A stretch of DNA of 64,000 nt. Origin: Rhodobacterales bacterium. GTDB taxonomy: Bacteria > Pseudomonadota > Alphaproteobacteria > Rhodobacterales > CAZPXZ01. The stretch lies in assembly GCA_965219495.1 (NCBI GenBank), contig OZ244777.1:93193-157192 (forward strand), in the 5' to 3' direction. The notes beneath the pieces are model-generated. The model did not search any database, was not told the origin of the DNA, and saw only the letters and a program-made list of their open reading frames with translations. Shown piece after piece: positions 1 to 64,000 of this stretch; position 1 is the stretch's first letter; every line of letters starts with the position of its first letter. The position numbers and the translations under genes were made by a program.

Positions 1-2
1 TC

Positions 3-1796
3 GGCGGATCTCCGACCAACATGGCGATTGGCGCCGCGCGTTTGGGATTGCGCGCGGGCGTACTGACTCGGGTTGGTGACGAACATCTCGGCCGCTTCAT
101 TCGCGAAACTCTGGAAGCTGAAGGTGTGGACACGCGTGGCGTTCGCACGGACCCCCACCGCCTCACGGCCCTCGCAATTCTCGGCATCCGCGACCAGTCC
201 ACTTTTCCGTTGATCTTCTATCGCGAGGACTGCGCGGACATGGCGATTTCCGAAGACGATGTCGACCCGGCGCTGGTCATGTCCACTTCCTGTGTCGTCA
301 CTACGGGCACCCACCATTCTCGGGCTTCTACCGATGCCGCCTGCAAGAAGGCGTTGAGATTGGCAAAGGAAAACGGCGCCCGCGCAGCGATTGATATTGA
401 TTTTCGGCCCAATCTTTGGGGACTGGCCGGGCACGGTGCGGGCGAAGAGAGATACCTCGCTTCTTCTTCCGTATCAGAAAGGTTGCAAGGCGTGCTTCCG
501 CTCTGCGACCTCGTCGTGGGCACGGAAGAAGAGTTTCAAATCGCGGGTGGGGAAGAAAACGTTCTGGAGGCCATCCGCGCTGTGCGCGAGTTGACGAATG
601 CTGCATTGGTTTGCAAGCGTGGTCCCGTGGGCGCCGTTCTATTCGAAGGAGAGATTCCGGATGATTTGGATGCCGCCCCGCAGACACCCGGATTCCCCGT
701 TGAGGTCTTCAATGTCCTGGGCGCGGGTGACGGGTTCATGGCAGGGCTCCTCAGAGGCTGGCTACGCGACGAACCTTGGGAGACAACTCTTCGGTACGCC
801 AACGCCTGCGGCGCACTTGCCGTTTCACGGCACGGCTGCGCTCCCGCCTATCCGAGTTGGGAAGAGCTGCGCTTTTTTCTTGACCGGGGTTCGTCCGAGC
901 AGGCGCTGCGCAAGGACGCGAATCTCTCCCATCTCCATCGCTCCACGACGCGTTGGCGGGATTGGCCGCAACTCCGGGCGCTTGCGTTCGATCATCGCAG
1001 TCAGTTCGAGGTGATGGCGGAACGGCATGGCGTGGCGGCCGAGCGGATTGGGACGTTCAAGTCCCTGTGCCTTCGCGCCGCCACGGAGACTGCGGAGGGC
1101 AGGAGTGGATTTGGGGTCCTGGTGGACGACAGATTTGGCAGAGAAGCGCTTCACGCCGCTGCAGGACAAGGCCTCTGGATTGGGCGACCCGTCGAACAAC
1201 CCGGCTCGCGGCCGCTCAAGCTCGAGATCGGACCGGATTTTGGTTCGGATCTTGTGGAATGGCCTCGCGAAAATGTCGTGAAATGCCTGTGCAATTTTCA
1301 TCCCGATGATCCCGGCGGGTTGTGGGATCAACAATTGTCGACACTTCTCCGGCTCCAGGATGCCGTATGGCGCGCCGGGCTGGAATTCCTGCTCGAAACG
1401 CTTCCCTCCTTGGCAGGTCCGTCCGATTCGGGAAACACCGCCAAGGTGATGGAGCGAGTGTACCAGTCCGGAATTCGCCCCGACTGGTGGAAACTCGAAC
1501 CGAGCGACGAGGCAGCGCATTGGGAAGACGCTTGCAGGGTGGTTTCCCGCGAGGATCCGTGGTGCAGGGGTATCGTCGTGCTGGGCAAGAACGCCCCGCT
1601 GGAAGAACTGGCCGAGAGTTTTGCGCTTGCGGCGTCGTTTCCCGAAGTGAAGGGATTCGCGGTGGGCCGGACAGTGTTTGGCGAAGTCGCAGAGCGTTGG
1701 TTTGCCGGAACCGTGGAAGACACGTTGGCGGTCGCTGAAATGGCAACGCGCTTCCGCAAGCTTGCGGAGGCATGGGACCGGGCGCGGGGCAAGTAG
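3..1796 (+). CDS. iolC: 5-dehydro-2-deoxygluconokinase, PfkB kinase plus C-terminal DUF2090 domain; 5' end lies before the window
   Basis: Frame is open from position 3 (GGSPTNMAIGAARLGL); PfkB motif NVLGAGDGF; C-terminal LAFDHR, PDWWKLEP and GFAVGRTVF typical of the IolC fusion; adjacent to iolB. Confidence 0.93.
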   Translation, partial: GGSPTNMAIGAARLGLRAGVLTRVGDEHLGRFIRETLEAEGVDTRGVRTDPHRLTALAILGIRDQSTFPLIFYREDCADMAISEDDVDPALVMSTSCVVTTGTHHSRASTDAACKKALRLAKENGARAAIDIDFRPNLWGLAGHGAGEERYLASSSVSERLQGVLPLCDLVVGTEEEFQIAGGEENVLEAIRAVRELTNAALVCKRGPVGAVLFEGEIPDDLDAAPQTPGFPVEVFNVLGAGDGFMAGLLRGWLRDEPWETTLRYANACGALAVSRHGCAPAYPSWEELRFFLDRGSSEQALRKDANLSHLHRSTTRWRDWPQLRALAFDHRSQFEVMAERHGVAAERIGTFKSLCLRAATETAEGRSGFGVLVDDRFGREALHAAAGQGLWIGRPVEQPGSRPLKLEIGPDFGSDLVEWPRENVVKCLCNFHPDDPGGLWDQQLSTLLRLQDAVWRAGLEFLLETLPSLAGPSDSGNTAKVMERVYQSGIRPDWWKLEPSDEAAHWEDACRVVSREDPWCRGIVVLGKNAPLEELAESFALAASFPEVKGFAVGRTVFGEVAERWFAGTVEDTLAVAEMATRFRKLAEAWDRARGK

Positions 1797-1815
1797 AAAA
1801 GGTGCGAGGACGGTG

Positions 1816-2637
1816 ATGAGCGAACTTCTGAGAAAACCCGGGGTCCCGGACGCCGACGGTCAGGTCTTGGACGTTACCCCAAGTGATGCGGGCTGGGATT
1901 ACGCTGGCTTCGAACTTTACCAGAGGTCACCCGAGGAAGTGGCGCGAGGATCCACGGGAGATACCGAAGCCATGCTTGTCTTTGTGGAGGGGCGGGGCCG
2001 GTTGCGCGCGGGCGGCAATGAATTCGGGGAGGTTGGAGGTCGTGAGTTCGTGTTCTCCCGGGCAAGGCCTTGGTCGGTGTATCTGCCACCGGGAACCGAT
2101 TGGCGGATTGAAGCGATAACCAGGCTCGAGTTGGCGGTTTGCAGGGCGCCGGCGGAGGGACGATATCAACCTCGCCTCGTAAGGCCGGGGGAGATCCAAG
2201 CCGAGCGCCGCGGGCGCGGGACCAATGAGCGGCTTGTTCATCCCATCATGATGGAGGACCGGGACTGGGCCGAAACGCTGTTGGTCGTGGAAGTATTTAC
2301 TCCGGACGGACACTGGTCATCCTACCCGCCCCACAAGCACGATCGCGAGGCATTTCCCGCCGAAACCCTTCTGGAAGAGGTGTACTACCACCGGATCGAT
2401 CCGGCGAGCGGGTTTGGTTATCAGCGGATCTACACTGATGATCGAAGTCTGGATGAGAACTTTGCTGTCTCGGACCGAGACGTCGTTCTCGTTCCCCGAG
2501 GGTACCATCCCTGCGCGGCCCCGTATGGACATGAGATGTACTATCTCAATGTCATGGCCGGACCGCTGCGAAAGTGGCGGTTTCAAAACGATCCCGATTT
2601 CGAATGGCTGTTCAAGCGGGATGCGTGCCCGGCATAG
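1816..2637 (+). CDS. iolB: 5-deoxy-glucuronate isomerase
   Basis: Motifs WSSYPPHKHD, LEEVYYHR, VPRGYHP, YYLNVMAGP; ATG at 1816 after GAGGA. Confidence 0.95.
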   Translation: MSELLRKPGVPDADGQVLDVTPSDAGWDYAGFELYQRSPEEVARGSTGDTEAMLVFVEGRGRLRAGGNEFGEVGGREFVFSRARPWSVYLPPGTDWRIEAITRLELAVCRAPAEGRYQPRLVRPGEIQAERRGRGTNERLVHPIMMEDRDWAETLLVVEVFTPDGHWSSYPPHKHDREAFPAETLLEEVYYHRIDPASGFGYQRIYTDDRSLDENFAVSDRDVVLVPRGYHPCAAPYGHEMYYLNVMAGPLRKWRFQNDPDFEWLFKRDACPA

Positions 2638-2924
2638 CGTGCGATTGAACCGACCGTAGGGCTTTTGGAAGCAGGGATTCGCTGCGGGAAGCGTGGGGCA
2701 TTTGGACTACCTGCGTGCTCGGTTACCGATACTTTGCGAGATCCGGCGATCTCACTCCAGGCAAACGACCTTCCAGCGATTTCGCCGCAATCTTGCAGGC
2801 AAGGGATGCAACTATGCGAAGAGTCCGTAATCTCTTATCGCGCAGGGCAGGGCCAATTTCCGAAGAATCTCCCGTGCTTGCAGGTCCGCCAATTTATCTG
2901 GCCGCTCTCAGCGAAACGAGGAAT

Positions 2925-3662
2925 TCACCTAGCCGAGGCTGCCGCGATATGGCTTGCAAATTGTGTGGCAAACATTCTTGGCGACGTCAATTCACTCAAG
3001 TGCCTGTAGGTTCCATCGCGGTCAGCAGTTCTCGGGGAAAGTAGAAGGGTGGAACTGGCGTAAGGCCCTTCTTGAACCAACTTGCTGCAAAGGGTGTTGT
3101 AGCGTTCGGCATAGGACGCATTTGCAAACTCTGGAAGTACGGAAAAATGTGGCTCAAGATTTTGAATCGGTGTTTGCGTAGCGGTGCACTCTTCGAGCAG
3201 CATGATCCATCCGAGAAACGGTCGGGGTGCTTCTTTGCCAAAAGCGCCTTCTCGATACGCCGTCCAGAGATCGTGCGCAATGCCGATGGCTTCTTCGGAC
3301 CGGTTGTTGAAGTTGTTTCCGAACGAAGGGCCAACCTGGGACTTGAACTCCAGTGCCGCGACGAGTTGGCCGTTACGCAATATGAGCATGTCCCAGAGTT
3401 TTTTTGGGCGGAAAAAACCTGGAAGCGTAAGTAGTTGGCGTTGAAAACAGACATCAGCTGCCGCAAGGCCGTTCGCTTGGGTTAGTGCGTGGACCAATTC
3501 CAGGAAACCGTCCATGTTCTTGCCGGCGGTTACCGCCCCGCGCGTACCTGTGTCCTGCCTTCCCATTTCGGCCTGCCTTGCAGCAGCGGCGCTCCGACTG
3601 CCCCAGAAAAGCATGACGGCTTCACGCATACGAGTTTCAAAATCTGCGAGATCAAGGCTCAT
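2925..3662 (-). CDS. Type II restriction endonuclease, PaeR7I/XhoI family (predicted site CTCGAG)
   Basis: GKNMDGF, TLPGFFRPKKLWD, ELFKSQVGPSFGNNFNNRSEEAIG-type segment and DLWTAYREGAFG recognised as R.PaeR7I-like; directly downstream of a methyltransferase. Confidence 0.9.
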   Translation of the reverse strand: MSLDLADFETRMREAVMLFWGSRSAAAARQAEMGRQDTGTRGAVTAGKNMDGFLELVHALTQANGLAAADVCFQRQLLTLPGFFRPKKLWDMLILRNGQLVAALEFKSQVGPSFGNNFNNRSEEAIGIAHDLWTAYREGAFGKEAPRPFLGWIMLLEECTATQTPIQNLEPHFSVLPEFANASYAERYNTLCSKLVQEGPYASSTLLLSPRTADRDGTYRHLSELTSPRMFATQFASHIAAASAR

Positions 3663-3663
3663 T

Positions 3664-5388
3664 TCACAAAAATCCTTCGATCAATTTGATGTCAGCTGCA
3701 CCAAGCCGATAGAGGCTGGAGACGATCTGCTTTCGCAAGCGCGGATCATCAGCATTAGAGAAGTTGGTGAGTTGCTCCCGTAATTCCAAACTGACATCAC
3801 GCCAGCGAGGAATGCAAATCTTTCGCAAATACTGCGCTTGAAATCGCAAGTATCCGCCGCGCATACGAGTGGAATAAAGTGCGACAAACAGGCGTGCGAT
3901 GCCCGACTGCATCACCGTTTGAAGAGCGCGGACGTCCCATTCATCGGAGATTACAAAGTACAAGTTGTGGTGGGGGTAAAGCTTGCCTCCCTCGTAGACG
4001 ACCGATGCATCCGCCTTGATGTCCGGGATCAGGAGCTTTTCGCGCCTTGCTAGCTCTGGATAAATACGATCAATGGTACGGTACCAGCTGCGCGGATTCT
4101 TCATCGCGACATGCCGCCCGGCAATCTGTTCCCTGCGGGCCTCAAGAAATGCGCAAAGCTTGGGGTACTCCTCCAGGTCCACCAGCTTGCCATCGTTGCC
4201 GAAGGGATTGATGACGCCCAAGCCTTTCCACTTGATTTCACCCTCAAGAATGTCTCCGGTCATTACGAGAGGAAGCTTGCGTGACGGTTCTACGTCAAGG
4301 GCATCGAACTTGCCGATAAACGCTCTGTCCGCTCCGGTGGCAACTCCGATTCCAACCTTGCAGCCTGCGCGCTCCAGGACCGGGAACTCACTTTCAAGAC
4401 GGCGGACCAAGGCAAGTTGATCGAAAGAGTGGAGGATCCAAGGTTCGCTACCGCTTGTCACCGCCCTGATTTCGCGAACCGGGCTGCCTTGAGGCAGCTT
4501 TGGCATCGTGAGGTCGGAGGCGAGCCTTCGAAGGAATTTGCTCTCGATGTTGGGGTGTGCGTAGACACGCGTTATCGGATTCTTGCTTCGCGAAATGATC
4601 GTGATCGCGGGATAGGCGCTGACTTCAGAGTTGAAGGCGTTGGTTCCAAACATGTCTATGTACGCGGTTAAGCTGAAATTCCGGCTAACCACGTTGCGGA
4701 GTTTCTTTCCGTATCTGTTTTTCATCCAGCGGTCCGCACAGATGAATCCGAGTTTTCCTCCCGTGTTCAGGACCTTGAGCGACTGTTCAATAAAGGGAAC
4801 ATAAATGTCTGCGCGGTCGTAGATTGTAGAAAAGCGATGCCTGTATTCCGCTATCAGAACATCCGGAATGCTCTCTTGACGGATATAGGGTGGATTTCCG
4901 ATGACATGAGAGAATTGGTGCTCCAAGGACTCAAGCAGGAAATCGCCTTGGATCAACCATTTCTGAAGGAGTCGATCAGCGTCACAATACTCCAACCCAT
5001 TTTCAAAAAGCGTCACGCGGGCGGCCGTTCGCGTTCTTTCAAAGGTATCCCGGTGGAGTTCGACTCCGCGAATGGCGGTTTCGAGTAGATCGACAGATAT
5101 ACGGCGGTGGGTTCGCATGGCTGACTTGATGAGACGGCCAAGGGCTGGCAGCAGGAAGTCACCATCGCCGAACGAAGGTTCGAGAAGACGAAATTCGGTA
5201 AGCGGCTGATTGGTGGTGTACCCCACAAGATCGAGGATGAAATCCACTACTTCACGCCGCGTAAAAACCGCTCCACGTTCTTCAGCACGGCTTTCCACCG
5301 CCAGCCTCTCAACCGCATCGGTAACGGGGTGAAGACCAGGCAAATCAAGTAGCGGGCTCGTCGATTGCGGCACGGAGGCTCCCTTCAT
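3664..5388 (-). CDS. N6-adenine DNA methyltransferase, M.PaeR7I-like (gamma class)
   Basis: Motif X GAVFT, motif I LEPSFGDGDF, motif IV GNPPY; C-terminal YPHHNLY and RGGYLRFQAQYLR. Confidence 0.92.
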   Translation of the reverse strand: MKGASVPQSTSPLLDLPGLHPVTDAVERLAVESRAEERGAVFTRREVVDFILDLVGYTTNQPLTEFRLLEPSFGDGDFLLPALGRLIKSAMRTHRRISVDLLETAIRGVELHRDTFERTRTAARVTLFENGLEYCDADRLLQKWLIQGDFLLESLEHQFSHVIGNPPYIRQESIPDVLIAEYRHRFSTIYDRADIYVPFIEQSLKVLNTGGKLGFICADRWMKNRYGKKLRNVVSRNFSLTAYIDMFGTNAFNSEVSAYPAITIISRSKNPITRVYAHPNIESKFLRRLASDLTMPKLPQGSPVREIRAVTSGSEPWILHSFDQLALVRRLESEFPVLERAGCKVGIGVATGADRAFIGKFDALDVEPSRKLPLVMTGDILEGEIKWKGLGVINPFGNDGKLVDLEEYPKLCAFLEARREQIAGRHVAMKNPRSWYRTIDRIYPELARREKLLIPDIKADASVVYEGGKLYPHHNLYFVISDEWDVRALQTVMQSGIARLFVALYSTRMRGGYLRFQAQYLRKICIPRWRDVSLELREQLTNFSNADDPRLRKQIVSSLYRLGAADIKLIEGFL

Positions 5389-6132
5389 TGGTTTCGATGC
5401 AAGTCAACTGTCGCAATACGATGATGGCGTTGGACCAAAAATTTCGCAACGCACTAGGATGTCGATGGCGCAAAAATCGCGCTTGAAGATCTCCGTCGGC
5501 ATTGGGGAATCTTCACCGGATGTCCGCGCCAAAAGAATTCGGAACTTCTTACTCTCCGGTCGACGACAAATCGCAGCCACATATACGTGTCGGTCGCCGT
5601 CGATGGACCTCCCACCGATGGGCGGACCGGACGACCAGCGAAACCAGCGCATTGTTCTGGACTTCATTCCGCGTACAGTAGTCGCCGGCACGGAGCCGGC
5701 GCATGCCGCCAATTCGCCGATTTCCCGACGAATCCAGAGAAGAAGTGGGGCGAGTACTCCGAGTCCCATAAAATGGGGAATCTCCGATCAGCGCGAGAAC
5801 AAGCGCTCGATTCTTCAAGATGGATCACAGATGCTTGCCAGCGGCAAGCGGCGGAAGATTGATTCTGTCGCCTTTTCGGTAACCTGGATAAGTCTGGCCC
5901 AGCCAATTCTCTAGCGGCAAGCATGAAGCAGTGTCGGGGCGGGGCCGGCGCCCCAGGAAAAGGCATTGCTGCGTATCAGAGTGGTGTGGACAAGCCAGCA
6001 GAACGACATACGGCTGTATACGTGGTTGGGCGCGAAAATTGCGGCCAGCACCCAAGCGAGACAAGGAGTTAGGAGGAATGCCATGAAAAAGGGCAGAGAA
6101 TTTCAGCGCATGATGCGCGATCGGAAAAACAC

Positions 6133-6438
6133 ATGGATTCACTTGTTAACGACTTGCTGTTCGAATGGGATGAAAACAAGCGGAAATCAACCCTAAAGAA
6201 GCATGTTGTCGATTTTCAGGACGCCATTCGCATGTTCAAAGACGAAGTGCTGACATTGCCCTCGCACAGACTAGGGGAGACTCGTTGGATGGCTGGTGGC
6301 CGTGCAAGCGGGGTCGAACTTAGCGTGATTTACGCAATTCGAGGTGATCGTCGGCCAACCATAGCCGCCAGAAGAGCGCACAAGAATGAACGACGCAAAT
6401 ATTTCGCGCATGTCGCTGGAGCAGGCGATCCGCCGTAA
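6133..6438 (+). CDS. brnT: BrnT-family toxin, possibly degenerate
   Basis: FEWDENK...KH.VDF.DA, GETRW, ARRAHKNERRKY; overlaps a BrnA-like gene. Confidence 0.8.
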   Translation: MDSLVNDLLFEWDENKRKSTLKKHVVDFQDAIRMFKDEVLTLPSHRLGETRWMAGGRASGVELSVIYAIRGDRRPTIAARRAHKNERRKYFAHVAGAGDPP

Positions 6439-6687
6439 GGGAAAAGGTCGGACAGACTGGGATCGGCTCCGCAAGGAACGCGAACAGGGCTTGGAACCAA
6501 GTGCGGAGCCCGACGAAGGTGAATTCGACTGGTCGAAAGCCAAGGTCGGAATGCCGCCGTCGAAGACAGCCATTTTCGCGTGGACAAGGATGTTCTTGAG
6601 TTCTTCAAGTCTCAGGGACGTGGCTGCCAGACGCGAATCAATGCGGTTCTCCGCAGCTGTAGGGAAGCGCAAATGGCAAAATCCTGA
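6386..6687 (+). pseudogene. brnA: BrnA-family antitoxin, frameshifted near 6575
   Basis: N-terminal RTDWDRL...PPSKTAI in one frame; C-terminal RVDKDVLEFFKSQGRGCQTRINAVLRS...AKS-stop (TGA 6685-6687) in another frame. Confidence 0.82.
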
Positions 6688-6850
6688 TACCGAACGCACG
6701 GTTACAGTGAAGTGCTCCGCTTCCAGAAAGAGTGTGGTGACTTGGATCAACTCCGACAATCTGCACCGGACCTGCCCGTCGCTCTAGAGAGCCGGGCGGG
6801 ACATGCTTCGGGATCAGGGGGATTATATCGGATAGTGCCCACAGCACCCG

Positions 6851-7042
6851 TCACCGGCTCCGGGGCGGGCGTGGCGTACGCACCATCGCCACCGGGGCCG
6901 TGAGCATCCGAGCCAGATCGTCCGCCGTCTTCCCCTCCAGGTGGCTCACGTCGATTTCCTTCTTCATATCTGCCTTGGACGGCTGGTAGGACGACTTCAC
7001 AACCTCCACACGGCGCGGCGGCCTCTTGCGTCGTTCAGTCAC
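6851..7042 (-). CDS. Small passenger ORF (63 aa) inside IS1595 copy 1
   Basis: GTG start after GGGAGG, co-oriented downstream of the transposase, ends just inside the inverted repeat; VTERRKRPPRRVEVVKSSYQPSKADMKKE. Confidence 0.55.
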   Translation of the reverse strand: MTERRKRPPRRVEVVKSSYQPSKADMKKEIDVSHLEGKTADDLARMLTAPVAMVRTPRPPRSR

Positions 7043-7102
7043 ATCAGCCTCCCATGCAGCCAGCAAAGGCCGAGATGATGCCGCTCTTTGTTGGGCGCCG
7101 AT

Positions 7103-8077
7103 TCATGCCCGCGCTCCTGAATCAAGGCCGTTGTCGGCGATGAGTTGTGTGTACTTCAGGCGCTTGCCGTCCATTCCGAGGACGATCGCGCCCATGATGT
7201 CGAGGGTGTCCATGTCTCGCACACTGTGCTTGCCCGCAAACTCCCTCACGTACCGGTCGAGATGCTTTTCGCTCATCTTGTGGAAGGTCCCCTGATAAGC
7301 GCGCTTGAGCATCGACCAGAAGCTCTCCATGCCGTTGGTATGCACGTCGCCACGAACATACTCCTGAGCGCTGTGGTTGACGGCCTTGTGTGGATTCGGA
7401 AGGGTTTCGCAGACCAACGCATCGTCAGTGTAGACCGTGGCGTCCAGGGCCGTGTGATCGGCGACGAAGCCGTGGATGGTGGCCTTGTTAGTGGACTCGA
7501 CTGCTCGGGCTCGTACTTGGTTTGTGGTCCGGTCTTTCGCACCAACGACGGCGGTCTTGCCCACGGCCCCGCGGCCGGTGAGCTCTTCGCGCTTCGACTT
7601 CGGCATGTTCTTGCGCTTGCCGCCCATGTAGGTTTCATCCACCTCGACCGGGCCAGCGAACAACCCGCTTTCACTCTCAAACGCCTTGCGCAGCCGGTGT
7701 GCCAGGTGCCAAGCGGTCTTCTGTGTCACCCCGAGATCCCGATGCAACTTCATGGACGAAACCGACTTCAGGCTCGTCATGAAGAGATAGACCGCGAGCG
7801 CCCATTTCTGATAGGGGATGTTCGACGCTTCCATGACGGTTCCGGTCCGGACACTGAATCGTTTGCGGCATTCCTTCTCACGGCACCGATAGGGCATGGT
7901 CTTGTGCTTTGCACCACTGAGAACGTTGACGGAGCCACAAAACGGGCAAGCCGGGCCGGTCGGCCAGCGGACCTTAACGAACCACGCTTCGGCCGCCGCA
8001 TTGTCCGCGAACATCCGCATCGCCTCGATAAGGGTCATACCTTGGCGGTAGTGCTTGCCAGGTGCCTTGTGGGCCAT
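7103..8077 (-). CDS. IS1595-family transposase (zinc ribbon plus DDE domain)
   Basis: CPFCGS...YRCREKECRKRFSV zinc ribbon; VEVDETY, YTDD, HTNGMESFWSMLKR motifs. Confidence 0.95.
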   Translation of the reverse strand: MAHKAPGKHYRQGMTLIEAMRMFADNAAAEAWFVKVRWPTGPACPFCGSVNVLSGAKHKTMPYRCREKECRKRFSVRTGTVMEASNIPYQKWALAVYLFMTSLKSVSSMKLHRDLGVTQKTAWHLAHRLRKAFESESGLFAGPVEVDETYMGGKRKNMPKSKREELTGRGAVGKTAVVGAKDRTTNQVRARAVESTNKATIHGFVADHTALDATVYTDDALVCETLPNPHKAVNHSAQEYVRGDVHTNGMESFWSMLKRAYQGTFHKMSEKHLDRYVREFAGKHSVRDMDTLDIMGAIVLGMDGKRLKYTQLIADNGLDSGARA

Positions 8078-8653
8078 CTCCACTTCCTAATCCGTTGACT
8101 TGGACCGATTTTAATAAATGGTGCCTGAATCATCAACCCCTATACGGGCACTATCCGATATAATCCCCGGGATCAGCGCCGACGAAGCATCCGCCGCGCC
8201 GCCTGATCGCGGCTGCCCGAGCCAAAACCCCCGGATTGCGCCTCGGCCTTGGCTGGAGGCCGTCCCCACGGTGAAAGCCTGCCCGCATCCTCGAATTTCG
8301 CGCGGAACTGGCCCCCAAAGCGGTCAATCGCGGCGCGGGCGGCCGAATTACGAGCCGGACATCTTAGCCGGAAAAGCCGCGCCGGGTTCAAGACCCGGAT
8401 TCTTGGCCCAGACACGAAATGACGCTCGTCGTCTACTGCCGGCGCGGAAGTCAGGAAGATTCTCGACAACCGGCGGGTTCTCCCCTGGAGTTTCGAATCA
8501 TTCGAACGGAACGGAGGTTATTTGCTTCACAGCGATTTTTCGCGATTCCGGCATAGGCTGTTGGCATCGACATATTTCGAGGTCTATATTCCATGCCAAG
8601 TAACCGCGGCAGGCGAAAGTTACGTCGTGCCCGTATTTCAGTATTGGGAGGAA

Positions 8654-10252
8654 ATGATGAATCGAATGATTCCGGTAACGTTGGCCACACTCGTCCTTCT
8701 CGGGGGCTTGGCCGCGCCAACAATGGCGCAGGAGCGCGTAGTGCGTGTGAATGATGCCCCGATTGGAGAACTGGACCCCCACAAAGGCACCGACTACGCC
8801 GACTCGATGCTCATGTTCAATGTCTATGATTTCTTGGTAAGGCCTTCCGCAGGAGGTCAAATGGTCGCCGACCTCGCCGAATCTTGGACCGTATCAGATG
8901 ACGGGCTGACGCACACCTTCAATTTGCGCGCTGACGCCGTGTTCCATGACGGTTCACCGGTAGAGGCGGAAGATGTTGTCTATTCGGCGAACCGCATGTC
9001 GACAATGAAGCGCGGTTTCTCATACTTGTTGGCCGACTGGGAATCCGTTTCTGCGACGGGGCCAAAGACCGTTGTCTTCAAGCTCAGGGAGCCCGACGCG
9101 CCATTCCTCACTTCGCTCTCGCGCCTCGCTGTCGTCAATTCCGCAATCGTTTCTGCCAACTATCTCGACGGCGACTTTGGCGAGCAAGGCGATTACGGCG
9201 ATCAGTTCCTGTCGGCGAACACCGCTGCCTCCGGTTCCTACACAGTAGAGAGCCACAACCCTCAGGAGCTTTCGGTCCTGCGAAAGAACCCGGATCACTA
9301 TGCCGGGTTTGCGGAGAATGCACCGGATGTTGTTCGCTTGTCCTACGCTCTCGAACCCACCACCTTGCGCGCGCTCATGCCTCGAGGGGAGCACGATGTC
9401 ACGCGCATGCAGTTGCCGGTGGAAATCCTGCAGGCGCTGAATCGCGACCCGAACATTTCGCTCGCTCGAGACCTTGGTGGCGCGGCGTTCTATATCAAGC
9501 TCAATATGCAACGGCCACCCACCGACGACGTTCATTTCCGCCGCGCAATCGCTCTCGCCTTTGACTACGACACCATGCAGACATTGCTTGAGGTTACCGA
9601 GGACGTGAGTGCCGGCGCGCCGGTCAATGGCCCGGTTCCCCGTGGTCTGGTTGGATTTGACGAGAACAACCCGTATCCGAATCGGGATATTGAGGCCGCG
9701 AAGGCGGCATTGGCCATGTCGAAGTATGGGCCAAACGATCACCCGTTTGTTATCCAGTGGGTTGCCGAGGTTCCGACGTACGGTGATATCGCCTTGATAT
9801 TCCAGCAAAGCATGGCGGACATTGGCATCGACGTGGAAGTTGTGCGGTCGCCTTGGGCGCTTGTGCTGGAGAAGGCGGCGAAAGCGGAGACAACCCCGCA
9901 TGCCAATACCGTCAAGGTAGGTTCGAACACACCGGATCCCGATTCGTTGCTATCCTCGATGTATCATTCGAGCAATGCCGGGAGCTGGCAGTCGATGGAC
10001 TGGATGTTGGATCCCGAAATTGATGCGGCGCTGGAACAAGGCCGAAAAATCCTCGATCCCGCCAAACGCGCGGCATTTTACGAGGATCTGGTACGCGAGA
10101 TCATCGACTTGCAGCCTTCGATCTTTGCCTACGAAACCCTCACGGTCGTCGCCAAGCGCGACAACGTCGTCGCGCCCTCGTTGGAAGATCCGAACATGGC
10201 GATCGTTTCGACGGGCATGAACTACCTGTTCCGCACATTCTCGGTCAATTGA
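8654..10252 (+). CDS. ABC transporter substrate-binding protein, family 5 (DppA/OppA-like)
   Basis: Signal peptide; LAESWTVSDDGLTHTFNLR...FHDGSPVEAEDVVYS; FRRAIALAFDY; GGAGG ribosome site before ATG 8654. Confidence 0.92.
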   Translation: MMNRMIPVTLATLVLLGGLAAPTMAQERVVRVNDAPIGELDPHKGTDYADSMLMFNVYDFLVRPSAGGQMVADLAESWTVSDDGLTHTFNLRADAVFHDGSPVEAEDVVYSANRMSTMKRGFSYLLADWESVSATGPKTVVFKLREPDAPFLTSLSRLAVVNSAIVSANYLDGDFGEQGDYGDQFLSANTAASGSYTVESHNPQELSVLRKNPDHYAGFAENAPDVVRLSYALEPTTLRALMPRGEHDVTRMQLPVEILQALNRDPNISLARDLGGAAFYIKLNMQRPPTDDVHFRRAIALAFDYDTMQTLLEVTEDVSAGAPVNGPVPRGLVGFDENNPYPNRDIEAAKAALAMSKYGPNDHPFVIQWVAEVPTYGDIALIFQQSMADIGIDVEVVRSPWALVLEKAAKAETTPHANTVKVGSNTPDPDSLLSSMYHSSNAGSWQSMDWMLDPEIDAALEQGRKILDPAKRAAFYEDLVREIIDLQPSIFAYETLTVVAKRDNVVAPSLEDPNMAIVSTGMNYLFRTFSVN

Positions 10253-10280
10253 GCATCTCGCGGAACTGAATTGCCGTAGA

Positions 10281-10313
10281 TCCGGCCCCCGGGAATACCG
10301 TCCGGGGGCCGGA
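10281..10313. terminator. Hairpin between convergent genes, probable terminator or mRNA stabiliser
   Basis: Perfect 12-bp stem TCCGGCCCCCGG / CCGGGGGCCGGA between stops at 10252 and 10318; no clear U-tract. Confidence 0.65.
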
Positions 10314-10317
10314 ATAC

Positions 10318-11271
10318 CTACGAATCTTGGGCAGGGTGATGGCAGGCGAACGCATGGCGTGCATCGCCAAGCATTGCCGGTACGGTTGTTGGGCATTCAT
10401 CGACCGCGAAGGGACAGCGAGGAGCGAACCTGCAGCCTTCGGTTGACGGGCCTCTATCGTCAAGGGCCGAATGCACCCAAGGCCAATCGGGTTTTAGCTC
10501 GGCGTCTTCCTTCGAAATTACGGGTATCGCCGACAAGAGCATCGTCGTATAGCGATGTTTCGGGCGGGAAAACACCGTTTCCGTCTCGCCTTGCTCCACT
10601 ATTCGCCCGCGGTAGAGAACCACAACGGCGTCTGCGATGTTGCGGACCACGCTGAGGTCGTGGGTGATAAACATGAAAGTAAGCTGCAGTTTGCGTTGCA
10701 GGTCGAGTAGGAGCGCAATGATCTTGGCCTGGACCGACACGTCGAGAGCGGAAGTCGGTTCATCCAGTACAAGGATCCGAGGTTCGGCCGCCAGAGCGCG
10801 CGCCAACGCAACGCGTTGCCGCTGACCCCCGGACAGCGTTGCCGGATACCGGTCCATGAACTCGGGTCCGAGTTCCACCATGTGAAGCAGTTCGGTCACC
10901 CGTGCCCGCCGAGACCGGCTCGTTCCAAATTGGTGGACGATCAGCGGAAGTTCGACGGCGTGCCGAACGGGTCGTCGAAGGTTCAAGGCGGAGTAGGGGT
11001 TTTGCTGAACCACTTGGATGGCCTGGCGTAGAGGTTTCGGCCTGCGCTTCTGCAATTCCTGATCGCGCAGCCAGATGCGGCCCGAAGTGGGTTCCTCAAG
11101 TCCCAGGATCAGGTTCCCGAGCGTTGTCTTTCCCGACCCGGATTCGCCAACAACCGCCACCGTCTTGCCTTCCGGCAGTTCGAAGTCTACGCCACCCAAT
11201 GCCTCCACAATGCGACCTGCCACTGCATAGCGCTTGCAGAGCGCCTCGGTCCGAATGAGGCTGCCGCTCAC
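10318..11271 (-). CDS. Peptide ABC transporter ATP-binding protein (DppF/OppF-like)
   Basis: GESGSGKT, LSGGQRQR, LDEPTSALD, GCRFAPRCP; GTG start overlaps the upstream TGA. Confidence 0.92.
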   Translation of the reverse strand: MSGSLIRTEALCKRYAVAGRIVEALGGVDFELPEGKTVAVVGESGSGKTTLGNLILGLEEPTSGRIWLRDQELQKRRPKPLRQAIQVVQQNPYSALNLRRPVRHAVELPLIVHQFGTSRSRRARVTELLHMVELGPEFMDRYPATLSGGQRQRVALARALAAEPRILVLDEPTSALDVSVQAKIIALLLDLQRKLQLTFMFITHDLSVVRNIADAVVVLYRGRIVEQGETETVFSRPKHRYTTMLLSAIPVISKEDAELKPDWPWVHSALDDRGPSTEGCRFAPRCPFAVDECPTTVPAMLGDARHAFACHHPAQDS

Positions 11272-12251
11272 GGCCGTTCTGCCACCGGTTGTGACGCATA
11301 CTGCAACACGCAACGCACTTGGTTGCCCGCAGCGGTATCCACCATTTCCACGGGCCGACTGCAGATCTCCTGCACATGAGGACATCGTGGCGCAAATCGG
11401 CAACCCGGCGGCGGCGCCACGTAATTCGGAATGTTGCCTTCGATGCCGACCGGCAGGACCTTCGCGGCAAGATTTGGTACCGCGCGCAGCAGCGCCCGGG
11501 TGTAAGGGTGCTTGGGGGACCGGAAGAGTTCCTCGGTTGTCGCCTCTTCCACGATGTTTCCTGCGTACATCACGTAGACGCGTTCGGCGAACTCCCGCAC
11601 GACGCCCAGATTGTGCGTAATGAGTAACACCGCCGCGCCGTATTCGCGGGTTAGGTCGGTCATCAGGTGAAGCGTCTGCTGCTGGACGGTGACGTCCAAC
11701 GCGGTTCCAGGCTCGTCGGCCACCACCAGGTCCGGGCGATTGATGAGCGCCATCGAGATCAGGATGCGTTGGTTGAGACCGCCGCTGAGTTGGAAGGGGA
11801 AAGAGCCCAGCACCCGGTCGGGGTCGTCCACGGCCACCTTGCGCAGCATTTTCCGGGAGAGGGCGAAAGCGTCCTTGCGTCCTTGCGCGCCTCCGCCTCT
11901 TCGGGCGACGGTGGATAGTTGGTGGCCTACCGTGAACACGGGATTTAGAGCCGCCTCGGGATCCTGGAAGATCATGGCGATGCGCCGTCCGCGGATCCGA
12001 CGCCATTTGCGTTTCGAAAACGCGAGGAGTTCCTCCCCGTCGAATCGCACACTGCCGCGAATCGCGACATTTTGCTCCTGCAAGAGCCCCAAAATCACGC
12101 GCGCGGTTACCGATTTGCCGCAACCGGACTCGCCAACGACGGCGACCTTTTCTCCGCGCCGCACCGAGAGGCTGACGCCTTCGATCACCCGTGACAGTCC
12201 CTCGAAGACCGAGAAGTTTACAGACAAGTCCTTGATTTCGAGTAATGGCAT
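11268..12251 (-). CDS. Peptide ABC transporter ATP-binding protein (DppD/OppD-like)
   Basis: GESGCGKS, LSGGLNQR, ADEPGTALD, PKHPYT. Confidence 0.92.
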   Translation of the reverse strand: MPLLEIKDLSVNFSVFEGLSRVIEGVSLSVRRGEKVAVVGESGCGKSVTARVILGLLQEQNVAIRGSVRFDGEELLAFSKRKWRRIRGRRIAMIFQDPEAALNPVFTVGHQLSTVARRGGGAQGRKDAFALSRKMLRKVAVDDPDRVLGSFPFQLSGGLNQRILISMALINRPDLVVADEPGTALDVTVQQQTLHLMTDLTREYGAAVLLITHNLGVVREFAERVYVMYAGNIVEEATTEELFRSPKHPYTRALLRAVPNLAAKVLPVGIEGNIPNYVAPPPGCRFAPRCPHVQEICSRPVEMVDTAAGNQVRCVLQYASQPVAERP

Positions 12252-12255
12252 TGCG

Positions 12256-13110
12256 CTATACCTCGACTCCGAACAAGTCGCGGAGACCGTCGCCAAGCAG
12301 GTTGAAGCCGAGCACAACGACCAGAATCGCCAGTCCGGAAAAGACCGAGGTCCACCACAGGTCAGGCAAGTACAGCGTACCCTCCGCAACCATGGTGCCG
12401 AGGTCGGGAGTGGGCGGTTGCGCGCCGAGGCCCAGAAAGCTCAATCCACTGCCGAGCAGGATCACGAACCCCATGTCAAGGGTCATCTTTGTGATGATCG
12501 TCCCGACACAGTTCGGCAATATTTCGCCGACGATAATCCGTGCAGGTGATGCGCCGACTACTTGCGCCGCAGCGACATAGCCCTCGGTCTTGAGGGATCG
12601 GGCCAGATTGTAGATGAGCCGCGTGTACCATGGCCACCAGCCGACGGCGACAGCCGCCATCGCCAGGGTGAGGGAGGGTTCGAACAGTCCCAGAATGGCC
12701 ATTGCCAGCACCAGCGACGGTACGGCAAGGAAAATGTCGGTGACCCGCATGATTGCGAGTTCCCATATTCCGCCGAAATAGCCGGCGATCAGCCCCAGGC
12801 CGACCCCCAGCGGGACGGCGATCAGCAAGACCACAATGCCGAGCAAGAGCGAGATGCGGTAGCCGAAAATGATGCGGCTCAGCACATCGCGTCCCAGGTT
12901 GTCCGTTCCGAACCAATGAGTAAACGAAGGAACTTGGTTCCGGCCCAGAATATCGATGAACTTGTCGGCAGCCTCCGGATAGGGTGCAACCAGAGGGGCT
13001 GCAATCGTTGTCAATACCACGGCAGCGACGATAACAAGGCCGGCAACCGACAAGGGATTTCGCGCAAACTTGAACCACGCTCGCGAACGACGGCGGAATC
13101 TGATCGTCAT
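12256..13110 (-). CDS. Peptide ABC transporter permease (DppC-like)
   Basis: HWFGTDNLGRDVLSR, LSFLGLGAQPP, FNLLGDGLRD. Confidence 0.92.
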   Translation of the reverse strand: MTIRFRRRSRAWFKFARNPLSVAGLVIVAAVVLTTIAAPLVAPYPEAADKFIDILGRNQVPSFTHWFGTDNLGRDVLSRIIFGYRISLLLGIVVLLIAVPLGVGLGLIAGYFGGIWELAIMRVTDIFLAVPSLVLAMAILGLFEPSLTLAMAAVAVGWWPWYTRLIYNLARSLKTEGYVAAAQVVGASPARIIVGEILPNCVGTIITKMTLDMGFVILLGSGLSFLGLGAQPPTPDLGTMVAEGTLYLPDLWWTSVFSGLAILVVVLGFNLLGDGLRDLFGVEV

Positions 13111-14129
13111 AGCTGTCCCAGTTTCCGAATTCGCGGGTTGACATAGGCGACGAGGAGGTCGACGAGCGTATTGACCAGCACAAAAAAGATGGCGAGAACC
13201 AGCACCGTCGCCACGATGCCATTGAGATCCTTGTGCAGGATGGTTTGTACCCCATACCGGGCCATTCCCGGCCATGCGAAGATCGATTCCACCAGGAACG
13301 CATTCCCGAGGAGCGCAGCAAACTCAAGCCCGATGATGGTGAGTGTCGGAATGGCGGCAGGTCGGAGTGCGAAGACGGTCGCGATCTCCCAATTCGTGTA
13401 GGAAAAGGCGCGTGCGAGTTCGATGTACTGGCTTTCGTACACGTCCACCATGTTGGTTCGGGTGAGGCGTGCGGTCTGTCCCATGGCCGGCAGCGACAGC
13501 GCGAGGCCCGGCAACGCAATGTGATGCAACGCGTCCCACATGGTTTTCCATTCGCCTGCGAGTGCGGCGTCAAGGATGTACAGGCCGGTAACGGCCGGCG
13601 GCGCAGCAAGGCCCTCCGTCAGTCGTGCGGAAATCGGAAACAGCCCGAGCGCGAAAGCAAACACCAGCATCAGCAGGATCGCCCATACGAAGGTGGGCGA
13701 CACCACGCTCAGAACAGCAATCAGCCTGAGGCCGTTGTCCGCGGCGGAATTCCGATAATGGGCGGCGAGTATCCCGAGCAGTAGCCCGAATACGGTGATG
13801 AATGTGATCGAAACCAGCACCAGTTCAAATGTGGCTGGAAATGCGACACGGATGTCTTCGGCTACCGGCCGATTGGTATAGAGCGAAATTCCGAAGTCAT
13901 AATTGGCAGCATTCTTCAGGAACTCCCAATACTGCAAGGGGACCGGACGGTCGAGTCCGAGGCGGTCGCTCAGCGCCTGTACCTGGGCCGGGGTTGCAGT
14001 GGGACCGAGCGCGAGCCGCGCGGGGTCGCCGGGAATTACGCGTGCAAGCAGGAAAATGAGGACGGATACGCCGATCAGTACAATCACGCCGGAGAGAAGC
14101 CGGTAACCGAGAAAACGGAGCGTATGCAT
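13107..14129 (-). CDS. Peptide ABC transporter permease (DppB-like)
   Basis: PGDPARLALG, LGLDRP, PATFEL, VESIFAWPGM, YVNPRIR. Confidence 0.92.
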   Translation of the reverse strand: MHTLRFLGYRLLSGVIVLIGVSVLIFLLARVIPGDPARLALGPTATPAQVQALSDRLGLDRPVPLQYWEFLKNAANYDFGISLYTNRPVAEDIRVAFPATFELVLVSITFITVFGLLLGILAAHYRNSAADNGLRLIAVLSVVSPTFVWAILLMLVFAFALGLFPISARLTEGLAAPPAVTGLYILDAALAGEWKTMWDALHHIALPGLALSLPAMGQTARLTRTNMVDVYESQYIELARAFSYTNWEIATVFALRPAAIPTLTIIGLEFAALLGNAFLVESIFAWPGMARYGVQTILHKDLNGIVATVLVLAIFFVLVNTLVDLLVAYVNPRIRKLGQL

Positions 14130-14150
14130 GGATCTTTCGCGGAAGTCGGC

Positions 14151-15704
14151 CTAGCGTTCGCGCCAGTCGCCGATTTGCTCTACCGCATCGGCGACCCGCA
14201 GAACGGTCTGCTCGTCGAGATGCCGGCCGACGACCTGAAGGCCGATGGGTAGTCCATCTTCCATTCCACACGGAACGCTGATCGCAGGATGGCCGGTAAC
14301 CCCAAACTGGCAAGTATTTCCGATCATCTGCATCGCAAAGGCAATCTTGTCTCCGATGCCGCAGTCGACCGGCGGAATAGGTGTCGCGCGAAACGGGGTG
14401 GTCGGAAGGACAAGCACGTCATGGTCGGCCAGTGCTTGATCATAAGCTGCACATAGCCGGGACCGGAGGTTTTGGCCGATGGCGTAGTAGCGGCCGTGAG
14501 TCGTGCGGCGCAAGTGCTCGCCCAGCAGCAGGATGCCTTTGAACGCCGGCGAAAGATCATCCGGGCGCGCGTTCAGAGCTGCTCCGTGAAACTCGGCGAG
14601 CTGCCGGTTGTAGTAGCCGAGCCAGTTGGTGCCCACGAAGTTTCCCTGGATCATGAACTGGGCCGCGCCTTCGGTATAAAAGCCGTAAAAAATGCGCAGT
14701 CCGTCATAGTGCATGGGGACGGAAACTTCGGTCACTGTGGCACCCGTTCGCTCGAGTTCGGCGGCAGCGGCGCGGACCTTCTCGTCGACGACTTCTTCGC
14801 TTCCCGGAAGGCCGATATCAGGCCAAACGTCTTGCCCAAATCCCTCCCGGAGCAAGGCGATGCGGAGCCCTTTCACGCCGCGGCCGACCGCGCGCGTGTA
14901 GTCGGTTTCTTCCGGTTTCACACCTCGTGTCCGTGGGTCAAACGGGTCTGGACCGGCGATCGCGGAAAGCATGGACGCGACATCTGCGACAGTGTTCGCC
15001 ATCGGGCCAATATGGTCGAGAGTCATTTCAATCGTGACAACGCCTGTATAGGGGACCAGCCCGTACGTCGGTTTTAGACCCACAACGCCACTCCAAGAGG
15101 CGGGAATGCGGATCGAACCACCCTGATCCCCGCCGATTGCCAGATCGATCTCCCCGGCGGCCAATGCCGCGGCGCTGCCGTTCGAAGAACCTCCCGGTGC
15201 GTGCGTTGGCTTCCGAGGATTTCGCACGGTAGCAAGCGGGCTGTTGGTCTCGATTGCGTCGCCGGCGCCGTCATTCACCGTGGTCTTGCCGAGAATGTTG
15301 GCGCCCGAATCCAGCAGGCGAGTCACCACGGTCGCGTCCACCGTGGGAATGAACCCTTCGAGCAGGCGCCCGCCGTTGATCATGGGAACTCCGGATACGC
15401 ATACCGTATCCTTGATTCCAACCCGCTTCCCGGCCAGCGGGCCACCGGGGGCTCCTCTTATATCGGTGCGCCAGAACCAGGCATTGTAAGGATTCTCCTC
15501 TCGCGATGGCCGGTAGCCTTTGTCGCGTGGATACTTGACTGGAGGTACAACCTCCTCTTGCATCTCCATCCACCGAAAGACTCGGTAGGCGCCCGCCATC
15601 ATCGCGTGGTAGGAGGAGAATTCTTCTTCACCCAGCCGCATTCCAAGGCTCTTGGCAATCTCGTTGATTTGTTCACGACTCGGTGCGCTGACAGCGGACG
15701 ACAT
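14151..15704 (-). CDS. Amidase-signature family enzyme (paralog 2)
   Basis: Lys-Ser-Ser triad motifs GIKD, GGSSNGS, GGDQGGSIRIPASWSGVVGLKPT. Confidence 0.93.
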   Translation of the reverse strand: MSSAVSAPSREQINEIAKSLGMRLGEEEFSSYHAMMAGAYRVFRWMEMQEEVVPPVKYPRDKGYRPSREENPYNAWFWRTDIRGAPGGPLAGKRVGIKDTVCVSGVPMINGGRLLEGFIPTVDATVVTRLLDSGANILGKTTVNDGAGDAIETNSPLATVRNPRKPTHAPGGSSNGSAAALAAGEIDLAIGGDQGGSIRIPASWSGVVGLKPTYGLVPYTGVVTIEMTLDHIGPMANTVADVASMLSAIAGPDPFDPRTRGVKPEETDYTRAVGRGVKGLRIALLREGFGQDVWPDIGLPGSEEVVDEKVRAAAAELERTGATVTEVSVPMHYDGLRIFYGFYTEGAAQFMIQGNFVGTNWLGYYNRQLAEFHGAALNARPDDLSPAFKGILLLGEHLRRTTHGRYYAIGQNLRSRLCAAYDQALADHDVLVLPTTPFRATPIPPVDCGIGDKIAFAMQMIGNTCQFGVTGHPAISVPCGMEDGLPIGLQVVGRHLDEQTVLRVADAVEQIGDWRER

Positions 15705-15772
15705 TTTCTCTCCCTCGGTTCAGTTCGGAAATAGTGGATTTGAAGGTGTCGGTGTTTCAGCGCTACAGCAAC

Positions 15773-17323
15773 TTACATGTTGCGCCAATCCCCCAGTTTC
15801 TCGACGGCATCAGCGGCTCGAATGACTGTGATGTCGTCGAGGTAGCGGCCGATGAATTGCAGTCCGATCGGGAGGTTGTCCTCGACTCCGCAGGGCACAC
15901 TGATTGCGGGTTGGCCGGTGATCGCCATCTGACAGGTGTTTCCAATCATTTGCATGGCATACGCTACGCTTTGATCTGGCGGTAAGGAAGCGGGAGGAAC
16001 GGGCGTGGCGCGAAACGGAACTGTCGGCATAGCAAGTACATCGTAGCGGGCGAGAACGCTGTCATAGGCTTCACCGATCGTCTGCCGCAGGTTTTGGGCC
16101 CGTGCGTAGTAGCGTCCGTGAAAACGCTCACGCAGGTACTGAGACGCAATCAGCGTGGATTTGCGCGCCGGGGAAAGGCGGTCGGGATCTTTCCGCCACG
16201 ACTTCCCATAGGCTTCCATCAATCCCGTATTGTAGTACCCGAGGAATCCGTACCCGACCGAGTTGGCCAAGATCATTTCCGCATTGCCTTCGAAGTACAT
16301 CGCATTGAAGACATGCACGGCCTGCAGATGTTCCGGTAAGGATATCTGATCGACGACCGCGCCATTCCGTTCCAGCGCGGCAATGGCGGCTCGAACCTTG
16401 CGATCCACGATTTCTTCGCTTCCCGGCAGTTCGAGAATTTCCCAAGGTTCGTGGGCGAATCCCTCGCGAACCACGGCAATTCGCAGCCCTTTCGCGCCTT
16501 GTCCGATTGCTGTCAGATAATCGACTTCTTGCGGAAAAATTCCACGCTGGCGAGGATCGAGCGGGTCCGGACCTGCCAGCACCTTGAGAGCTCGCGCCAA
16601 GGTTTCGACGTCATTTGCCATTGGGCCGAGAGCGACCATGGTTCTGTCGCTTCCCATGACGCCCGTGTAGGGAACCAAGCCATAGGACGGCCGGAGGCCG
16701 ACCACGCCGCTCCATGACGCCGGGATGCGTACCGAGCCGCCCTGGTCCGTGCCAAGCGCAAGGTCAATGTCACCCGCCGCCAGCGCGGCGGCGCTGCCGC
16801 TAGAGGATCCACCCGGCGCGTGTGTCGGCTTCCGTGGATTGCGCACCGTTACAAATGGGCTGTTGTCCTCAAAGTCATCGAGACCGGCGCCGTCGGAGGC
16901 CGTGGTCTTCCCAAGTATGGTCGCGCCGGCGTCGAGCAATCGGGATACTGCGGTGGCGTCGATATCGGGGATGTATCCGGCATCGTCTCTGCCGGTAAGC
17001 ATCGGTATGCCCGCCACACAGATGATGTCCTTGATCCCGGCACTGATTCCCGACAACGAACCCGCGGAGTCGCCGTGGATTTCTGTTCGCCAGTACCAGG
17101 CGTTGTAGGGATTCTCCGAGCGCGGCGGCCGAACTCCGGGCGGCCGATCATATCTGACTTCGGGATGGAAGGGTTCGAGATGTTCGGTGTGCCGACAAGA
17201 GTGAAGCGCTGCGCGGACCAAGCGACAGTATGCGTCCGCCTCCGAATTGTCGAGCGTTATGCCGAAGTGGTGCGCGAGATCAGCCACCTCTTCCGGAGTC
17301 GGTTCGAGGGGTTCCGAGGCCAT
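15773..17323 (-). CDS. Amidase-signature family enzyme (paralog 1)
   Basis: GIKD, GGSSSGS, GTDQGGSVRIPASWSGVVGLRPS; start chosen at MASEPL by alignment with the neighbouring paralog. Confidence 0.92.
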   Translation of the reverse strand: MASEPLEPTPEEVADLAHHFGITLDNSEADAYCRLVRAALHSCRHTEHLEPFHPEVRYDRPPGVRPPRSENPYNAWYWRTEIHGDSAGSLSGISAGIKDIICVAGIPMLTGRDDAGYIPDIDATAVSRLLDAGATILGKTTASDGAGLDDFEDNSPFVTVRNPRKPTHAPGGSSSGSAAALAAGDIDLALGTDQGGSVRIPASWSGVVGLRPSYGLVPYTGVMGSDRTMVALGPMANDVETLARALKVLAGPDPLDPRQRGIFPQEVDYLTAIGQGAKGLRIAVVREGFAHEPWEILELPGSEEIVDRKVRAAIAALERNGAVVDQISLPEHLQAVHVFNAMYFEGNAEMILANSVGYGFLGYYNTGLMEAYGKSWRKDPDRLSPARKSTLIASQYLRERFHGRYYARAQNLRQTIGEAYDSVLARYDVLAMPTVPFRATPVPPASLPPDQSVAYAMQMIGNTCQMAITGQPAISVPCGVEDNLPIGLQFIGRYLDDITVIRAADAVEKLGDWRNM

Positions 17324-17330
17324 ACACTGG

Positions 17331-18131
17331 CTAGGCGGCTTTGACGCGTTCGCGAATTTCGCCAACGGTAAACAAGGCTCCGACCGGTGGCTCGCCGCTG
17401 AAAAGATTGAAGGTCCGAACTTCGCTAGAGGGCGGCGCCTTGCTGCTACCCATGCGGCTCGGGCGCCATCCGAATTTTTGTGCGCCATCGGCCACCATTT
17501 CGGCGTACTTGATGGCGGCCGGTATCGCCTCGAGAACCGGCACTCTCAGTTCTTCCTGCATTCGGTCGGAGAAACCGTACTCGGCAGTGCAGCCGAGAAT
17601 CAGGACCTCGGCTCCGTCTTCGTCCACACAGCGCCTTCCCAGCGCAATCAGGCGTTCTGCGGAATCTGCTCGGGACTGAAAATCGTGTACGGAGAGATCG
17701 GCGGCGCGCATCGATACCATGCGGTCCCGGTGTCCATAGTATCGTACGTTTGCCGACATCCTATTGATCCATTTGCGCTTGCCGACGATCACGGAAAACG
17801 TATTGCCGAGCACGCTGGCGATAGCGGTCGTGGCCTGACAGGGGCCAATCACCACGGCGCCTTGCGACACTTCACGAAATTCACGAAGAGCAATATCGTA
17901 ATATCCGCCGCTGACAATCGCTTCATACTTTCCGGCCAAGGAATGGACGATATGAGTTAGGTCCCCGACGACAGATGCCTCGTAGCTGTGATACTCGAGG
18001 TGGGTTGGACGGTCGTCGGGCAGGCAAACAAAATCGACCACCGTGCCGGGACTGCGGGCGCGTTCGATAATCTGCGTCATGCCCTGCACATAGGCTGTGC
18101 CCCCGGTGGGGCTGATGTAAAGTATACGCAC
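17331..18131 (-). CDS. Asp/Glu/hydantoin racemase family protein
   Basis: MRILYISP, SPGTVVD, EDGAEVLILGCT, LRVPVLE; the first catalytic Cys position (usually ACF/GCF) reads GGYYD. Confidence 0.85.
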   Translation of the reverse strand: MRILYISPTGGTAYVQGMTQIIERARSPGTVVDFVCLPDDRPTHLEYHSYEASVVGDLTHIVHSLAGKYEAIVSGGYYDIALREFREVSQGAVVIGPCQATTAIASVLGNTFSVIVGKRKWINRMSANVRYYGHRDRMVSMRAADLSVHDFQSRADSAERLIALGRRCVDEDGAEVLILGCTAEYGFSDRMQEELRVPVLEAIPAAIKYAEMVADGAQKFGWRPSRMGSSKAPPSSEVRTFNLFSGEPPVGALFTVGEIRERVKAA

Positions 18132-18754
18132 GCTATTTTCTCACCTTGCCTCGGTCGAAAGCTATCACAATCGCGCTTCTGTCGCCATTCTGAAGGCATG
18201 CGAGAGATTTTTCCCGGGCGGCAGGGCACAGCAGCGTGCAACCGATCTGAGACATATCACGATGGCCGGTTCGTCTCTGCAGCCAAACTTGTGCGAAGCC
18301 ATTCAACTCTTCCGTCCCGGTCATCTCACCTGCGGGCGGTGTTGAGAATTTGCAATTGAGGACCACCTACAGAATACCCCGCTGGGTGAGCGCATTCCAG
18401 ACTATTCGGGGACATGGGTAGCGTTAGGGATGTCTCAAGCCATTGCGTCTTGTTCTGTGCGAGAAACGACAAGGATTGTACGAACACACCTTTCGATTCA
18501 GAGGACCTACGGCGAATGTCTCCGATGGGCCAAGTGTATTGGAAACTCCCCGAAAAACTCGAAACATCCTGCCGGCAATCAGGGAAACTAGCGACCGGCT
18601 CGGATGTCACACCTTGGTAGCCGCAGACCGGAAAAGGTAAACAACTGGCCTTCGGTCAGATCCGCTGACTGACACAAGCGTTTTACAGCACGGTTATTTT
18701 GTCGAGAGGATGATCTGTTCCAAGTCCGACTGCAGCCGCTCTCGAATCGGTCGA

Positions 18755-19762
18755 CTATTCTTCGCGGTGGGCCTTCAGGTATGCGACGATCAGGCACAGT
18801 TGTTCGAACAGGATGGCCGTTGCGTTGAGCGCGGTAATCTGGTTGGGATTGTCCTTTGTGGGGACCATGCAGACGACATCGGCGCCGATCACGTTCAGTC
18901 CCCGCATGCCCTGGAGGATTCCGATCGCTTCGTGCATCTGGAACCCAGTATCGGGCACGAGGGCGGCGACCGCTGGCGCGACGGTCGGGTCGAGAGCATC
19001 GAGGTCGAAAGAGATGTAGAGCGGCGCGTCCCCGACGCGCTCGCGGATGATCTCGACGGTCTTGGCGACGCCGAGTTCCCGGAACTCTTCGAAAGGAATC
19101 ACCTGATAGCCCAGCCGTTCGCTCGACCTCCGCCAATCGAGCGAATAGGTGTGTCCGCGGATACCGAGCTGTATGCTTTTTGCCGTGTCGATGTGCCCCT
19201 CGGTGGCGATGTAACTGGCCCAATGGGCGGCCGAACGCACCGAACCGAGCCAGTGCGGAAGGTGATCGTAGGTGTCTGTGTGGGCATCGATCTGAAGCAG
19301 TGCGGCCCTTTGCCCTGCACTCAATTTCGCCTCAGAACCGGTGATCGCCTTCACGATCGGACCGGTTATGGAATGGTCGCCGCCAATCGTGACCGGGTGC
19401 ACGCCCGCTGCATCCAAAGACCTGTAGTACACTTCAATATCGCGCACGGATAGGTCGTTGACCATCGCCCTGGGCAGCAACACGTCGCCCAAGTCGTGAA
19501 TTCGGCATTCCTCCCAGGGCGAGAACTGAAATGTACCGTGAACGCGGCGCAATTGGCCCGAGACATTGCGAACCGCCCTCGGTCCGAGATGCTGATCGCG
19601 TTCGTTGGCGCCATTGCCGGAACTGTGGGGAACGCCGACCAAGGCGATGTCGCATTGCTCGACGTCTTCGTTGTGGGGACAGCCGAACAGGGTGGGAACC
19701 CCCCACCAGTAGAGGTTTCCCAGGAAAGTCTTCTCGTCTCCGGTTAGATCGTGGTTATCCAT
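18755..19762 (-). CDS. Ureohydrolase (agmatinase/arginase family), substrate unknown
   Basis: GGDHSIT, DAHTD, SFDLDALDP metal-ligand motifs; GPRAVR. Confidence 0.9.
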   Translation of the reverse strand: MDNHDLTGDEKTFLGNLYWWGVPTLFGCPHNEDVEQCDIALVGVPHSSGNGANERDQHLGPRAVRNVSGQLRRVHGTFQFSPWEECRIHDLGDVLLPRAMVNDLSVRDIEVYYRSLDAAGVHPVTIGGDHSITGPIVKAITGSEAKLSAGQRAALLQIDAHTDTYDHLPHWLGSVRSAAHWASYIATEGHIDTAKSIQLGIRGHTYSLDWRRSSERLGYQVIPFEEFRELGVAKTVEIIRERVGDAPLYISFDLDALDPTVAPAVAALVPDTGFQMHEAIGILQGMRGLNVIGADVVCMVPTKDNPNQITALNATAILFEQLCLIVAYLKAHREE

Positions 19763-20034
19763 TGTTGTCGTTTTCGCGCGTTGTCACCCTTTGGCGAGTT
19801 GGCCTCCAAGAACTCTATGGCTAATTCCGACCGGAGATCACTTTACCGGACAAGTCGCAGAAGTGATGGAATCCAATGCATGGATCCGAGCAAAGCGCAG
19901 TTGCTTGCAATTGTCGGCGGGCGAAATCCAAGTGGAGCGCGAGATGCATGGAAAGATCCGTTGCGTCCACGCATTCCTGCAATGACCCCGGTGCATCGGG
20001 GGTGGGACGCCCCCCGAGTTCACCGGTCGCCGGG

Positions 20035-20844
20035 TCAGTTCAGGATGCTTCGGATTGGATCGGCAGGCGACGGATCGAAGCCGATCAAGTCTTCAACCAG
20101 ACTCCCGAAAGTTCCGTCGGCCACCATCTCGGCCCTTGCCGCGTTGATTGCGCTCACCAGGTTCGGCTTGGCTTTCTTGACGGCCCATCCGAGTTGATAG
20201 GGAATATGCAATTCGTCGGTCCAGCGCAGGGGCATTTTCGACACCTGAATTGCGTAGGCTGCGGCGATAGAATCCATGACCGCGCCGTCAATCCGCCTGT
20301 TCACGGTATCCTGCATCACCCCGACATCGGATGGGTAGTGTCTTACTTCGGCACCCCAACCTTCAGCCAAAGGCACGAAAATTGACGCCGTGATCACGCC
20401 AATGGACTTCCCCTCGGCGTCGGCAGAAGATTGAATCGTTGAATCCTGGTGCACGATCAACCGTGCGCCCGACTCGACCCAGCCGTCGCAAAACGTGACG
20501 CTCTTTTGCCGTTCCTCGGTGATACCCATTGCGCTTCCGACGACATCGTACTTGTCCGCCAATAGCGCTACCAGCATGGATTCCCACTTGATGACGACGG
20601 GCTTGTAGTTCAGGCCCAGCCTCCCGCAGATTTCCCTCATGGCCCGCATTTCAAGCCCGTCGAGCGTGCCATCATCCTTGGTGAAGCTGAATGGCGGATA
20701 CACTCCCTCGGTCGCCGAACTCAACTCCCCAGGCACCAACAGTTCAAGTTCGTCGGCGAATGCCGGACGGCGCATGACCCACGGCAACGCAAGCGTGGTC
20801 GCTACGGCTGCTGAACTCTTCCGGATAAACTCACGTCGTTTCAT
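20035..20844 (-). CDS. Polar amino acid ABC transporter substrate-binding protein with Tat signal
   Basis: MKRREFIRKS twin-arginine signal; TEGVYPPFSF, MGITEERQKSVTF. Confidence 0.9.
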   Translation of the reverse strand: MKRREFIRKSSAAVATTLALPWVMRRPAFADELELLVPGELSSATEGVYPPFSFTKDDGTLDGLEMRAMREICGRLGLNYKPVVIKWESMLVALLADKYDVVGSAMGITEERQKSVTFCDGWVESGARLIVHQDSTIQSSADAEGKSIGVITASIFVPLAEGWGAEVRHYPSDVGVMQDTVNRRIDGAVMDSIAAAYAIQVSKMPLRWTDELHIPYQLGWAVKKAKPNLVSAINAARAEMVADGTFGSLVEDLIGFDPSPADPIRSILN

Positions 20845-20904
20845 GAAGATCTCCCTTTCTCGCTCATCACTATTCTTGCTAGTTCTCCAAACATTGCACT
20901 GTCT

Positions 20905-21573
20905 TCAGATATGCAATTTGTACCGCCTCTCATGCCAGGACGCAAACTGACTGAGCATTGTTGTCATTGCCAGATACAGTATCGCTGCAGCGATGTAGAA
21001 ATCGAATGGTCGAAACGTGGTAGCGATGGCCATCTGTGTGAAGAGCGTAAGTTCGAGAACGGTAATCGTAGAAAGCAGAGATGTGTTCTTCAGTGTGTTG
21101 ATGGCTTCATTCGTGAGCGCGGGAACGATGATCCTCACCACCTGGGGCAGGATGATGCGTCTCATCATGAGAATTGGCCCCATTCCAAGAGCTTGGGCGG
21201 ACTCGCCTTGTCCACTTGGAATTGCCGCGAGTCCCGAGCGGAACACCTCGGCGACGTACGCGCCGCTACCGATGGAGAGTGCAACGACGCCCGCCACAAA
21301 CGGTGAAAATACCAGACCGAATTGGGGCAGCGCGAAATAGATGATGAATATCTGTATCAGCGAGGGCGTTCCGCGCATGAACCAGATGTAGAATTTGCAA
21401 GGATAGCTAAGAACGCCAAACTGCGAGTTCTTGCCCAACGCCGCGAACAGTCCCAGGACCCAGCTGAAGACGATGGAAAGCAGGGCGACCTCCATTACGA
21501 TTACGCAGGAATACAATAGCCCGGGCCCATACTTTCCGTAGGAGTTCCAATATTCGATAAAGCTGCTTTCCAT
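20905..21573 (-). CDS. Polar amino acid ABC transporter permease
   Basis: RGTPSLIQ, AYVAEVFRSG, GQGESAQALG, LKNTSL. Confidence 0.92.
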   Translation of the reverse strand: MESSFIEYWNSYGKYGPGLLYSCVIVMEVALLSIVFSWVLGLFAALGKNSQFGVLSYPCKFYIWFMRGTPSLIQIFIIYFALPQFGLVFSPFVAGVVALSIGSGAYVAEVFRSGLAAIPSGQGESAQALGMGPILMMRRIILPQVVRIIVPALTNEAINTLKNTSLLSTITVLELTLFTQMAIATTFRPFDFYIAAAILYLAMTTMLSQFASWHERRYKLHI

Positions 21574-21606
21574 GGCAGAATCCCTCGTGTGTCGCGTCTT
21601 GCGATC

Positions 21607-22404
21607 CTAAAGGTGGTGAAGAACACGGCTCAGAAATTCGCCGGTCCGTTCGTTGCGCGGATGCGAAAGAAGTTCCTGGGAAGGTCCCATCTCGGCGATT
21701 TCGCCGTCGTGGAAGAAGGCCGTGCGCTGGCTGACATGGCGCGCAAATCCCATCTCGTGGGTTACGACAAGCATCGTCATCCCCTGTTGCGCAAGTGACA
21801 TCATGAGATCCAGCACCTCGCCCACCAGTTCCGGGTCTAGGGCCGAGGTCACTTCGTCGAACAACATCATCTTGGGATCCATGGCAAGTGCCCGGACAAT
21901 CGCCACCCGTTGTTGCTGGCCGCCCGACAGTCTGTTCGGATACTCGTTGCGCTTTTCCGCGAGACCGATGCTCGCCAGGAACGCTTCCCCTTGCGCTAGG
22001 GCATCGGCGTACGGGATCCGCTTTACCTTGACCGGCGCTTCAATGACGTTCTCCAGCACCGTCTTGTGCGGCCATAAGTTGTAACTTTGGAACACCATGC
22101 CAATCGACGTTCGCAAGACCTTGAGCGCCCCTGCACCCCTCCATAGCGTGCCGTGGCGCCGATAGTCGACGGGTTTACCGTCGAAGATGATCTTTCCGGA
22201 TGACGGCGTCTCGAGAAGGTTGACACAACGCAACAGTGTGCTCTTGCCCGACCCACTGGCCCCGATGATCGCGATCACCTCCCCTTGCTGGACGGTAAGG
22301 GAGATTCCCTTCAGCACCTCGGTTTCGCCAAACGACTTTCGGATGTCCGCGAGCCGCAATAGATCACCGCGTGTTTCACTGGATTCAGTTGGGTGCGATA
22401 CCAT
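21607..22404 (-). CDS. Polar amino acid ABC transporter ATP-binding protein (GlnQ-like)
   Basis: [36 protein letters not shown]; start approximate. Confidence 0.92.
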
Positions 22405-22634
22405 GATACATTGCTTTCTGGATGGGTCTGGCGACCGCCTATCGGGCGCCAGCGGGCGTATGAGCATGGCGAAGTAGGCGCGAGGGATCGTAGCCGGTTT
22501 CACGTGTCTCCCTTCGCAATCGGAGTATGACTGGCCCGCCCGGCGGCGGCTGATTTATTAGCTATAGTCGCTTCCGATCTGTCAAGCATGGCCGGTCGCG
22601 AGGATCGTTCGCGGCGCGCTACAGGGAGAAAGCG

Positions 22635-23750
22635 ATGTCAACAAAGTCATTTGAAGAGCTATTTCGCAGAGCAGCCCAGCGTTCCGCAGAACGCTCGATC
22701 AAGTCAAACAGTTCGTTTCGCTCAGTCATGCCGATGTTGCGCCACGACGTGCCGACATTCATTGAGGCGCCGCACGATTGGGACAAGCCGGACAGCGACA
22801 TTGTCTTCTGCGGCTTTCCATATGAAGGCATCCGGCCACGGGACACACGGACCATGATAGAGCCAGGAATTCCTCTCGAAAACACGGTCTATGCGCGTGA
22901 CGGGGCGTTCGAAGCGCCCGATGCAGTCCGCCGCCATTCGCTCCACTATTCCCTGGCGCACGGTCCTGGCCTCCATCATTATGAAATTGATCCCGAGTTT
23001 TGCTTGGCCGCCAACATTTCCATCAGCGATGCGGGCGACTTGCCAGTCGATCTGACTGCCCCCACGGGTTCGATGTTACATGAAGCCTCGGACCAGCTCG
23101 GCACAATCATCGGCGCCGATCGAGTCCCCATTCTCATGGGCGGAGACGACATTACTCCGTATGTAGGTTTGCGCGCCGTAGCGCGACAGCGCAAGTCCCG
23201 GATCGCCGTCATCAAGTTTGATGCACATTTCGATCTTTGCTGGGAACCGCGCTATTGGGCTGGGTCGCAATGGGCGCGGGCGATGGAAGCTGGATACTTG
23301 CTGCCAGAAGACCTCGCCATTATTGGCATCCGGGGATTTCGGAATCCCAGCGTGTTTGGCGAGGTCGCCCACGAACTTGGCGTTCGCTACTGGACGCTGC
23401 CGGCAATCGGCGAGAAGGGAATTGTAGCCTGTGTTCACGAGGCGGTTGACGCCGTCACCGGACAGGCGGACTTTCTCTACCTGTCTTTCGATGTGGACGT
23501 GATGGACCCGGCATTCCTGCCGGCGCAGAAATACCCTGAACCGGCCGGCATGACGGCGCGAGAGGCGGTCCGAGGACTGCGCGCGGCCGTTGCGGCGGGG
23601 CCAACGCTTTGCGGCTTCGATCTAGCCTGTTTGGCTCCCCGGTATGATGTCAATGGACTGGGCTGTCAGCTTGCCGCACGATTCGCTGTGGAGGTAATCT
23701 CCAGTCACGCATATCGGCGTTCGTCGGCGCTTCAAGCCAATCCCGAGTAG
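22635..23750 (+). CDS. Second, divergent ureohydrolase (arginase family)
   Basis: GGDD, DAHFD, SFDVDVMDP, PEPAGMT; GGGAG ribosome site. Confidence 0.85.
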   Translation: MSTKSFEELFRRAAQRSAERSIKSNSSFRSVMPMLRHDVPTFIEAPHDWDKPDSDIVFCGFPYEGIRPRDTRTMIEPGIPLENTVYARDGAFEAPDAVRRHSLHYSLAHGPGLHHYEIDPEFCLAANISISDAGDLPVDLTAPTGSMLHEASDQLGTIIGADRVPILMGGDDITPYVGLRAVARQRKSRIAVIKFDAHFDLCWEPRYWAGSQWARAMEAGYLLPEDLAIIGIRGFRNPSVFGEVAHELGVRYWTLPAIGEKGIVACVHEAVDAVTGQADFLYLSFDVDVMDPAFLPAQKYPEPAGMTAREAVRGLRAAVAAGPTLCGFDLACLAPRYDVNGLGCQLAARFAVEVISSHAYRRSSALQANPE

Positions 23751-23859
23751 AGAGAGAGACTCCGTTCTTCGAGCAAGACCATTGCCGAAGCGCGATGCGC
23801 CGAGACTGAATTCGCATTTGCGTCGATGGTCAATGCCCACTTGACTGTCTGCATTCCGG

Positions 23860-24120
23860 CGAAATCCTGGAAACTCCGGTCGAGGCGCTGCAGCACATCC
23901 CGGAACACCTGCAGGCCGAGGTCGGCGAACTCGGGAAATTGCGGATCGCCGTCAAAGACTTGCATTGGTCGTAATAGGAAATCGAAATCCCGCCTTCTCC
24001 CAGGCGCCGATGCGCTCCTCAAGCGCGGCGTTGTAGAACCGGCAGCAAAGCCGGAGCACCTCGCCAAGACGGCGATGCGCGGCCGGGGTGAGCCGTGTCC
24101 GGCATTTGAATATCCGGAAC
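23860..24120 (-). pseudogene. tnpB: N-terminal fragment of a TnpB (IS200/IS605 RNA-guided nuclease), frameshifted
   Basis: FKCRTRLTPAAHRRLGEVLRLCCRFYNAALEERIGAWEKAG, then in shifted frames ISYYDQCKSLTAIR and QVFRDVLQRLDRSFQDF; no RuvC domain present. Confidence 0.72.
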
Positions 24121-24173
24121 ACCGGTCGGGCGCCACCGGTGGGAGAGGCGGGATTGGGTTGCATCGGAGTTCG

Positions 24174-24596
24174 CCGATCTACGTCTACAAGGCCGAGCGG
24201 GTCTGCGCCCACGTATTCCTGTGCATGCTGGCCTATTGCCTGGAATGGCATCTGCGCCGGCGCCTGGCGCCGATGCTGTTCCAGGACGACGATGCCGCCG
24301 CCCGGGCCCGGCGCAACTCGCCGGTCGAAAAAGCCGAAGTCTCCGACCGCGCAAAGCGGAAAGCCGACACCAAACGGACCGACGACGGCGACACCGTGCA
24401 CAGCTTCTCCACCCTGATGCGCGATCTCGCCACCCTGACCCTCAACGAGGTCACCCTGCCCGGCGCAACCCGGCACAGTTTTCCGTTGTTCGCCGTGCCT
24501 ACCCCCTCCCAGCAAAAGGCCTTCGAACTGCTCGAAGTGGACCCGACCAAGTTTGTTGCCAGTAAACTGGCAGGCGGATTCCCGATAACTTTCTGA
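24174..24596 (+). pseudogene. C-terminal fragment of an IS1634-family transposase
   Basis: PIYVYKAERVCAHVFLCMLAYCLEWHLRRRLAPMLFQDDD...VHSFSTLMRDLATLTLN...PTPSQQKAFELL. Confidence 0.8.
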
Positions 24597-24626
24597 CACC
24601 AATGGGCTTTCGACCATTTTGGCCGA

Positions 24627-25432
24627 GTAGAGTCGGGGGGAGGCGCGCCCTGCCGTAGGTCGAAGGAGTAGCGGTTGTCCGGCGGCTTTCGCCAGATGCC
24701 GGTGCCTCAATCTCGCCCGTAGTCACGTTTCCTCACCCCCGCTCATCAAACCGGACGGGCCCTACTCAGGCATCCGGCTTACAGACGAGATCATGTCTTC
24801 GCCCACGGAAGGCTCTTGGTCTTCGGCGCAAGGTGGACTAGGCCGAGGTCATGCCACAGCCGCGGGTTGGAGCACCGCACGTATTTTTCGATTTTCACCT
24901 TGTGCTTCCGACAGAGCCACCGTCGCAGCCGCCGGGTCGCGTGTTCATCGACAGCCTTGTAGGCCGGGCTGACTTGTCCGAGGATGTAGTACTTCGACCA
25001 GCCGGAGAGCATCCGGTTCAGGCGTTGTACCCTCTCCTCTGTCGTCATCAGTCCGTACCGCGCAGCCGTCTGGTCGCTGATCTTGCGGCAGATGCTCTGG
25101 ACGCCGGCCTTGCTCGGGCGGGTGCCGATGTAGCTCCCCTTCCCGTTCCGGCGGTAGTTGCGTCCAATGCGGTATCCGAGAAACTCGAAAGCTTCGTCCG
25201 GATACCGCAGGCATCGGGATTTCTGTTTGTTGACCGGGAGCTTCAGCTTGTCCATGAGCCGCTTGACCGCCGTCAGCATCTCCGCTGACGGGGCCCTGCC
25301 GAGCACACAGACATCATCCGCGTAGTTCACGATCTTCGCGCAGTAGCGCCGGGCATAGCCCAGCTTCTTCCAGCCCAGAATGAAACGTCGCATGTAGAGA
25401 TTGCTGAGCAGGGGTGAAATCGGAGCCCCTTG
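24627..25432 (-). mobile_element. 3' half of a group II intron (RT domains 4-7, maturase X domain, RNA domains V and VI)
   Basis: Domain V AAGCCGGATGC...GTCCGGTTTG (about 24748-24780) and domain VI ending CCCCCCGACTCTAC at 24627 on the minus strand, directly after the RT stop. Confidence 0.9.
24791..25432 (-). pseudogene. ltrA: Group II intron reverse transcriptase/maturase, truncated at the RT4 motif
   Basis: QGAPISPLLSNLYM, YADD, FEFLGY, LNRMLSGWSKYY; RT0-3 absent; no endonuclease domain. Confidence 0.9.
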
Positions 25433-25799
25433 TATGGGGATTCTTTTGTCAAGGGGGGGGGCTCCAAAGTTCAAGGCAGCGCTGACGGGACGGTCCTTGC
25501 CCGAAGGACCGGCGCAGATGGAGGCTCGTGGCGAGGTGGCGATTTACCGCTCAGCGGCTCAAGGTCTTGGGGCACCGAACGGTTTCGGGTTCCGAGAACG
25601 ATGCTGCCGACAGGCCGAACTCCCGGATGTCTCCGTTCGCCGGGAACGCGGGGCACGCGCGCTGCGACGGCGCCGCCCGGAACGGCGCATGTTCGCGTCT
25701 TTGCCCGTGCGGGGCGATGCCCCCGCGATTGACGTTCGGGTTGTTGGGCGGTGGCTGGCCGGGGGTTCTGCTGCTTGTTCCGTGCCTGTGTGATTCTAT

Positions 25800-26030
25800 T
25801 GGATCCGAGGGGAACTTCTCGCCGGCGGCGCAGTACGTCGCGCCACACCCTTGTATTCGGTTGGGCCGTGTTCGGCCCGGACCATGATGCAGTGATTCGC
25901 ATCGGCGGCGCAGTTCCGAGGCGGCGGGCCCAGCCTTGCGGACGGCGTAAGAGCCATGGGGCGTCATCGGGTTGCCGCCACCTCGGATCGTGAGGGCCGG
26001 GCAGGGCCAAAGTCTGGCTTGCCCGGCCGG
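25800..26030 (-). ncRNA. Putative bridge RNA (seekRNA) of the IS110 element
   Basis: Three consecutive stem-loops; the second and third share the pattern GCnnCATGG-stem-CCGnnnnCAAGG and their loop sequences match the insertion junction at 25425-25435. Confidence 0.75.
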
Positions 26031-26044
26031 TCACCTGGTTCCGG

Positions 26045-27005
26045 CTACGGCTGCGCCGGTTTCAAGATGACGCCGGCGGGCACTTCTCCTTGTGTGGAGT
26101 AGCGCCACAGGGCGATCAAAAGCTTGCGCGCCAGGGCGACGATCATCCTCTTGCGCACCTCCTTGCCGGCGTGTTCGGTGTTTTCGCAGAACCACTGCGC
26201 CAGCTCGCTTTCGGGCTGGAACCGCAGGAAGCGCCAGGCGAACTGGATCATGCCGTTGCGCACCCGCGCATTGCCGGCTCGCGCCAAGCCTCTTTCGCGC
26301 CGTTTGGCGCCGCTCTCGTCGGGCGATCCGGTGAGTCCGCCGTACCGCGCCACCGCCCGCCGGTCGCGCAGCTTGCGGGAAAACACCTCGCCGGCGAGCA
26401 TATCGGCGGTTTCGACGCCGAGCCCGTGAATCTCGCTCAACATCCGCACCATGGCGTGATGCTTGTCGTCCGGGCGCCGCGCCATGCGTTCCTCCCGATC
26501 CGCCTCGATCGCGGCGATCTGCTCGCGCAGGAAACCCAGCCGCGCCATCTCGCGGCGCAGTTCCGCCATGGCGTTCGGCGGCGCCGGTTCGCCTTCCGGG
26601 GTGCGAAGCTCGGCAAGCAGCCCGGGCGCTTTCTTCAACTTCGGGTTGAAGCCGCGGACGCCAAGCCGTACCAACGTCGCTTTCATCCGGTTGGTCACCC
26701 GGGTCGCTTCCCGGACGAGCACTTCCCGCTCGCGATGCGCCCCCTTCGCGTCCTCTTCCTCGATCGACGGAACCGCAACCATCCGGCAATGTTCTTCCTC
26801 GCCGCGCAACCAGCCGAAGAACGCGCGCATCAAGAGCCGGCAATCCAGCCGGTCGGTCTTCGCCCGCCGGTGGTCCCGCTTCACCGGAATGCTGGTCGCA
26901 TGCATCACCAACGTCTCGACCCCGCGGGCGCGCAGCCAGCGCGCCAGCCAGAAGCCGTCGCGGCCCGCCTCGTAGGCGACGCAGATCCGCTGCATCGAAT
27001 GCCCC
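26045..27005 (-). pseudogene. IS110-family DEDD recombinase lacking its N-terminus
   Basis: YEAGRDGFWLAR, AKTDRLD, catalytic-Ser motif PDESG, GNARVR, IVALARKLLIALWR; the first acidic residue region of the RuvC-like domain appears missing. Confidence 0.85.
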
Positions 27006-27169
27006 CGTTTCCCTGCTCTTTGAAACAGCCAAAGGCGGCTGCTTGGAAAGGAAAGCAATGAAGGATCGCGCGATCCCGATTTCCAGCTTTAAACCGATTT
27101 CCCAGTCACTCCGTCAACGGAGCAATCCGGGAAAAAACAGCCCGATCCTGACGAATTAATCAGAGATAC

Positions 27170-27781
27170 AACACCATAGCGCGCCGCGTAGTCACCGGCC
27201 ATCGCACGCAGGCACAGGCTGAGCGCCTTCGAGGCCAGGTTCCGGCACCCGGTCCCGGGACGAACAAGAAAACGCGACAGCCCCACTACCCGGTCAAGAT
27301 GCGCCTCGCGGCGGCCCGCGTCCCATCCGATCCGCCGGTCGCGCGGCTGCAGCGCTAGCGCCGAGGCGGCGAACAGGCAGCCGCCGAGCCAGCCGTGCTC
27401 CGAGCCGATCAGATACCGAAGCTGCCGCCCCACATGCACAACCGCCCCGTGCGGATGTTCCCGCCGCATCATCTCGTTGAACCGCCGCCGATCCGCTTCC
27501 TCATCGACCCGCAGCGCCACAAGGCCGTCGATCCGCCCGACACCGGAACCGGGACCTGGCGGCGGCAGCACAATGCCCCCCGCGCGCTCAAGCTCCCGCA
27601 GCGCCGACAGGCATCCCGCCTCCTGCAGCCGGCCACGCGGATCGCGGAAATCGAAACGCGCGCAATCCTCGCGCACCAAAGCCGAGCGACCGGAAAACGC
27701 ATCCGGCGCCGGAAGCGCCGCCAATGTCTCCCGTCCTTCGTCCGAAAACAGGGTGCGGCGAATCAGATTCTGTGCAAGCAT
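27170..27781 (-). pseudogene. DUF4338 (DruA-like) domain fragment, probably the N-terminal part of a large IS4-family transposase
   Basis: GRQLRYLIGSEHGWLGG, RDRRIGWD, VVGLSRFLVRP, NLASKALS, DYAARYG; breaks off at 27170. Confidence 0.72.
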
Positions 27782-27825
27782 GCACCCTGATAACAGGCGC
27801 AGTAAAAAAAGTTCAGTAGCAAAAA

Positions 27826-28974
27826 GCGCAATGGGCAGCCCGCGCCCGGCGGCCTCGCTGGCGGTGTTTTGGGAAGCCTCCCGGCGGCTGTATTCGCAAC
27901 TGGTGGACCGGCATGGCCTGCGCCGCATCCCCCCTGGACCTGGATGCGACGATCGTTGCCTCGGGCAAGCGCGAAGCGCTGCCGACTTACCGGGCTTCGG
28001 CCGGGGTGTGTCCGGGGGAGACGGGGTACCAGCCGCTGAACGTGTTTTGCGCGGAACCGGGGCTGATGGCGCATTCGGAGATGCGCGACGGCAACGTGCC
28101 GGCCAGGGAAGGCAACGCCCGGGTGCTGCTGGAGGCGCTGGAACGGCTGCCCGGCGCGGTCGAAGAGGTGACGGTGCGCAGCGACAGCGCCGGACATGCA
28201 GTCGAGGTGATCCGGCTCTGCAACCGTCCGGAGACCCGGCCGGACGCCGGCGGCGCCCGGCGCTTGGGGGTGGTCGGCTTGGTGATTTCGGCGGTGCATT
28301 CCGAGGCGCTGATGAACCAAGTGATGCGAACCCCGGAGACCGCATGGAAGCCGTTCGGGGAGAAGCCGAAAGAACCGGAGGCCGAAGTGGCCTCGATTGC
28401 CGGGATCAACTTCGTGTCGAATGCCGACGGCAATCGCAAGGGGCCCGAGATCCTTCGCTACATTGCCGTGCGAAGGCCCCGGCCCGGATCGCTCGGAGTG
28501 AAGGCCAACGAGATCCCCGCCCGTGACGGCCACCCGGCCTACGGCATTCGGGCGCTGCTGACCAGCATCCCGGCGCCCGGCGGCGAGCGGCCGGACGGCC
28601 TCGGACCGAAACCGATGCCGGCAGAAGAAGTCCTGTCCTTCGCCAACCGCCGCTGCGGCGACGCCGAGCAGGTCCACGATACGCTCAAGAACAGCCTCGC
28701 CGGCGGCATCCTGCCCTGCGGCCGGTTCGGCAGCAACGCGGCCTGGTGGCACGGCGCCATCCTGGCGTTGAACGTCCACGCCTGGCTCGGCCATAGCGCC
28801 CTCGAAGCCGACTTGCGCCGGGCCCACTGGAAACGGCTGCGGGCGGTGATCCTGGTCCACGCTGCGCGCCTGGTCTGGCACGCGCGGAGATGGATCCTGG
28901 TGTTGCGGCAAGCCGGAACCGAAGAACTTCGCGCCGCCCTGGAACGCCTTTCCAGATGCTCCGCTCCCTGTTGA
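27826..28974 (+). pseudogene. IS1380-family transposase, N-terminally truncated with a frameshift near 27930
   Basis: LDLDAT, GYQPL, RDGNVPA, VRSDSAG, RCGDAEQVHDTLK, PCGRFGSNAAWW, ARLVWHARR. Confidence 0.82.
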
Positions 28975-29751
28975 CGCCGGGAGATCCCCGCTGCAACCGC
29001 CGGCAAATCCGAGCCGCCGTCGAACCGTGACCGGAAGCGGGGCGCGCCACCGAAATTCTGCGCAAACGCTCGATCCGTTACGCCTCGGTGATCGCCCGGG
29101 GCGCCGGAAAACGAATCACCCGGCTTCTCCGCGCAATTCGCGCCAAAATCTCCGCCAGAACCTCCTCAGACCCCGTTCCATAGCCGTAGCTCGCGTATTT
29201 GGGGAGTTTTTGCTTGGTTGCTTCATTGAGCGATTCGTGCCATCGTTTTTGCAAATGCGCAAGCGGAAACCGCCTTCCTGTCAACCCATGTATGTAGTAC
29301 CCAAATCTACCTCCCGGTTGCGGCCATCGGATCGTTCGCCGCCATCGCGAAGGCTTCGCTGGATCGGGCGTGTGCAGTTTCTGGAAATGCGATCGGGGTA
29401 TGTTTCCGACCCGACAAATGTTCACTGTCGAGTTATCAAACAACGATGGCGCCGGAATGCGCATTGGCTAGCTGACCATTGCCTTGGTCGCAACGTCGTG
29501 AGGAATACTGGCAGTGCGGCCTCCCGCCGGCACCGGACAATTTCGTGGAAGTGCGACCGTCGAATCGAAATATGATCCGGAATTTCAGAGAAGATGGTTT
29601 TTCAATGGCATGGGCGCACAGGCAATCATCAGCAAGAGCGGTGAGATTTCACTGAAAGGTGTGTGGGCGCATCGCGGGGTGAACAGGAAGGGGAGGTCGC
29701 AATAGAGCGCCTCCCTAAAGCGCGCGGCAACAAATAACGATGAATGCGGGG

Positions 29752-29828
29752 TGGCGCACCCGAGAGGATTCGAACCTCTGACCCCCGCCTTCGGAGGGCG
29801 GTGCTCTGTCCTGCTGAGCTACGGGTGC
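29752..29828 (-). tRNA. tRNA-Arg (CCG)
   Basis: 77-nt cloverleaf GCACCCG...CGGGTGCGCCA; anticodon arm CCGCC-CTCCGAA-GGCGG; GGTTCGAATCC T-arm. Confidence 0.97.
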
Positions 29829-29898
29829 TCCTCGACACAGTACATTTTCTTACGAAGTGCGTCCATTTGCAATTGGTGTCTTGGTGTCCGCTGCACCT

Positions 29899-30870
29899 TC
29901 ATTGGTCTCCGAGCCTCGTTCCCGTCAGGGCAAGGAATACATCGCGCAGATCCTGTTCATCCGTGGTTATGTCCTGGATTCGAATTCCCTTGCCGCGAAT
30001 CCTGTCAAGGATTTGCTCTATAGGCGTTTGACTGCGGGAGAATGTCACGCGAATCGCTCCGTCTGGTCGAATCGTTGCCGAGGCTCCGGGTGCCGGGCTG
30101 ACCAAGTCCGCAGGAAGCTCGGTCAAGTTCTTTGCGGGGAAGATATTTACGCTCTTCAGCTCGGACTGGCGAAGGAGAGCGTGCTTTTCTTCGCATGCCA
30201 CAACCCTTCCGTGCTGCAGAATTGCGATGGTGTCGCAAAGCTCCTCGGCTTCTTCGAGGTAGTGCGTGGTCAGTATCACGGTGGTGCCCGCCGCGTTGCG
30301 ACTGCGCACGTATTCCCACAGGTGAATGCGAAGCTCGACATCGACTCCCGCTGTCGGTTCGTCCAGGACGAGAACGGGAGGATTGTGAACCAAGGCCTTT
30401 GCGACCAGAAGCCTTCTGCGCATGCCGCCGGACAAGGAACGCGTATAGCCGTGCGCCTCGTTTGCGAGTCCCACGGCTTCAAGAATCTCCATCGTTCTCC
30501 GTCGCGACTTTGGTACCGCGTATAGGCCTGCCTGCAATTCGAGCACTTCGAACGGGGTAAAAAACGGGTCGATGTTCAGTTCTTGGGGCACAACGCCAAT
30601 CATTGCGCGTGAAGTGCGGGGATTCGCCTCCTGATCAAATCCCCAAATCCGGACGAGCCCGGAATCCTTGATTACGAGACCCGCAAGAATATTGATGAAC
30701 GTTGACTTTCCGGCGCCGTTGGGTCCCAGCAACCCGAAAATCGACCCAACGGGAACCTCCAGATCAATTCCCTCGAGCGCGAGTTTGCCGCCGTGCCGGG
30801 TGTGGTAGGTCTTGTGAACATTTCGCGCCTCGATGGCAAGACTTCGCATTGAATTTCGGCTTTCTCGCAT
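29899..30870 (-). CDS. ABC-2 type exporter ATP-binding protein (YadG-like)
   Basis: GPNGAGKS, LSGGMRRR, LDEPTAGVD, LTTHYLEEAE; alternative start at 30849. Confidence 0.9.
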   Translation of the reverse strand: MRESRNSMRSLAIEARNVHKTYHTRHGGKLALEGIDLEVPVGSIFGLLGPNGAGKSTFINILAGLVIKDSGLVRIWGFDQEANPRTSRAMIGVVPQELNIDPFFTPFEVLELQAGLYAVPKSRRRTMEILEAVGLANEAHGYTRSLSGGMRRRLLVAKALVHNPPVLVLDEPTAGVDVELRIHLWEYVRSRNAAGTTVILTTHYLEEAEELCDTIAILQHGRVVACEEKHALLRQSELKSVNIFPAKNLTELPADLVSPAPGASATIRPDGAIRVTFSRSQTPIEQILDRIRGKGIRIQDITTDEQDLRDVFLALTGTRLGDQ

Positions 30871-30944
30871 ACCTTCAACTTGTTCGGGACGTGGTGTGCA
30901 TTATCATGTCTGCGCGTCCAATTTCAAAAGCCAATGCGTAAGCC

Positions 30945-31133
30945 GTGTACGTGGATCCCGAATCAATTCAAGCCCCCGAAATTCAGCGGGTTCAAACAGT
31001 AGCCGTGCAGTGTGACGGCGGCGGTGGCGCATCGGGGCATCCATTGGTGTATCTCCGCATAGGTGAGTCCGGTTATGTGGAATGCCCGTATTGCGACAAG
31101 CGGTTCGTTCTTGACGGGGACGACGATGCCTGA
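30945..31133 (+). CDS. Zinc-finger CHCC domain protein (NDUFS6-like)
   Basis: CDGGGGASGHPLVYL...VECPYCDKRF. Confidence 0.88.
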   Translation: MYVDPESIQAPEIQRVQTVAVQCDGGGGASGHPLVYLRIGESGYVECPYCDKRFVLDGDDDA

Positions 31134-31145
31134 AGCGACGGCGCC

Positions 31146-33968
31146 TTGATGTCCCCGCAGTCTAGTATTGGTCCTGGCGATCATCTTGTCCTGCTCGATG
31201 GTTCAGGATTCGTTTTTCGAGCCTATCACGCCTTGCCGCCGCTGACGCGGCGGTCAGATGGCTTGCCGGTAGGGGCGGTGTCGGGCTTCTGCAATATGCT
31301 GTTCAAGCTCCTCCGGGACGCTGTCGGCGGCGACCAGCCGTCGCACTTGGCAGTGATCTTCGACGCGAAGGGAACGAGCTTTCGGAACGAAATCTTCGAA
31401 GCGTACAAAGCGAATCGTCCGCCGCCGGAGCCCGACTTGGTTCCCCAATTCCCGCTCGTGCGGGAAGCCGTACGGGCCTTCAATGTGGCCTGCGTGGAGT
31501 TGGTCAATTTCGAAGCTGACGATCTGATCGCGACCTATACGCGCCAAGCCGAACAGGCTGGCGCCCGGGTCAGCATTTTTTCATCCGACAAAGACTTGAT
31601 GCAGCTCGTTTCCGATCGTGTCGAGATGCGCGATACGATGAGAAACTCTGCAATCGGGCCGAATGAAGTTCGCGAAAAATTTGGCGTTGGTCCCGAGAAG
31701 ATGGTGGACCTTCAGGCTCTGGCTGGCGATTCCACCGACAATGTGCCCGGTGCGCCGGGAATCGGTGTGAAAACCGCGGCGGCACTGCTGCATGAATACG
31801 GAGATCTTGACAATCTCCTGGCGAGAGCGAGCGAGATCAAGCAGCCGAAGCGGCGCGAAGCCCTGACCGAATTCGTGAAACAGATCAGAGTATCCAAGAA
31901 ACTGGTCCAACTCGATGATCGCGTACCGGTGCCAGTGCCGGTCGGCGACTTTCGAATGGCGGCTCCTGAGCCGGACAAACTGCTGGAATTTCTCCGCAAG
32001 ATGGAGTTTCGCACATTCACAGAGCGCGTGGCCGCTTCGCTCGGCGCGAATGCTGGGGCCGTGGAGGAAGCAAAAGGTGCCGCGGAGGCGGCTTCCGTAG
32101 CGGGTGATTTTTCAGAGCTTCAATATGAACTGGTGAACTCTCGGGAGCGTCTCCAAGCCTGGGTCTTGCGAGCCTGGGAGAAAGGAGCCGTAGCCGTCGA
32201 TACGGAAACCGATTCGCTCGACGAAATGCGGGCCAAACTCGTCGGGGTGTCGCTTGCGGTCACGGCCGGAGAGGCATGCTATATCCCTGTCGGTCATCGC
32301 AACGAGAGCGAAACGGAAGGACTCTTTGCGGCAGAGCCCACGCTTAGCGAAGGCCAGTTGCCAATTGGTGTCGCGCTCGAAGTTCTGCGTCCGCTGCTGG
32401 AAGATGAGACGGTGCTGAAAATCGGCCACAACCTGAAGTTCGATGCGAAGGTGTTCGGGCAATACGGCATCGAACTCCGGTCCATCGACGACACCATGTT
32501 GATGTCTTATGTGCTTGCCGCTGGCCGGCACCGCCAGAAGCTGGACGATCTCGCGGAAATTTATCTCGGTCACAAGACGCAACCCATTACGGAGTTGATC
32601 GGGAAAGGGCGAACACGGATCACTTTCGCGCAAGTGGACCCAAAGAAAGCCGCGCACTATGCCGCGGAAGACGCAGATGTTGCGCTTCGATTACATCACG
32701 TATTCCGGCGTTCGCTGATTGATGACAGCAAAAGTACGGTCTACGAAACGCTTGAACGGCCGCTGCTTCCCGTTCTTGCCGCCATGGAGAGGACCGGCAT
32801 GCGGGTGGACCCGAAGGTTCTGGAGAAGATCTCCGCGGAATTCGGACAACGAGCAAGAGAACTTGAACGCGAAATTCACGAGATCGCAGGTGAGGCCTTC
32901 AACGTTGCCTCTCCGCAGCAGCTTGGCACAATTCTGTTTGAAAAACTCTCGCTGCCCGGGGCGAAGCGGACTTCGAAGTCGGGCGGCTATCAGACCGGAG
33001 CGGGGGTGCTGGAAGAACTTGCAGCCCAAGGGTTTGAAATTGCCTCGAGAATCGTGGACTGGCGACATCTCACCAAACTGAAGGGCACCTACGCGGATGC
33101 GCTCGTGCAGCACATTCACCCGGATACCCGACGCGTGCATACTTCTTTTTCGCTTGCCGCTACGTCGACCGGGCGTCTCGCTTCCATGGATCCGAATCTT
33201 CAGAACATTCCGATTCGCACGGAAGAGGGACGGCGCATACGGCAAGCGTTCGTAGCAGCTCCGGGAAACGTTCTGTTATCCCTGGATTACAGTCAAATTG
33301 AACTTCGCGTGCTCGCGCATGTCGCCGAAATCGAGTCCCTGCGCGAGGCCTTTCGGCAAGGGATGGACATTCATGCCATGACGGCTTCGGAAGTGTTTGG
33401 TGTGTCGATCGAGAACATGGACCCGATGGTTCGTCGGCGCGCCAAGGCGATCAATTTTGGCGTGATCTACGGGATTTCCAGATTCGGCCTCGCCAACCAG
33501 TTGCGAATTCCACAGCAGGAAGCCGGCGCCTTTATCGACGCCTATTTCGAGCGCTTCCCTGGAATTCGCGACTATATGCGCCACACGGTGAAGAGCGCGC
33601 GCGACCGGGGATACGTCGAGACCTTGTTCGGAAGGCGGGTGCACACGCCGAATATCAACGCCAAGGGTCCGACTCGCGGCTATCAGGAGAGAGCTGCAAT
33701 TAACGCACCGATCCAGGGAAGCGCGGCAGACATAATTCGGCGAGCCATGATCCGCATTCCACCGGCGCTTGAGCAGGAGTGCGATTCCGCAAAGATGTTG
33801 CTGCAGGTTCATGATGAACTCCTGTTCGAAGTGCCCGAGAGTCGGGTCGAATCCACCTGCGACTTGGTGCGCGGCATCATGGAGCGTGCGTCCGATCCGG
33901 CGGTGAGGCTATCGGTGCCCATAGTTGTCGATACAGGAGTCGGGTCGAGTTGGGCCGAGGCGTATTGA
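31146..33968 (+). CDS. polA: DNA polymerase I
   Basis: 5'-3' exonuclease (DGSGFVFRAYHA, EADD), 3'-5' exonuclease (DTET), polymerase motifs DYSQIELR, AKAINFG, LQVHDEL. Confidence 0.98.
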   Translation: MMSPQSSIGPGDHLVLLDGSGFVFRAYHALPPLTRRSDGLPVGAVSGFCNMLFKLLRDAVGGDQPSHLAVIFDAKGTSFRNEIFEAYKANRPPPEPDLVPQFPLVREAVRAFNVACVELVNFEADDLIATYTRQAEQAGARVSIFSSDKDLMQLVSDRVEMRDTMRNSAIGPNEVREKFGVGPEKMVDLQALAGDSTDNVPGAPGIGVKTAAALLHEYGDLDNLLARASEIKQPKRREALTEFVKQIRVSKKLVQLDDRVPVPVPVGDFRMAAPEPDKLLEFLRKMEFRTFTERVAASLGANAGAVEEAKGAAEAASVAGDFSELQYELVNSRERLQAWVLRAWEKGAVAVDTETDSLDEMRAKLVGVSLAVTAGEACYIPVGHRNESETEGLFAAEPTLSEGQLPIGVALEVLRPLLEDETVLKIGHNLKFDAKVFGQYGIELRSIDDTMLMSYVLAAGRHRQKLDDLAEIYLGHKTQPITELIGKGRTRITFAQVDPKKAAHYAAEDADVALRLHHVFRRSLIDDSKSTVYETLERPLLPVLAAMERTGMRVDPKVLEKISAEFGQRARELEREIHEIAGEAFNVASPQQLGTILFEKLSLPGAKRTSKSGGYQTGAGVLEELAAQGFEIASRIVDWRHLTKLKGTYADALVQHIHPDTRRVHTSFSLAATSTGRLASMDPNLQNIPIRTEEGRRIRQAFVAAPGNVLLSLDYSQIELRVLAHVAEIESLREAFRQGMDIHAMTASEVFGVSIENMDPMVRRRAKAINFGVIYGISRFGLANQLRIPQQEAGAFIDAYFERFPGIRDYMRHTVKSARDRGYVETLFGRRVHTPNINAKGPTRGYQERAAINAPIQGSAADIIRRAMIRIPPALEQECDSAKMLLQVHDELLFEVPESRVESTCDLVRGIMERASDPAVRLSVPIVVDTGVGSSWAEAY

Positions 33969-34262
33969 AGGCCCGTTGCTCGATACCTGTCGAGTCTTCC
34001 AGTAGATTCTTCAGTTTCCCGGAGCGGAAAACGCAACCCTTGCGATCGGTTCGTAGAGAAAATTTGTTCTGCGGAAGCAAGAGACGGAGCCGATAGCGGG
34101 GCTCGATTTGGAAAGACGGTTGGAACTGCAAATGCAGCCCATCGGGCATTCCGGCGGCAAGACCCTGCGTGTTGTGAGAACAGCACCGTCCGGCCCTCCG
34201 TAGGAGCCCACAAAGGAATGCCGGAACCCGGCAACCGGGACCGGATTTGAACGGCAGTTGAA

Positions 34263-35480
34263 ATGACCGCAGTTTCCCGGACAAGTTCCTCTGCGATAAC
34301 CGTGTTTTTTGCGGGAACCGGACACGTGTTCAGTCACGTGTTCCTGACAGTCTACGCTGTGGTTGCGGTTCATCTTGCTGCTAGCGGGGAATTCGGAATC
34401 GATTACGCAACCCTCTTGCCGCTGATGGGGGTCGGCCTTTTTCTCTTCGGGCTTGGTGCGATCCCGGCTGGTTTACTCGGAGATCGGTGGAGTGGACCTG
34501 GAATGATGGTCGTGTACTTCATTGGCACTGGCGCAACGGCGATCATTACAGGTCTGGCTCAAGACACGACGGTTCTTTGGTTAGGGCTGTCCGGAATCGG
34601 GCTCTTCAGTTCCATATACCATCCTGTGGGAATCGCGTGGTTGGCGCGCAACCGCGAGCGCCGTGGCTGGGTGCTGGGATTCAACGGCATGCTTGGAAAT
34701 TTTTCAATCGGCTTGACGCCCCCATTGACGGGCGTGTTGATCGATTTCATTTCCTGGCGGGCGGCGTTCGTATTGCCTGGCGTGGTATGCTTGCTGCTTG
34801 GTGTCGTTTTGCTTGGATGCGTTCTCACAAACAAGGTTCAGGGCCATCGACTGGAGGCCAGGCAGCACCCCGCGGAAGCCAGTTCCATGGACATTCGCCG
34901 GGCAATGCTCTTGCTTCCGGTCGCGGCCATATGTTCTGGATTCATCTTCTATGCCATGTCCGGTGTCATGCCCAAATTTGTGGCGGACTCTCTTCACGGC
35001 TGGCTTGGCGACAGTATGACCGCGGTCGGATTCGCGGTAGCGCCCATGTATATCTTGGGGGCATTTGCGCAGTTGCTGGGAGGCCTGCTCGCCGATCGAT
35101 ATTCCGTGAAGTGGGTGTACGCGGGGTGCTGGGGGTTCCACCTACTTGCTCTCGCTTCACTTGCCTCGATTTATGGGGCCAAGGCGCTCCCGTTCGCGGT
35201 GCTTGCGGTGACATTCAGTGTCATGTCATTGCCTGCGGAAAACGTAATGTACGCGAGATTCAGCCCACCGGCGTGGCGAAGCACCTTTTACGGAATAAAG
35301 TTCGTTCTGGCTGGTGGAGTCGGGTGGCCTGCCGTAGAAGCGGCTGGTTGGCTGTTCGGAAGAACCGGAGGGTTCACGGAGTTGTTTGAAATACTGGCGC
35401 TGGCTGCCGCTTTGGCGTTCTTGGTGGCATTGGCGCTTCCCCGCACGCCGATCGTTTTCGCCGAATCGAGCACCGATTAA
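34263..35480 (+). CDS. MFS transporter
   Basis: About 12 hydrophobic segments; GLLGDRW and GLLADRY loop motifs; SSIYHPVG. Confidence 0.88.
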   Translation: MTAVSRTSSSAITVFFAGTGHVFSHVFLTVYAVVAVHLAASGEFGIDYATLLPLMGVGLFLFGLGAIPAGLLGDRWSGPGMMVVYFIGTGATAIITGLAQDTTVLWLGLSGIGLFSSIYHPVGIAWLARNRERRGWVLGFNGMLGNFSIGLTPPLTGVLIDFISWRAAFVLPGVVCLLLGVVLLGCVLTNKVQGHRLEARQHPAEASSMDIRRAMLLLPVAAICSGFIFYAMSGVMPKFVADSLHGWLGDSMTAVGFAVAPMYILGAFAQLLGGLLADRYSVKWVYAGCWGFHLLALASLASIYGAKALPFAVLAVTFSVMSLPAENVMYARFSPPAWRSTFYGIKFVLAGGVGWPAVEAAGWLFGRTGGFTELFEILALAAALAFLVALALPRTPIVFAESSTD

Positions 35481-35643
35481 TTCGTGGGGAGAAGACTTCG
35501 GCGTCAAACTGAAGGCGTTTTCGAGTTGCGTGGCGTCTGTCCACGCACCGAGTCACGACAATTCGTTTCGCGTATTCCCCCAGTCGGAGGAGCGGCTTGC
35601 AAGTTGCCATGCGGTGAAAGCCACTTTATCACTGCAAGCATTC

Positions 35644-35719
<76 letters not shown>

Positions 35720-36041
35720 ATGACCTTCAACAGCGCGATTTTGCCAATACCGGCGAGCGAATTTAACTGACGGATATTGACGCAGGACGATCGGAACAAT
35801 GAACATGCGCCACGATTTTCCGACACTCGAAAATGGGTGCGGAACTTGATGGAGCTACAGGCAAATCACCGATAGCGCGGCAACAGGCCAGGAAACGGAG
35901 AATCGAATCTTTGTGTACTGGTCTTTCGGGATCGCGAGCCGTTGAGCAACGCCCGGATTATCCAGGCTTGCGAACGCGAACCGGAACAACCGATCGGGAA
36001 GGCATGGATTGCCGTGTACCAGACAATGTCGTGGTCCGGCG

Positions 36042-36584
36042 TCACCTGCGGTCCGGTTTCTTGAGATATACGTAAAACGCGCCTTCCCCTCCATGCGAGC
36101 GATGCGCCTGGGAGACCGTCACGATGCGGTGGGAGAAACGACCGCTTCGGACCCAATCGGGTAGAGCCGCGCGAATGGCGCCGGGCTCCGGGGCGGTCTC
36201 GCTCGCCAATTTCCGGCCGCCACGGCCGGTGATAAAAAGGAGTAGCCGGTCGCCGGATGCAATGCGTTCGCTCAGACAGTTGTCTACGCGCCTTCGAGCC
36301 TGCTCGAAGGTGGAACCATGGAGGTCGAGGCGGTAGTCTGGCGTGATCTTTCCCTTTCGCAATCGTGTTGCCGTGTTCCGGTCCAGCGAAGCGGTATCGC
36401 GTTTTGGCACAGACTTGACGATCGGTCTGGAAGTCGGCGTACGAGACGCCGAAGAGGATTCGTGCTCCTCATTTCGGGCAGGGGCTTCCCGGCTTGGGTC
36501 TCTTGAGGGGGCAAGTGGCCGTACGGTCGAGGCGATCTGATTCCAAAGCGCGTCGCCTTCAGAATCATGACGATGAATGGTCAT
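36042..36584 (-). CDS. Smr domain protein
   Basis: RLRKGK...LDLHG, ITGRG, AHRSHGGEGAFYVYLK. Confidence 0.92.
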   Translation of the reverse strand: MTIHRHDSEGDALWNQIASTVRPLAPSRDPSREAPARNEEHESSSASRTPTSRPIVKSVPKRDTASLDRNTATRLRKGKITPDYRLDLHGSTFEQARRRVDNCLSERIASGDRLLLFITGRGGRKLASETAPEPGAIRAALPDWVRSGRFSHRIVTVSQAHRSHGGEGAFYVYLKKPDRR

Positions 36585-36604
36585 GATTTGAGAATGGTGC
36601 GCGG

Positions 36605-37303
36605 TCAGGTCTCGACCAGTGTCCAGTTCGGATACTGATTCCCAAAGATGCGCTCAAATATCCAAGTGTCGGTTTGCCGCCGAATAGATTTCGGGTCTCC
36701 CTCGACCAGTTTGCCCTTGCTGTCGCGAACCGAAGTGATCAGTTCCGCCGAGAATCGTACGGCGATTTCGGCTCGACGCGCAGATTTGTCGAATGCGATT
36801 CTTTCGATCTTGGCGCTCCGAATTCCGACAAACCGGGCATCGACCACGAGTTTCTTTCTGCTTCGTTCGTCGATGATCAGCGCGAAGTCCTCGAAGACTT
36901 CGTCCGCCAGAAGGGAACGCAACCGCTTCTTGTCGCCATGCTCAAATGCTAGGAGAATCATCTCGTAGGCTTGTTTCGCTCCATCGAGGAATGTATCGAG
37001 GGTGAATGTGGGTTCCAGCCTCTTCATGGCGGTGAGAGGAACCCGATTCGGATCGTCCTTATCCAAGCCGTCGAGATCCGGAGCAGCTTCCTCCATGGAG
37101 TCATCGCGCGCCGTTTCTTCCGTCTGGACGGGTATGACAACACCACGCTCATCGCCGGGCTGTGGGCGATGAAAGTCGCGCTGTCGCATGGATTCCGAGG
37201 GGTCTTCGTGGCCTGTCCGCGTTCCAAGCACACCTCGCAGGCGGAACAGCAGAAACGCGGCGACTGCCGCAAAGAGTACAATTTCGATGATCTGGGGGCT
37301 CAT
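36605..37303 (-). CDS. Tim44/TimA-family protein
   Basis: RLRGVLGTRTGHE, FLDGAKQAYEMILLAF, DTWIFER, PNWTLVET. Confidence 0.92.
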   Translation of the reverse strand: MSPQIIEIVLFAAVAAFLLFRLRGVLGTRTGHEDPSESMRQRDFHRPQPGDERGVVIPVQTEETARDDSMEEAAPDLDGLDKDDPNRVPLTAMKRLEPTFTLDTFLDGAKQAYEMILLAFEHGDKKRLRSLLADEVFEDFALIIDERSRKKLVVDARFVGIRSAKIERIAFDKSARRAEIAVRFSAELITSVRDSKGKLVEGDPKSIRRQTDTWIFERIFGNQYPNWTLVET

Positions 37304-37404
37304 TGTATTCCACCCGCTTAGGCGAACTGCGGCTAAATCCGCAGAGACCACACCCGTCCCTATATCTAGGTTGGTCCATGGCGTATGTCTATATATGGGT
37401 GCGT

Positions 37405-37815
37405 TCAGTATTCCGATCTTACCGCAAGACATTCAACTCCCGCCCATGCGGCGCGCGGGATCGCGGCTGGTTTGCGAACCCGGACCTGCGCGCGCGTGAT
37501 GCGCCCGTCCGCGAAACACGCTTCTGCGATTTGCTGGGCAAGCTCTTCCGCCAATCGCCAATGTTTTCCGGCGGCTAGCTTCACGATGGTTCTCGCGATC
37601 GCGTCGTAGCAAACTGTCTTTTCATCTGTTTCCTCCGAGGACTCGGGAACGAAAGGCGCCGGTCCTGAAGGAGAGCCCGGACGGATGTCCACGGTAATGT
37701 CCACGCCGATCTCCTGGCTCGAATGCAGTTCATCAGGGTTGATCCCGATATGCGCATCTATTTTCAAGTCCTCTATGGTAATGCGCCAGGAGTGCCCGAT
37801 TTCTTGCGCGCTCAC
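37405..37815 (-). CDS. folB: Dihydroneopterin aldolase
   Basis: AHIGINPDE...Q, TVCYD, LAEELAQQIA, VRKPAAIP. Confidence 0.85.
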   Translation of the reverse strand: MSAQEIGHSWRITIEDLKIDAHIGINPDELHSSQEIGVDITVDIRPGSPSGPAPFVPESSEETDEKTVCYDAIARTIVKLAAGKHWRLAEELAQQIAEACFADGRITRAQVRVRKPAAIPRAAWAGVECLAVRSEY

Positions 37816-38594
37816 GAGTTTTCCCTCGGATTGACGAGATGTGCCCCCCCGTCCAACGCAATCACTTCGCCGGTCATCGAGGGACTCTTGAGAATATAAA
37901 GCAGAGCGTCGGCAATTTCGGAGGGCTGAGGTCCGCTCCCGAGCGGAGTCCGGCTGCTGTTGTTGGCGAAATGCGCTGCGCTCTCCCGCTCGCCCCGAAG
38001 CGTCGGGCCCGGAGCGATTGCGTTGACCCGGATTGTTGGCGCCAGTGACAGGGCGGCATTTCGAGTCAGCGCCAGCAGTCCGCTCTTCGCAAGCGTATAA
38101 CTGGCAAAACCCCTTGAGGGACGCAGAACCGCCGTATCCAACACATTTACGATCCCGGCAACGCTCGTCCGTGGGCGGTTTCCCGAATGCGATTTGAGTG
38201 TTCGGGCGGCAAGCTGCTGGGTCAACGCGAAAGGGGCGGCGAGATTCACCGCGAAGTTTTCCGCGGCATGCTGTTCACGTGCGCAGGTGTAGTCATCCGG
38301 CAGGAAACTGGATGCGTTGTTCACCAGCAACGATACTTGCCCGCCGAGGGCGGTTGCCGCCCGTTCGATGAGGGTGGCGCAGCTCGCTGCACTGCGAAAG
38401 TCGGCGCAAACCGCCGCTGCGCTGGGGCTGCCAATTTTCAGGCACTCGGCGGCTGTTTGCTCCGCCTCGAGTTTCGAGGCTCGATAATGCACCGCCACTG
38501 ACCAGCCCTGTCCCGCCAGCTCCAACGCCAAGGTTCGGCCGATTCGGCGGCCACCTCCCGTTACCAGCGCTCTACTCCCGGCGACCGCGGTCAT
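37812..38594 (-). CDS. SDR oxidoreductase, pteridine reductase/FolM-like
   Basis: TGGGRRIG, VNNAS, YTLAK, RVNAIAPG; overlaps folB. Confidence 0.88.
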   Translation of the reverse strand: MTAVAGSRALVTGGGRRIGRTLALELAGQGWSVAVHYRASKLEAEQTAAECLKIGSPSAAAVCADFRSAASCATLIERAATALGGQVSLLVNNASSFLPDDYTCAREQHAAENFAVNLAAPFALTQQLAARTLKSHSGNRPRTSVAGIVNVLDTAVLRPSRGFASYTLAKSGLLALTRNAALSLAPTIRVNAIAPGPTLRGERESAAHFANNSSRTPLGSGPQPSEIADALLYILKSPSMTGEVIALDGGAHLVNPRENS

Positions 38595-38692
38595 TTGCAG
38601 TTGTCTCGCATGCGCGCTTCCAGTGCGGCTTGGACAGGGGAAAATGCAACGCTGATTCGGCCGTTACGCATGGCAGCCCTGAGAATTTGCCT

Positions 38693-38902
38693 TCAAGAAG
38701 TCCGGCCCGGCTCGTCGCAGTCACAGTCTCCGCCCGGCACGAATGCTCCGCATCTCGGGCAGGCAACGAGTTTCTCGGTGGAATCGCGTTTGTCGTTTAC
38801 GCCGGGGTTGCTTCCGGTCGATGTGCGCAGTTTCGCCATCACACGGATGACCCATAGTGCAGCCATCACAATTGCAATTAGGAATCCGATTTTGGTAAGC
38901 AT
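38693..38902 (-). CDS. Small membrane-anchored hypothetical protein
   Basis: N-terminal hydrophobic helix, C-terminal LVACPRCGAFVP...C.C. Confidence 0.6.
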   Translation of the reverse strand: MLTKIGFLIAIVMAALWVIRVMAKLRTSTGSNPGVNDKRDSTEKLVACPRCGAFVPGGDCDCDEPGRTS

Positions 38903-39043
38903 GACTTTTTCCGGGCGCGGAGGGGTATGAGATTAGGAGATACTCTCTTAACCAAGACTGGGCAACTTGCGATTCAATCCCGTCGCGGTTTGGTATACGA
39001 TGCTTCTAGGTCGTGAAAGTCTGGGAAAGAGCAACAGTGCACA

Positions 39044-39274
39044 ATGTGCGAACAGGACGGAAAGTCACCGCTGACCAGCTCCGAAGAGGCCCTTCGATCG
39101 CGTCTCGACTCGCTGCGTGAACAGCATGCTGTGCTCGGAGCGAAGCTCGACACGATGATGCAGTCATTTGCGCCGGACGCGTTGGAAGTGCGCAGGCTGA
39201 AGAAGAGAAAGCTGTCGGTTCGCGATGAGATTGCAAAACTTGAAAGGGCTCTGTATCCCGACCTGATCGCCTGA
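39044..39274 (+). CDS. DUF465/YdcH-family protein
   Basis: LREQHAVL, RRLKKRKLSVRDEI, PDLIA. Confidence 0.88.
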   Translation: MCEQDGKSPLTSSEEALRSRLDSLREQHAVLGAKLDTMMQSFAPDALEVRRLKKRKLSVRDEIAKLERALYPDLIA

Positions 39275-39492
39275 GGATTTGGTTCCCCCGTTGGATGAAC
39301 TCGCCGCGTGTGCGGCGGATTACCGGACATGCGTTGCCAGGTTACTTGTCCCGCCTGCGCAACCGCTTGCGGATCAAATGTGGAAATACACCGGGGCGCT
39401 GTCGAAGCAGTTGCGCTCCGGAACCCGTCCAACCGGAGTTCGAGTGGTTGCGAGGCGTTGCGAACTGCCCGAAACCGGGTTCGGCCCGAAAG

Positions 39493-40215
39493 CTAGCCCG
39501 GAGTCTCGGTCGGAGGCGCGCCCCGGGTGTCTGCCGCCGGGGCGGAGATGCCGCGGAACATCGCCTTGGGCGCAGCCAGAATGCATTTCGCCAGCGGCGA
39601 GCGGCGTACGATGGCCTTGCACTCCTCGAATCGCATCACGCCTTTGATGCGACGGTCCAGAAACCTCCAGGTTGCCGTTGCGCCGACGGATTGGTCACCC
39701 AACCAATACATCGCCGTGGCGCCGTATACACCGCTCAGGATGGCTCGTTTGGTGTACCGATTGTAGTCGCGGGAAGTATCACCGAGGGCGGTCCAGATGG
39801 TATCGGCCGTTTTCCAGAGGACGCGAGCGCCTTCGGTTGCGTGGGTTGGCAGGGCGAGGAACGCCGCACCGCGCCGGACCGCTTCGCGGTGCGGTTCACC
39901 AATCTCAATTCGCCTTCGAACAGCAACGGTTATTTGGTCTCTCATCCGGCCGTGCTGCGGGAGGCCAGCCAATTCCTCTGCAAGTGCCTGGTCGAGACGG
40001 CTGTGGAATGTGAGGAGCATGTCAAGCGCACCGCGTGGGAATGCCAAGCGCGCGAGACCTGGGTCAACTCCGGTTTCCTTGATCGCCGCGGCGAAAGTCC
40101 TGTCCGACCAGCCGTCCGAAGGCACGCGGGGCAGCGCCGCATCCAGCAACCGAGTCCGAGCTTCCTCCGTAGGATCCTCGACGCGGGGTTCAGCATGTTC
40201 GTTGTCGGTATTCAT
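39493..40215 (-). CDS. COQ9-family protein
   Basis: LLDAALPRVPSDGWS, ADTIWTALGDTSRDYNRYTKRAILSGVY, FLDRRI; start at MNTDNE. Confidence 0.9.
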   Translation of the reverse strand: MNTDNEHAEPRVEDPTEEARTRLLDAALPRVPSDGWSDRTFAAAIKETGVDPGLARLAFPRGALDMLLTFHSRLDQALAEELAGLPQHGRMRDQITVAVRRRIEIGEPHREAVRRGAAFLALPTHATEGARVLWKTADTIWTALGDTSRDYNRYTKRAILSGVYGATAMYWLGDQSVGATATWRFLDRRIKGVMRFEECKAIVRRSPLAKCILAAPKAMFRGISAPAADTRGAPPTETPG

Positions 40216-41320
40216 ACGACAATTATAGCACAATCTTGCCCGTTGCAGGGAGCTTGAACGACGAGCGTTTCCAGCCCGCAGGAATTCGATTCGTAGCCTG
40301 AAATCTGCCAAGCCGGGCGAGGAATTTGAGGAGGAGCATTGGCGGTGGGCGTCGCTCGCACAACTGTCTGCGTGCTGGTGTCCGAGAAGCCAAGCATTTG
40401 CTTGTCGGAAGGCCTGGACAAAATCATCTTGCGCCGCGCGAACCTGCGTGACGGTCGGCAAAGACTTTACCCTCGCGACTTGCCGGTGGTTCTTACTCCA
40501 GGGGTCGTCGCTCGACCTGTTATGGCAAAGATCATGTACCCGAAAAAGCGAGTATTCTCTCGAACAAGAGACTACGATACGCGGAATCGTTCGGGCGTTC
40601 GCCCGATTTCGCCCGGGTTTGCAACAGATATTTGCCTGCGCAAGGGATTTCGCAATGCTGCTTCTGAAACGCTGAATGGTTGGAAATCCTTCAACGGAAT
40701 CGAGCGCCGCAGGTGCGAGGCGACGGGATATCACAACTTTGAGTGCGGAAATTTGGGAAGGGCATTCGGGCCGAATTGGCGCGTATTTCCGTTCGTAGCC
40801 CTCCGCTTGCGACACAGGCATGGAAGAGAGGCCTGCCGTCTGAACCACGCCAAAGTCTACCAACATTTGCGGTCGTGTAGACGCGATTCGGGACTGGCCG
40901 AACAGGCGCACCAGGTAGGGAGTGAACGGGAGGGACGCCTCCGACTCGCGCAACCGTTATTCTCTCGTCTTCGAAATGGTTCGGATCTGGTGCCACGGGA
41001 GAATCAACCGAATTTTGGAGGCGCCGAACGCGATCACAATTGGACTCACCCGCCGCAGAACAACGCACTCACTTGCCCTATTGAGATTGGCAGCGACTTG
41101 ATTCAGACCGTTGCGCAACAAGAGGCTTGTCGTGACTCCCTCATACGGGTGGAAGGGAATTTGAAACTTGGCGGTTTCGCACGAAATCTTCAGGATATGG
41201 GCGAAAGGCTTGCCGAGCATTCTCACGCAAGGTTCTAGAAGTTGTGGAATCCCGCAATTGGTCGCCAACGCCGAGTTTGCCCGCTAATTTGGCGGGAAAG
41301 GGAGTTGGAGTGCAGGACGC

Positions 41321-43549
41321 ATGAGGGCTGAAGCGCAAGAGTCGGATTGTCAGGCAGCGGATTTTCTGAATTCGGGGCCGGGGCCAGGCATATGCGCGGA
41401 TTTCGATCTTGGTTCGCCGGCTCGCTTCTTCAACCGTGAACTTTCATGGCTCGCATTCGATTCAAGGGTACTGGACGAAGCGGAGAATCCGGTTCATCCG
41501 TTACTTGAGCGAGTGCGATTCTTGGCAATTTCCGGCGAGAATCTGGACGAATTTTATACGGTTCGAGTCGCCGGCCTGCTGAATCTTGCAAGAAGCGGCC
41601 ACGAACGACGTAGCATCGACGGCCTGACGCCTTCGGAGCAGCTTGAGAAAATTTCCGAATATGTGCGGACGCTTGAAATGCGTCAGCAGGCCGCTTGGGT
41701 TCGTCTGAAGCGGGAACTGAGGAACGCTTCGGTCGTCGTGTTAGAGACCGATGAACTCGATGCGGCCGACCAGGCATGGCTGGATGAATACTTCATCGAT
41801 CAGGTCTTGCCCCTCTTAACTCCGCTCGCGGTCGATCCAGCGCATCCGTTCCCGTTCATCCCGAACAAGGGGCTGGTGCTCGCAATGCGTCTTGCCAGTC
41901 AGGAGGAAGCGACTGGAGCCGAAGACAGCCTGAATGCCCTTCTGCCGATTCCCAATGCAGTGGAACGGTTCGTGCAGCTGCCGCAGAATTCGGATTCAAG
42001 CCCTTCCGCTCGATTTCTACGCGTGGAAAGTCTGATCTTGCATTACGTTGACCGGTTGTTCCCCGGCTATGTGACCTCGGCCGCGGGATTGTTCCGCGTT
42101 CTGAGGGATTCAGACATCGAGATCGAGGAAGAAGCCGAAGACCTGGTGCGCGAATTCGAAACGGCTCTCAAGCGCCGCCGCCGGGGCGAGGTAATTCGCC
42201 TGAGCATGGAGGCAAGGGCGCCGGAAGACCTGAAAGAACACGTTGCCAATGAACTGGGCGTGTTGCGGTCCGACATCGCCGAAGACGAGGGGCTGATCGG
42301 GCTCCCTGACCTGTTTCACCTGGTGGCTGCCGAATTTCCAAACCTGGTTTGGCAGCCTTACGTGCCGCGGATGCCCGAGCGGGTTCGCGATTACAACGGA
42401 GATATTTTCGGAGCCATTCGCCAAAAAGACATGCTGCTCCACCATCCGTATGAATCCTTCGAAATCGTCGTGAATTTCCTACGGCAGGCGGCACAGGATC
42501 CCGATGTGGCCGCCATCAAGCAGACGCTGTACCGAACCTCCAAAGGCAGCCCGATCGTCTCAGCGCTCTGCGAGGCGGCGGAAGCGGGGAAATCCGTTAC
42601 TGCCGTCGTGGAACTGAAAGCCAGGTTCGACGAGGCGGCAAACATCAATCTTGCGCGGCAGTTGGAGCGCGCAGGCGTTCAGGTCGTATTCGGGTTCGTG
42701 GAGTGGAAGACCCACGGCAAGGTCTCGCTCGTCGTACGACGGGAGGGTCGGGAGTTGGTTCCCTATACGCACTTCGGAACCGGGAACTACCACCCGATAA
42801 CCGCACGCATTTACACGGACCTCTCCCTGTTCTCCTGCAACCGTGTGCTTGGTCGGGATGCGGCGCGGATATTCAATTACATCACCGGCTACGCGACGCC
42901 GCAGGGAATGGAGGAAACTGCGGTTGCGCCGGTCAATCTGAAGACCACAATACTTGAGCGGCTGGAAGAGGAAGTTACCCACGCGGCAGCGGGCCGGCCC
43001 GCTGCAGTGTGGGCGAAACTCAATTCGGTGATACATCGTGAAGTGATTGACGCGCTATACCGAGCGAGTTCCGCGGGCGTGCAAATCGATTTGATCGTGC
43101 GCGGCATTTGCGGTTTGAGACCCGGAATTCGCGGACTTTCGGAAAATATTCGGGTCAAGTCCATAGTCGGGCGCTTCTTGGAACACAGCCGGATCGTCTG
43201 CTTCGGGAATGGCGGCGGCCTGCCGAGCGAGGGTGCGAGGGTGTACATATCTTCGGCCGACTGGATGGAACGAAATCTGGATCGCCGAATCGAGACACTG
43301 GTTGAAACCAGTAACCGTACCGTACGCGCGCAGATACTCGATCAGATCATGGCCGCGAATCTCAGGGACGAGGCGCAGACATGGTTGCTGCGGCCGGACG
43401 GCCAGTTTGTCCGATATTCTTCGACGCCGGAAGCAGCCAATCGAGACGACCTGTTCAGTTGTCACGAGTTCTTCATGCAGTATCCGTCGCTTTCCGGACG
43501 CGGACGTACGGGCGCGGATGATGCGCCTCGGTTGACCACGTCCGGCTAG
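41321..43549 (+). CDS. ppk1: Polyphosphate kinase 1
   Basis: NRELSWLAF, DPAHPFP, LHHPYESF, ELKARFDE, KTHGK, GRFLEHSR, SADWMERN. Confidence 0.97.
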   Translation: MRAEAQESDCQAADFLNSGPGPGICADFDLGSPARFFNRELSWLAFDSRVLDEAENPVHPLLERVRFLAISGENLDEFYTVRVAGLLNLARSGHERRSIDGLTPSEQLEKISEYVRTLEMRQQAAWVRLKRELRNASVVVLETDELDAADQAWLDEYFIDQVLPLLTPLAVDPAHPFPFIPNKGLVLAMRLASQEEATGAEDSLNALLPIPNAVERFVQLPQNSDSSPSARFLRVESLILHYVDRLFPGYVTSAAGLFRVLRDSDIEIEEEAEDLVREFETALKRRRRGEVIRLSMEARAPEDLKEHVANELGVLRSDIAEDEGLIGLPDLFHLVAAEFPNLVWQPYVPRMPERVRDYNGDIFGAIRQKDMLLHHPYESFEIVVNFLRQAAQDPDVAAIKQTLYRTSKGSPIVSALCEAAEAGKSVTAVVELKARFDEAANINLARQLERAGVQVVFGFVEWKTHGKVSLVVRREGRELVPYTHFGTGNYHPITARIYTDLSLFSCNRVLGRDAARIFNYITGYATPQGMEETAVAPVNLKTTILERLEEEVTHAAAGRPAAVWAKLNSVIHREVIDALYRASSAGVQIDLIVRGICGLRPGIRGLSENIRVKSIVGRFLEHSRIVCFGNGGGLPSEGARVYISSADWMERNLDRRIETLVETSNRTVRAQILDQIMAANLRDEAQTWLLRPDGQFVRYSSTPEAANRDDLFSCHEFFMQYPSLSGRGRTGADDAPRLTTSG

Positions 43550-43576
43550 TCGAGCGACCAGGCATGGGAGTGCGAC

Positions 43577-45139
43577 TTGGAAAATCACCTTCTCGAAACA
43601 GAACTCCATGGCTTTCCGCAAGATTCATGCGAGAGTCCTTCGAGCGACGCTCCCGGCTTGGACTATTCGGCGGAAAGCGGGCGCCTGGGCGTAATTGACA
43701 TTGGCTCCAACTCCGTACGGCTTGTGATATTCGAAGGGGAAGGCAGGTCGCCATACTACTTCTTCAACGAAAAGGTCTTGTGTGGACTTGGCAGACGGTT
43801 GGATCAAACCGGACGACTTGATCCGGATGGTCGACGCCGGGCGCTGGTTACAATTCAGCGCTTTCGCGTGCTTTGCGATCGTCTTGGCGTATCGGCGATC
43901 AGGGCCATTGCTACCGCTGCGGTCCGGGAAGCTGAAGATGGCCGGGTGTTTGCGGAGGAAGTTTCTGGCGCAACAGGGATCAGGATCACAATCGCAAGCG
44001 GCGAGGACGAAGGCAGGTTGGCGGCTTATGGAGTCCTGTTGGGCGCCCCGCGTGCGGAGGGGCTTGTTGCCGATTTGGGGGGCGCTTCTCTCGAATTGGC
44101 GGAAGTCGGGAACGGCGAGGTTGGCGAGAGCGCCACGGTTCCGGTTGGACCTCTCCGCCTCAAGAATGGGTACCGAAGCCCTCAGAGAATCCGTTCGGAG
44201 ATCGACAAGCAATTGGAGGCGTGTCCACTTCTGGGGAACAAGTGGCGGCAGTTGTACGTGGTTGGGGGATCTTGGCGGGTTTTGGCGCGTATTCACATGA
44301 ACCGGTCGCGCTATCCACTGCACGTGCTCCAAGAATTCTCCCTTTCACAGAACGAGGCGCGCGCGCTCACCGGTTGGGCCGCGGAGCAATCTGCGGCTGG
44401 ACTGGCGAAGTTCTCCGACGCGTCCGAATCGCGCTTGAACGTGACGCCTTACGGAGCGCAGGTGCTTGCCCGCATCATCAAGCGCGTCAGGCCCAAGCAA
44501 GTGATTCTTTCCGCATTCGGGCTTCGGGAGGGAGTGTTTTATCGCCACCTTGCCGAGAATGTGCAGAAGCAGGATCCGCTCATCGCCGCTTGCCTGGAAT
44601 TTGAAAGACGACATGCCCGCTTTCCCGGTTTCGGGGAAGAGTTGAATCAGTGGCTGCAGCCTCTGTTCCCGACCGCGGACCCTGCGGAACAACGCTTGAT
44701 CCGGGCTTGCTGCTTGGTGAACGACGTGGAATGGCGCGAGCATCCCGATTACCGTGCCGCCATAGCATTCGAGACCATGATGCGTGTAAACATGAGCGGC
44801 GTGAATCATTCCGAGCGAACGTTTATCGCGAGCGCTCTGCTCTTTCGGCATAAGGGCGGGCTCATGAACCTGGATGAGACACGAAGTCTTGCATTGTTGC
44901 GGCACAGTGCGTTGAAACGCGCGGAAATTCTCGGAGCCGCCATCCGGGTCGGGGAAAGCGTGACCGGTTCGACCACCGGGATCTTGCCGCACTGCCCGAT
45001 TGCGACGAGCCGGAAGTCTATCAAGGTCTCGTTTCCGCCATTGTTCGAGAATCTGATGGGGGAATCGCTCGCGCGCGAACTCTCGGGGCTCGGATCGCTC
45101 GTCGGCAAGAAGACACGCCTTCTTGCCGCGGGCAAATGA
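43577..45139 (+). CDS. ppx: Exopolyphosphatase Ppx/GppA family
   Basis: IDIGSNSVRL, ATAAVREA, DLGGASLE, GLREG; follows ppk1. Confidence 0.93.
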   Translation: MENHLLETELHGFPQDSCESPSSDAPGLDYSAESGRLGVIDIGSNSVRLVIFEGEGRSPYYFFNEKVLCGLGRRLDQTGRLDPDGRRRALVTIQRFRVLCDRLGVSAIRAIATAAVREAEDGRVFAEEVSGATGIRITIASGEDEGRLAAYGVLLGAPRAEGLVADLGGASLELAEVGNGEVGESATVPVGPLRLKNGYRSPQRIRSEIDKQLEACPLLGNKWRQLYVVGGSWRVLARIHMNRSRYPLHVLQEFSLSQNEARALTGWAAEQSAAGLAKFSDASESRLNVTPYGAQVLARIIKRVRPKQVILSAFGLREGVFYRHLAENVQKQDPLIAACLEFERRHARFPGFGEELNQWLQPLFPTADPAEQRLIRACCLVNDVEWREHPDYRAAIAFETMMRVNMSGVNHSERTFIASALLFRHKGGLMNLDETRSLALLRHSALKRAEILGAAIRVGESVTGSTTGILPHCPIATSRKSIKVSFPPLFENLMGESLARELSGLGSLVGKKTRLLAAGK

Positions 45140-45192
45140 CGGCAACGTCCGCCGGACCGGCGAACGCAACAGCGGATTCACAGGAGGCTCGG

Positions 45193-45606
45193 ATGCTGAG
45201 ATTTCTTCTGACTGTCTTGACTTGGTGGAACGGGCAGACAGTTGGGACGTGGCTCCATACACGCCGGAAAGGGGTGCGCGTAGGCGAGGACGAGGAAGGC
45301 AACGTCTATTACCAGACCCGCGACGGATCCCGACGATGGGTGATCTACTGCGGTGAGTCTGAAGCGTCTCGAGTGTCTCCCGATTGGCACGGCTGGCTCC
45401 ACCACACCTTCGAGCTTCCCCCAACAGTTGCTCCCTTAAAACGCCAATCTTGGGAACAGCCGCATCAGCCCAATCAGACTGGGCTCCCGAACGCCTATCG
45501 GCCGAAGGGAAGCCTGCACGGATCGGCCAGCAGGCCGCGCGCGACGGGAGACTACGAACCTTGGCGTCCTCCCACTGTTCAGGAAGAAGGCGGAGATGCG
45601 GCGTGA
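45193..45606 (+). CDS. NADH:ubiquinone oxidoreductase NDUFA12-family subunit
   Basis: GEDEEGNVYY, RRWVIY, EASRVSPDWHGWLHH; AGGAGG at 45182-45187. Confidence 0.92.
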   Translation: MLRFLLTVLTWWNGQTVGTWLHTRRKGVRVGEDEEGNVYYQTRDGSRRWVIYCGESEASRVSPDWHGWLHHTFELPPTVAPLKRQSWEQPHQPNQTGLPNAYRPKGSLHGSASRPRATGDYEPWRPPTVQEEGGDAA

Positions 45607-46042
45607 TCTTGTAGAAACGATCGTCGGCGCCCTTGTGATCGTGGCGGCGGTCGGTTTCCTGGTTTATGTGAACCAGGCTTCCGGGGTCGCAAACCAATCG
45701 GGTGGCTTCGAATTGACCGCTAGCTTCCGGAAGGCTGGCGGGCTGTCTCCGGGCAGTGAAGTGAGACTAGCGGGAGTCCGGATCGGTTCCGTGCGTGAAA
45801 TCCAAATCGATTACGAGCGCTATCGTGCGGATGTGCGGTTTCAGATCGCGGGAACCGCAAAAATTCCCGAAGATTCTTCGGCCGAAATTCAAGCGGAAGG
45901 CTTGTTCGGTGGCACGTACATTTCCATAGTGCCGGGCGCATCAACGGAATTTCTCGGGCCGGGCGATTCATTTGAGATAACGCGCGGTTCGGTCGATTTT
46001 CTCGATCTTCTGGGCAAGGCGGTCGGCAGTGGCGCTCGATAG
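45596..46042 (+). CDS. mlaD: MCE/MlaD family protein
   Basis: ETIVGALV, GGLSPGSEVRLAGVRIGSV, GLFGGTYISIVPG. Confidence 0.9.
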   Translation: MRRDLVETIVGALVIVAAVGFLVYVNQASGVANQSGGFELTASFRKAGGLSPGSEVRLAGVRIGSVREIQIDYERYRADVRFQIAGTAKIPEDSSAEIQAEGLFGGTYISIVPGASTEFLGPGDSFEITRGSVDFLDLLGKAVGSGAR

Positions 46043-46811
46043 GCCGTGCAACGAGGATCACTGGGATACCGAGCAATACGCAAATACGGCCCGATTTGTA
46101 TCCGACTACGGTGCGGAACTCGTAGAATTGCTTCAACCGAGGTTCGGCGAGCGCGTTCTGGACATCGGCTGCGGAGACGGTTGGCTTTCACTCCGCATCC
46201 AGTCGCAGGGTGCAGATGTGGTCGGAACGGACGCTTCCCCGAAGATGGTCGAGGCGACCAGAGGTCGTGGAATTGAGGCGCGGCTCGGACGCGCCGAGGA
46301 GCTCGACTTTAGAGGGGAGTTCGATGCCGTGTTCTCGAATGCGGTGTTGCACTGGGTTCCGAAGGTGGACGCGGCGCTCAGGGGCGCAGCGCGTGCACTT
46401 CGCGCAGGCGGTAGGCTGGTTGTCGAAATGGGGGGAAGCGGCAACGTTGATTCGGTTCGAAGGGCTCTGGCCTCCGAACTGAACGCAATGCTTGGCGCAA
46501 ATACGGACTTGACGGAGTTCTGGTATTTTCCAACGGTCGCCGAACATTCCGAACGACTTGCGACTGCGGGTTTCCGGCTGGAGCAAATGCACCTGTTCTC
46601 CCGTCCGACACGGATCGACGCAGGAATGAAACGCTGGCTTGAGACGCTCGCCGCGCCAATTCTCGCAATGGTCCCGGGAGAAGCGCGCGACGAATTCACG
46701 AAACGTGTCGTGGCGAGGCTGGAGTCGACGCTCCGAACGCCAGACGGAAGGTGGACGATTGACTACGTGCGGCTTCGCTATCGCGCCCGTTTGGCAGGGT
46801 CGGCGCCATGA
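46029..46811 (+). CDS. Class I SAM-dependent methyltransferase (Tam-like)
   Basis: VLDIGCGDG, FDAVFSNAVLHW, DYVRLR. Confidence 0.9.
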   Translation: MALDRPCNEDHWDTEQYANTARFVSDYGAELVELLQPRFGERVLDIGCGDGWLSLRIQSQGADVVGTDASPKMVEATRGRGIEARLGRAEELDFRGEFDAVFSNAVLHWVPKVDAALRGAARALRAGGRLVVEMGGSGNVDSVRRALASELNAMLGANTDLTEFWYFPTVAEHSERLATAGFRLEQMHLFSRPTRIDAGMKRWLETLAAPILAMVPGEARDEFTKRVVARLESTLRTPDGRWTIDYVRLRYRARLAGSAP

Positions 46812-47266
46812 ACCGTGGATATCTACCACGCGGTGCGCTCGCGGCATGCCTCTTGTTCGCGGTGCCGTCCGAAATCCCGTTTGCCGCGGAAATCATTGTC
46901 GTGCCTCTCCCGAGTCCTGGCGAAGAGGAGGAGTTGCCGATTCAAGAGTTGGAAGCGCCGGTAAAGAGTGGTCGGTTCGCGATACTTCGCGGGCTCGACA
47001 AGGTGACAGGGAGAGCGGAAACCTTTGAAGTGCCGGTCGGAGGGACGGGTGACTTTGGGCGCCTTTCCGTGAGTGCAAAGGCCTGCGAGGGACGTGCGCC
47101 AAACGAGATGCCCGAATCCGCGGCATTCTTGCAAATCCGGGATACGAGGCTTCCCATCGACGAGCGGCTGGTCTTCAGCGGATGGATGTTCGCGTCATCT
47201 CCGGGATTGTCGGCCATGGATCACGCGCGATACGACGTTTGGGTGCTGAGTTGCAGTATTTCCTGA
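46808..47266 (+). CDS. DUF2155 domain protein
   Basis: LRGLDKVTG, FSGWMFASSPGLSAMDHARYDVWVLSC. Confidence 0.9.
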   Translation: MNRGYLPRGALAACLLFAVPSEIPFAAEIIVVPLPSPGEEEELPIQELEAPVKSGRFAILRGLDKVTGRAETFEVPVGGTGDFGRLSVSAKACEGRAPNEMPESAAFLQIRDTRLPIDERLVFSGWMFASSPGLSAMDHARYDVWVLSCSIS

Positions 47267-47958
47267 GGATTGAGGTCGTCCGGCATCGCCAGAAAGCTTG
47301 AACTTCCGCCTACGGCCTTGAACACCCGTTTCAGGTATTCGTTCTTGGGGATGACTTCTACGCCAAGCGATTTCAGATGATCGCTGGGAAACTGGGTGTC
47401 CAAGAGGCGGAATTTCCCGACATTCAGCCGGGCCACCAGATGGACGAGCGCGATCTTCGATGCGTCGCGCGCTTGGTTGAACATGCTTTCCCCGAAAAAC
47501 ACCCGGCCGATGGAAAGTCCGTAAAGGCCACCAACCAAGCGCTCGCCGTCCCACGTCTCGACGGAGTGCGCAAACCCCAGTTCGTGAAGATCGCAGAATG
47601 CGCGCACGATTGGTTCGTTGATCCAGGTGGATTGGCGCTTGGCGCAGCCCCGAATGATTCCGGAAAAATCATGGTTAACCCTGATTTGCAATCTGGCGCG
47701 ACGGACGCTTCGAGCAAGCGACCGGCTGATTCGCAATCCACCGAGCGGAAGAATGGCGCGTTCCTCCGGGTCAAGCCAATTGACAATCTGCGATTCGCTG
47801 TCGGATGCGACCGGAAACCAGCCAATCGAATACAGTCGAAGAATGCTCCATGAATCGGTGAGGCCGTGCGGATCAAACTCGATCTCCCGAATCGGCGGCA
47901 ATTCGGAAAGTTCCGGAAATCTCAACTCCACTTGGCCTGTTTGTTCCGCGGATGGCAT
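47221..47958 (-). CDS. aat: Leucyl/phenylalanyl-tRNA-protein transferase
   Basis: TWIN, AHSVETW, LVGGLYG, FFGESMF, DASKIAL, LLDTQF. Confidence 0.93.
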   Translation of the reverse strand: MPSAEQTGQVELRFPELSELPPIREIEFDPHGLTDSWSILRLYSIGWFPVASDSESQIVNWLDPEERAILPLGGLRISRSLARSVRRARLQIRVNHDFSGIIRGCAKRQSTWINEPIVRAFCDLHELGFAHSVETWDGERLVGGLYGLSIGRVFFGESMFNQARDASKIALVHLVARLNVGKFRLLDTQFPSDHLKSLGVEVIPKNEYLKRVFKAVGGSSSFLAMPDDLNPQEILQLSTQTSYRA

Positions 47959-47976
47959 CGAGCGCCAGTCTAACGT

Positions 47977-49335
47977 TCAGGTGCCGTCCGCTTCCGCCGG
48001 GTCCCCGATCCACTCTTCAAGGGATCGAATGTGGTAGTCCCCATTCAGGAAGTCGCGCCGTTCCAGGAGCTTGCGGAAAAGAGGGATGGTTGTATCGATT
48101 CCGGAAACCACCATCTCCTCAAGTGCCCGGCGGAGCCGCATCAGCGCTTCTTCCCGGTTGCGTCCGGCAACGATCAGCTTTCCGATCAGGCTGTCATAGA
48201 AGGGCGGAATGGAATATCCCTGATATACGGCGGAATCGAGCCGGACTCCCAGTCCTCCTGGCGAATGGAACTGATCGATTCGTCCGGGGGAGGGCAAAAA
48301 TGTCTCGGGATTTTCCGCATTTATGCGACACTCGATCGCGTGGCGCTGTGGAACCATTTCCTCCTGGGTGAACGACAGGCGCCCACCGTTGGCAATCCGA
48401 ATTTGTTCCCGCACGATATCGACGCCGTAGACCTCCTCCGTGACCGGGTGTTCGACCTGCAGTCGCGTGTTCATTTCGATGAAATGGAATTCTCCGTCCG
48501 CATAGAGAAATTCCACCGTTCCCGCGCCGAGATATCCGATCGTCCTTATGGCCTCCACGGCGGCCGTGCCCACCTGGTTCCGTTCTTCGCTGTTGAGGGC
48601 CGGCGAGGGCGCTTCTTCAAGGATCTTCTGATGCCGTCGTTGCAGCGAGCAGTCGCGTTCGCCGAGATGGATCGCGGCGCCATGGCTGTCCGCCAGCAGT
48701 TGAATTTCGATGTGCCGGGGGTATTCGATGAGTTTCTCAATGTAGACGGTGTCGTCCCCGAACGCGGCGCTTGCTTCTGCCCGCGCAATCAGGATTGCGT
48801 CCCCGAGCGAGTCGTCATCTTGAGCTATCTTCATGCCGCGACCGCCCCCGCCTGCGGCAGCCTTGATGAGTACTGGATAGCCGATATCCCTCGCCAGCTT
48901 CCTGGCTTCGTCCGGGTCCTCGACTGGAACTTCACTGCCGGGCACGCACGGAAGTCCTGCCTGGGCCACGGTCCTGCGCGCGGCGATCTTGTTTCCCATG
49001 AGTTCAATATGTTCCGGGCGCGGGCCAATAAATGTGAACCCGTGTTCGCCGACGATGCGGGCGAATGCCGCATTTTCGGCCAGGAACCCGTATCCGGGAT
49101 GCACTGCGTCCGGACTCGTCAGATCGCAGGCGGCGAGAATGGACGGAATGTTCAGGTAGCTTTGGCGCGAATTGGGCGGGCCAATACACACGCTTTCATT
49201 CGCCAGGCGAACATGCATCGCGTTTTCATCGGCGGTCGAATGGACTGCGACGGTGGAAATGCCCATTTCGTGGCAGGCGCGCAAGATCCGAAGCGCGATT
49301 TCACCTCGATTCGCAATCAGTATCTTGCCAAACAC
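47977..49335 (-). CDS. accC: Acetyl-CoA carboxylase biotin carboxylase subunit
   Basis: ILIANRGEIA, HPGYGFLAENA, GGGGRGM, ERDCSLQRRHQK, EMNTRLQVEH. Confidence 0.97.
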   Translation of the reverse strand: MFGKILIANRGEIALRILRACHEMGISTVAVHSTADENAMHVRLANESVCIGPPNSRQSYLNIPSILAACDLTSPDAVHPGYGFLAENAAFARIVGEHGFTFIGPRPEHIELMGNKIAARRTVAQAGLPCVPGSEVPVEDPDEARKLARDIGYPVLIKAAAGGGGRGMKIAQDDDSLGDAILIARAEASAAFGDDTVYIEKLIEYPRHIEIQLLADSHGAAIHLGERDCSLQRRHQKILEEAPSPALNSEERNQVGTAAVEAIRTIGYLGAGTVEFLYADGEFHFIEMNTRLQVEHPVTEEVYGVDIVREQIRIANGGRLSFTQEEMVPQRHAIECRINAENPETFLPSPGRIDQFHSPGGLGVRLDSAVYQGYSIPPFYDSLIGKLIVAGRNREEALMRLRRALEEMVVSGIDTTIPLFRKLLERRDFLNGDYHIRSLEEWIGDPAEADGT

Positions 49336-49353
49336 GGGCGCTTGGGCCGAAAT

Positions 49354-49857
49354 CTAGGCGAGAATTACGAGCGGGGTTCCGTACTCGACCGGCTCGCCGT
49401 CGGCGACAAGTACTTGCTCGACAACACCGTCGTGCGGGGCCGGGATCGGATTCAACGTCTTCATCGCTTCAACGATTAACAGTGTCTCTCCCTCCTTCAC
49501 CGCCATGCCCTCCGTGACATACGGCGCGGCGCCAGGTTCGGGCGCGAGGTAGGCGGTTCCTACCATCGGGGAAGGCACGGCGCGTTCGTCCTCCTCCGGG
49601 CCATTCGGCTCCGGCCCTCTCGGTTGGCTCGCCGGTCCGCTGGGATGGCCATCACCGGTGGCGATGATCGTCGATGGGCCAAGGGCGGGGAAAGCAATTT
49701 GTTGTCCGGGCGGCAGCTGTCTCGCGAGTCGGACGGATAGCCGTCCTCCGTCTGGAAAAGTTCGCCGCACGGCAATCTCAGCGAGACCGGTTTCCTCCAG
49801 AATTTCCGCAACTTTGCGAACATATGTCATGTCCTCGTCAGCGGTATTCTGGTTCAT
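49354..49857 (-). CDS. accB: Biotin carboxyl carrier protein
   Basis: SPMVGTAY and EAMKT biotinylation motif. Confidence 0.95.
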   Translation of the reverse strand: MNQNTADEDMTYVRKVAEILEETGLAEIAVRRTFPDGGRLSVRLARQLPPGQQIAFPALGPSTIIATGDGHPSGPASQPRGPEPNGPEEDERAVPSPMVGTAYLAPEPGAAPYVTEGMAVKEGETLLIVEAMKTLNPIPAPHDGVVEQVLVADGEPVEYGTPLVILA

Positions 49858-49866
49858 GTGGCTTCC

Positions 49867-50319
49867 TTACTCGCTGGTCCTACGCCGCGCCAGCGCGTCC
49901 AAGGCGTACAGGTATCCGTCGGACCCAAGACCGCTGATGGTCCCGATAACCGCACCCGCTACCCGAGAGACACGGCGATACGGTTCGCGAGCGCTCGGGT
50001 TGGAAAGATGAACTTCTACAACCGGGCAGGAACAGGCGCGAATAGCGTCGAGAATTGCAATGGATGTATGGGTGTAGGCGGCCGGGTTAAGAACGACGCC
50101 GATGGCGGAATTTGATGCCTCCTGGATCCAGTCCACCAGTTCTCCTTCTAGATTGGTCTGGCGGAACACCAGGCGCAGGTCGAGTGATTCGGCGCGCACC
50201 CGGCAAAGCGCTTCGAGATCAGCGAGCGATGCGCTGCCGTACATGTCCGGCTCGCGCGTGCCCAGGAGATTTAGGTTTGGACCATTCAGCACGTAGACCG
50301 AGGATCGGGATACCGTCAT
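49867..50319 (-). CDS. aroQ: Type II 3-dehydroquinate dehydratase
   Basis: LNGPNLNLLGTREP.MYG, NPAAYTHTS, EVHLSN. Confidence 0.96.
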   Translation of the reverse strand: MTVSRSSVYVLNGPNLNLLGTREPDMYGSASLADLEALCRVRAESLDLRLVFRQTNLEGELVDWIQEASNSAIGVVLNPAAYTHTSIAILDAIRACSCPVVEVHLSNPSAREPYRRVSRVAGAVIGTISGLGSDGYLYALDALARRRTSE

Positions 50320-50342
50320 ATTCGATTTCAGACTCAGCAGGC

Positions 50343-51104
50343 CTAGTTCGAATTTGCTTGCGCACGCCGGACGATCTTCGCCCATTCGGCGAGGCCATGC
50401 TGGTCAAGGTAGCCGACCGTCACGGAGTCTCCAAGAACAAAGGACGGCGTACCTTCGATATGCAGGGCTCCGGCCGCGACGAAATTTTGCTGGAGGCGCT
50501 CATCTATGATCGGATCAACCATATCGATCTCAAGCGTTTCAGTATCCATTCCATGCCGCACGGCGAGCTCGAGTACGAATTCCTGGTCAATCGTTCCTTC
50601 ATGCATGAGTAGATCTTCGTGGAACGCGAGAAACCGGTCGCCCTGAATTTGGTTCGAAGCCGCCATGCTGGCGCGAGCCGCGGTAAGGGACTGCGGACCA
50701 AGGATGGGAAACTCCTTCAGCACGTAGCGAATTTGGCTGTCGGACCGCAAGAACGACTGCACTTCGGCGTGCGCTCTTCGACAAAATCCGCACCGGTAAT
50801 CAAAGAACTCGACTAGGGTCAGATCTCCGTCCGGGTTCCCTGCAATGACGGAATAGCCGTCGCTGATCAACGATGCGCGGTTCTCCGCGATCCAAGCGGA
50901 CCGAGCCGCGTGTTGATCCACGCGGGACCGCTCTTCCATCTGCAGGCGGAAATTGTTCAGGGCTTCCGCAACGACTTCGGGATGTTGGAGCAGGAACGCG
51001 CGAATCGCGGCTCCCAGTTCTTCTTCTTGGTGCGCCGCCGACTTCAAAGGAGTGAATGTCGCTGTCAAGACCAAAAGCGACGCGATTGCGACAAGTGTTC
51101 TCAT
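50343..51104 (-). CDS. DsbA-family protein (Com1-like)
   Basis: Signal peptide; EFFDYRCGFC, KEFPILG, GTPSF. Confidence 0.92.
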   Translation of the reverse strand: MRTLVAIASLLVLTATFTPLKSAAHQEEELGAAIRAFLLQHPEVVAEALNNFRLQMEERSRVDQHAARSAWIAENRASLISDGYSVIAGNPDGDLTLVEFFDYRCGFCRRAHAEVQSFLRSDSQIRYVLKEFPILGPQSLTAARASMAASNQIQGDRFLAFHEDLLMHEGTIDQEFVLELAVRHGMDTETLEIDMVDPIIDERLQQNFVAAGALHIEGTPSFVLGDSVTVGYLDQHGLAEWAKIVRRAQANSN

Positions 51105-51106
51105 GG

Positions 51107-52450
51107 CTATTCCTCTTCCACTGGCCTGCCAAGTGCGACGAGGATGTCGCGCGCACGGTACCACGTGGTGGAGTTCCGTGCAGAAAGTGATTCCGCGCGC
51201 TTTGCAAAACGCGCGGCGCCGGCAATATCGGCGAGAATCAAACGTTCTTCGGCAGACATTAAAGCGGCTCGCGCTTCATCGCCTGTACGCGCATAGGCGA
51301 TCGCGAGCAGTCTCCGGGACCTCGCGTCAAGCGGGTCCTCGCGAACCACGCCGGTAAGGACTTGGATCGCTTCTCGGTTTGCTTCGAGCGTGTCGAGCGA
51401 AAGGAGCGCTTGTCCAAGTCCTGCCGCGAGCAGCGTTTCCCCTTCCGAGAGTCGGACCGCCCTTCGGTAAGGTGCGACTGATTCCGTCGGCAAACCGCTT
51501 TCAAACAGGATTTGTCCTTTCAGCTCGCAATAGTAGGGATCTTCCGGGCGCAGGGCGATCAATTGGTCCACGGCCTTCAGCGCCGCCTTCAAATCCGCGC
51601 TCAGGTGACGCTCGATCGCGTGAGCGAGGAGTTCCGGTTCGGTCCCTCCGGACGGCAACCTCGAATTGCGGGTCGAGCCCGGCGGAGCCACAAACGCGGA
51701 GACCTTGGCGCGGGCTCGCGCATAGCGGTACGCGAGTTGGGGATTCAAGGGGGCTTCGAGGAACTGCGATTCAAGAACACGTGGTCGCAAATTTCGCAGC
51801 CGGTTGTCAGCAAGCGGATGCGTCAACGCGTAGGGGTCCTGCTCGCCGTGCAGTCGTTCCTTTCGCTTCAGAATGTCGATCAGGTCCAACATGGCGGACG
51901 GATCCGTCCCCACTTGCTCCAGATAGTCGATCGCCAGGGAGTCGGCGGAGAGTTCTTCGTTTCTTGTGTATTGGAGAAACGAACGGTCGGCGATCTGCTG
52001 CGCGGCCGCCATACCCCCGATTGCCGCTCCAGGGTCGCCAGAGGCCGCGCCGACTGCAATCAGAGCGAATGTGGAAAGGAGCGCGACCGGCCCTTGGGCT
52101 TGTTGGTACTGCTCCAATCGTCGCACAAGGTGACCGCTGGCGATATGGGCGATCTCGTGTGCGATCACGGCGAGCAGCACGGGATAGCTTTCCGCCGCCA
52201 GAATGAGACCCGTATTGAGGAGAATGTGGTTGTTCCCGGTCACGAATGCATTGATTTGGGGCGAGCGAATGATCACAAACCCGAACTCTTCCGGGTCCAG
52301 TTGCGCGGCGCGAAATACGGGCTCGGAAAAGTCCTCAAGCAGGTGCTCGATTTCGGCGTCCCTAATCAATTGTTCTGCACGGACTTCACTGGGAAACGCA
52401 AACCAGGCCAGTGCGAATACGAAGGCCCCCCCGATCAAAACCCTGCTCAT
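51107..52450 (-). CDS. M48-family metalloprotease with TPR repeats (BepA/YfgC-like)
   Basis: IRDAEIE, INAF, HEIAH zinc motif, THPL. Confidence 0.9.
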   Translation of the reverse strand: MSRVLIGGAFVFALAWFAFPSEVRAEQLIRDAEIEHLLEDFSEPVFRAAQLDPEEFGFVIIRSPQINAFVTGNNHILLNTGLILAAESYPVLLAVIAHEIAHIASGHLVRRLEQYQQAQGPVALLSTFALIAVGAASGDPGAAIGGMAAAQQIADRSFLQYTRNEELSADSLAIDYLEQVGTDPSAMLDLIDILKRKERLHGEQDPYALTHPLADNRLRNLRPRVLESQFLEAPLNPQLAYRYARARAKVSAFVAPPGSTRNSRLPSGGTEPELLAHAIERHLSADLKAALKAVDQLIALRPEDPYYCELKGQILFESGLPTESVAPYRRAVRLSEGETLLAAGLGQALLSLDTLEANREAIQVLTGVVREDPLDARSRRLLAIAYARTGDEARAALMSAEERLILADIAGAARFAKRAESLSARNSTTWYRARDILVALGRPVEEE

Positions 52451-52706
52451 TCGCGCGATCCGCCGTTCGTTTCTGTACTGTCCCGAATAGGACGAGCAAT
52501 TGTGGCCGCATCGCGGCTCATGTCTGGTATTTTTGCATATTGAGTTATTCTCGGTGATCCGGGGTATAGGCGCGGGCGGCGGAGGTGCAACGGAGACTTG
52601 GATCGCCGGTCGTCTACGCGGCGTGAACAATTCGACCACGCGTTCGACAAGTCTTCGCGCCAGCCCGGGAAATCTTGCATGTCGAATGATTTCAAGCGGA
52701 GTGTGC

Positions 52707-54629
52707 TCACTGGTGCTGCGCTGCGCCTTCCTCCACGGAGCGGTCTGCAGAATCGGCAGATTTCTGTTCGGGGACCTGGGCGATTTTCGGTTTCTCGGTC
52801 GAAGCATCTTCAGAGTTCTGCGTTGTCCGCCCCCGCCCGCGGTTCCTCCTGCGCGGGCGGTCTGTACGGGAGCGCCCTCCACGGCCGCGTTCCTGCCGAG
52901 TCTTCTGTGGCGCTGGCGGGCTGGCGCCTGCTTCAGCTTGCGGTCGTGAACTGTCACCTTGCCAGACCAGTTCAAATGCGCTGGGTTGGGCGGTACCGTC
53001 GGTTTCCACTCGAATGTGAATGTCTCTCGTGGTCTCGATCTCACTCAGTTTCTTTCGCTTTTCGTTGGCAAGATAATTTGCAATTCCTATGGTTGCTCGA
53101 AGAATCACATGCTGGTTCGCATTCGAACGCGCTTCTTCCTCGACTTTTCGAAGGGCGGAAAGAGCCAGGGACCTGTCCGACCGTACGCGTCCCGTCCCGT
53201 CGCATCGCGGACAACCGGCGGTGGAGATTTCCAGCATGCCCTTTCTCATGCGTTGTCGCGACATTTCCAGCAAACCAAATGCCGAGATTTCTCCCAGCTG
53301 CACGCGCGCGCGTCCGATCTTCAGCCGATCCTTCAGCCGGGATTCGACGCTGCGGCGGTTTCGTTTTACGTCCATGTCGATGAAATCGATCACAATCAGC
53401 CCCGCAATATCGCGAAGACTTAGCTGAAGAGCGACTTCATCGGCCGCTTCAAGGTTGGTCCGTAGCGCAGTTTTCTCAACTGTTCGTTCCGAAGTTTGTC
53501 GCCCGGAATTCACGTCAATCGCGGTCAGCGCTTCCGTGCAATGTATTACGATCGAACCGCCAGAAGGAAGGGCGACGTCGGGCTGGAACAATCGGTCGAG
53601 TTGCCCTTCAATCTCGTGTTGGACGAATATGGGAATTTCTTCCCGGTACATTTGTACGTTTCGTGCATGCGAGGGCGTGAGCAATCGCATGTAGTCCTTT
53701 GCATCCCTGTAGGCTTCCTCGCCCTCAATCAGGATTTGCTTGATATCCTTATCGTACAAGTCACGTACCGCGCGTCGGATCAAACTGCCTTCTTCGTGTA
53801 CCAGGCAGGGAGCGAACGAATTCAGTGTCGCCTTGCGGATTGCCTCCCACTGCCTCAGGAGCGCGGCGTAGTCTCGCTTGATTTCAGCCTTCGTACGACC
53901 AGAGCCGGCGGTTCGAATGATTACACCGAGCCCGGGCGCCACATCGAGTTCTTGCGCTATGGCCCTCAACCTCTTCCGGTCTTGCTGGCTGCCGATTTTG
54001 CGGGAAATGCCTCCACCTCGCGCTGTATTGGGCATCAGGACGCAATAGCGGCCTGCAAGCGAAATATAGGTGGTCAGAACTGCACCCTTGTTTCCGCGCG
54101 GTTCTTTGTAGACTTGGACAAGAAGAATCTGACGGCTTCGGACTACTTCTTCGATGCTGTAGTCGCGAGGCGCGGCTTGGCGATGGGCTAGATCGTCGAT
54201 TTCTTCCTCGATTTCCTCGCCGTCGACGGACTCCGCAACATCTTCCCCTGCGGCACTTGCGGGATCGGATTCCTTGCGTTTTCGGCGGGAACGGGAGGAG
54301 CGGGACTTGGTCCGCCGTTCCTCTTGATCCTCCTCCTCCGGTTTGCCGGATTCTGTTTCCAGCAATGATTGCCGATCACCATCGGGAATTTGAAAATAGT
54401 CCGGGTGAATCTCGGACAGGGCAAGAAAGCCGTGTCGTTGGCCGCCGAAGTCTACGAAGGCAGCCTGCAAGGCAGGCTCGATTCGGACGATACGCGCCAG
54501 ATAAATATTGCCGCTTAGTTGACCGTCTTGTGTGGCGTCGTAGTCAAACGCCACAAGCCTCTTGTCTTCGACAACCGCGACCCGGATTTCTTCCGGATGC
54601 GCGGCATCAATAAGCATTTGTTTTTCCAT
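52707..54629 (-). CDS. rne: Ribonuclease E/G
   Basis: MLIDAAHPEE, LQAAFVDFG, IDVNSG, VIDFIDM, CPRCDG; Arg-rich C-terminal tail. Confidence 0.95.
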   Translation of the reverse strand: MEKQMLIDAAHPEEIRVAVVEDKRLVAFDYDATQDGQLSGNIYLARIVRIEPALQAAFVDFGGQRHGFLALSEIHPDYFQIPDGDRQSLLETESGKPEEEDQEERRTKSRSSRSRRKRKESDPASAAGEDVAESVDGEEIEEEIDDLAHRQAAPRDYSIEEVVRSRQILLVQVYKEPRGNKGAVLTTYISLAGRYCVLMPNTARGGGISRKIGSQQDRKRLRAIAQELDVAPGLGVIIRTAGSGRTKAEIKRDYAALLRQWEAIRKATLNSFAPCLVHEEGSLIRRAVRDLYDKDIKQILIEGEEAYRDAKDYMRLLTPSHARNVQMYREEIPIFVQHEIEGQLDRLFQPDVALPSGGSIVIHCTEALTAIDVNSGRQTSERTVEKTALRTNLEAADEVALQLSLRDIAGLIVIDFIDMDVKRNRRSVESRLKDRLKIGRARVQLGEISAFGLLEMSRQRMRKGMLEISTAGCPRCDGTGRVRSDRSLALSALRKVEEEARSNANQHVILRATIGIANYLANEKRKKLSEIETTRDIHIRVETDGTAQPSAFELVWQGDSSRPQAEAGASPPAPQKTRQERGRGGRSRTDRPRRRNRGRGRTTQNSEDASTEKPKIAQVPEQKSADSADRSVEEGAAQHQ

Positions 54630-55477
54630 GATTGCTGTCGGGAGGCGGCGAGCAGGATATAGTCCGGCCCGGGGGCTCCATGTCTGGGAGTTGCATGAAG
54701 ATCGCGACTTCGGTGGCCCGACCGGCGGATACCATAAACGGTTGTTTCGAGTTCGTTCCGGGTTGCGGTCATCATGCACCCTTGATTGAATCGCGTGGGT
54801 CGCGATGGTTCAAATGCGCCGTGGCCGGCGCGGTGTGTCTGGTCTCGGATTCTGTTGCAAGTGCAGTTGCGCAACTGCCGACAGGCCGGTGACGTGCCCA
54901 CAAGGGGCTCAGTTGGTTCTTCCGCCGAATGCGGCACAATTCGCTTCGCCGCACTCTTTGGAGAATACGCTGCCTTCAAGATAGGAGCGGGAGCGGAGGT
55001 TTGCAATCTGGGTAGTGAACAGCACAATGCGTGGAGACCAGTCCTCTTGTATTGGTCGAGACGCTTGCAATGGAATGCGAGGCGACTGCTGGCTTCGAAT
55101 TTGTCGTGCAGGCGCTGATCGCGCTTGCCGCGTCGTTCGTCCGTAATGTCCCGTAACGGATTGTATCCCCGTGCGATCCCCCCAGCCTGCCAATGCAGAA
55201 CCAAATTGTTGTGAATTCGCAGTGTTCTATTGTTTGGCGGGCACGAGACCAGGCAAACCGGTTGATTTCGTGCTGAATTTTGGGGTTGCGCGCTTGTCGC
55301 CTACACAGGCATATGTTCTGCAGTTCCACTCATCTGCTGGGAAACTCATGCAGGACGTAAGCGGTAAGCAGGTTGGCGAATGCAACGGGGATTATATCGG
55401 ATAGTGCCCGTATAGGGGTTGATGATTCAGGCACCATTTATTAAAATCGGTCCAAGTCAACGGATTAGGAAGTGGAG

Positions 55478-56452
55478 ATGGCCCACAAGGCACCTGGCAA
55501 GCACTACCGCCAAGGTATGACCCTTATCGAGGCGATGCGGATGTTCGCGGACAATGCGGCGGCCGAAGCGTGGTTCGTTAAGGTCCGCTGGCCGACCGGC
55601 CCGGCTTGCCCGTTTTGTGGCTCCGTCAACGTTCTCAGTGGTGCAAAGCACAAGACCATGCCCTATCGGTGCCGTGAGAAGGAATGCCGCAAACGATTCA
55701 GTGTCCGGACCGGAACCGTCATGGAAGCGTCGAACATCCCCTATCAGAAATGGGCGCTCGCGGTCTATCTCTTCATGACGAGCCTGAAGTCGGTTTCGTC
55801 CATGAAGTTGCATCGGGATCTCGGGGTGACACAGAAGACCGCTTGGCACCTGGCACACCGGCTGCGCAAGGCGTTTGAGAGTGAAAGCGGGTTGTTCGCT
55901 GGCCCGGTCGAGGTGGATGAAACCTACATGGGCGGCAAGCGCAAGAACATGCCGAAGTCGAAGCGCGAAGAGCTCACCGGCCGCGGGGCCGTGGGCAAGA
56001 CCGCCGTCGTTGGTGCGAAAGACCGGACCACAAACCAAGTACGAGCCCGAGCAGTCGAGTCCACTAACAAGGCCACCATCCACGGCTTCGTCGCCGATCA
56101 CACGGCCCTGGACGCCACGGTCTACACTGACGATGCGTTGGTCTGCGAAACCCTTCCGAATCCACACAAGGCCGTCAACCACAGCGCTCAGGAGTATGTT
56201 CGTGGCGACGTGCATACCAACGGCATGGAGAGCTTCTGGTCGATGCTCAAGCGCGCTTATCAGGGGACCTTCCACAAGATGAGCGAAAAGCATCTCGACC
56301 GGTACGTGAGGGAGTTTGCGGGCAAGCACAGTGTGCGAGACATGGACACCCTCGACATCATGGGCGCGATCGTCCTCGGAATGGACGGCAAGCGCCTGAA
56401 GTACACACAACTCATCGCCGACAACGGCCTTGATTCAGGAGCGCGGGCATGA
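55478..56452 (+). CDS. IS1595-family transposase
   Basis: Translation identical to 7103-8077. Confidence 0.95.
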   Translation: MAHKAPGKHYRQGMTLIEAMRMFADNAAAEAWFVKVRWPTGPACPFCGSVNVLSGAKHKTMPYRCREKECRKRFSVRTGTVMEASNIPYQKWALAVYLFMTSLKSVSSMKLHRDLGVTQKTAWHLAHRLRKAFESESGLFAGPVEVDETYMGGKRKNMPKSKREELTGRGAVGKTAVVGAKDRTTNQVRARAVESTNKATIHGFVADHTALDATVYTDDALVCETLPNPHKAVNHSAQEYVRGDVHTNGMESFWSMLKRAYQGTFHKMSEKHLDRYVREFAGKHSVRDMDTLDIMGAIVLGMDGKRLKYTQLIADNGLDSGARA

Positions 56453-56512
56453 ATCGGCGCCCAACAAAGAGCGGCATCATCTCGGCCTTTGCTGGCTGCA
56501 TGGGAGGCTGAT

Positions 56513-56704
56513 GTGACTGAACGACGCAAGAGGCCGCCGCGCCGTGTGGAGGTTGTGAAGTCGTCCTACCAGCCGTCCAAGGCAGATATGAAGAAGGAAA
56601 TCGACGTGAGCCACCTGGAGGGGAAGACGGCGGACGATCTGGCTCGGATGCTCACGGCCCCGGTGGCGATGGTGCGTACGCCACGCCCGCCCCGGAGCCG
56701 GTGA
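56513..56704 (+). CDS. Small passenger ORF (63 aa) inside IS1595 copy 2
   Basis: GGGAGG then GTG at 56513; identical to copy 1. Confidence 0.55.
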   Translation: MTERRKRPPRRVEVVKSSYQPSKADMKKEIDVSHLEGKTADDLARMLTAPVAMVRTPRPPRSR

Positions 56705-56738
56705 CGGGTGCTGTGGGCACTATCCGATATAATCCCCA

Positions 56739-57884
56739 ATGCAACCAGTCCCGTTCATAGATCTCGAAGCGCAGCAAGAGCGACTGGGCGCGGACTTGCA
56801 GGCCGCGGTCTCGCGTGTGATGGAACACAGAAAGTTCATCATGGGGCCGGAGGTGGGCCTTCTCGAAGAGAGGCTTTCTGCATATTGCAGTGTGAGTCAT
56901 GCGATTGGATGTTCGAGCGGAACGGATGCGCTTCTTCTTGGCCTCATGGCGCTGGAGGCTGGCCGCGGCGATGCTGTGCTTGTTCCCGGATTTTCCTTTG
57001 TCGCCGCAGCCGAAGTTGTCGCGCTGCTTGGCGCATCCCCTGTGTTTCTGGATGTCGATCCAGATTCATGCAACATGTCTCCGGGCGGAATTGCCGATGG
57101 CGTAGAGGTTGCGCGTTCAAATGGGCTTTCCCCGGTAGGCATCATCGCCGTGGATCTTTTCGGGCGCCCCGCGGACTACGACGAAATCGAAAAAGCAGCT
57201 TCGGGTCACGACCTCTGGCTCATATGCGATGCCGCCCAGAGTTTCGGTTCCGTTTACCGCGAGCGGCGGACCGGTGGCATGGGCAAGTTGACGGCAACCA
57301 GCTTCTATCCAGCCAAGCCGCTTGGATGCTACGGCGATGGTGGAGCGGTGTTGACAAATGATGATGACATTGCGTCCAAAGTTCGATCGTTGCTTTCCCA
57401 CGGCCAGGGTGCCAACAAGTATGACAACGTGAGAATTGGCGTGAATGGGCGACTCGATACGATACAGGCCGCTATTTTGCTGGAAAAACTGAAGATTTTT
57501 CCGGAGGAACTTGAGGCGCGCGACATTGCGGCAAATCGTTATCGGGAGGCGTTCTCGGGAATCCCCGCAGTTCTCCCTCCACTTGTTGGAAATCATGTCC
57601 GTTCGACTTGGGCGCAATACACCATTCAGCTTGAAAAGATGGAGCGCACCCAATTCATCGCAATGCTTGCAGAGGACGGAATTCCTGCCGTGATTCACTA
57701 TCCTGAACCCCTCCATCATCAAGAGGCCTATCGGGGTTTTCCGGTCGCAGAGAGGGGACTACCGGTTGCGGCAAGTCTTTGCGGAAGAGTTTTAAGCTTG
57801 CCGATGCATGCATATCTCGCCGAGTACACGCAGGAGAGAATTATCTCGGCGGTGCGACGGGCGGTCGAATATTGCGGCGAATGA
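56739..57884 (+). CDS. DegT/DnrJ/EryC1/StrS-family nucleotide-sugar aminotransferase
   Basis: PFIDL, SSGTDAL, DAAQSFG, SFYPAKPLGCYGDGG, NGRLDTIQAA, LSLPMH. Confidence 0.95.
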   Translation: MQPVPFIDLEAQQERLGADLQAAVSRVMEHRKFIMGPEVGLLEERLSAYCSVSHAIGCSSGTDALLLGLMALEAGRGDAVLVPGFSFVAAAEVVALLGASPVFLDVDPDSCNMSPGGIADGVEVARSNGLSPVGIIAVDLFGRPADYDEIEKAASGHDLWLICDAAQSFGSVYRERRTGGMGKLTATSFYPAKPLGCYGDGGAVLTNDDDIASKVRSLLSHGQGANKYDNVRIGVNGRLDTIQAAILLEKLKIFPEELEARDIAANRYREAFSGIPAVLPPLVGNHVRSTWAQYTIQLEKMERTQFIAMLAEDGIPAVIHYPEPLHHQEAYRGFPVAERGLPVAASLCGRVLSLPMHAYLAEYTQERIISAVRRAVEYCGE

Positions 57885-58083
57885 CACTGGCGATGGGCGG
57901 GTTGGGCTCGCGGTTGTGGCAGTGCTGCGGAGCTTGCCTTCTTGCGAGAATGGATGCGCGCCCGGAGCCAAGGCAACTGTCAAGGCTTCAAGATTGGGCA
58001 GGCCGAGGTAGAAGCAGGAGTTCACCTGTCTCGCCTGCCCATGTGATTCCAGGTTGGACAATTTTTCCGGTATCTGTGGTCAT

Positions 58084-59070
58084 CTACGCGCCGCGTCGTT
58101 CCCATGCCAATGCACTTCGCACAATGAATTGCAGGTCGTCGTATTCTGGTTCCCAGCGCAATTTTGAACGAAGCCTTGTCGAGTCGGCAACCAGTTCGGG
58201 AGGATCACCCTCCCGTCGCGGGCCTTCCCGAATATCCAATACCATTCCCGCTTCATTCTGGACCACGTTCAAGACCTCTCTCACGGAGTATCCTCGTCCG
58301 TATCCGCAATTAAGCAGGCAACATTCACCGCCTTCTCGCAAGTATTTCAGGGCGGCTACATGAGCTTTCGCTATGTCGGCCACATGGATGTAGTCGCGTA
58401 TACATGTACCGTCGAACGTATCGTAGTCGGTTCCGTGAATCGTGATGTACTCGCGTTTGCAGGTTGCGGCTTCGCTAGCCACCTTGATTAAGTGCGTCGC
58501 ATTGGGAGACAACTGTCCGGCCCTTCCGCGCGGGTCTGCACCCGCGACATTGAAATAACGTAATGAAACGAAGCGAATCCCGTTTTGGGCGGCAGCGTCC
58601 TGAAGGCACCACTCAGAAATCAGCTTTGTGCGTCCGTAGGGGTTGATCGGGGACGCAGGAGCGTCTTCGCTTACGGGAACCCGCTCGGGGATACCGTAAA
58701 CGGCGGCGGTGGAAGAAAAAACGAAGTGCTCTACGCCGCTCCTGACGCAAGCGGCGATGAGACTGGCGCTATTGCTGCTGTTGTTGCGATAATATTTGAG
58801 CGGGTCGGATACAGATTCAGAAACGATCACGCTGGCGGCCAAATGAACAACCGCGGCAATCCGATGCTCGGAAATCGTACGCTCCACCAAGTCACGGTCA
58901 CCGGCATTTCCCGGGATGAATATCGCCCTTTCCGGGACTAGGAACTGGCAGCCCGTGGAGAGATCGTCGATAACCACTGCGGGATACCCCGCATCCATGA
59001 GCTCCAGTACGGTCTGGCTGCCGATGTATCCAGCGCCTCCGGTCACGAGAATCGCGGATTTCGATGACAT
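58084..59070 (-). CDS. galE: UDP-glucose 4-epimerase
   Basis: TGGAGYIGS, FSSTAAVYG, YGRTK, LRYFNVAGADP, DGTCIRDYIHV. Confidence 0.95.
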   Translation of the reverse strand: MSSKSAILVTGGAGYIGSQTVLELMDAGYPAVVIDDLSTGCQFLVPERAIFIPGNAGDRDLVERTISEHRIAAVVHLAASVIVSESVSDPLKYYRNNSSNSASLIAACVRSGVEHFVFSSTAAVYGIPERVPVSEDAPASPINPYGRTKLISEWCLQDAAAQNGIRFVSLRYFNVAGADPRGRAGQLSPNATHLIKVASEAATCKREYITIHGTDYDTFDGTCIRDYIHVADIAKAHVAALKYLREGGECCLLNCGYGRGYSVREVLNVVQNEAGMVLDIREGPRREGDPPELVADSTRLRSKLRWEPEYDDLQFIVRSALAWERRGA

Positions 59071-59107
59071 GCTGAAGTCCTGCGGTCTTCCGGTGACGTT
59101 CTCGTGG

Positions 59108-60079
59108 TCACGCGACCGTCAGCACAATTTTCCCCGAAGCGTTTCGATTGCGCAACAGGTCCAGGGCGGTTTCGGCATCCTCAAGCGGAAGCGTGCGGGA
59201 CGTTCCGGGTGAAATGGCGCGTTCCGCGTACCAGGAAAGGATGCGACGAAAGCTGTTGGCCAGAATTTCGGGCCGGCGCTGATAGTACGCTCCCCAATAA
59301 ACGCCAACAATGTCGATGTTCTTTATGAGCACGATGTTGGCCGGAACTTGAGGGGTTTCGCCCGAAGCAAAACCGATCGGCAGTACGCGGGCGCCGAACG
59401 CCACGGCGCGAAGCGCGTCCCGAAACTGGGATCCACCTACGGGGTCGAACACGACATCGACACCAGCGCCGCCGGTTGCCGATTTCACGGAATCCCGAAT
59501 GTCTTCGAGTTCTGTGTCGATGCCAAGGTCGGCTCCTTTTTGGCGGGCTCTTGCGAGACGGGTGGAACCGCGCGCGCAAGCGATGACGCGCGCGCCAAGC
59601 AGATTCCCGATTTCCACCGCAGCAAGCCCGACCCCTCCCGCAGCGCCAAGCACGAGAAGAGTTTCCCCGCGGCGGAGTCTCGCCCGAATGCGGAGCGCCA
59701 AGTCGGCGGTTCCGTAAGCTACCTGCAGCCCGGCGGCATCGGTAAATGCCATGTTGTCTGGAACTCGAACACAGGAATTGGCGGGGGCGCAGACCTCTTC
59801 CGCGAAGCCGCCATTTCCGCACATGGCCGCCACCCTGGCGCCCAAGTCCATATCTTCGACTCCTTTGCCGAGCGCCGTGACCGTTCCGGAAACTTCAAGG
59901 CCTGGTATGAGCGGGAATGGTGGCCTTTCCTGATAGGTTCCGGCAACCATCAGCGTGTCCGCAAAGTTCACCCCGCAGGCCGCGACCCTAATTCGAACCT
60001 CACCAGAAACAGGTTCAGGCCGTGGGACCTCATCCAGGCGAAGGCTCGTTCCCGGCTGATGTGCTCGCATTGCACGCAT
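59108..60079 (-). CDS. NADPH:quinone oxidoreductase family (MDR superfamily)
   Basis: GVNFADTL...G.YQ, PGLEVSG, GAAGGVG, DVVFDPVGG, GKIVL. Confidence 0.92.
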   Translation of the reverse strand: MRAMRAHQPGTSLRLDEVPRPEPVSGEVRIRVAACGVNFADTLMVAGTYQERPPFPLIPGLEVSGTVTALGKGVEDMDLGARVAAMCGNGGFAEEVCAPANSCVRVPDNMAFTDAAGLQVAYGTADLALRIRARLRRGETLLVLGAAGGVGLAAVEIGNLLGARVIACARGSTRLARARQKGADLGIDTELEDIRDSVKSATGGAGVDVVFDPVGGSQFRDALRAVAFGARVLPIGFASGETPQVPANIVLIKNIDIVGVYWGAYYQRRPEILANSFRRILSWYAERAISPGTSRTLPLEDAETALDLLRNRNASGKIVLTVA

Positions 60080-60187
60080 TGACACGGCTCCCGAATTGAT
60101 GCGAAGGGTAATTATCGTGCAGACAGTAACGCTGTTGCTTGAGAGAATCCTGACAGTCAAGCATGGACGCGTGAAGCGTGAGCGGAA

Positions 60188-61045
60188 ATGGAACGGAACA
60201 GGAATTTGAACGCGATATCCGCGCAAGCGAGCAAGGAATTGCTCGAAGTAGCGCATGAGTTGGCAGAATCCGCGCGCGCGCCGATTTTGCGGCACTTTCG
60301 CTCGCGCAATCTGGCCGTGGATAACAAGAGTTCGGACTTGTTCGATCCGGTTACGGACGCGGACCGCGCGGCGGAAACGGCCATTCGCGACCGGCTCGCC
60401 AAGCTGCGGCCGCAGGACGGGATCATTGGCGAGGAATATGGCAACTCGGAAGGGGCCAGCGGCCTGATCTGGGTTGTGGATCCCATCGACGGAACGCGAT
60501 CGTTCATTGCCGGAATGCCGGTCTGGACCGTGATCATAGGTTTGCATGACGGTATTTGTCCTGTGCTCGGAATCATTGACCAGCCTTATCTGGACGAACG
60601 TTTTTGGGGCATTGGTGTGGAAGGACTCCACGAGGCGTGCTTCCGGCACGGTGTAGTAGAGAAGCCGCTTCGAACCAGCCAATGCGCCGACCTAGGAAAG
60701 GCGAGTATTTCCACAACGCATCGCAACGCGTTCGAGCGCCCGGAAGATTACACTGCATTTCAGACGCTTGAGAGTAGATGTAGGCTGAGCCGGATGGGCG
60801 GGGACGCCTACCAGTACGCGATGCTCGCGCACGGAGGTTTCGATCTAGTCGTGGAATCCGGTCTGACTTCTTATGATATTCTCGGCGTAATTCCGATTGT
60901 CGAGGGAGCGGGCGGAAAGATCACGGACTGGGAAGGTGGCAGTTGCGCCTGGGGGGGCAAAGTCATTGCCGCATGCAACTCAAGTTTGCACCGAATCGCT
61001 TGCGAAGTACTTGCTTCCACCCGAGCCGGGCTGGACATCGAATAG
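60188..61045 (+). CDS. hisN: Histidinol-phosphatase, inositol monophosphatase family
   Basis: FDPVTDADRAAE, IIGEE, WVVDPIDGTRSF, GGDAYQY, YDI. Confidence 0.85.
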   Translation: MERNRNLNAISAQASKELLEVAHELAESARAPILRHFRSRNLAVDNKSSDLFDPVTDADRAAETAIRDRLAKLRPQDGIIGEEYGNSEGASGLIWVVDPIDGTRSFIAGMPVWTVIIGLHDGICPVLGIIDQPYLDERFWGIGVEGLHEACFRHGVVEKPLRTSQCADLGKASISTTHRNAFERPEDYTAFQTLESRCRLSRMGGDAYQYAMLAHGGFDLVVESGLTSYDILGVIPIVEGAGGKITDWEGGSCAWGGKVIAACNSSLHRIACEVLASTRAGLDIE

Positions 61046-61223
61046 CGCTCAGGAATCCCATTCTGGCGAAGGAATTCCGGCCGGTCAGGGTCTCCTGGTA
61101 CCGCTGATACTTTCGCGGGGCACGGAGTCGATATCGTAAAACCGAGTGCGCTGCCGCGAAAGGCATTACGGTCAGAATTCCGAAAGCAACTCTTGGAGTG
61201 CGTCGGGTCACCGGCCCATGCGT

Positions 61224-62276
61224 TCAACATCTTCTCTGCAGGAACTCTGCAATCCGAGCATGCACGATGTCGACTGCTGCCTGTTTCTCATGGAGTACCG
61301 CGTGGAGGCAGTCATGAACCGGCACGAAATGCGTCTGCGGTGTTTCAGTCACGAACCGTCGCACGCGTTCGATGTCGACTACACTGTCGTCACTTCCGAC
61401 TATGACAAGCTTTGGCACGAACGGAAAATCGCTCGCAGCCAATGAAGCGATTTCAGCATATGCGGCCCGGAGCCACGACCAGGTCACGCCGCCGATCGAT
61501 GCTCCCTCCACCGCTCGTTCGATTTCGGCAAGGCGCGCGAATCTCCGCTCGCTGGTGGAAAGGGGATTGCCCTCAAACCCGCGTTCCGTTACCGACCGCC
61601 GGTCGCAATTGAACGCGTAGCGATTTCCCAGGCCAAGCCGGCACGCCGACCGCGCAAAAGTGTTTGCGAGCGCATTGCCCGGGCGTCCTAGACGCAACCC
61701 GAACATCGGCGCCGCAAGAATCACGGCATCCACCGAAGCCGGATTCTCGACCGCGAACCGAAAGGCGATTGTGCCTCCCATCGAATTTGCCAGAAGCACA
61801 TGTGGCCTTGGGAACGCTTCCAGATCGGTGCATGCAAGCAAGGCGGCGGCATCGTACTGGTATTCCGCGAAGTTCCGGACATGTCCCTTCCGCCGGTCCG
61901 GGAGAAAGCGGGTGCTGAGCCCCTGTCCACGCCAGTCAATGACTGCACAGGCCCAGCCGAGTTGGCGCAAGAAGTGGATCGTTTCGAAGTACATTTCTGT
62001 AAATTCCGCTCTTCCAGGAAACAGGAAAACGGAACCCGCTGCACGGGGTGACGGCCAAAGCGCAATTCGAAGCAGTGCGCCGTCCACGGCCACCGCGGAA
62101 ACAGCCTCACCCCCGGACGGAACGGAATTGTTTGGTGTGCCGACCAATGGAAAGAAACCGGCCGCGCGTGAGGCGGAATCGTTCTCCAAGGTCGACTGCT
62201 TGCGTATGCCCACCGGAAGTTGTCTAATTGCAAATCCCGGATCGCAGTTTGGGAGAGGTGTGTCCGGTGCGGACAT
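61224..62276 (-). CDS. Alpha/beta hydrolase, lysophospholipase L2-like
   Basis: PGRAEF.E.Y, DWRGQGLS, NSMGG, APMFG; start uncertain. Confidence 0.85.
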   Translation of the reverse strand: MSAPDTPLPNCDPGFAIRQLPVGIRKQSTLENDSASRAAGFFPLVGTPNNSVPSGGEAVSAVAVDGALLRIALWPSPRAAGSVFLFPGRAEFTEMYFETIHFLRQLGWACAVIDWRGQGLSTRFLPDRRKGHVRNFAEYQYDAAALLACTDLEAFPRPHVLLANSMGGTIAFRFAVENPASVDAVILAAPMFGLRLGRPGNALANTFARSACRLGLGNRYAFNCDRRSVTERGFEGNPLSTSERRFARLAEIERAVEGASIGGVTWSWLRAAYAEIASLAASDFPFVPKLVIVGSDDSVVDIERVRRFVTETPQTHFVPVHDCLHAVLHEKQAAVDIVHARIAEFLQRRC

Positions 62277-62845
62277 GTGCTGCCCAAATACTCTTCGTTG
62301 CTGCCGTTTTCATAATGGTAGTTCTAGGGCATGACTATAGCCCAGCGGTCGCCGAGAACCCAAGCCACGCTCAGAGGCTAGATAGCCTGTTTGCCCGTCT
62401 GAAGCTTGCCGATGAACAGGAAGCACAATCAATTCAGAGCGACATTCTGGAAATATGGAACGATTCCGGCTCTGCAAGCATGAACTTGATTCTTTTGCGC
62501 GCACATCAGGCAATGGCGGTGGGCATGCTTGATATTGCGCTGAATCATCTGGACGATCTCGTCCGGCTCGCTCCAGACTTTGCAGAGGGATGGAATGCCA
62601 GGGCGACGGTTCACTACTATCGGGGAAATTACGAGAAGTCGCTTGCCGACATTCAGGCGACTCTAATGCTGGAATCTCGGCATTTTGGCGCGCTTTCCGG
62701 CCTCGGGCTCGTGTTTCTTGCGCTGGGAGATGAGCAGGCGGCGCTCAATGCATATCGTGCCGCGAATGAAGTACATCCTCATCTCTCGGGACCGAAGAAA
62801 ATGATCACAATCCTTGAGGACATATTGGTCGGCGAAGGCATTTAG
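62228..62845 (+). CDS. TPR-repeat protein
   Basis: LDSLFARLK, W.DSGS, PDFAEGWNARAT, RHFGALSGLG; true start probably downstream of 62228. Confidence 0.82.
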   Translation: MQIPDRSLGEVCPVRTCAAQILFVAAVFIMVVLGHDYSPAVAENPSHAQRLDSLFARLKLADEQEAQSIQSDILEIWNDSGSASMNLILLRAHQAMAVGMLDIALNHLDDLVRLAPDFAEGWNARATVHYYRGNYEKSLADIQATLMLESRHFGALSGLGLVFLALGDEQAALNAYRAANEVHPHLSGPKKMITILEDILVGEGI

Positions 62846-62958
62846 TGACTTGCTCGCAAGTGATTCGGTTGGTCAAGCAGAGGTCCCAATTGTGATTCGA
62901 CGGCGGATCAATCTCCATTCCCCAACTCCGGAAAATTTCGTTCACGACCTTGCCCGCC

Positions 62959-63759
62959 CTATTCGATCCCTTGCTGATACAGCCCTTCCTCCACCAACGG
63001 AATGTCGGAGGGGAGATTAACTTCCCAAAACCCGTCGCTTTCTGTAGCGACTTCCACGCACAGGATGGATGAACCGTTTTCCAGAAATCGAAGCTGCTCA
63101 AGACCTTCTGATGCTTCCAACACGCCAACAGGCCATTTCACATACTCGCGAATCGCAGTAGGGCGATAGGCGTAAAGGCCGATATGGTGCAGGATCGGAG
63201 CGTTGGAAGATTCGCCTCCGCCGAACGGGAGAACTTCCTTGGAAAAGTAAAGAGCGTATCCGTTCTTGTCAGAGACAGCGGTTGTTCCTCCGGCGCGTCC
63301 TTCCTTTCGAGTCTTTCGAAATTGCATGCTTGCCCGGGCATCGCATCGAGTCACCGGAGTCGCCACGGAGCAGGAAGGATCCCGCTGGAGCGCCTGTGAT
63401 GTCTTTCGAACAAGAGATGGTGGGGTAAGCGGCGAGTCACCTTGCAGATTGACAATCGTGTCAAACCTGTCCGCACCGGGCAAAATATCAAGTACTGCGC
63501 TGCATCGTTCCGTTCCATTTGCACAAGTCTTCGGCGTCATGACGTATCTGCCGCCAAAGTTTTTGACTGCCTGCGCAATTCTCGCGTCATCCGTGGCAAC
63601 CACTACACTGTCGCCTTCTGCGAGGGTCCGGGTTGCCGCCTCCCAACTCCGCTGGATTAGCGGTTTGACGATGCCGGTTGCGCCTCGAAGACCAGCCAGC
63701 GCCTTGCCTCTGAATCGGGTGGATGCATAGCGGGCGGGGATAACGATCAGGATGCGCAT
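62959..63759 (-). CDS. kdsB: 3-deoxy-manno-octulosonate cytidylyltransferase
   Basis: IPARYASTRF.GK, VATDD, NGTERC, NLQGD, ALYFS, HIGLYAY, EGLEQLRFLENG. Confidence 0.95.
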   Translation of the reverse strand: MRILIVIPARYASTRFRGKALAGLRGATGIVKPLIQRSWEAATRTLAEGDSVVVATDDARIAQAVKNFGGRYVMTPKTCANGTERCSAVLDILPGADRFDTIVNLQGDSPLTPPSLVRKTSQALQRDPSCSVATPVTRCDARASMQFRKTRKEGRAGGTTAVSDKNGYALYFSKEVLPFGGGESSNAPILHHIGLYAYRPTAIREYVKWPVGVLEASEGLEQLRFLENGSSILCVEVATESDGFWEVNLPSDIPLVEEGLYQQGIE

Positions 63760-64000
63760 GATCACCTGAACTCCCGGGAATCTTCGTTCCGAATGGGGAG
63801 GAATGTCAGCTTCCGGCTGCCGCTCTCAGCGACCCTGTGGAACCCTGCGTTGTTCCACGTTCGACACCGCAGAACGTGGTTTTGAAGGAAGCTACTGCGG
63901 GCCATATCAAACGATTCTCGGTCGATACCCCTTAGCGCATGCGATGAATCCTTCGGTGACCAGGCCCTGCGATCCGAACCTCAGCGGAGATTGTCCATCG

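Follow-up and report, generated by a model that had tools for sequence, protein, structure and literature searches.

An IS1111-like relic beside half of an intron reverse transcriptase

The window analysed here is a 64,000-nt stretch of a Rhodobacterales bacterium genome (GCA_965219495.1, contig OZ244777.1, forward strand 93,193-157,192). Its minus strand carries a relic of an IS110-family (IS1111-like) element at 25431..~27009, with an intact right end; the left end and the first ~70 codons of the transposase are gone. The right limit was set by comparison with relatives, which share the terminus ...CCCCATACA, and the left limit is the point where likeness to relatives ends and an unrelated repeat of 178 nt starts. 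The truncated DEDD/IS110 transposase ORF (26045..26995, minus strand; stop codon 26045-26047) encodes 316 aa from its first ATG and contains the Pfam domains DEDD_Tnp_IS110 (PF01548, profile 51-152 of 155) and Transposase_20 (PF02371). It scores 168 bits against the NCBIfam profile NF033542, "IS110 family RNA-guided transposase" (cutoff 140), aligning to positions 49-342 of 343. Since the first ~50 profile positions are missing, the first acidic residue among them, the protein belongs to the IS110 family in truncated form. Full-length relatives have ~70 extra N-terminal residues, with open frames of 391-394 aa (~385 from the first Met).

Downstream of the transposase gene there is a non-coding region of 614 nt, from the stop codon (26045) to the right end of the element (25431); in relatives this region measures about 480-560 nt. 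It ends in the right terminus CCCCATACA (25431..25439, minus strand), which is kept in relatives and contains the subterminal inverted repeat CCCCATA, an inverted match of TATGGGG at the left end of relatives. The complete pair of subterminal inverted repeats, as seen in relatives, is GCCCCATA / TATGGGGC (7-8 bp), and their left end, lost in the window, reads ATGCTATGGGG. The possibility that the last 257 nt (25425-25682) form a separate element was dropped: the longer non-coding region of relatives ends in the same terminus, so that these 257 nt are part of the IS. The window copy holds the only IS110-type gene in the genome. A second fragment of the element, of 257 nt, lies at genome positions 552891-553147 and has the same terminus CCCCATACA; its flank also reads AG-GGGC, but is unique and unrelated to reverse transcriptases beyond that point. 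Judged from its sequence, the window copy is a dead relic of an RNA-guided element of the IS110/IS1111 type.

On the same strand, the end of the relic adjoins the C-terminal half of a group II intron reverse transcriptase (RT)/maturase (24791..25428), which starts within motif 4 (..QGAPISPLL) and continues through YADD and GIIM. This fragment matches Pfam RVT_1 (profile 121-205 of 205) plus GIIM, and shares 66-70% amino acid identity with four intact paralogues in the genome, all of them in full introns. After it comes the domain V/VI region at the 3' end of the intron RNA (24623..24790, minus strand), where the Rfam model Intron_gpII matches 24627-24782 at 29.8 bits, under its gathering score of 40, and where nucleotide likeness to other intron copies stops at 24623-24627. 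The region is an IS graveyard, with pieces of at least six repeats nested in another repeat, whose part at 23861-24171 resumes at 29210-29305.

A two-loop RNA downstream of the transposase

The 3' non-coding region contains a bridge/seekRNA-like gene with two stem-loops (25807..25986, minus strand), built on a conserved scaffold. The two parallel loops that had been described here are borne out: both recur as conserved parts of the scaffold when 55 distinct sequences are aligned, and the consensus fold of 29 sequences has 50 pairs, 10 of them with compensatory changes. Among aligned relatives it is loop 1 that is hypervariable, loop 2 being constant. Folded as a single sequence, the window RNA reaches -85.9 kcal/mol (z = -2.9). 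The motif CCG(A/G/C)ATACAAGG, at the donor loop 3' strand, is present in 66 of the 80 relative loci, ~190 nt past the stop codon. These features support the reading of the RNA as a two-loop bridge/seekRNA, in which loop 1 would specify the target and loop 2 the donor.

All strings quoted in the original prediction were found on the minus strand at the coordinates given for them (GCCCCATG at 25962-25955, CCGCAAGG at 25941-25934 and ATACAAG at 25856-25850). Within them, the 5' strand of the target loop (25958..25962) carries the right-target guide GCCCC, the reverse complement of the core G plus GGGC, and its 3' strand (25935..25942) carries the left-target guide TCCGCA plus the core AG, the same letters as the left flank that is expected. 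The donor loop has a 5' strand, GCATC (25886..25890), that is the reverse complement of the core G plus ATGC, the left end of relatives, and a 3' strand, AATACA + AG (25850..25857), that is identical to the right-end terminus ATACA plus the core. GCATC-ATGG, at the donor loop 5' strand, is invariant in the 29 aligned sequences.

Loop 1 of the window thus specifies (T)CCGCA-AG-GGGC. The estimate of a guide of about 11 nt agrees with the grammar of the family insofar as the target CCGCA-AG-GGGC has 11 nt; the strands originally quoted, however, include constant scaffold and core (TGG at the end of the 5' strands, CCG and AG(A/G) around the 3' strands), and the programmable part of the window guide comes down to ~5 nt (CCGCA) plus 4 nt (GGGC). 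In the complementarity at seven of eight positions between loop 1 and the flank, the single mismatch is a habit of the family, in which the position opposite the core A is A in 14 of 29 aligned sequences, T in 14 and C in 1.

Guides covary with flanks among relatives

A protein-seeded scan of genome contigs yielded 90 relatives, of which 80 were kept, and the 67 with both loops were used for the junction table. These 67 elements follow one grammar: the left junction consists of the left target half followed by AG-ATGC..., and the right junction of ...CCCCATACA-AG followed by the right target half. Loop 1 encodes the target and loop 2 the ends of the element itself, as had been proposed for the window. 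The 5' strand of either loop is the complement of the right half, and its 3' strand has the sequence of the left half; in the 3' strand of the target loop, CCG-N6-AG gives the left flank (6 nt) and AG, with the first position usually mismatched. Across 39 distinct sites, the 5' strand matches the core G and the next 4 nt of the right flank at frequencies of 1.0, 0.92, 0.90, 0.79 and 0.92, and the positions beyond these at 0.54, 0.62, 0.23, 0.28 and 0.13.

Guides and flanks change together. In 19 guide classes taken together, guide and flank agree at 148 of 171 positions, whereas shuffling gave a mean of 66.2 and none of 20000 shuffles reached 148; the covariation put forward as a check on the original prediction is therefore present in the family. 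AG adjoins both ends of the element in relatives, and uninterrupted targets contain a single AG. The same genomes provided 12 empty, 5 occupied and 1 other site for class AGGAAA; 18, 9 and 5 for AAAGGG; 17, 11 and 2 for ATTGGA; 4, 4 and 3 for GTTTCG; and, for TAACAG, 6 empty sites, 5 occupied ones and 3 variants without one AG. In these five guide classes insertion is confirmed to be simple, at a single AG and without target duplication. Cores of CAAG or GG were considered and dropped, since the empty target sites identify AG as the crossover core. In all, ~19 natural guide/target pairs with matched empty sites define the guide grammar of this subfamily: a core AG, ~5 + 4 programmable nt, and a first left-guide position that tolerates mismatch.

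The junction at the Q-G codons

In the window, the junction quoted in the original prediction, ...TCCCCATACAAGGGGCTCCGATT, lies at 25440-25418 on the minus strand, and the IS110 end does adjoin Q-G-A-P-I codons of an intron RT, as the C-terminal part of RVT_1 and the GIIM domain downstream confirm. The core assigned to it did not hold: it is not CAAG but AG (25429..25430), and CA belongs to the end of the element, ...CCCCATACA. The right target half GGGC (25425..25428) comprises the second and third bases of the Gly codon GGG and then GC of the Ala codon. The junction thus reads ...CCCCATACA-AG-GGGC-TCCGATT, where the guide predicts AG-GGGC, and the right half matches the guide at 4/4 positions. 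Guide positions 5-6 (G, T) mismatch the RT flank (T, C), and relatives match there in 54-62% of their sites. The match in the right half supports an on-guide insertion, which would have taken place at the Q-G codons of the intron RT.

The left half of the target would have to come from the missing part of the RT gene. The four paralogous introns of the genome read GTPQGSPISPLL at the equivalent place, and all 16 homologous RT genes read CCN CAR GGN there, so that the lost left half should end in CCNCA, as the guide CCGCA needs. Neither an intact copy nor an orphan 5' half of the window's own intron lineage was found in the genome, and there was no intact copy among 100 related genomes, where the best match had 69-70% amino acid identity; the left half is thus a codon-based expectation.

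Sister classes insert into group II introns

Of the 17 sister guide classes, four have fixed insertion sites within group II intron RNA, and uninterrupted copies of the target were found for three of the four. With an Rfam gathering-level match at the junction or ≤210 nt from it as the criterion, an intron is present at 4/4 loci of class GTTTCG, 2/6 of TAACAG, 1/1 of AGAGGA and 5/6 of AGGAAA, and at 0/35 loci of AAATGG, AAAGGG, AAAGGC, ATTGGA, AATGGA and AAAGGA, one of which has a piece of an intron 850 nt away. Empty copies show where the targets lie: between D1D4-2 and domain V for AGGAAA, between D1D4-4 and the RT ORF for GTTTCG, and within a D1D4-4 match that spans the target for TAACAG. 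Introns as targets are thus corroborated by four sister classes, but the sites of these lineages are parts of the ribozyme and not the RT motif. Targets of sisters outside introns include an IS5-like transposase ORF, a ~135-nt repeat and a multi-copy element.

In one relative, from a Paracoccaceae MAG, a group II intron sits within the bridge-RNA gene and separates the target loop from the donor loop.

Origin of the window insertion

We consider it probable that the IS1111-like relic was directed by its guide into CCGCA-AG-GGGC in the intron RT, and that introns are a recurrent target of its clade. When active, the element would have formed an excised circle with abutted ends (...CCCCATACA-AG-ATGC...), which would have entered, by recombination at its AG core, a site in the DNA with the sequence CCGCA-AG-GGGC. 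This site would be CCG CAA GGG GC, the Pro-Gln-Gly-Ala codons of RT motif 4, and the gene would have been split there; later insertions and deletions in the graveyard may then have removed the left part of the element and the 5' half of the intron. With group II introns as a recurrent target, the window insertion would fit a habit of the clade and need not be an accident of the graveyard.

A guide may also have led the element to the RT gene by accident, the site being a fortuitous near-cognate 11-mer, the true target another repeat, such as the Transposase_29 ORF, and introns having no special role. The genome contains nine copies of CCGCA-AG-GGGC, where its composition predicts 7.7, with 0 copies in RT genes and six in a six-copy Transposase_29 gene; this gene reads ACCGCAAGGGGCG and matches the guide in the left half (5/5), the core, the right half (4/4) and also position 5. 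Yet 0/6 Transposase_29 sites are occupied, and the match at position 5 is weak evidence because positions 5-6 match in only slightly more than half of the sites of relatives. Only one of the two surviving right ends adjoins an RT, and the 11-mer is found in 0/16 homologous RT genes, because their synonymous codons differ; the original proposal of a lineage programmed against the conserved PQG motif is not borne out by these sequences. Relatives offer precedents for an accident too, as other sister classes target non-intron repeats and 3/7 copies in one MAG are off-target, at unrelated partial matches. Set against this, four sister classes have independently entered introns, and both halves of the RT site, the observed one and the one expected from the codons, agree with the guide. 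We regard an accidental near-cognate site as the less likely account. None of the 80 kept relatives carries the guides of the window (best amino acid identity 72%), and when 60 related genomes were searched at the DNA level for the non-coding region, only weak 40-nt matches came up. A loose pattern for the two guide strands hit at least 120 metagenome stretches; the family scaffold was present in 0 of the 80 loci listed, so all of these are chance matches.

Two further readings dispense with the guide altogether. Unrelated deletions or rearrangements could have joined an IS end to an RT fragment, the loop matches being due to chance, as might be expected in a graveyard where both the IS and the intron are truncated, and given how short the matched stretch is. 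The break, however, falls exactly at the family terminus CCCCATACA + AG and not within the element, the next 4 nt are those of the guide (p ~0.008 for GGGC after the core, given the composition of this genome), as they are at the second fragment, and CCGCA of the guide falls on CCNCA in the RT frame (p ~0.005 on the same basis). We regard this reading as improbable. Least credible of all, and already contradicted, is the reading that takes the two hairpins for ordinary structures of a 3' UTR or a terminator, devoid of guide function: although no bridge-RNA family of Rfam matches at E ≤ 1 in 20000-32000, guides covary with flanks in 19 classes, the constant donor loop matches the element's constant ends, and the architecture agrees with that published for the IS1111 seekRNA (PMC11187229).

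Beyond guide-directed insertion of the window copy, a broader scenario can be put forward tentatively, at somewhat less than even confidence. The clade may repeatedly have redirected its target loop to group II introns, which in turn home into the bridge-RNA gene, in a reciprocal and sequence-specific parasitism of an RNA-guided DNA element and a ribozyme retroelement on each other. On that scenario, five guide sets would independently have reached domain I, domain IV, an intron that lacks an ORF and, in the window, the RT PQG codons, and the window relic would be the only case aimed at a protein-coding motif.

Relation to known RNA-guided elements

Recombinases guided by bridge or seekRNAs are known, as is their preference for repeats such as REP sequences, attC sites and transposon ends. 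An IS110-family element is also known that takes a transposon terminal repeat as its target, likewise a specific site in another mobile element; here, in contrast, the target is a retroelement, within the ribozyme or the RT gene. In the titles, abstracts and main-text passages searched, bridge/seekRNAs were not found to have group II introns among their natural targets, and the word "intron" occurs 0 times in the main texts of PMC11208160 and bioRxiv 10.64898/2026.08.14.744561. We conclude that what appears to be new is a natural target class for a known mechanism.

A close parallel is the IS1111 seekRNA of ISEc11, ISKpn4/ISPst6/ISPa25 and ISPa11, reported by Siddiquee et al. 2024 (PMC11187229), where the guide order is given as top-strand complement 5' and bottom-strand match 3'. 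As described there, those elements also have a DEDD transposase, a long downstream non-coding region and subterminal inverted repeats (here CCCCATA/TATGGGG), the top-strand complement lies 5' of the top-strand match with an overlap at the crossover, and each lineage has a target of its own, often repeats or mobile DNA (attC, REP). The transposase of IS1111 elements has 330-350 aa according to that paper, compared with about 385-393 aa in the full-length relatives here. Inverted repeats are given as 11-13 bp (PMC11187229) or 7-17 bp (PMC11208160); the 7-8 bp of the relatives here fall below the first range and inside the second. The elements studied here differ further from IS1111 in having terminal extensions beyond the AG core, ATGC (4 nt) and CA (2 nt), in a range of targets that takes in RNA domains of group II introns and, for the window copy, a coding motif of the RT, and in that the window copy is truncated and inactive.

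The bridge RNA of IS621, an IS110-group element (Durrant et al. 2024, PMC11208160), shares two internal loops for target and donor, a 2-nt core within the pairings, simple insertion without target duplication and the same strand rules. IS621 differs in that its RNA is located in the left end, whereas ours is in the right end; in that its guides follow the opposite order in each loop; and in that its core is CT, where ours is AG. Effective guides are shorter here (~5 + 2 + 4 nt). If guide-directed insertion into introns is confirmed, a selfish element with a programmable RNA lands in and disables another RNA-based selfish element, and the reverse event is also seen. In the window this biology is over, both the IS and the intron being relics; the original suggestion of a parasite that inactivates retroelements has no present-day agent here, since the window copy is dead and nothing at the locus currently inactivates them.

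The locus in public sequencing runs

None of the public runs listed for this stretch is recorded as RNA. Contigs of four public runs were compared with 24600-27400. Those of two runs cross the IS/RT junction, with only 25 nt on the IS side, and in no contig of the four runs was there an uninterrupted intron or a full-length IS. At the level of contigs, three of the runs carry a G>T change at 25940, within the 3' strand of the target loop, which turns the left-target guide into TCAGCA.

Guide rules and structure of the bridge RNA

Element ends were derived from multi-copy relatives inside single MAGs, in which the left junction reads left target half-AG-ATGCTATGGGG and the right one ...GCCCCATACA-AG-right target half, AG being the crossover core. 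In these relatives the 3' strand of loop 1 (the target loop) carries the 6 nt to the left of the element plus AG, with position 1 of the six mostly mismatched, while its 5' strand is the reverse complement of the core G together with the 4 nt that follow it to the right. Over 39 distinct sites, this strand matched the core G and right flank at frequencies of 1.0, 0.92, 0.90, 0.79 and 0.92, then 0.54 and 0.62, and at background level from there on. Loop 2 (the donor loop) follows the same rule for the element's own ends (ATACA-AG; G-ATGC). In a set of 19 guide classes (named by their 6-nt left guide), each represented by a single site, guides and flanks matched at 148 of 171 positions, against a shuffled mean of 66.2; none of 20,000 shuffles attained 148, although the classes are related and this is hence no strict probability. 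For five guide classes, uninterrupted targets with a single AG are present in the same genomes, and insertion is therefore simple and without duplication. The order of the guides agrees with that reported for the IS1111 seekRNA (PMC11187229), and the strand rules agree with those of this RNA and of the IS621 bridge RNA (PMC11208160). One relative, L015, carries GTTTCG-class guides yet is located in a typical AAAGGG-class target (flanks CAAGGG-AG ... GAAACCGCG), representing an off-target insertion or, alternatively, guide regions exchanged between elements.

We aligned the first ~270 nt past the stop codon of the window element with those of 67 relatives (55 distinct sequences in all): the scaffold is strongly conserved, one internal loop is hypervariable and one is constant. 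The consensus fold of a 29-sequence alignment consists of two stem-loops with 50 pairs, 10 of them with compensatory changes, and the window sequence by itself gives the same fold (-85.9 kcal/mol, z = -2.9). Loop 2 is invariant (GCATC-A-TGG ... CCG-(A/G/C)ATACA-AG); loop 1 keeps this frame but its letters vary, N(~5)C-(A/T)-TGG ... CCG-N6-AG. The two loops, the IS end and the reverse transcriptase junction noticed in the original prediction are confirmed, and belong to the known bridge/seekRNA-guided recombination of IS110/IS1111 elements.

An inactive copy in a mobile-element graveyard

The window region is a mobile-element graveyard. Read along the minus strand, it comprises a truncated DruA/DUF4338-like ORF (27171-27847), which is cut off at 27171 and forms part of an element present in ~10 copies; a small 178-nt repeat (27004-27199) with 3-4 further genome copies at 87-96%; the IS110-family transposase ORF (26045-26995/27058); 614 nt of non-coding IS DNA ending at 25431 with ...TCCCCATACA; AG, followed by GGGCTCCGATTTCACCC..., the frame of a group II intron reverse transcriptase, which runs from motif 4 onward to 24791; and the intron 3' RNA, to ~24623. 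The whole block is nested between the halves of an enclosing repeat (23861-24171 and 29210-29305). The 178-nt repeat (TGTTGTATCTCTGATTAATTCG...GGGAAACGGG) abuts the truncation point of the transposase, and an IS1380-like element (DDE_Tnp_1_4; 27840-29203; ~10 copies, 94-98% identity) adjoins the DruA/DUF4338-like ORF.

The Pfam match of the transposase (DEDD_Tnp_IS110) begins only at profile position 51, and that of NCBIfam NF033542 ('IS110 family RNA-guided transposase') covers positions 49-342 of 343 (168 bits vs a cutoff of 140). Full-length proteins from 80 related loci in other genomes (58-72% amino acid identity) begin ~70 residues earlier, with MQKLNDLSRS...IAVIEMS.... A tblastn search of the 4.68-Mb genome gave no further IS110-type gene, and a second IS fragment (genome 552891-553147) consists of the final 257 nt at 97% identity, with terminus ...CCCCATACAAGGGGC|AGCC.... 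With the N-terminal ~70 residues missing, a single IS110-type gene and an end fragment elsewhere, the window copy is therefore a relic that is no longer active but has kept its right end intact.

An on-guide insertion into a reverse transcriptase gene

Loop 1 of the window reads GACGCCCC-A-TGG ... CCG-TCCGCA-AG, and its target is therefore (T)CCGCA-AG-GGGC(GTCA...). The right flank, AG-GGGC-TCCG, matches the guide at 4/4 positions past the core and is mismatched at positions 5-6; the flank of the second fragment is likewise AG-GGGC. The left flank was lost together with the IS left end. The reading frame sets the site as ?? ??A GGG GCT CCG ATT, aligned to P-Q-G-(S/A)-P-I, and since all 16 homologous reverse transcriptase genes read CCN CAR GGN at this place, the lost half would have ended in CCNCA, where the guide reads CCGCA. 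The right junction of the window copy records an insertion, placed as its guide specifies, in an intron reverse transcriptase gene. As originally proposed, the target has 11 nt and reads as Pro-Gln-Gly codons, which is well founded in the relatives' grammar, the right flank and the 16 genes; the proposed shared core CAAG is instead CA from the element followed by the AG core. A G>T at 25940 occurs in contigs of X5, X6 and X7, public runs that come from three further studies; it replaces the left-target guide TCCGCA with TCAGCA. Overall, 25 of 1366 positions in the X7 contig are different from the window.

The further proposal, that this IS lineage is programmed against the PQG motif, rests on that one insertion and is only a possibility, because no intact copy of the window's intron lineage was found in the genome or in 100 related genomes, the 11-mer CCGCAAGGGGC never falls inside a reverse transcriptase at its 9 genome occurrences (7.7 expected), and the second IS right end is at a unique, non-reverse transcriptase site. 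The 11-mer is found in 0/16 homologous reverse transcriptase genes, eight of which read CCCCAAGGGTC, a 9/11 match; synonymous variation defeats a guide that reads DNA when the motif is one of protein. Six of the nine genome sites are in the 6-copy Transposase_29 gene, where guide position 5 is matched too, and none is occupied. This gene (PF21804; genome 1694124-1696404 and five more) contains ACCGCAAGGGGCG, which of all full matches in the genome fits the window guide best, and is uninterrupted in 6/6 copies.

Group II introns as recurrent targets

Rfam scans of 72 relative loci, the relative locus L002 and 17 empty-site loci, together with tblastn using reverse transcriptase queries, revealed four other guide classes directed at group II introns. 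GTTTCG (4 loci, 4 MAGs) inserts 17-28 nt past the D1D4-4 region, upstream of the reverse transcriptase ORF and antisense to the intron; TAACAG (6 loci) lies within the D1D4-4/-6 region, adjoining a conserved GGGUGAGAGUCCC motif, and AGAGGA (1 locus) inside that motif; AGGAAA (6 loci, 5 genomes) lies mid-way in an ORF-less intron, ~210 nt downstream of D1D4-2 and 190 nt upstream of domain V. Nearness to introns depends on the guide and not on genomic background, since among 35 loci of six other classes (AAATGG, AAAGGG, AAAGGC, ATTGGA, AATGGA and AAAGGA) none has part of an intron at 210 nt or less from a junction (one has such a piece 850 nt off). The targets of these six are a repeat of ~135 nt, present in multiple copies, and another multi-copy element; one further class is located in an IS5-like transposase ORF. 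Five guide sets of the clade, window included, point at four or five different places in group II introns, a novel class of natural target that one clade has hit recurrently. Neither introns as targets nor an intron in a guide gene were found in the main texts of the searchable literature.

In L356 (~1455-1499; genome G122), the GTTTCG-class intron target has another sequence, ending ...CTCGTCATGTGAG, before its right flank, and a further element possibly uses this site. Tandem arrays of short intron-like units occur in L248/L249 (genome G101), in the window's genome (1930141-1932810) and in L002 (706-885). The G101 array has a spacing of 645 nt and an AGGAAA-class target in each unit; that of the window's genome has about 25 copies of ~878-nt units, one with an Rfam D1D4-4 match, and lies immediately left of the second IS fragment.

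An intron within the guide gene

On one contig of a Paracoccaceae MAG (L016:4104-6093 and L017), a complete group II intron starts with GTGCGCC directly past the scaffold ...GATGCGT. The target loop lies on one side of it and the donor loop on the other, which places it within the bridge-RNA gene, and another copy follows directly in tandem. This intron has D1D4-4, domain V and a reverse transcriptase 77% identical in amino acids to the intron family of the window's genome. This is the reciprocal event, a novel insertion of a group II intron into an IS guide gene. At another locus, L036 (4100-4290), the bridge-RNA segment is inverted and joined at the loop 1 guide to a reverse transcriptase gene truncated at about residue 95-123 and missing its N-terminal residues, which looks like an inversion with its breakpoint at guide-encoding DNA.
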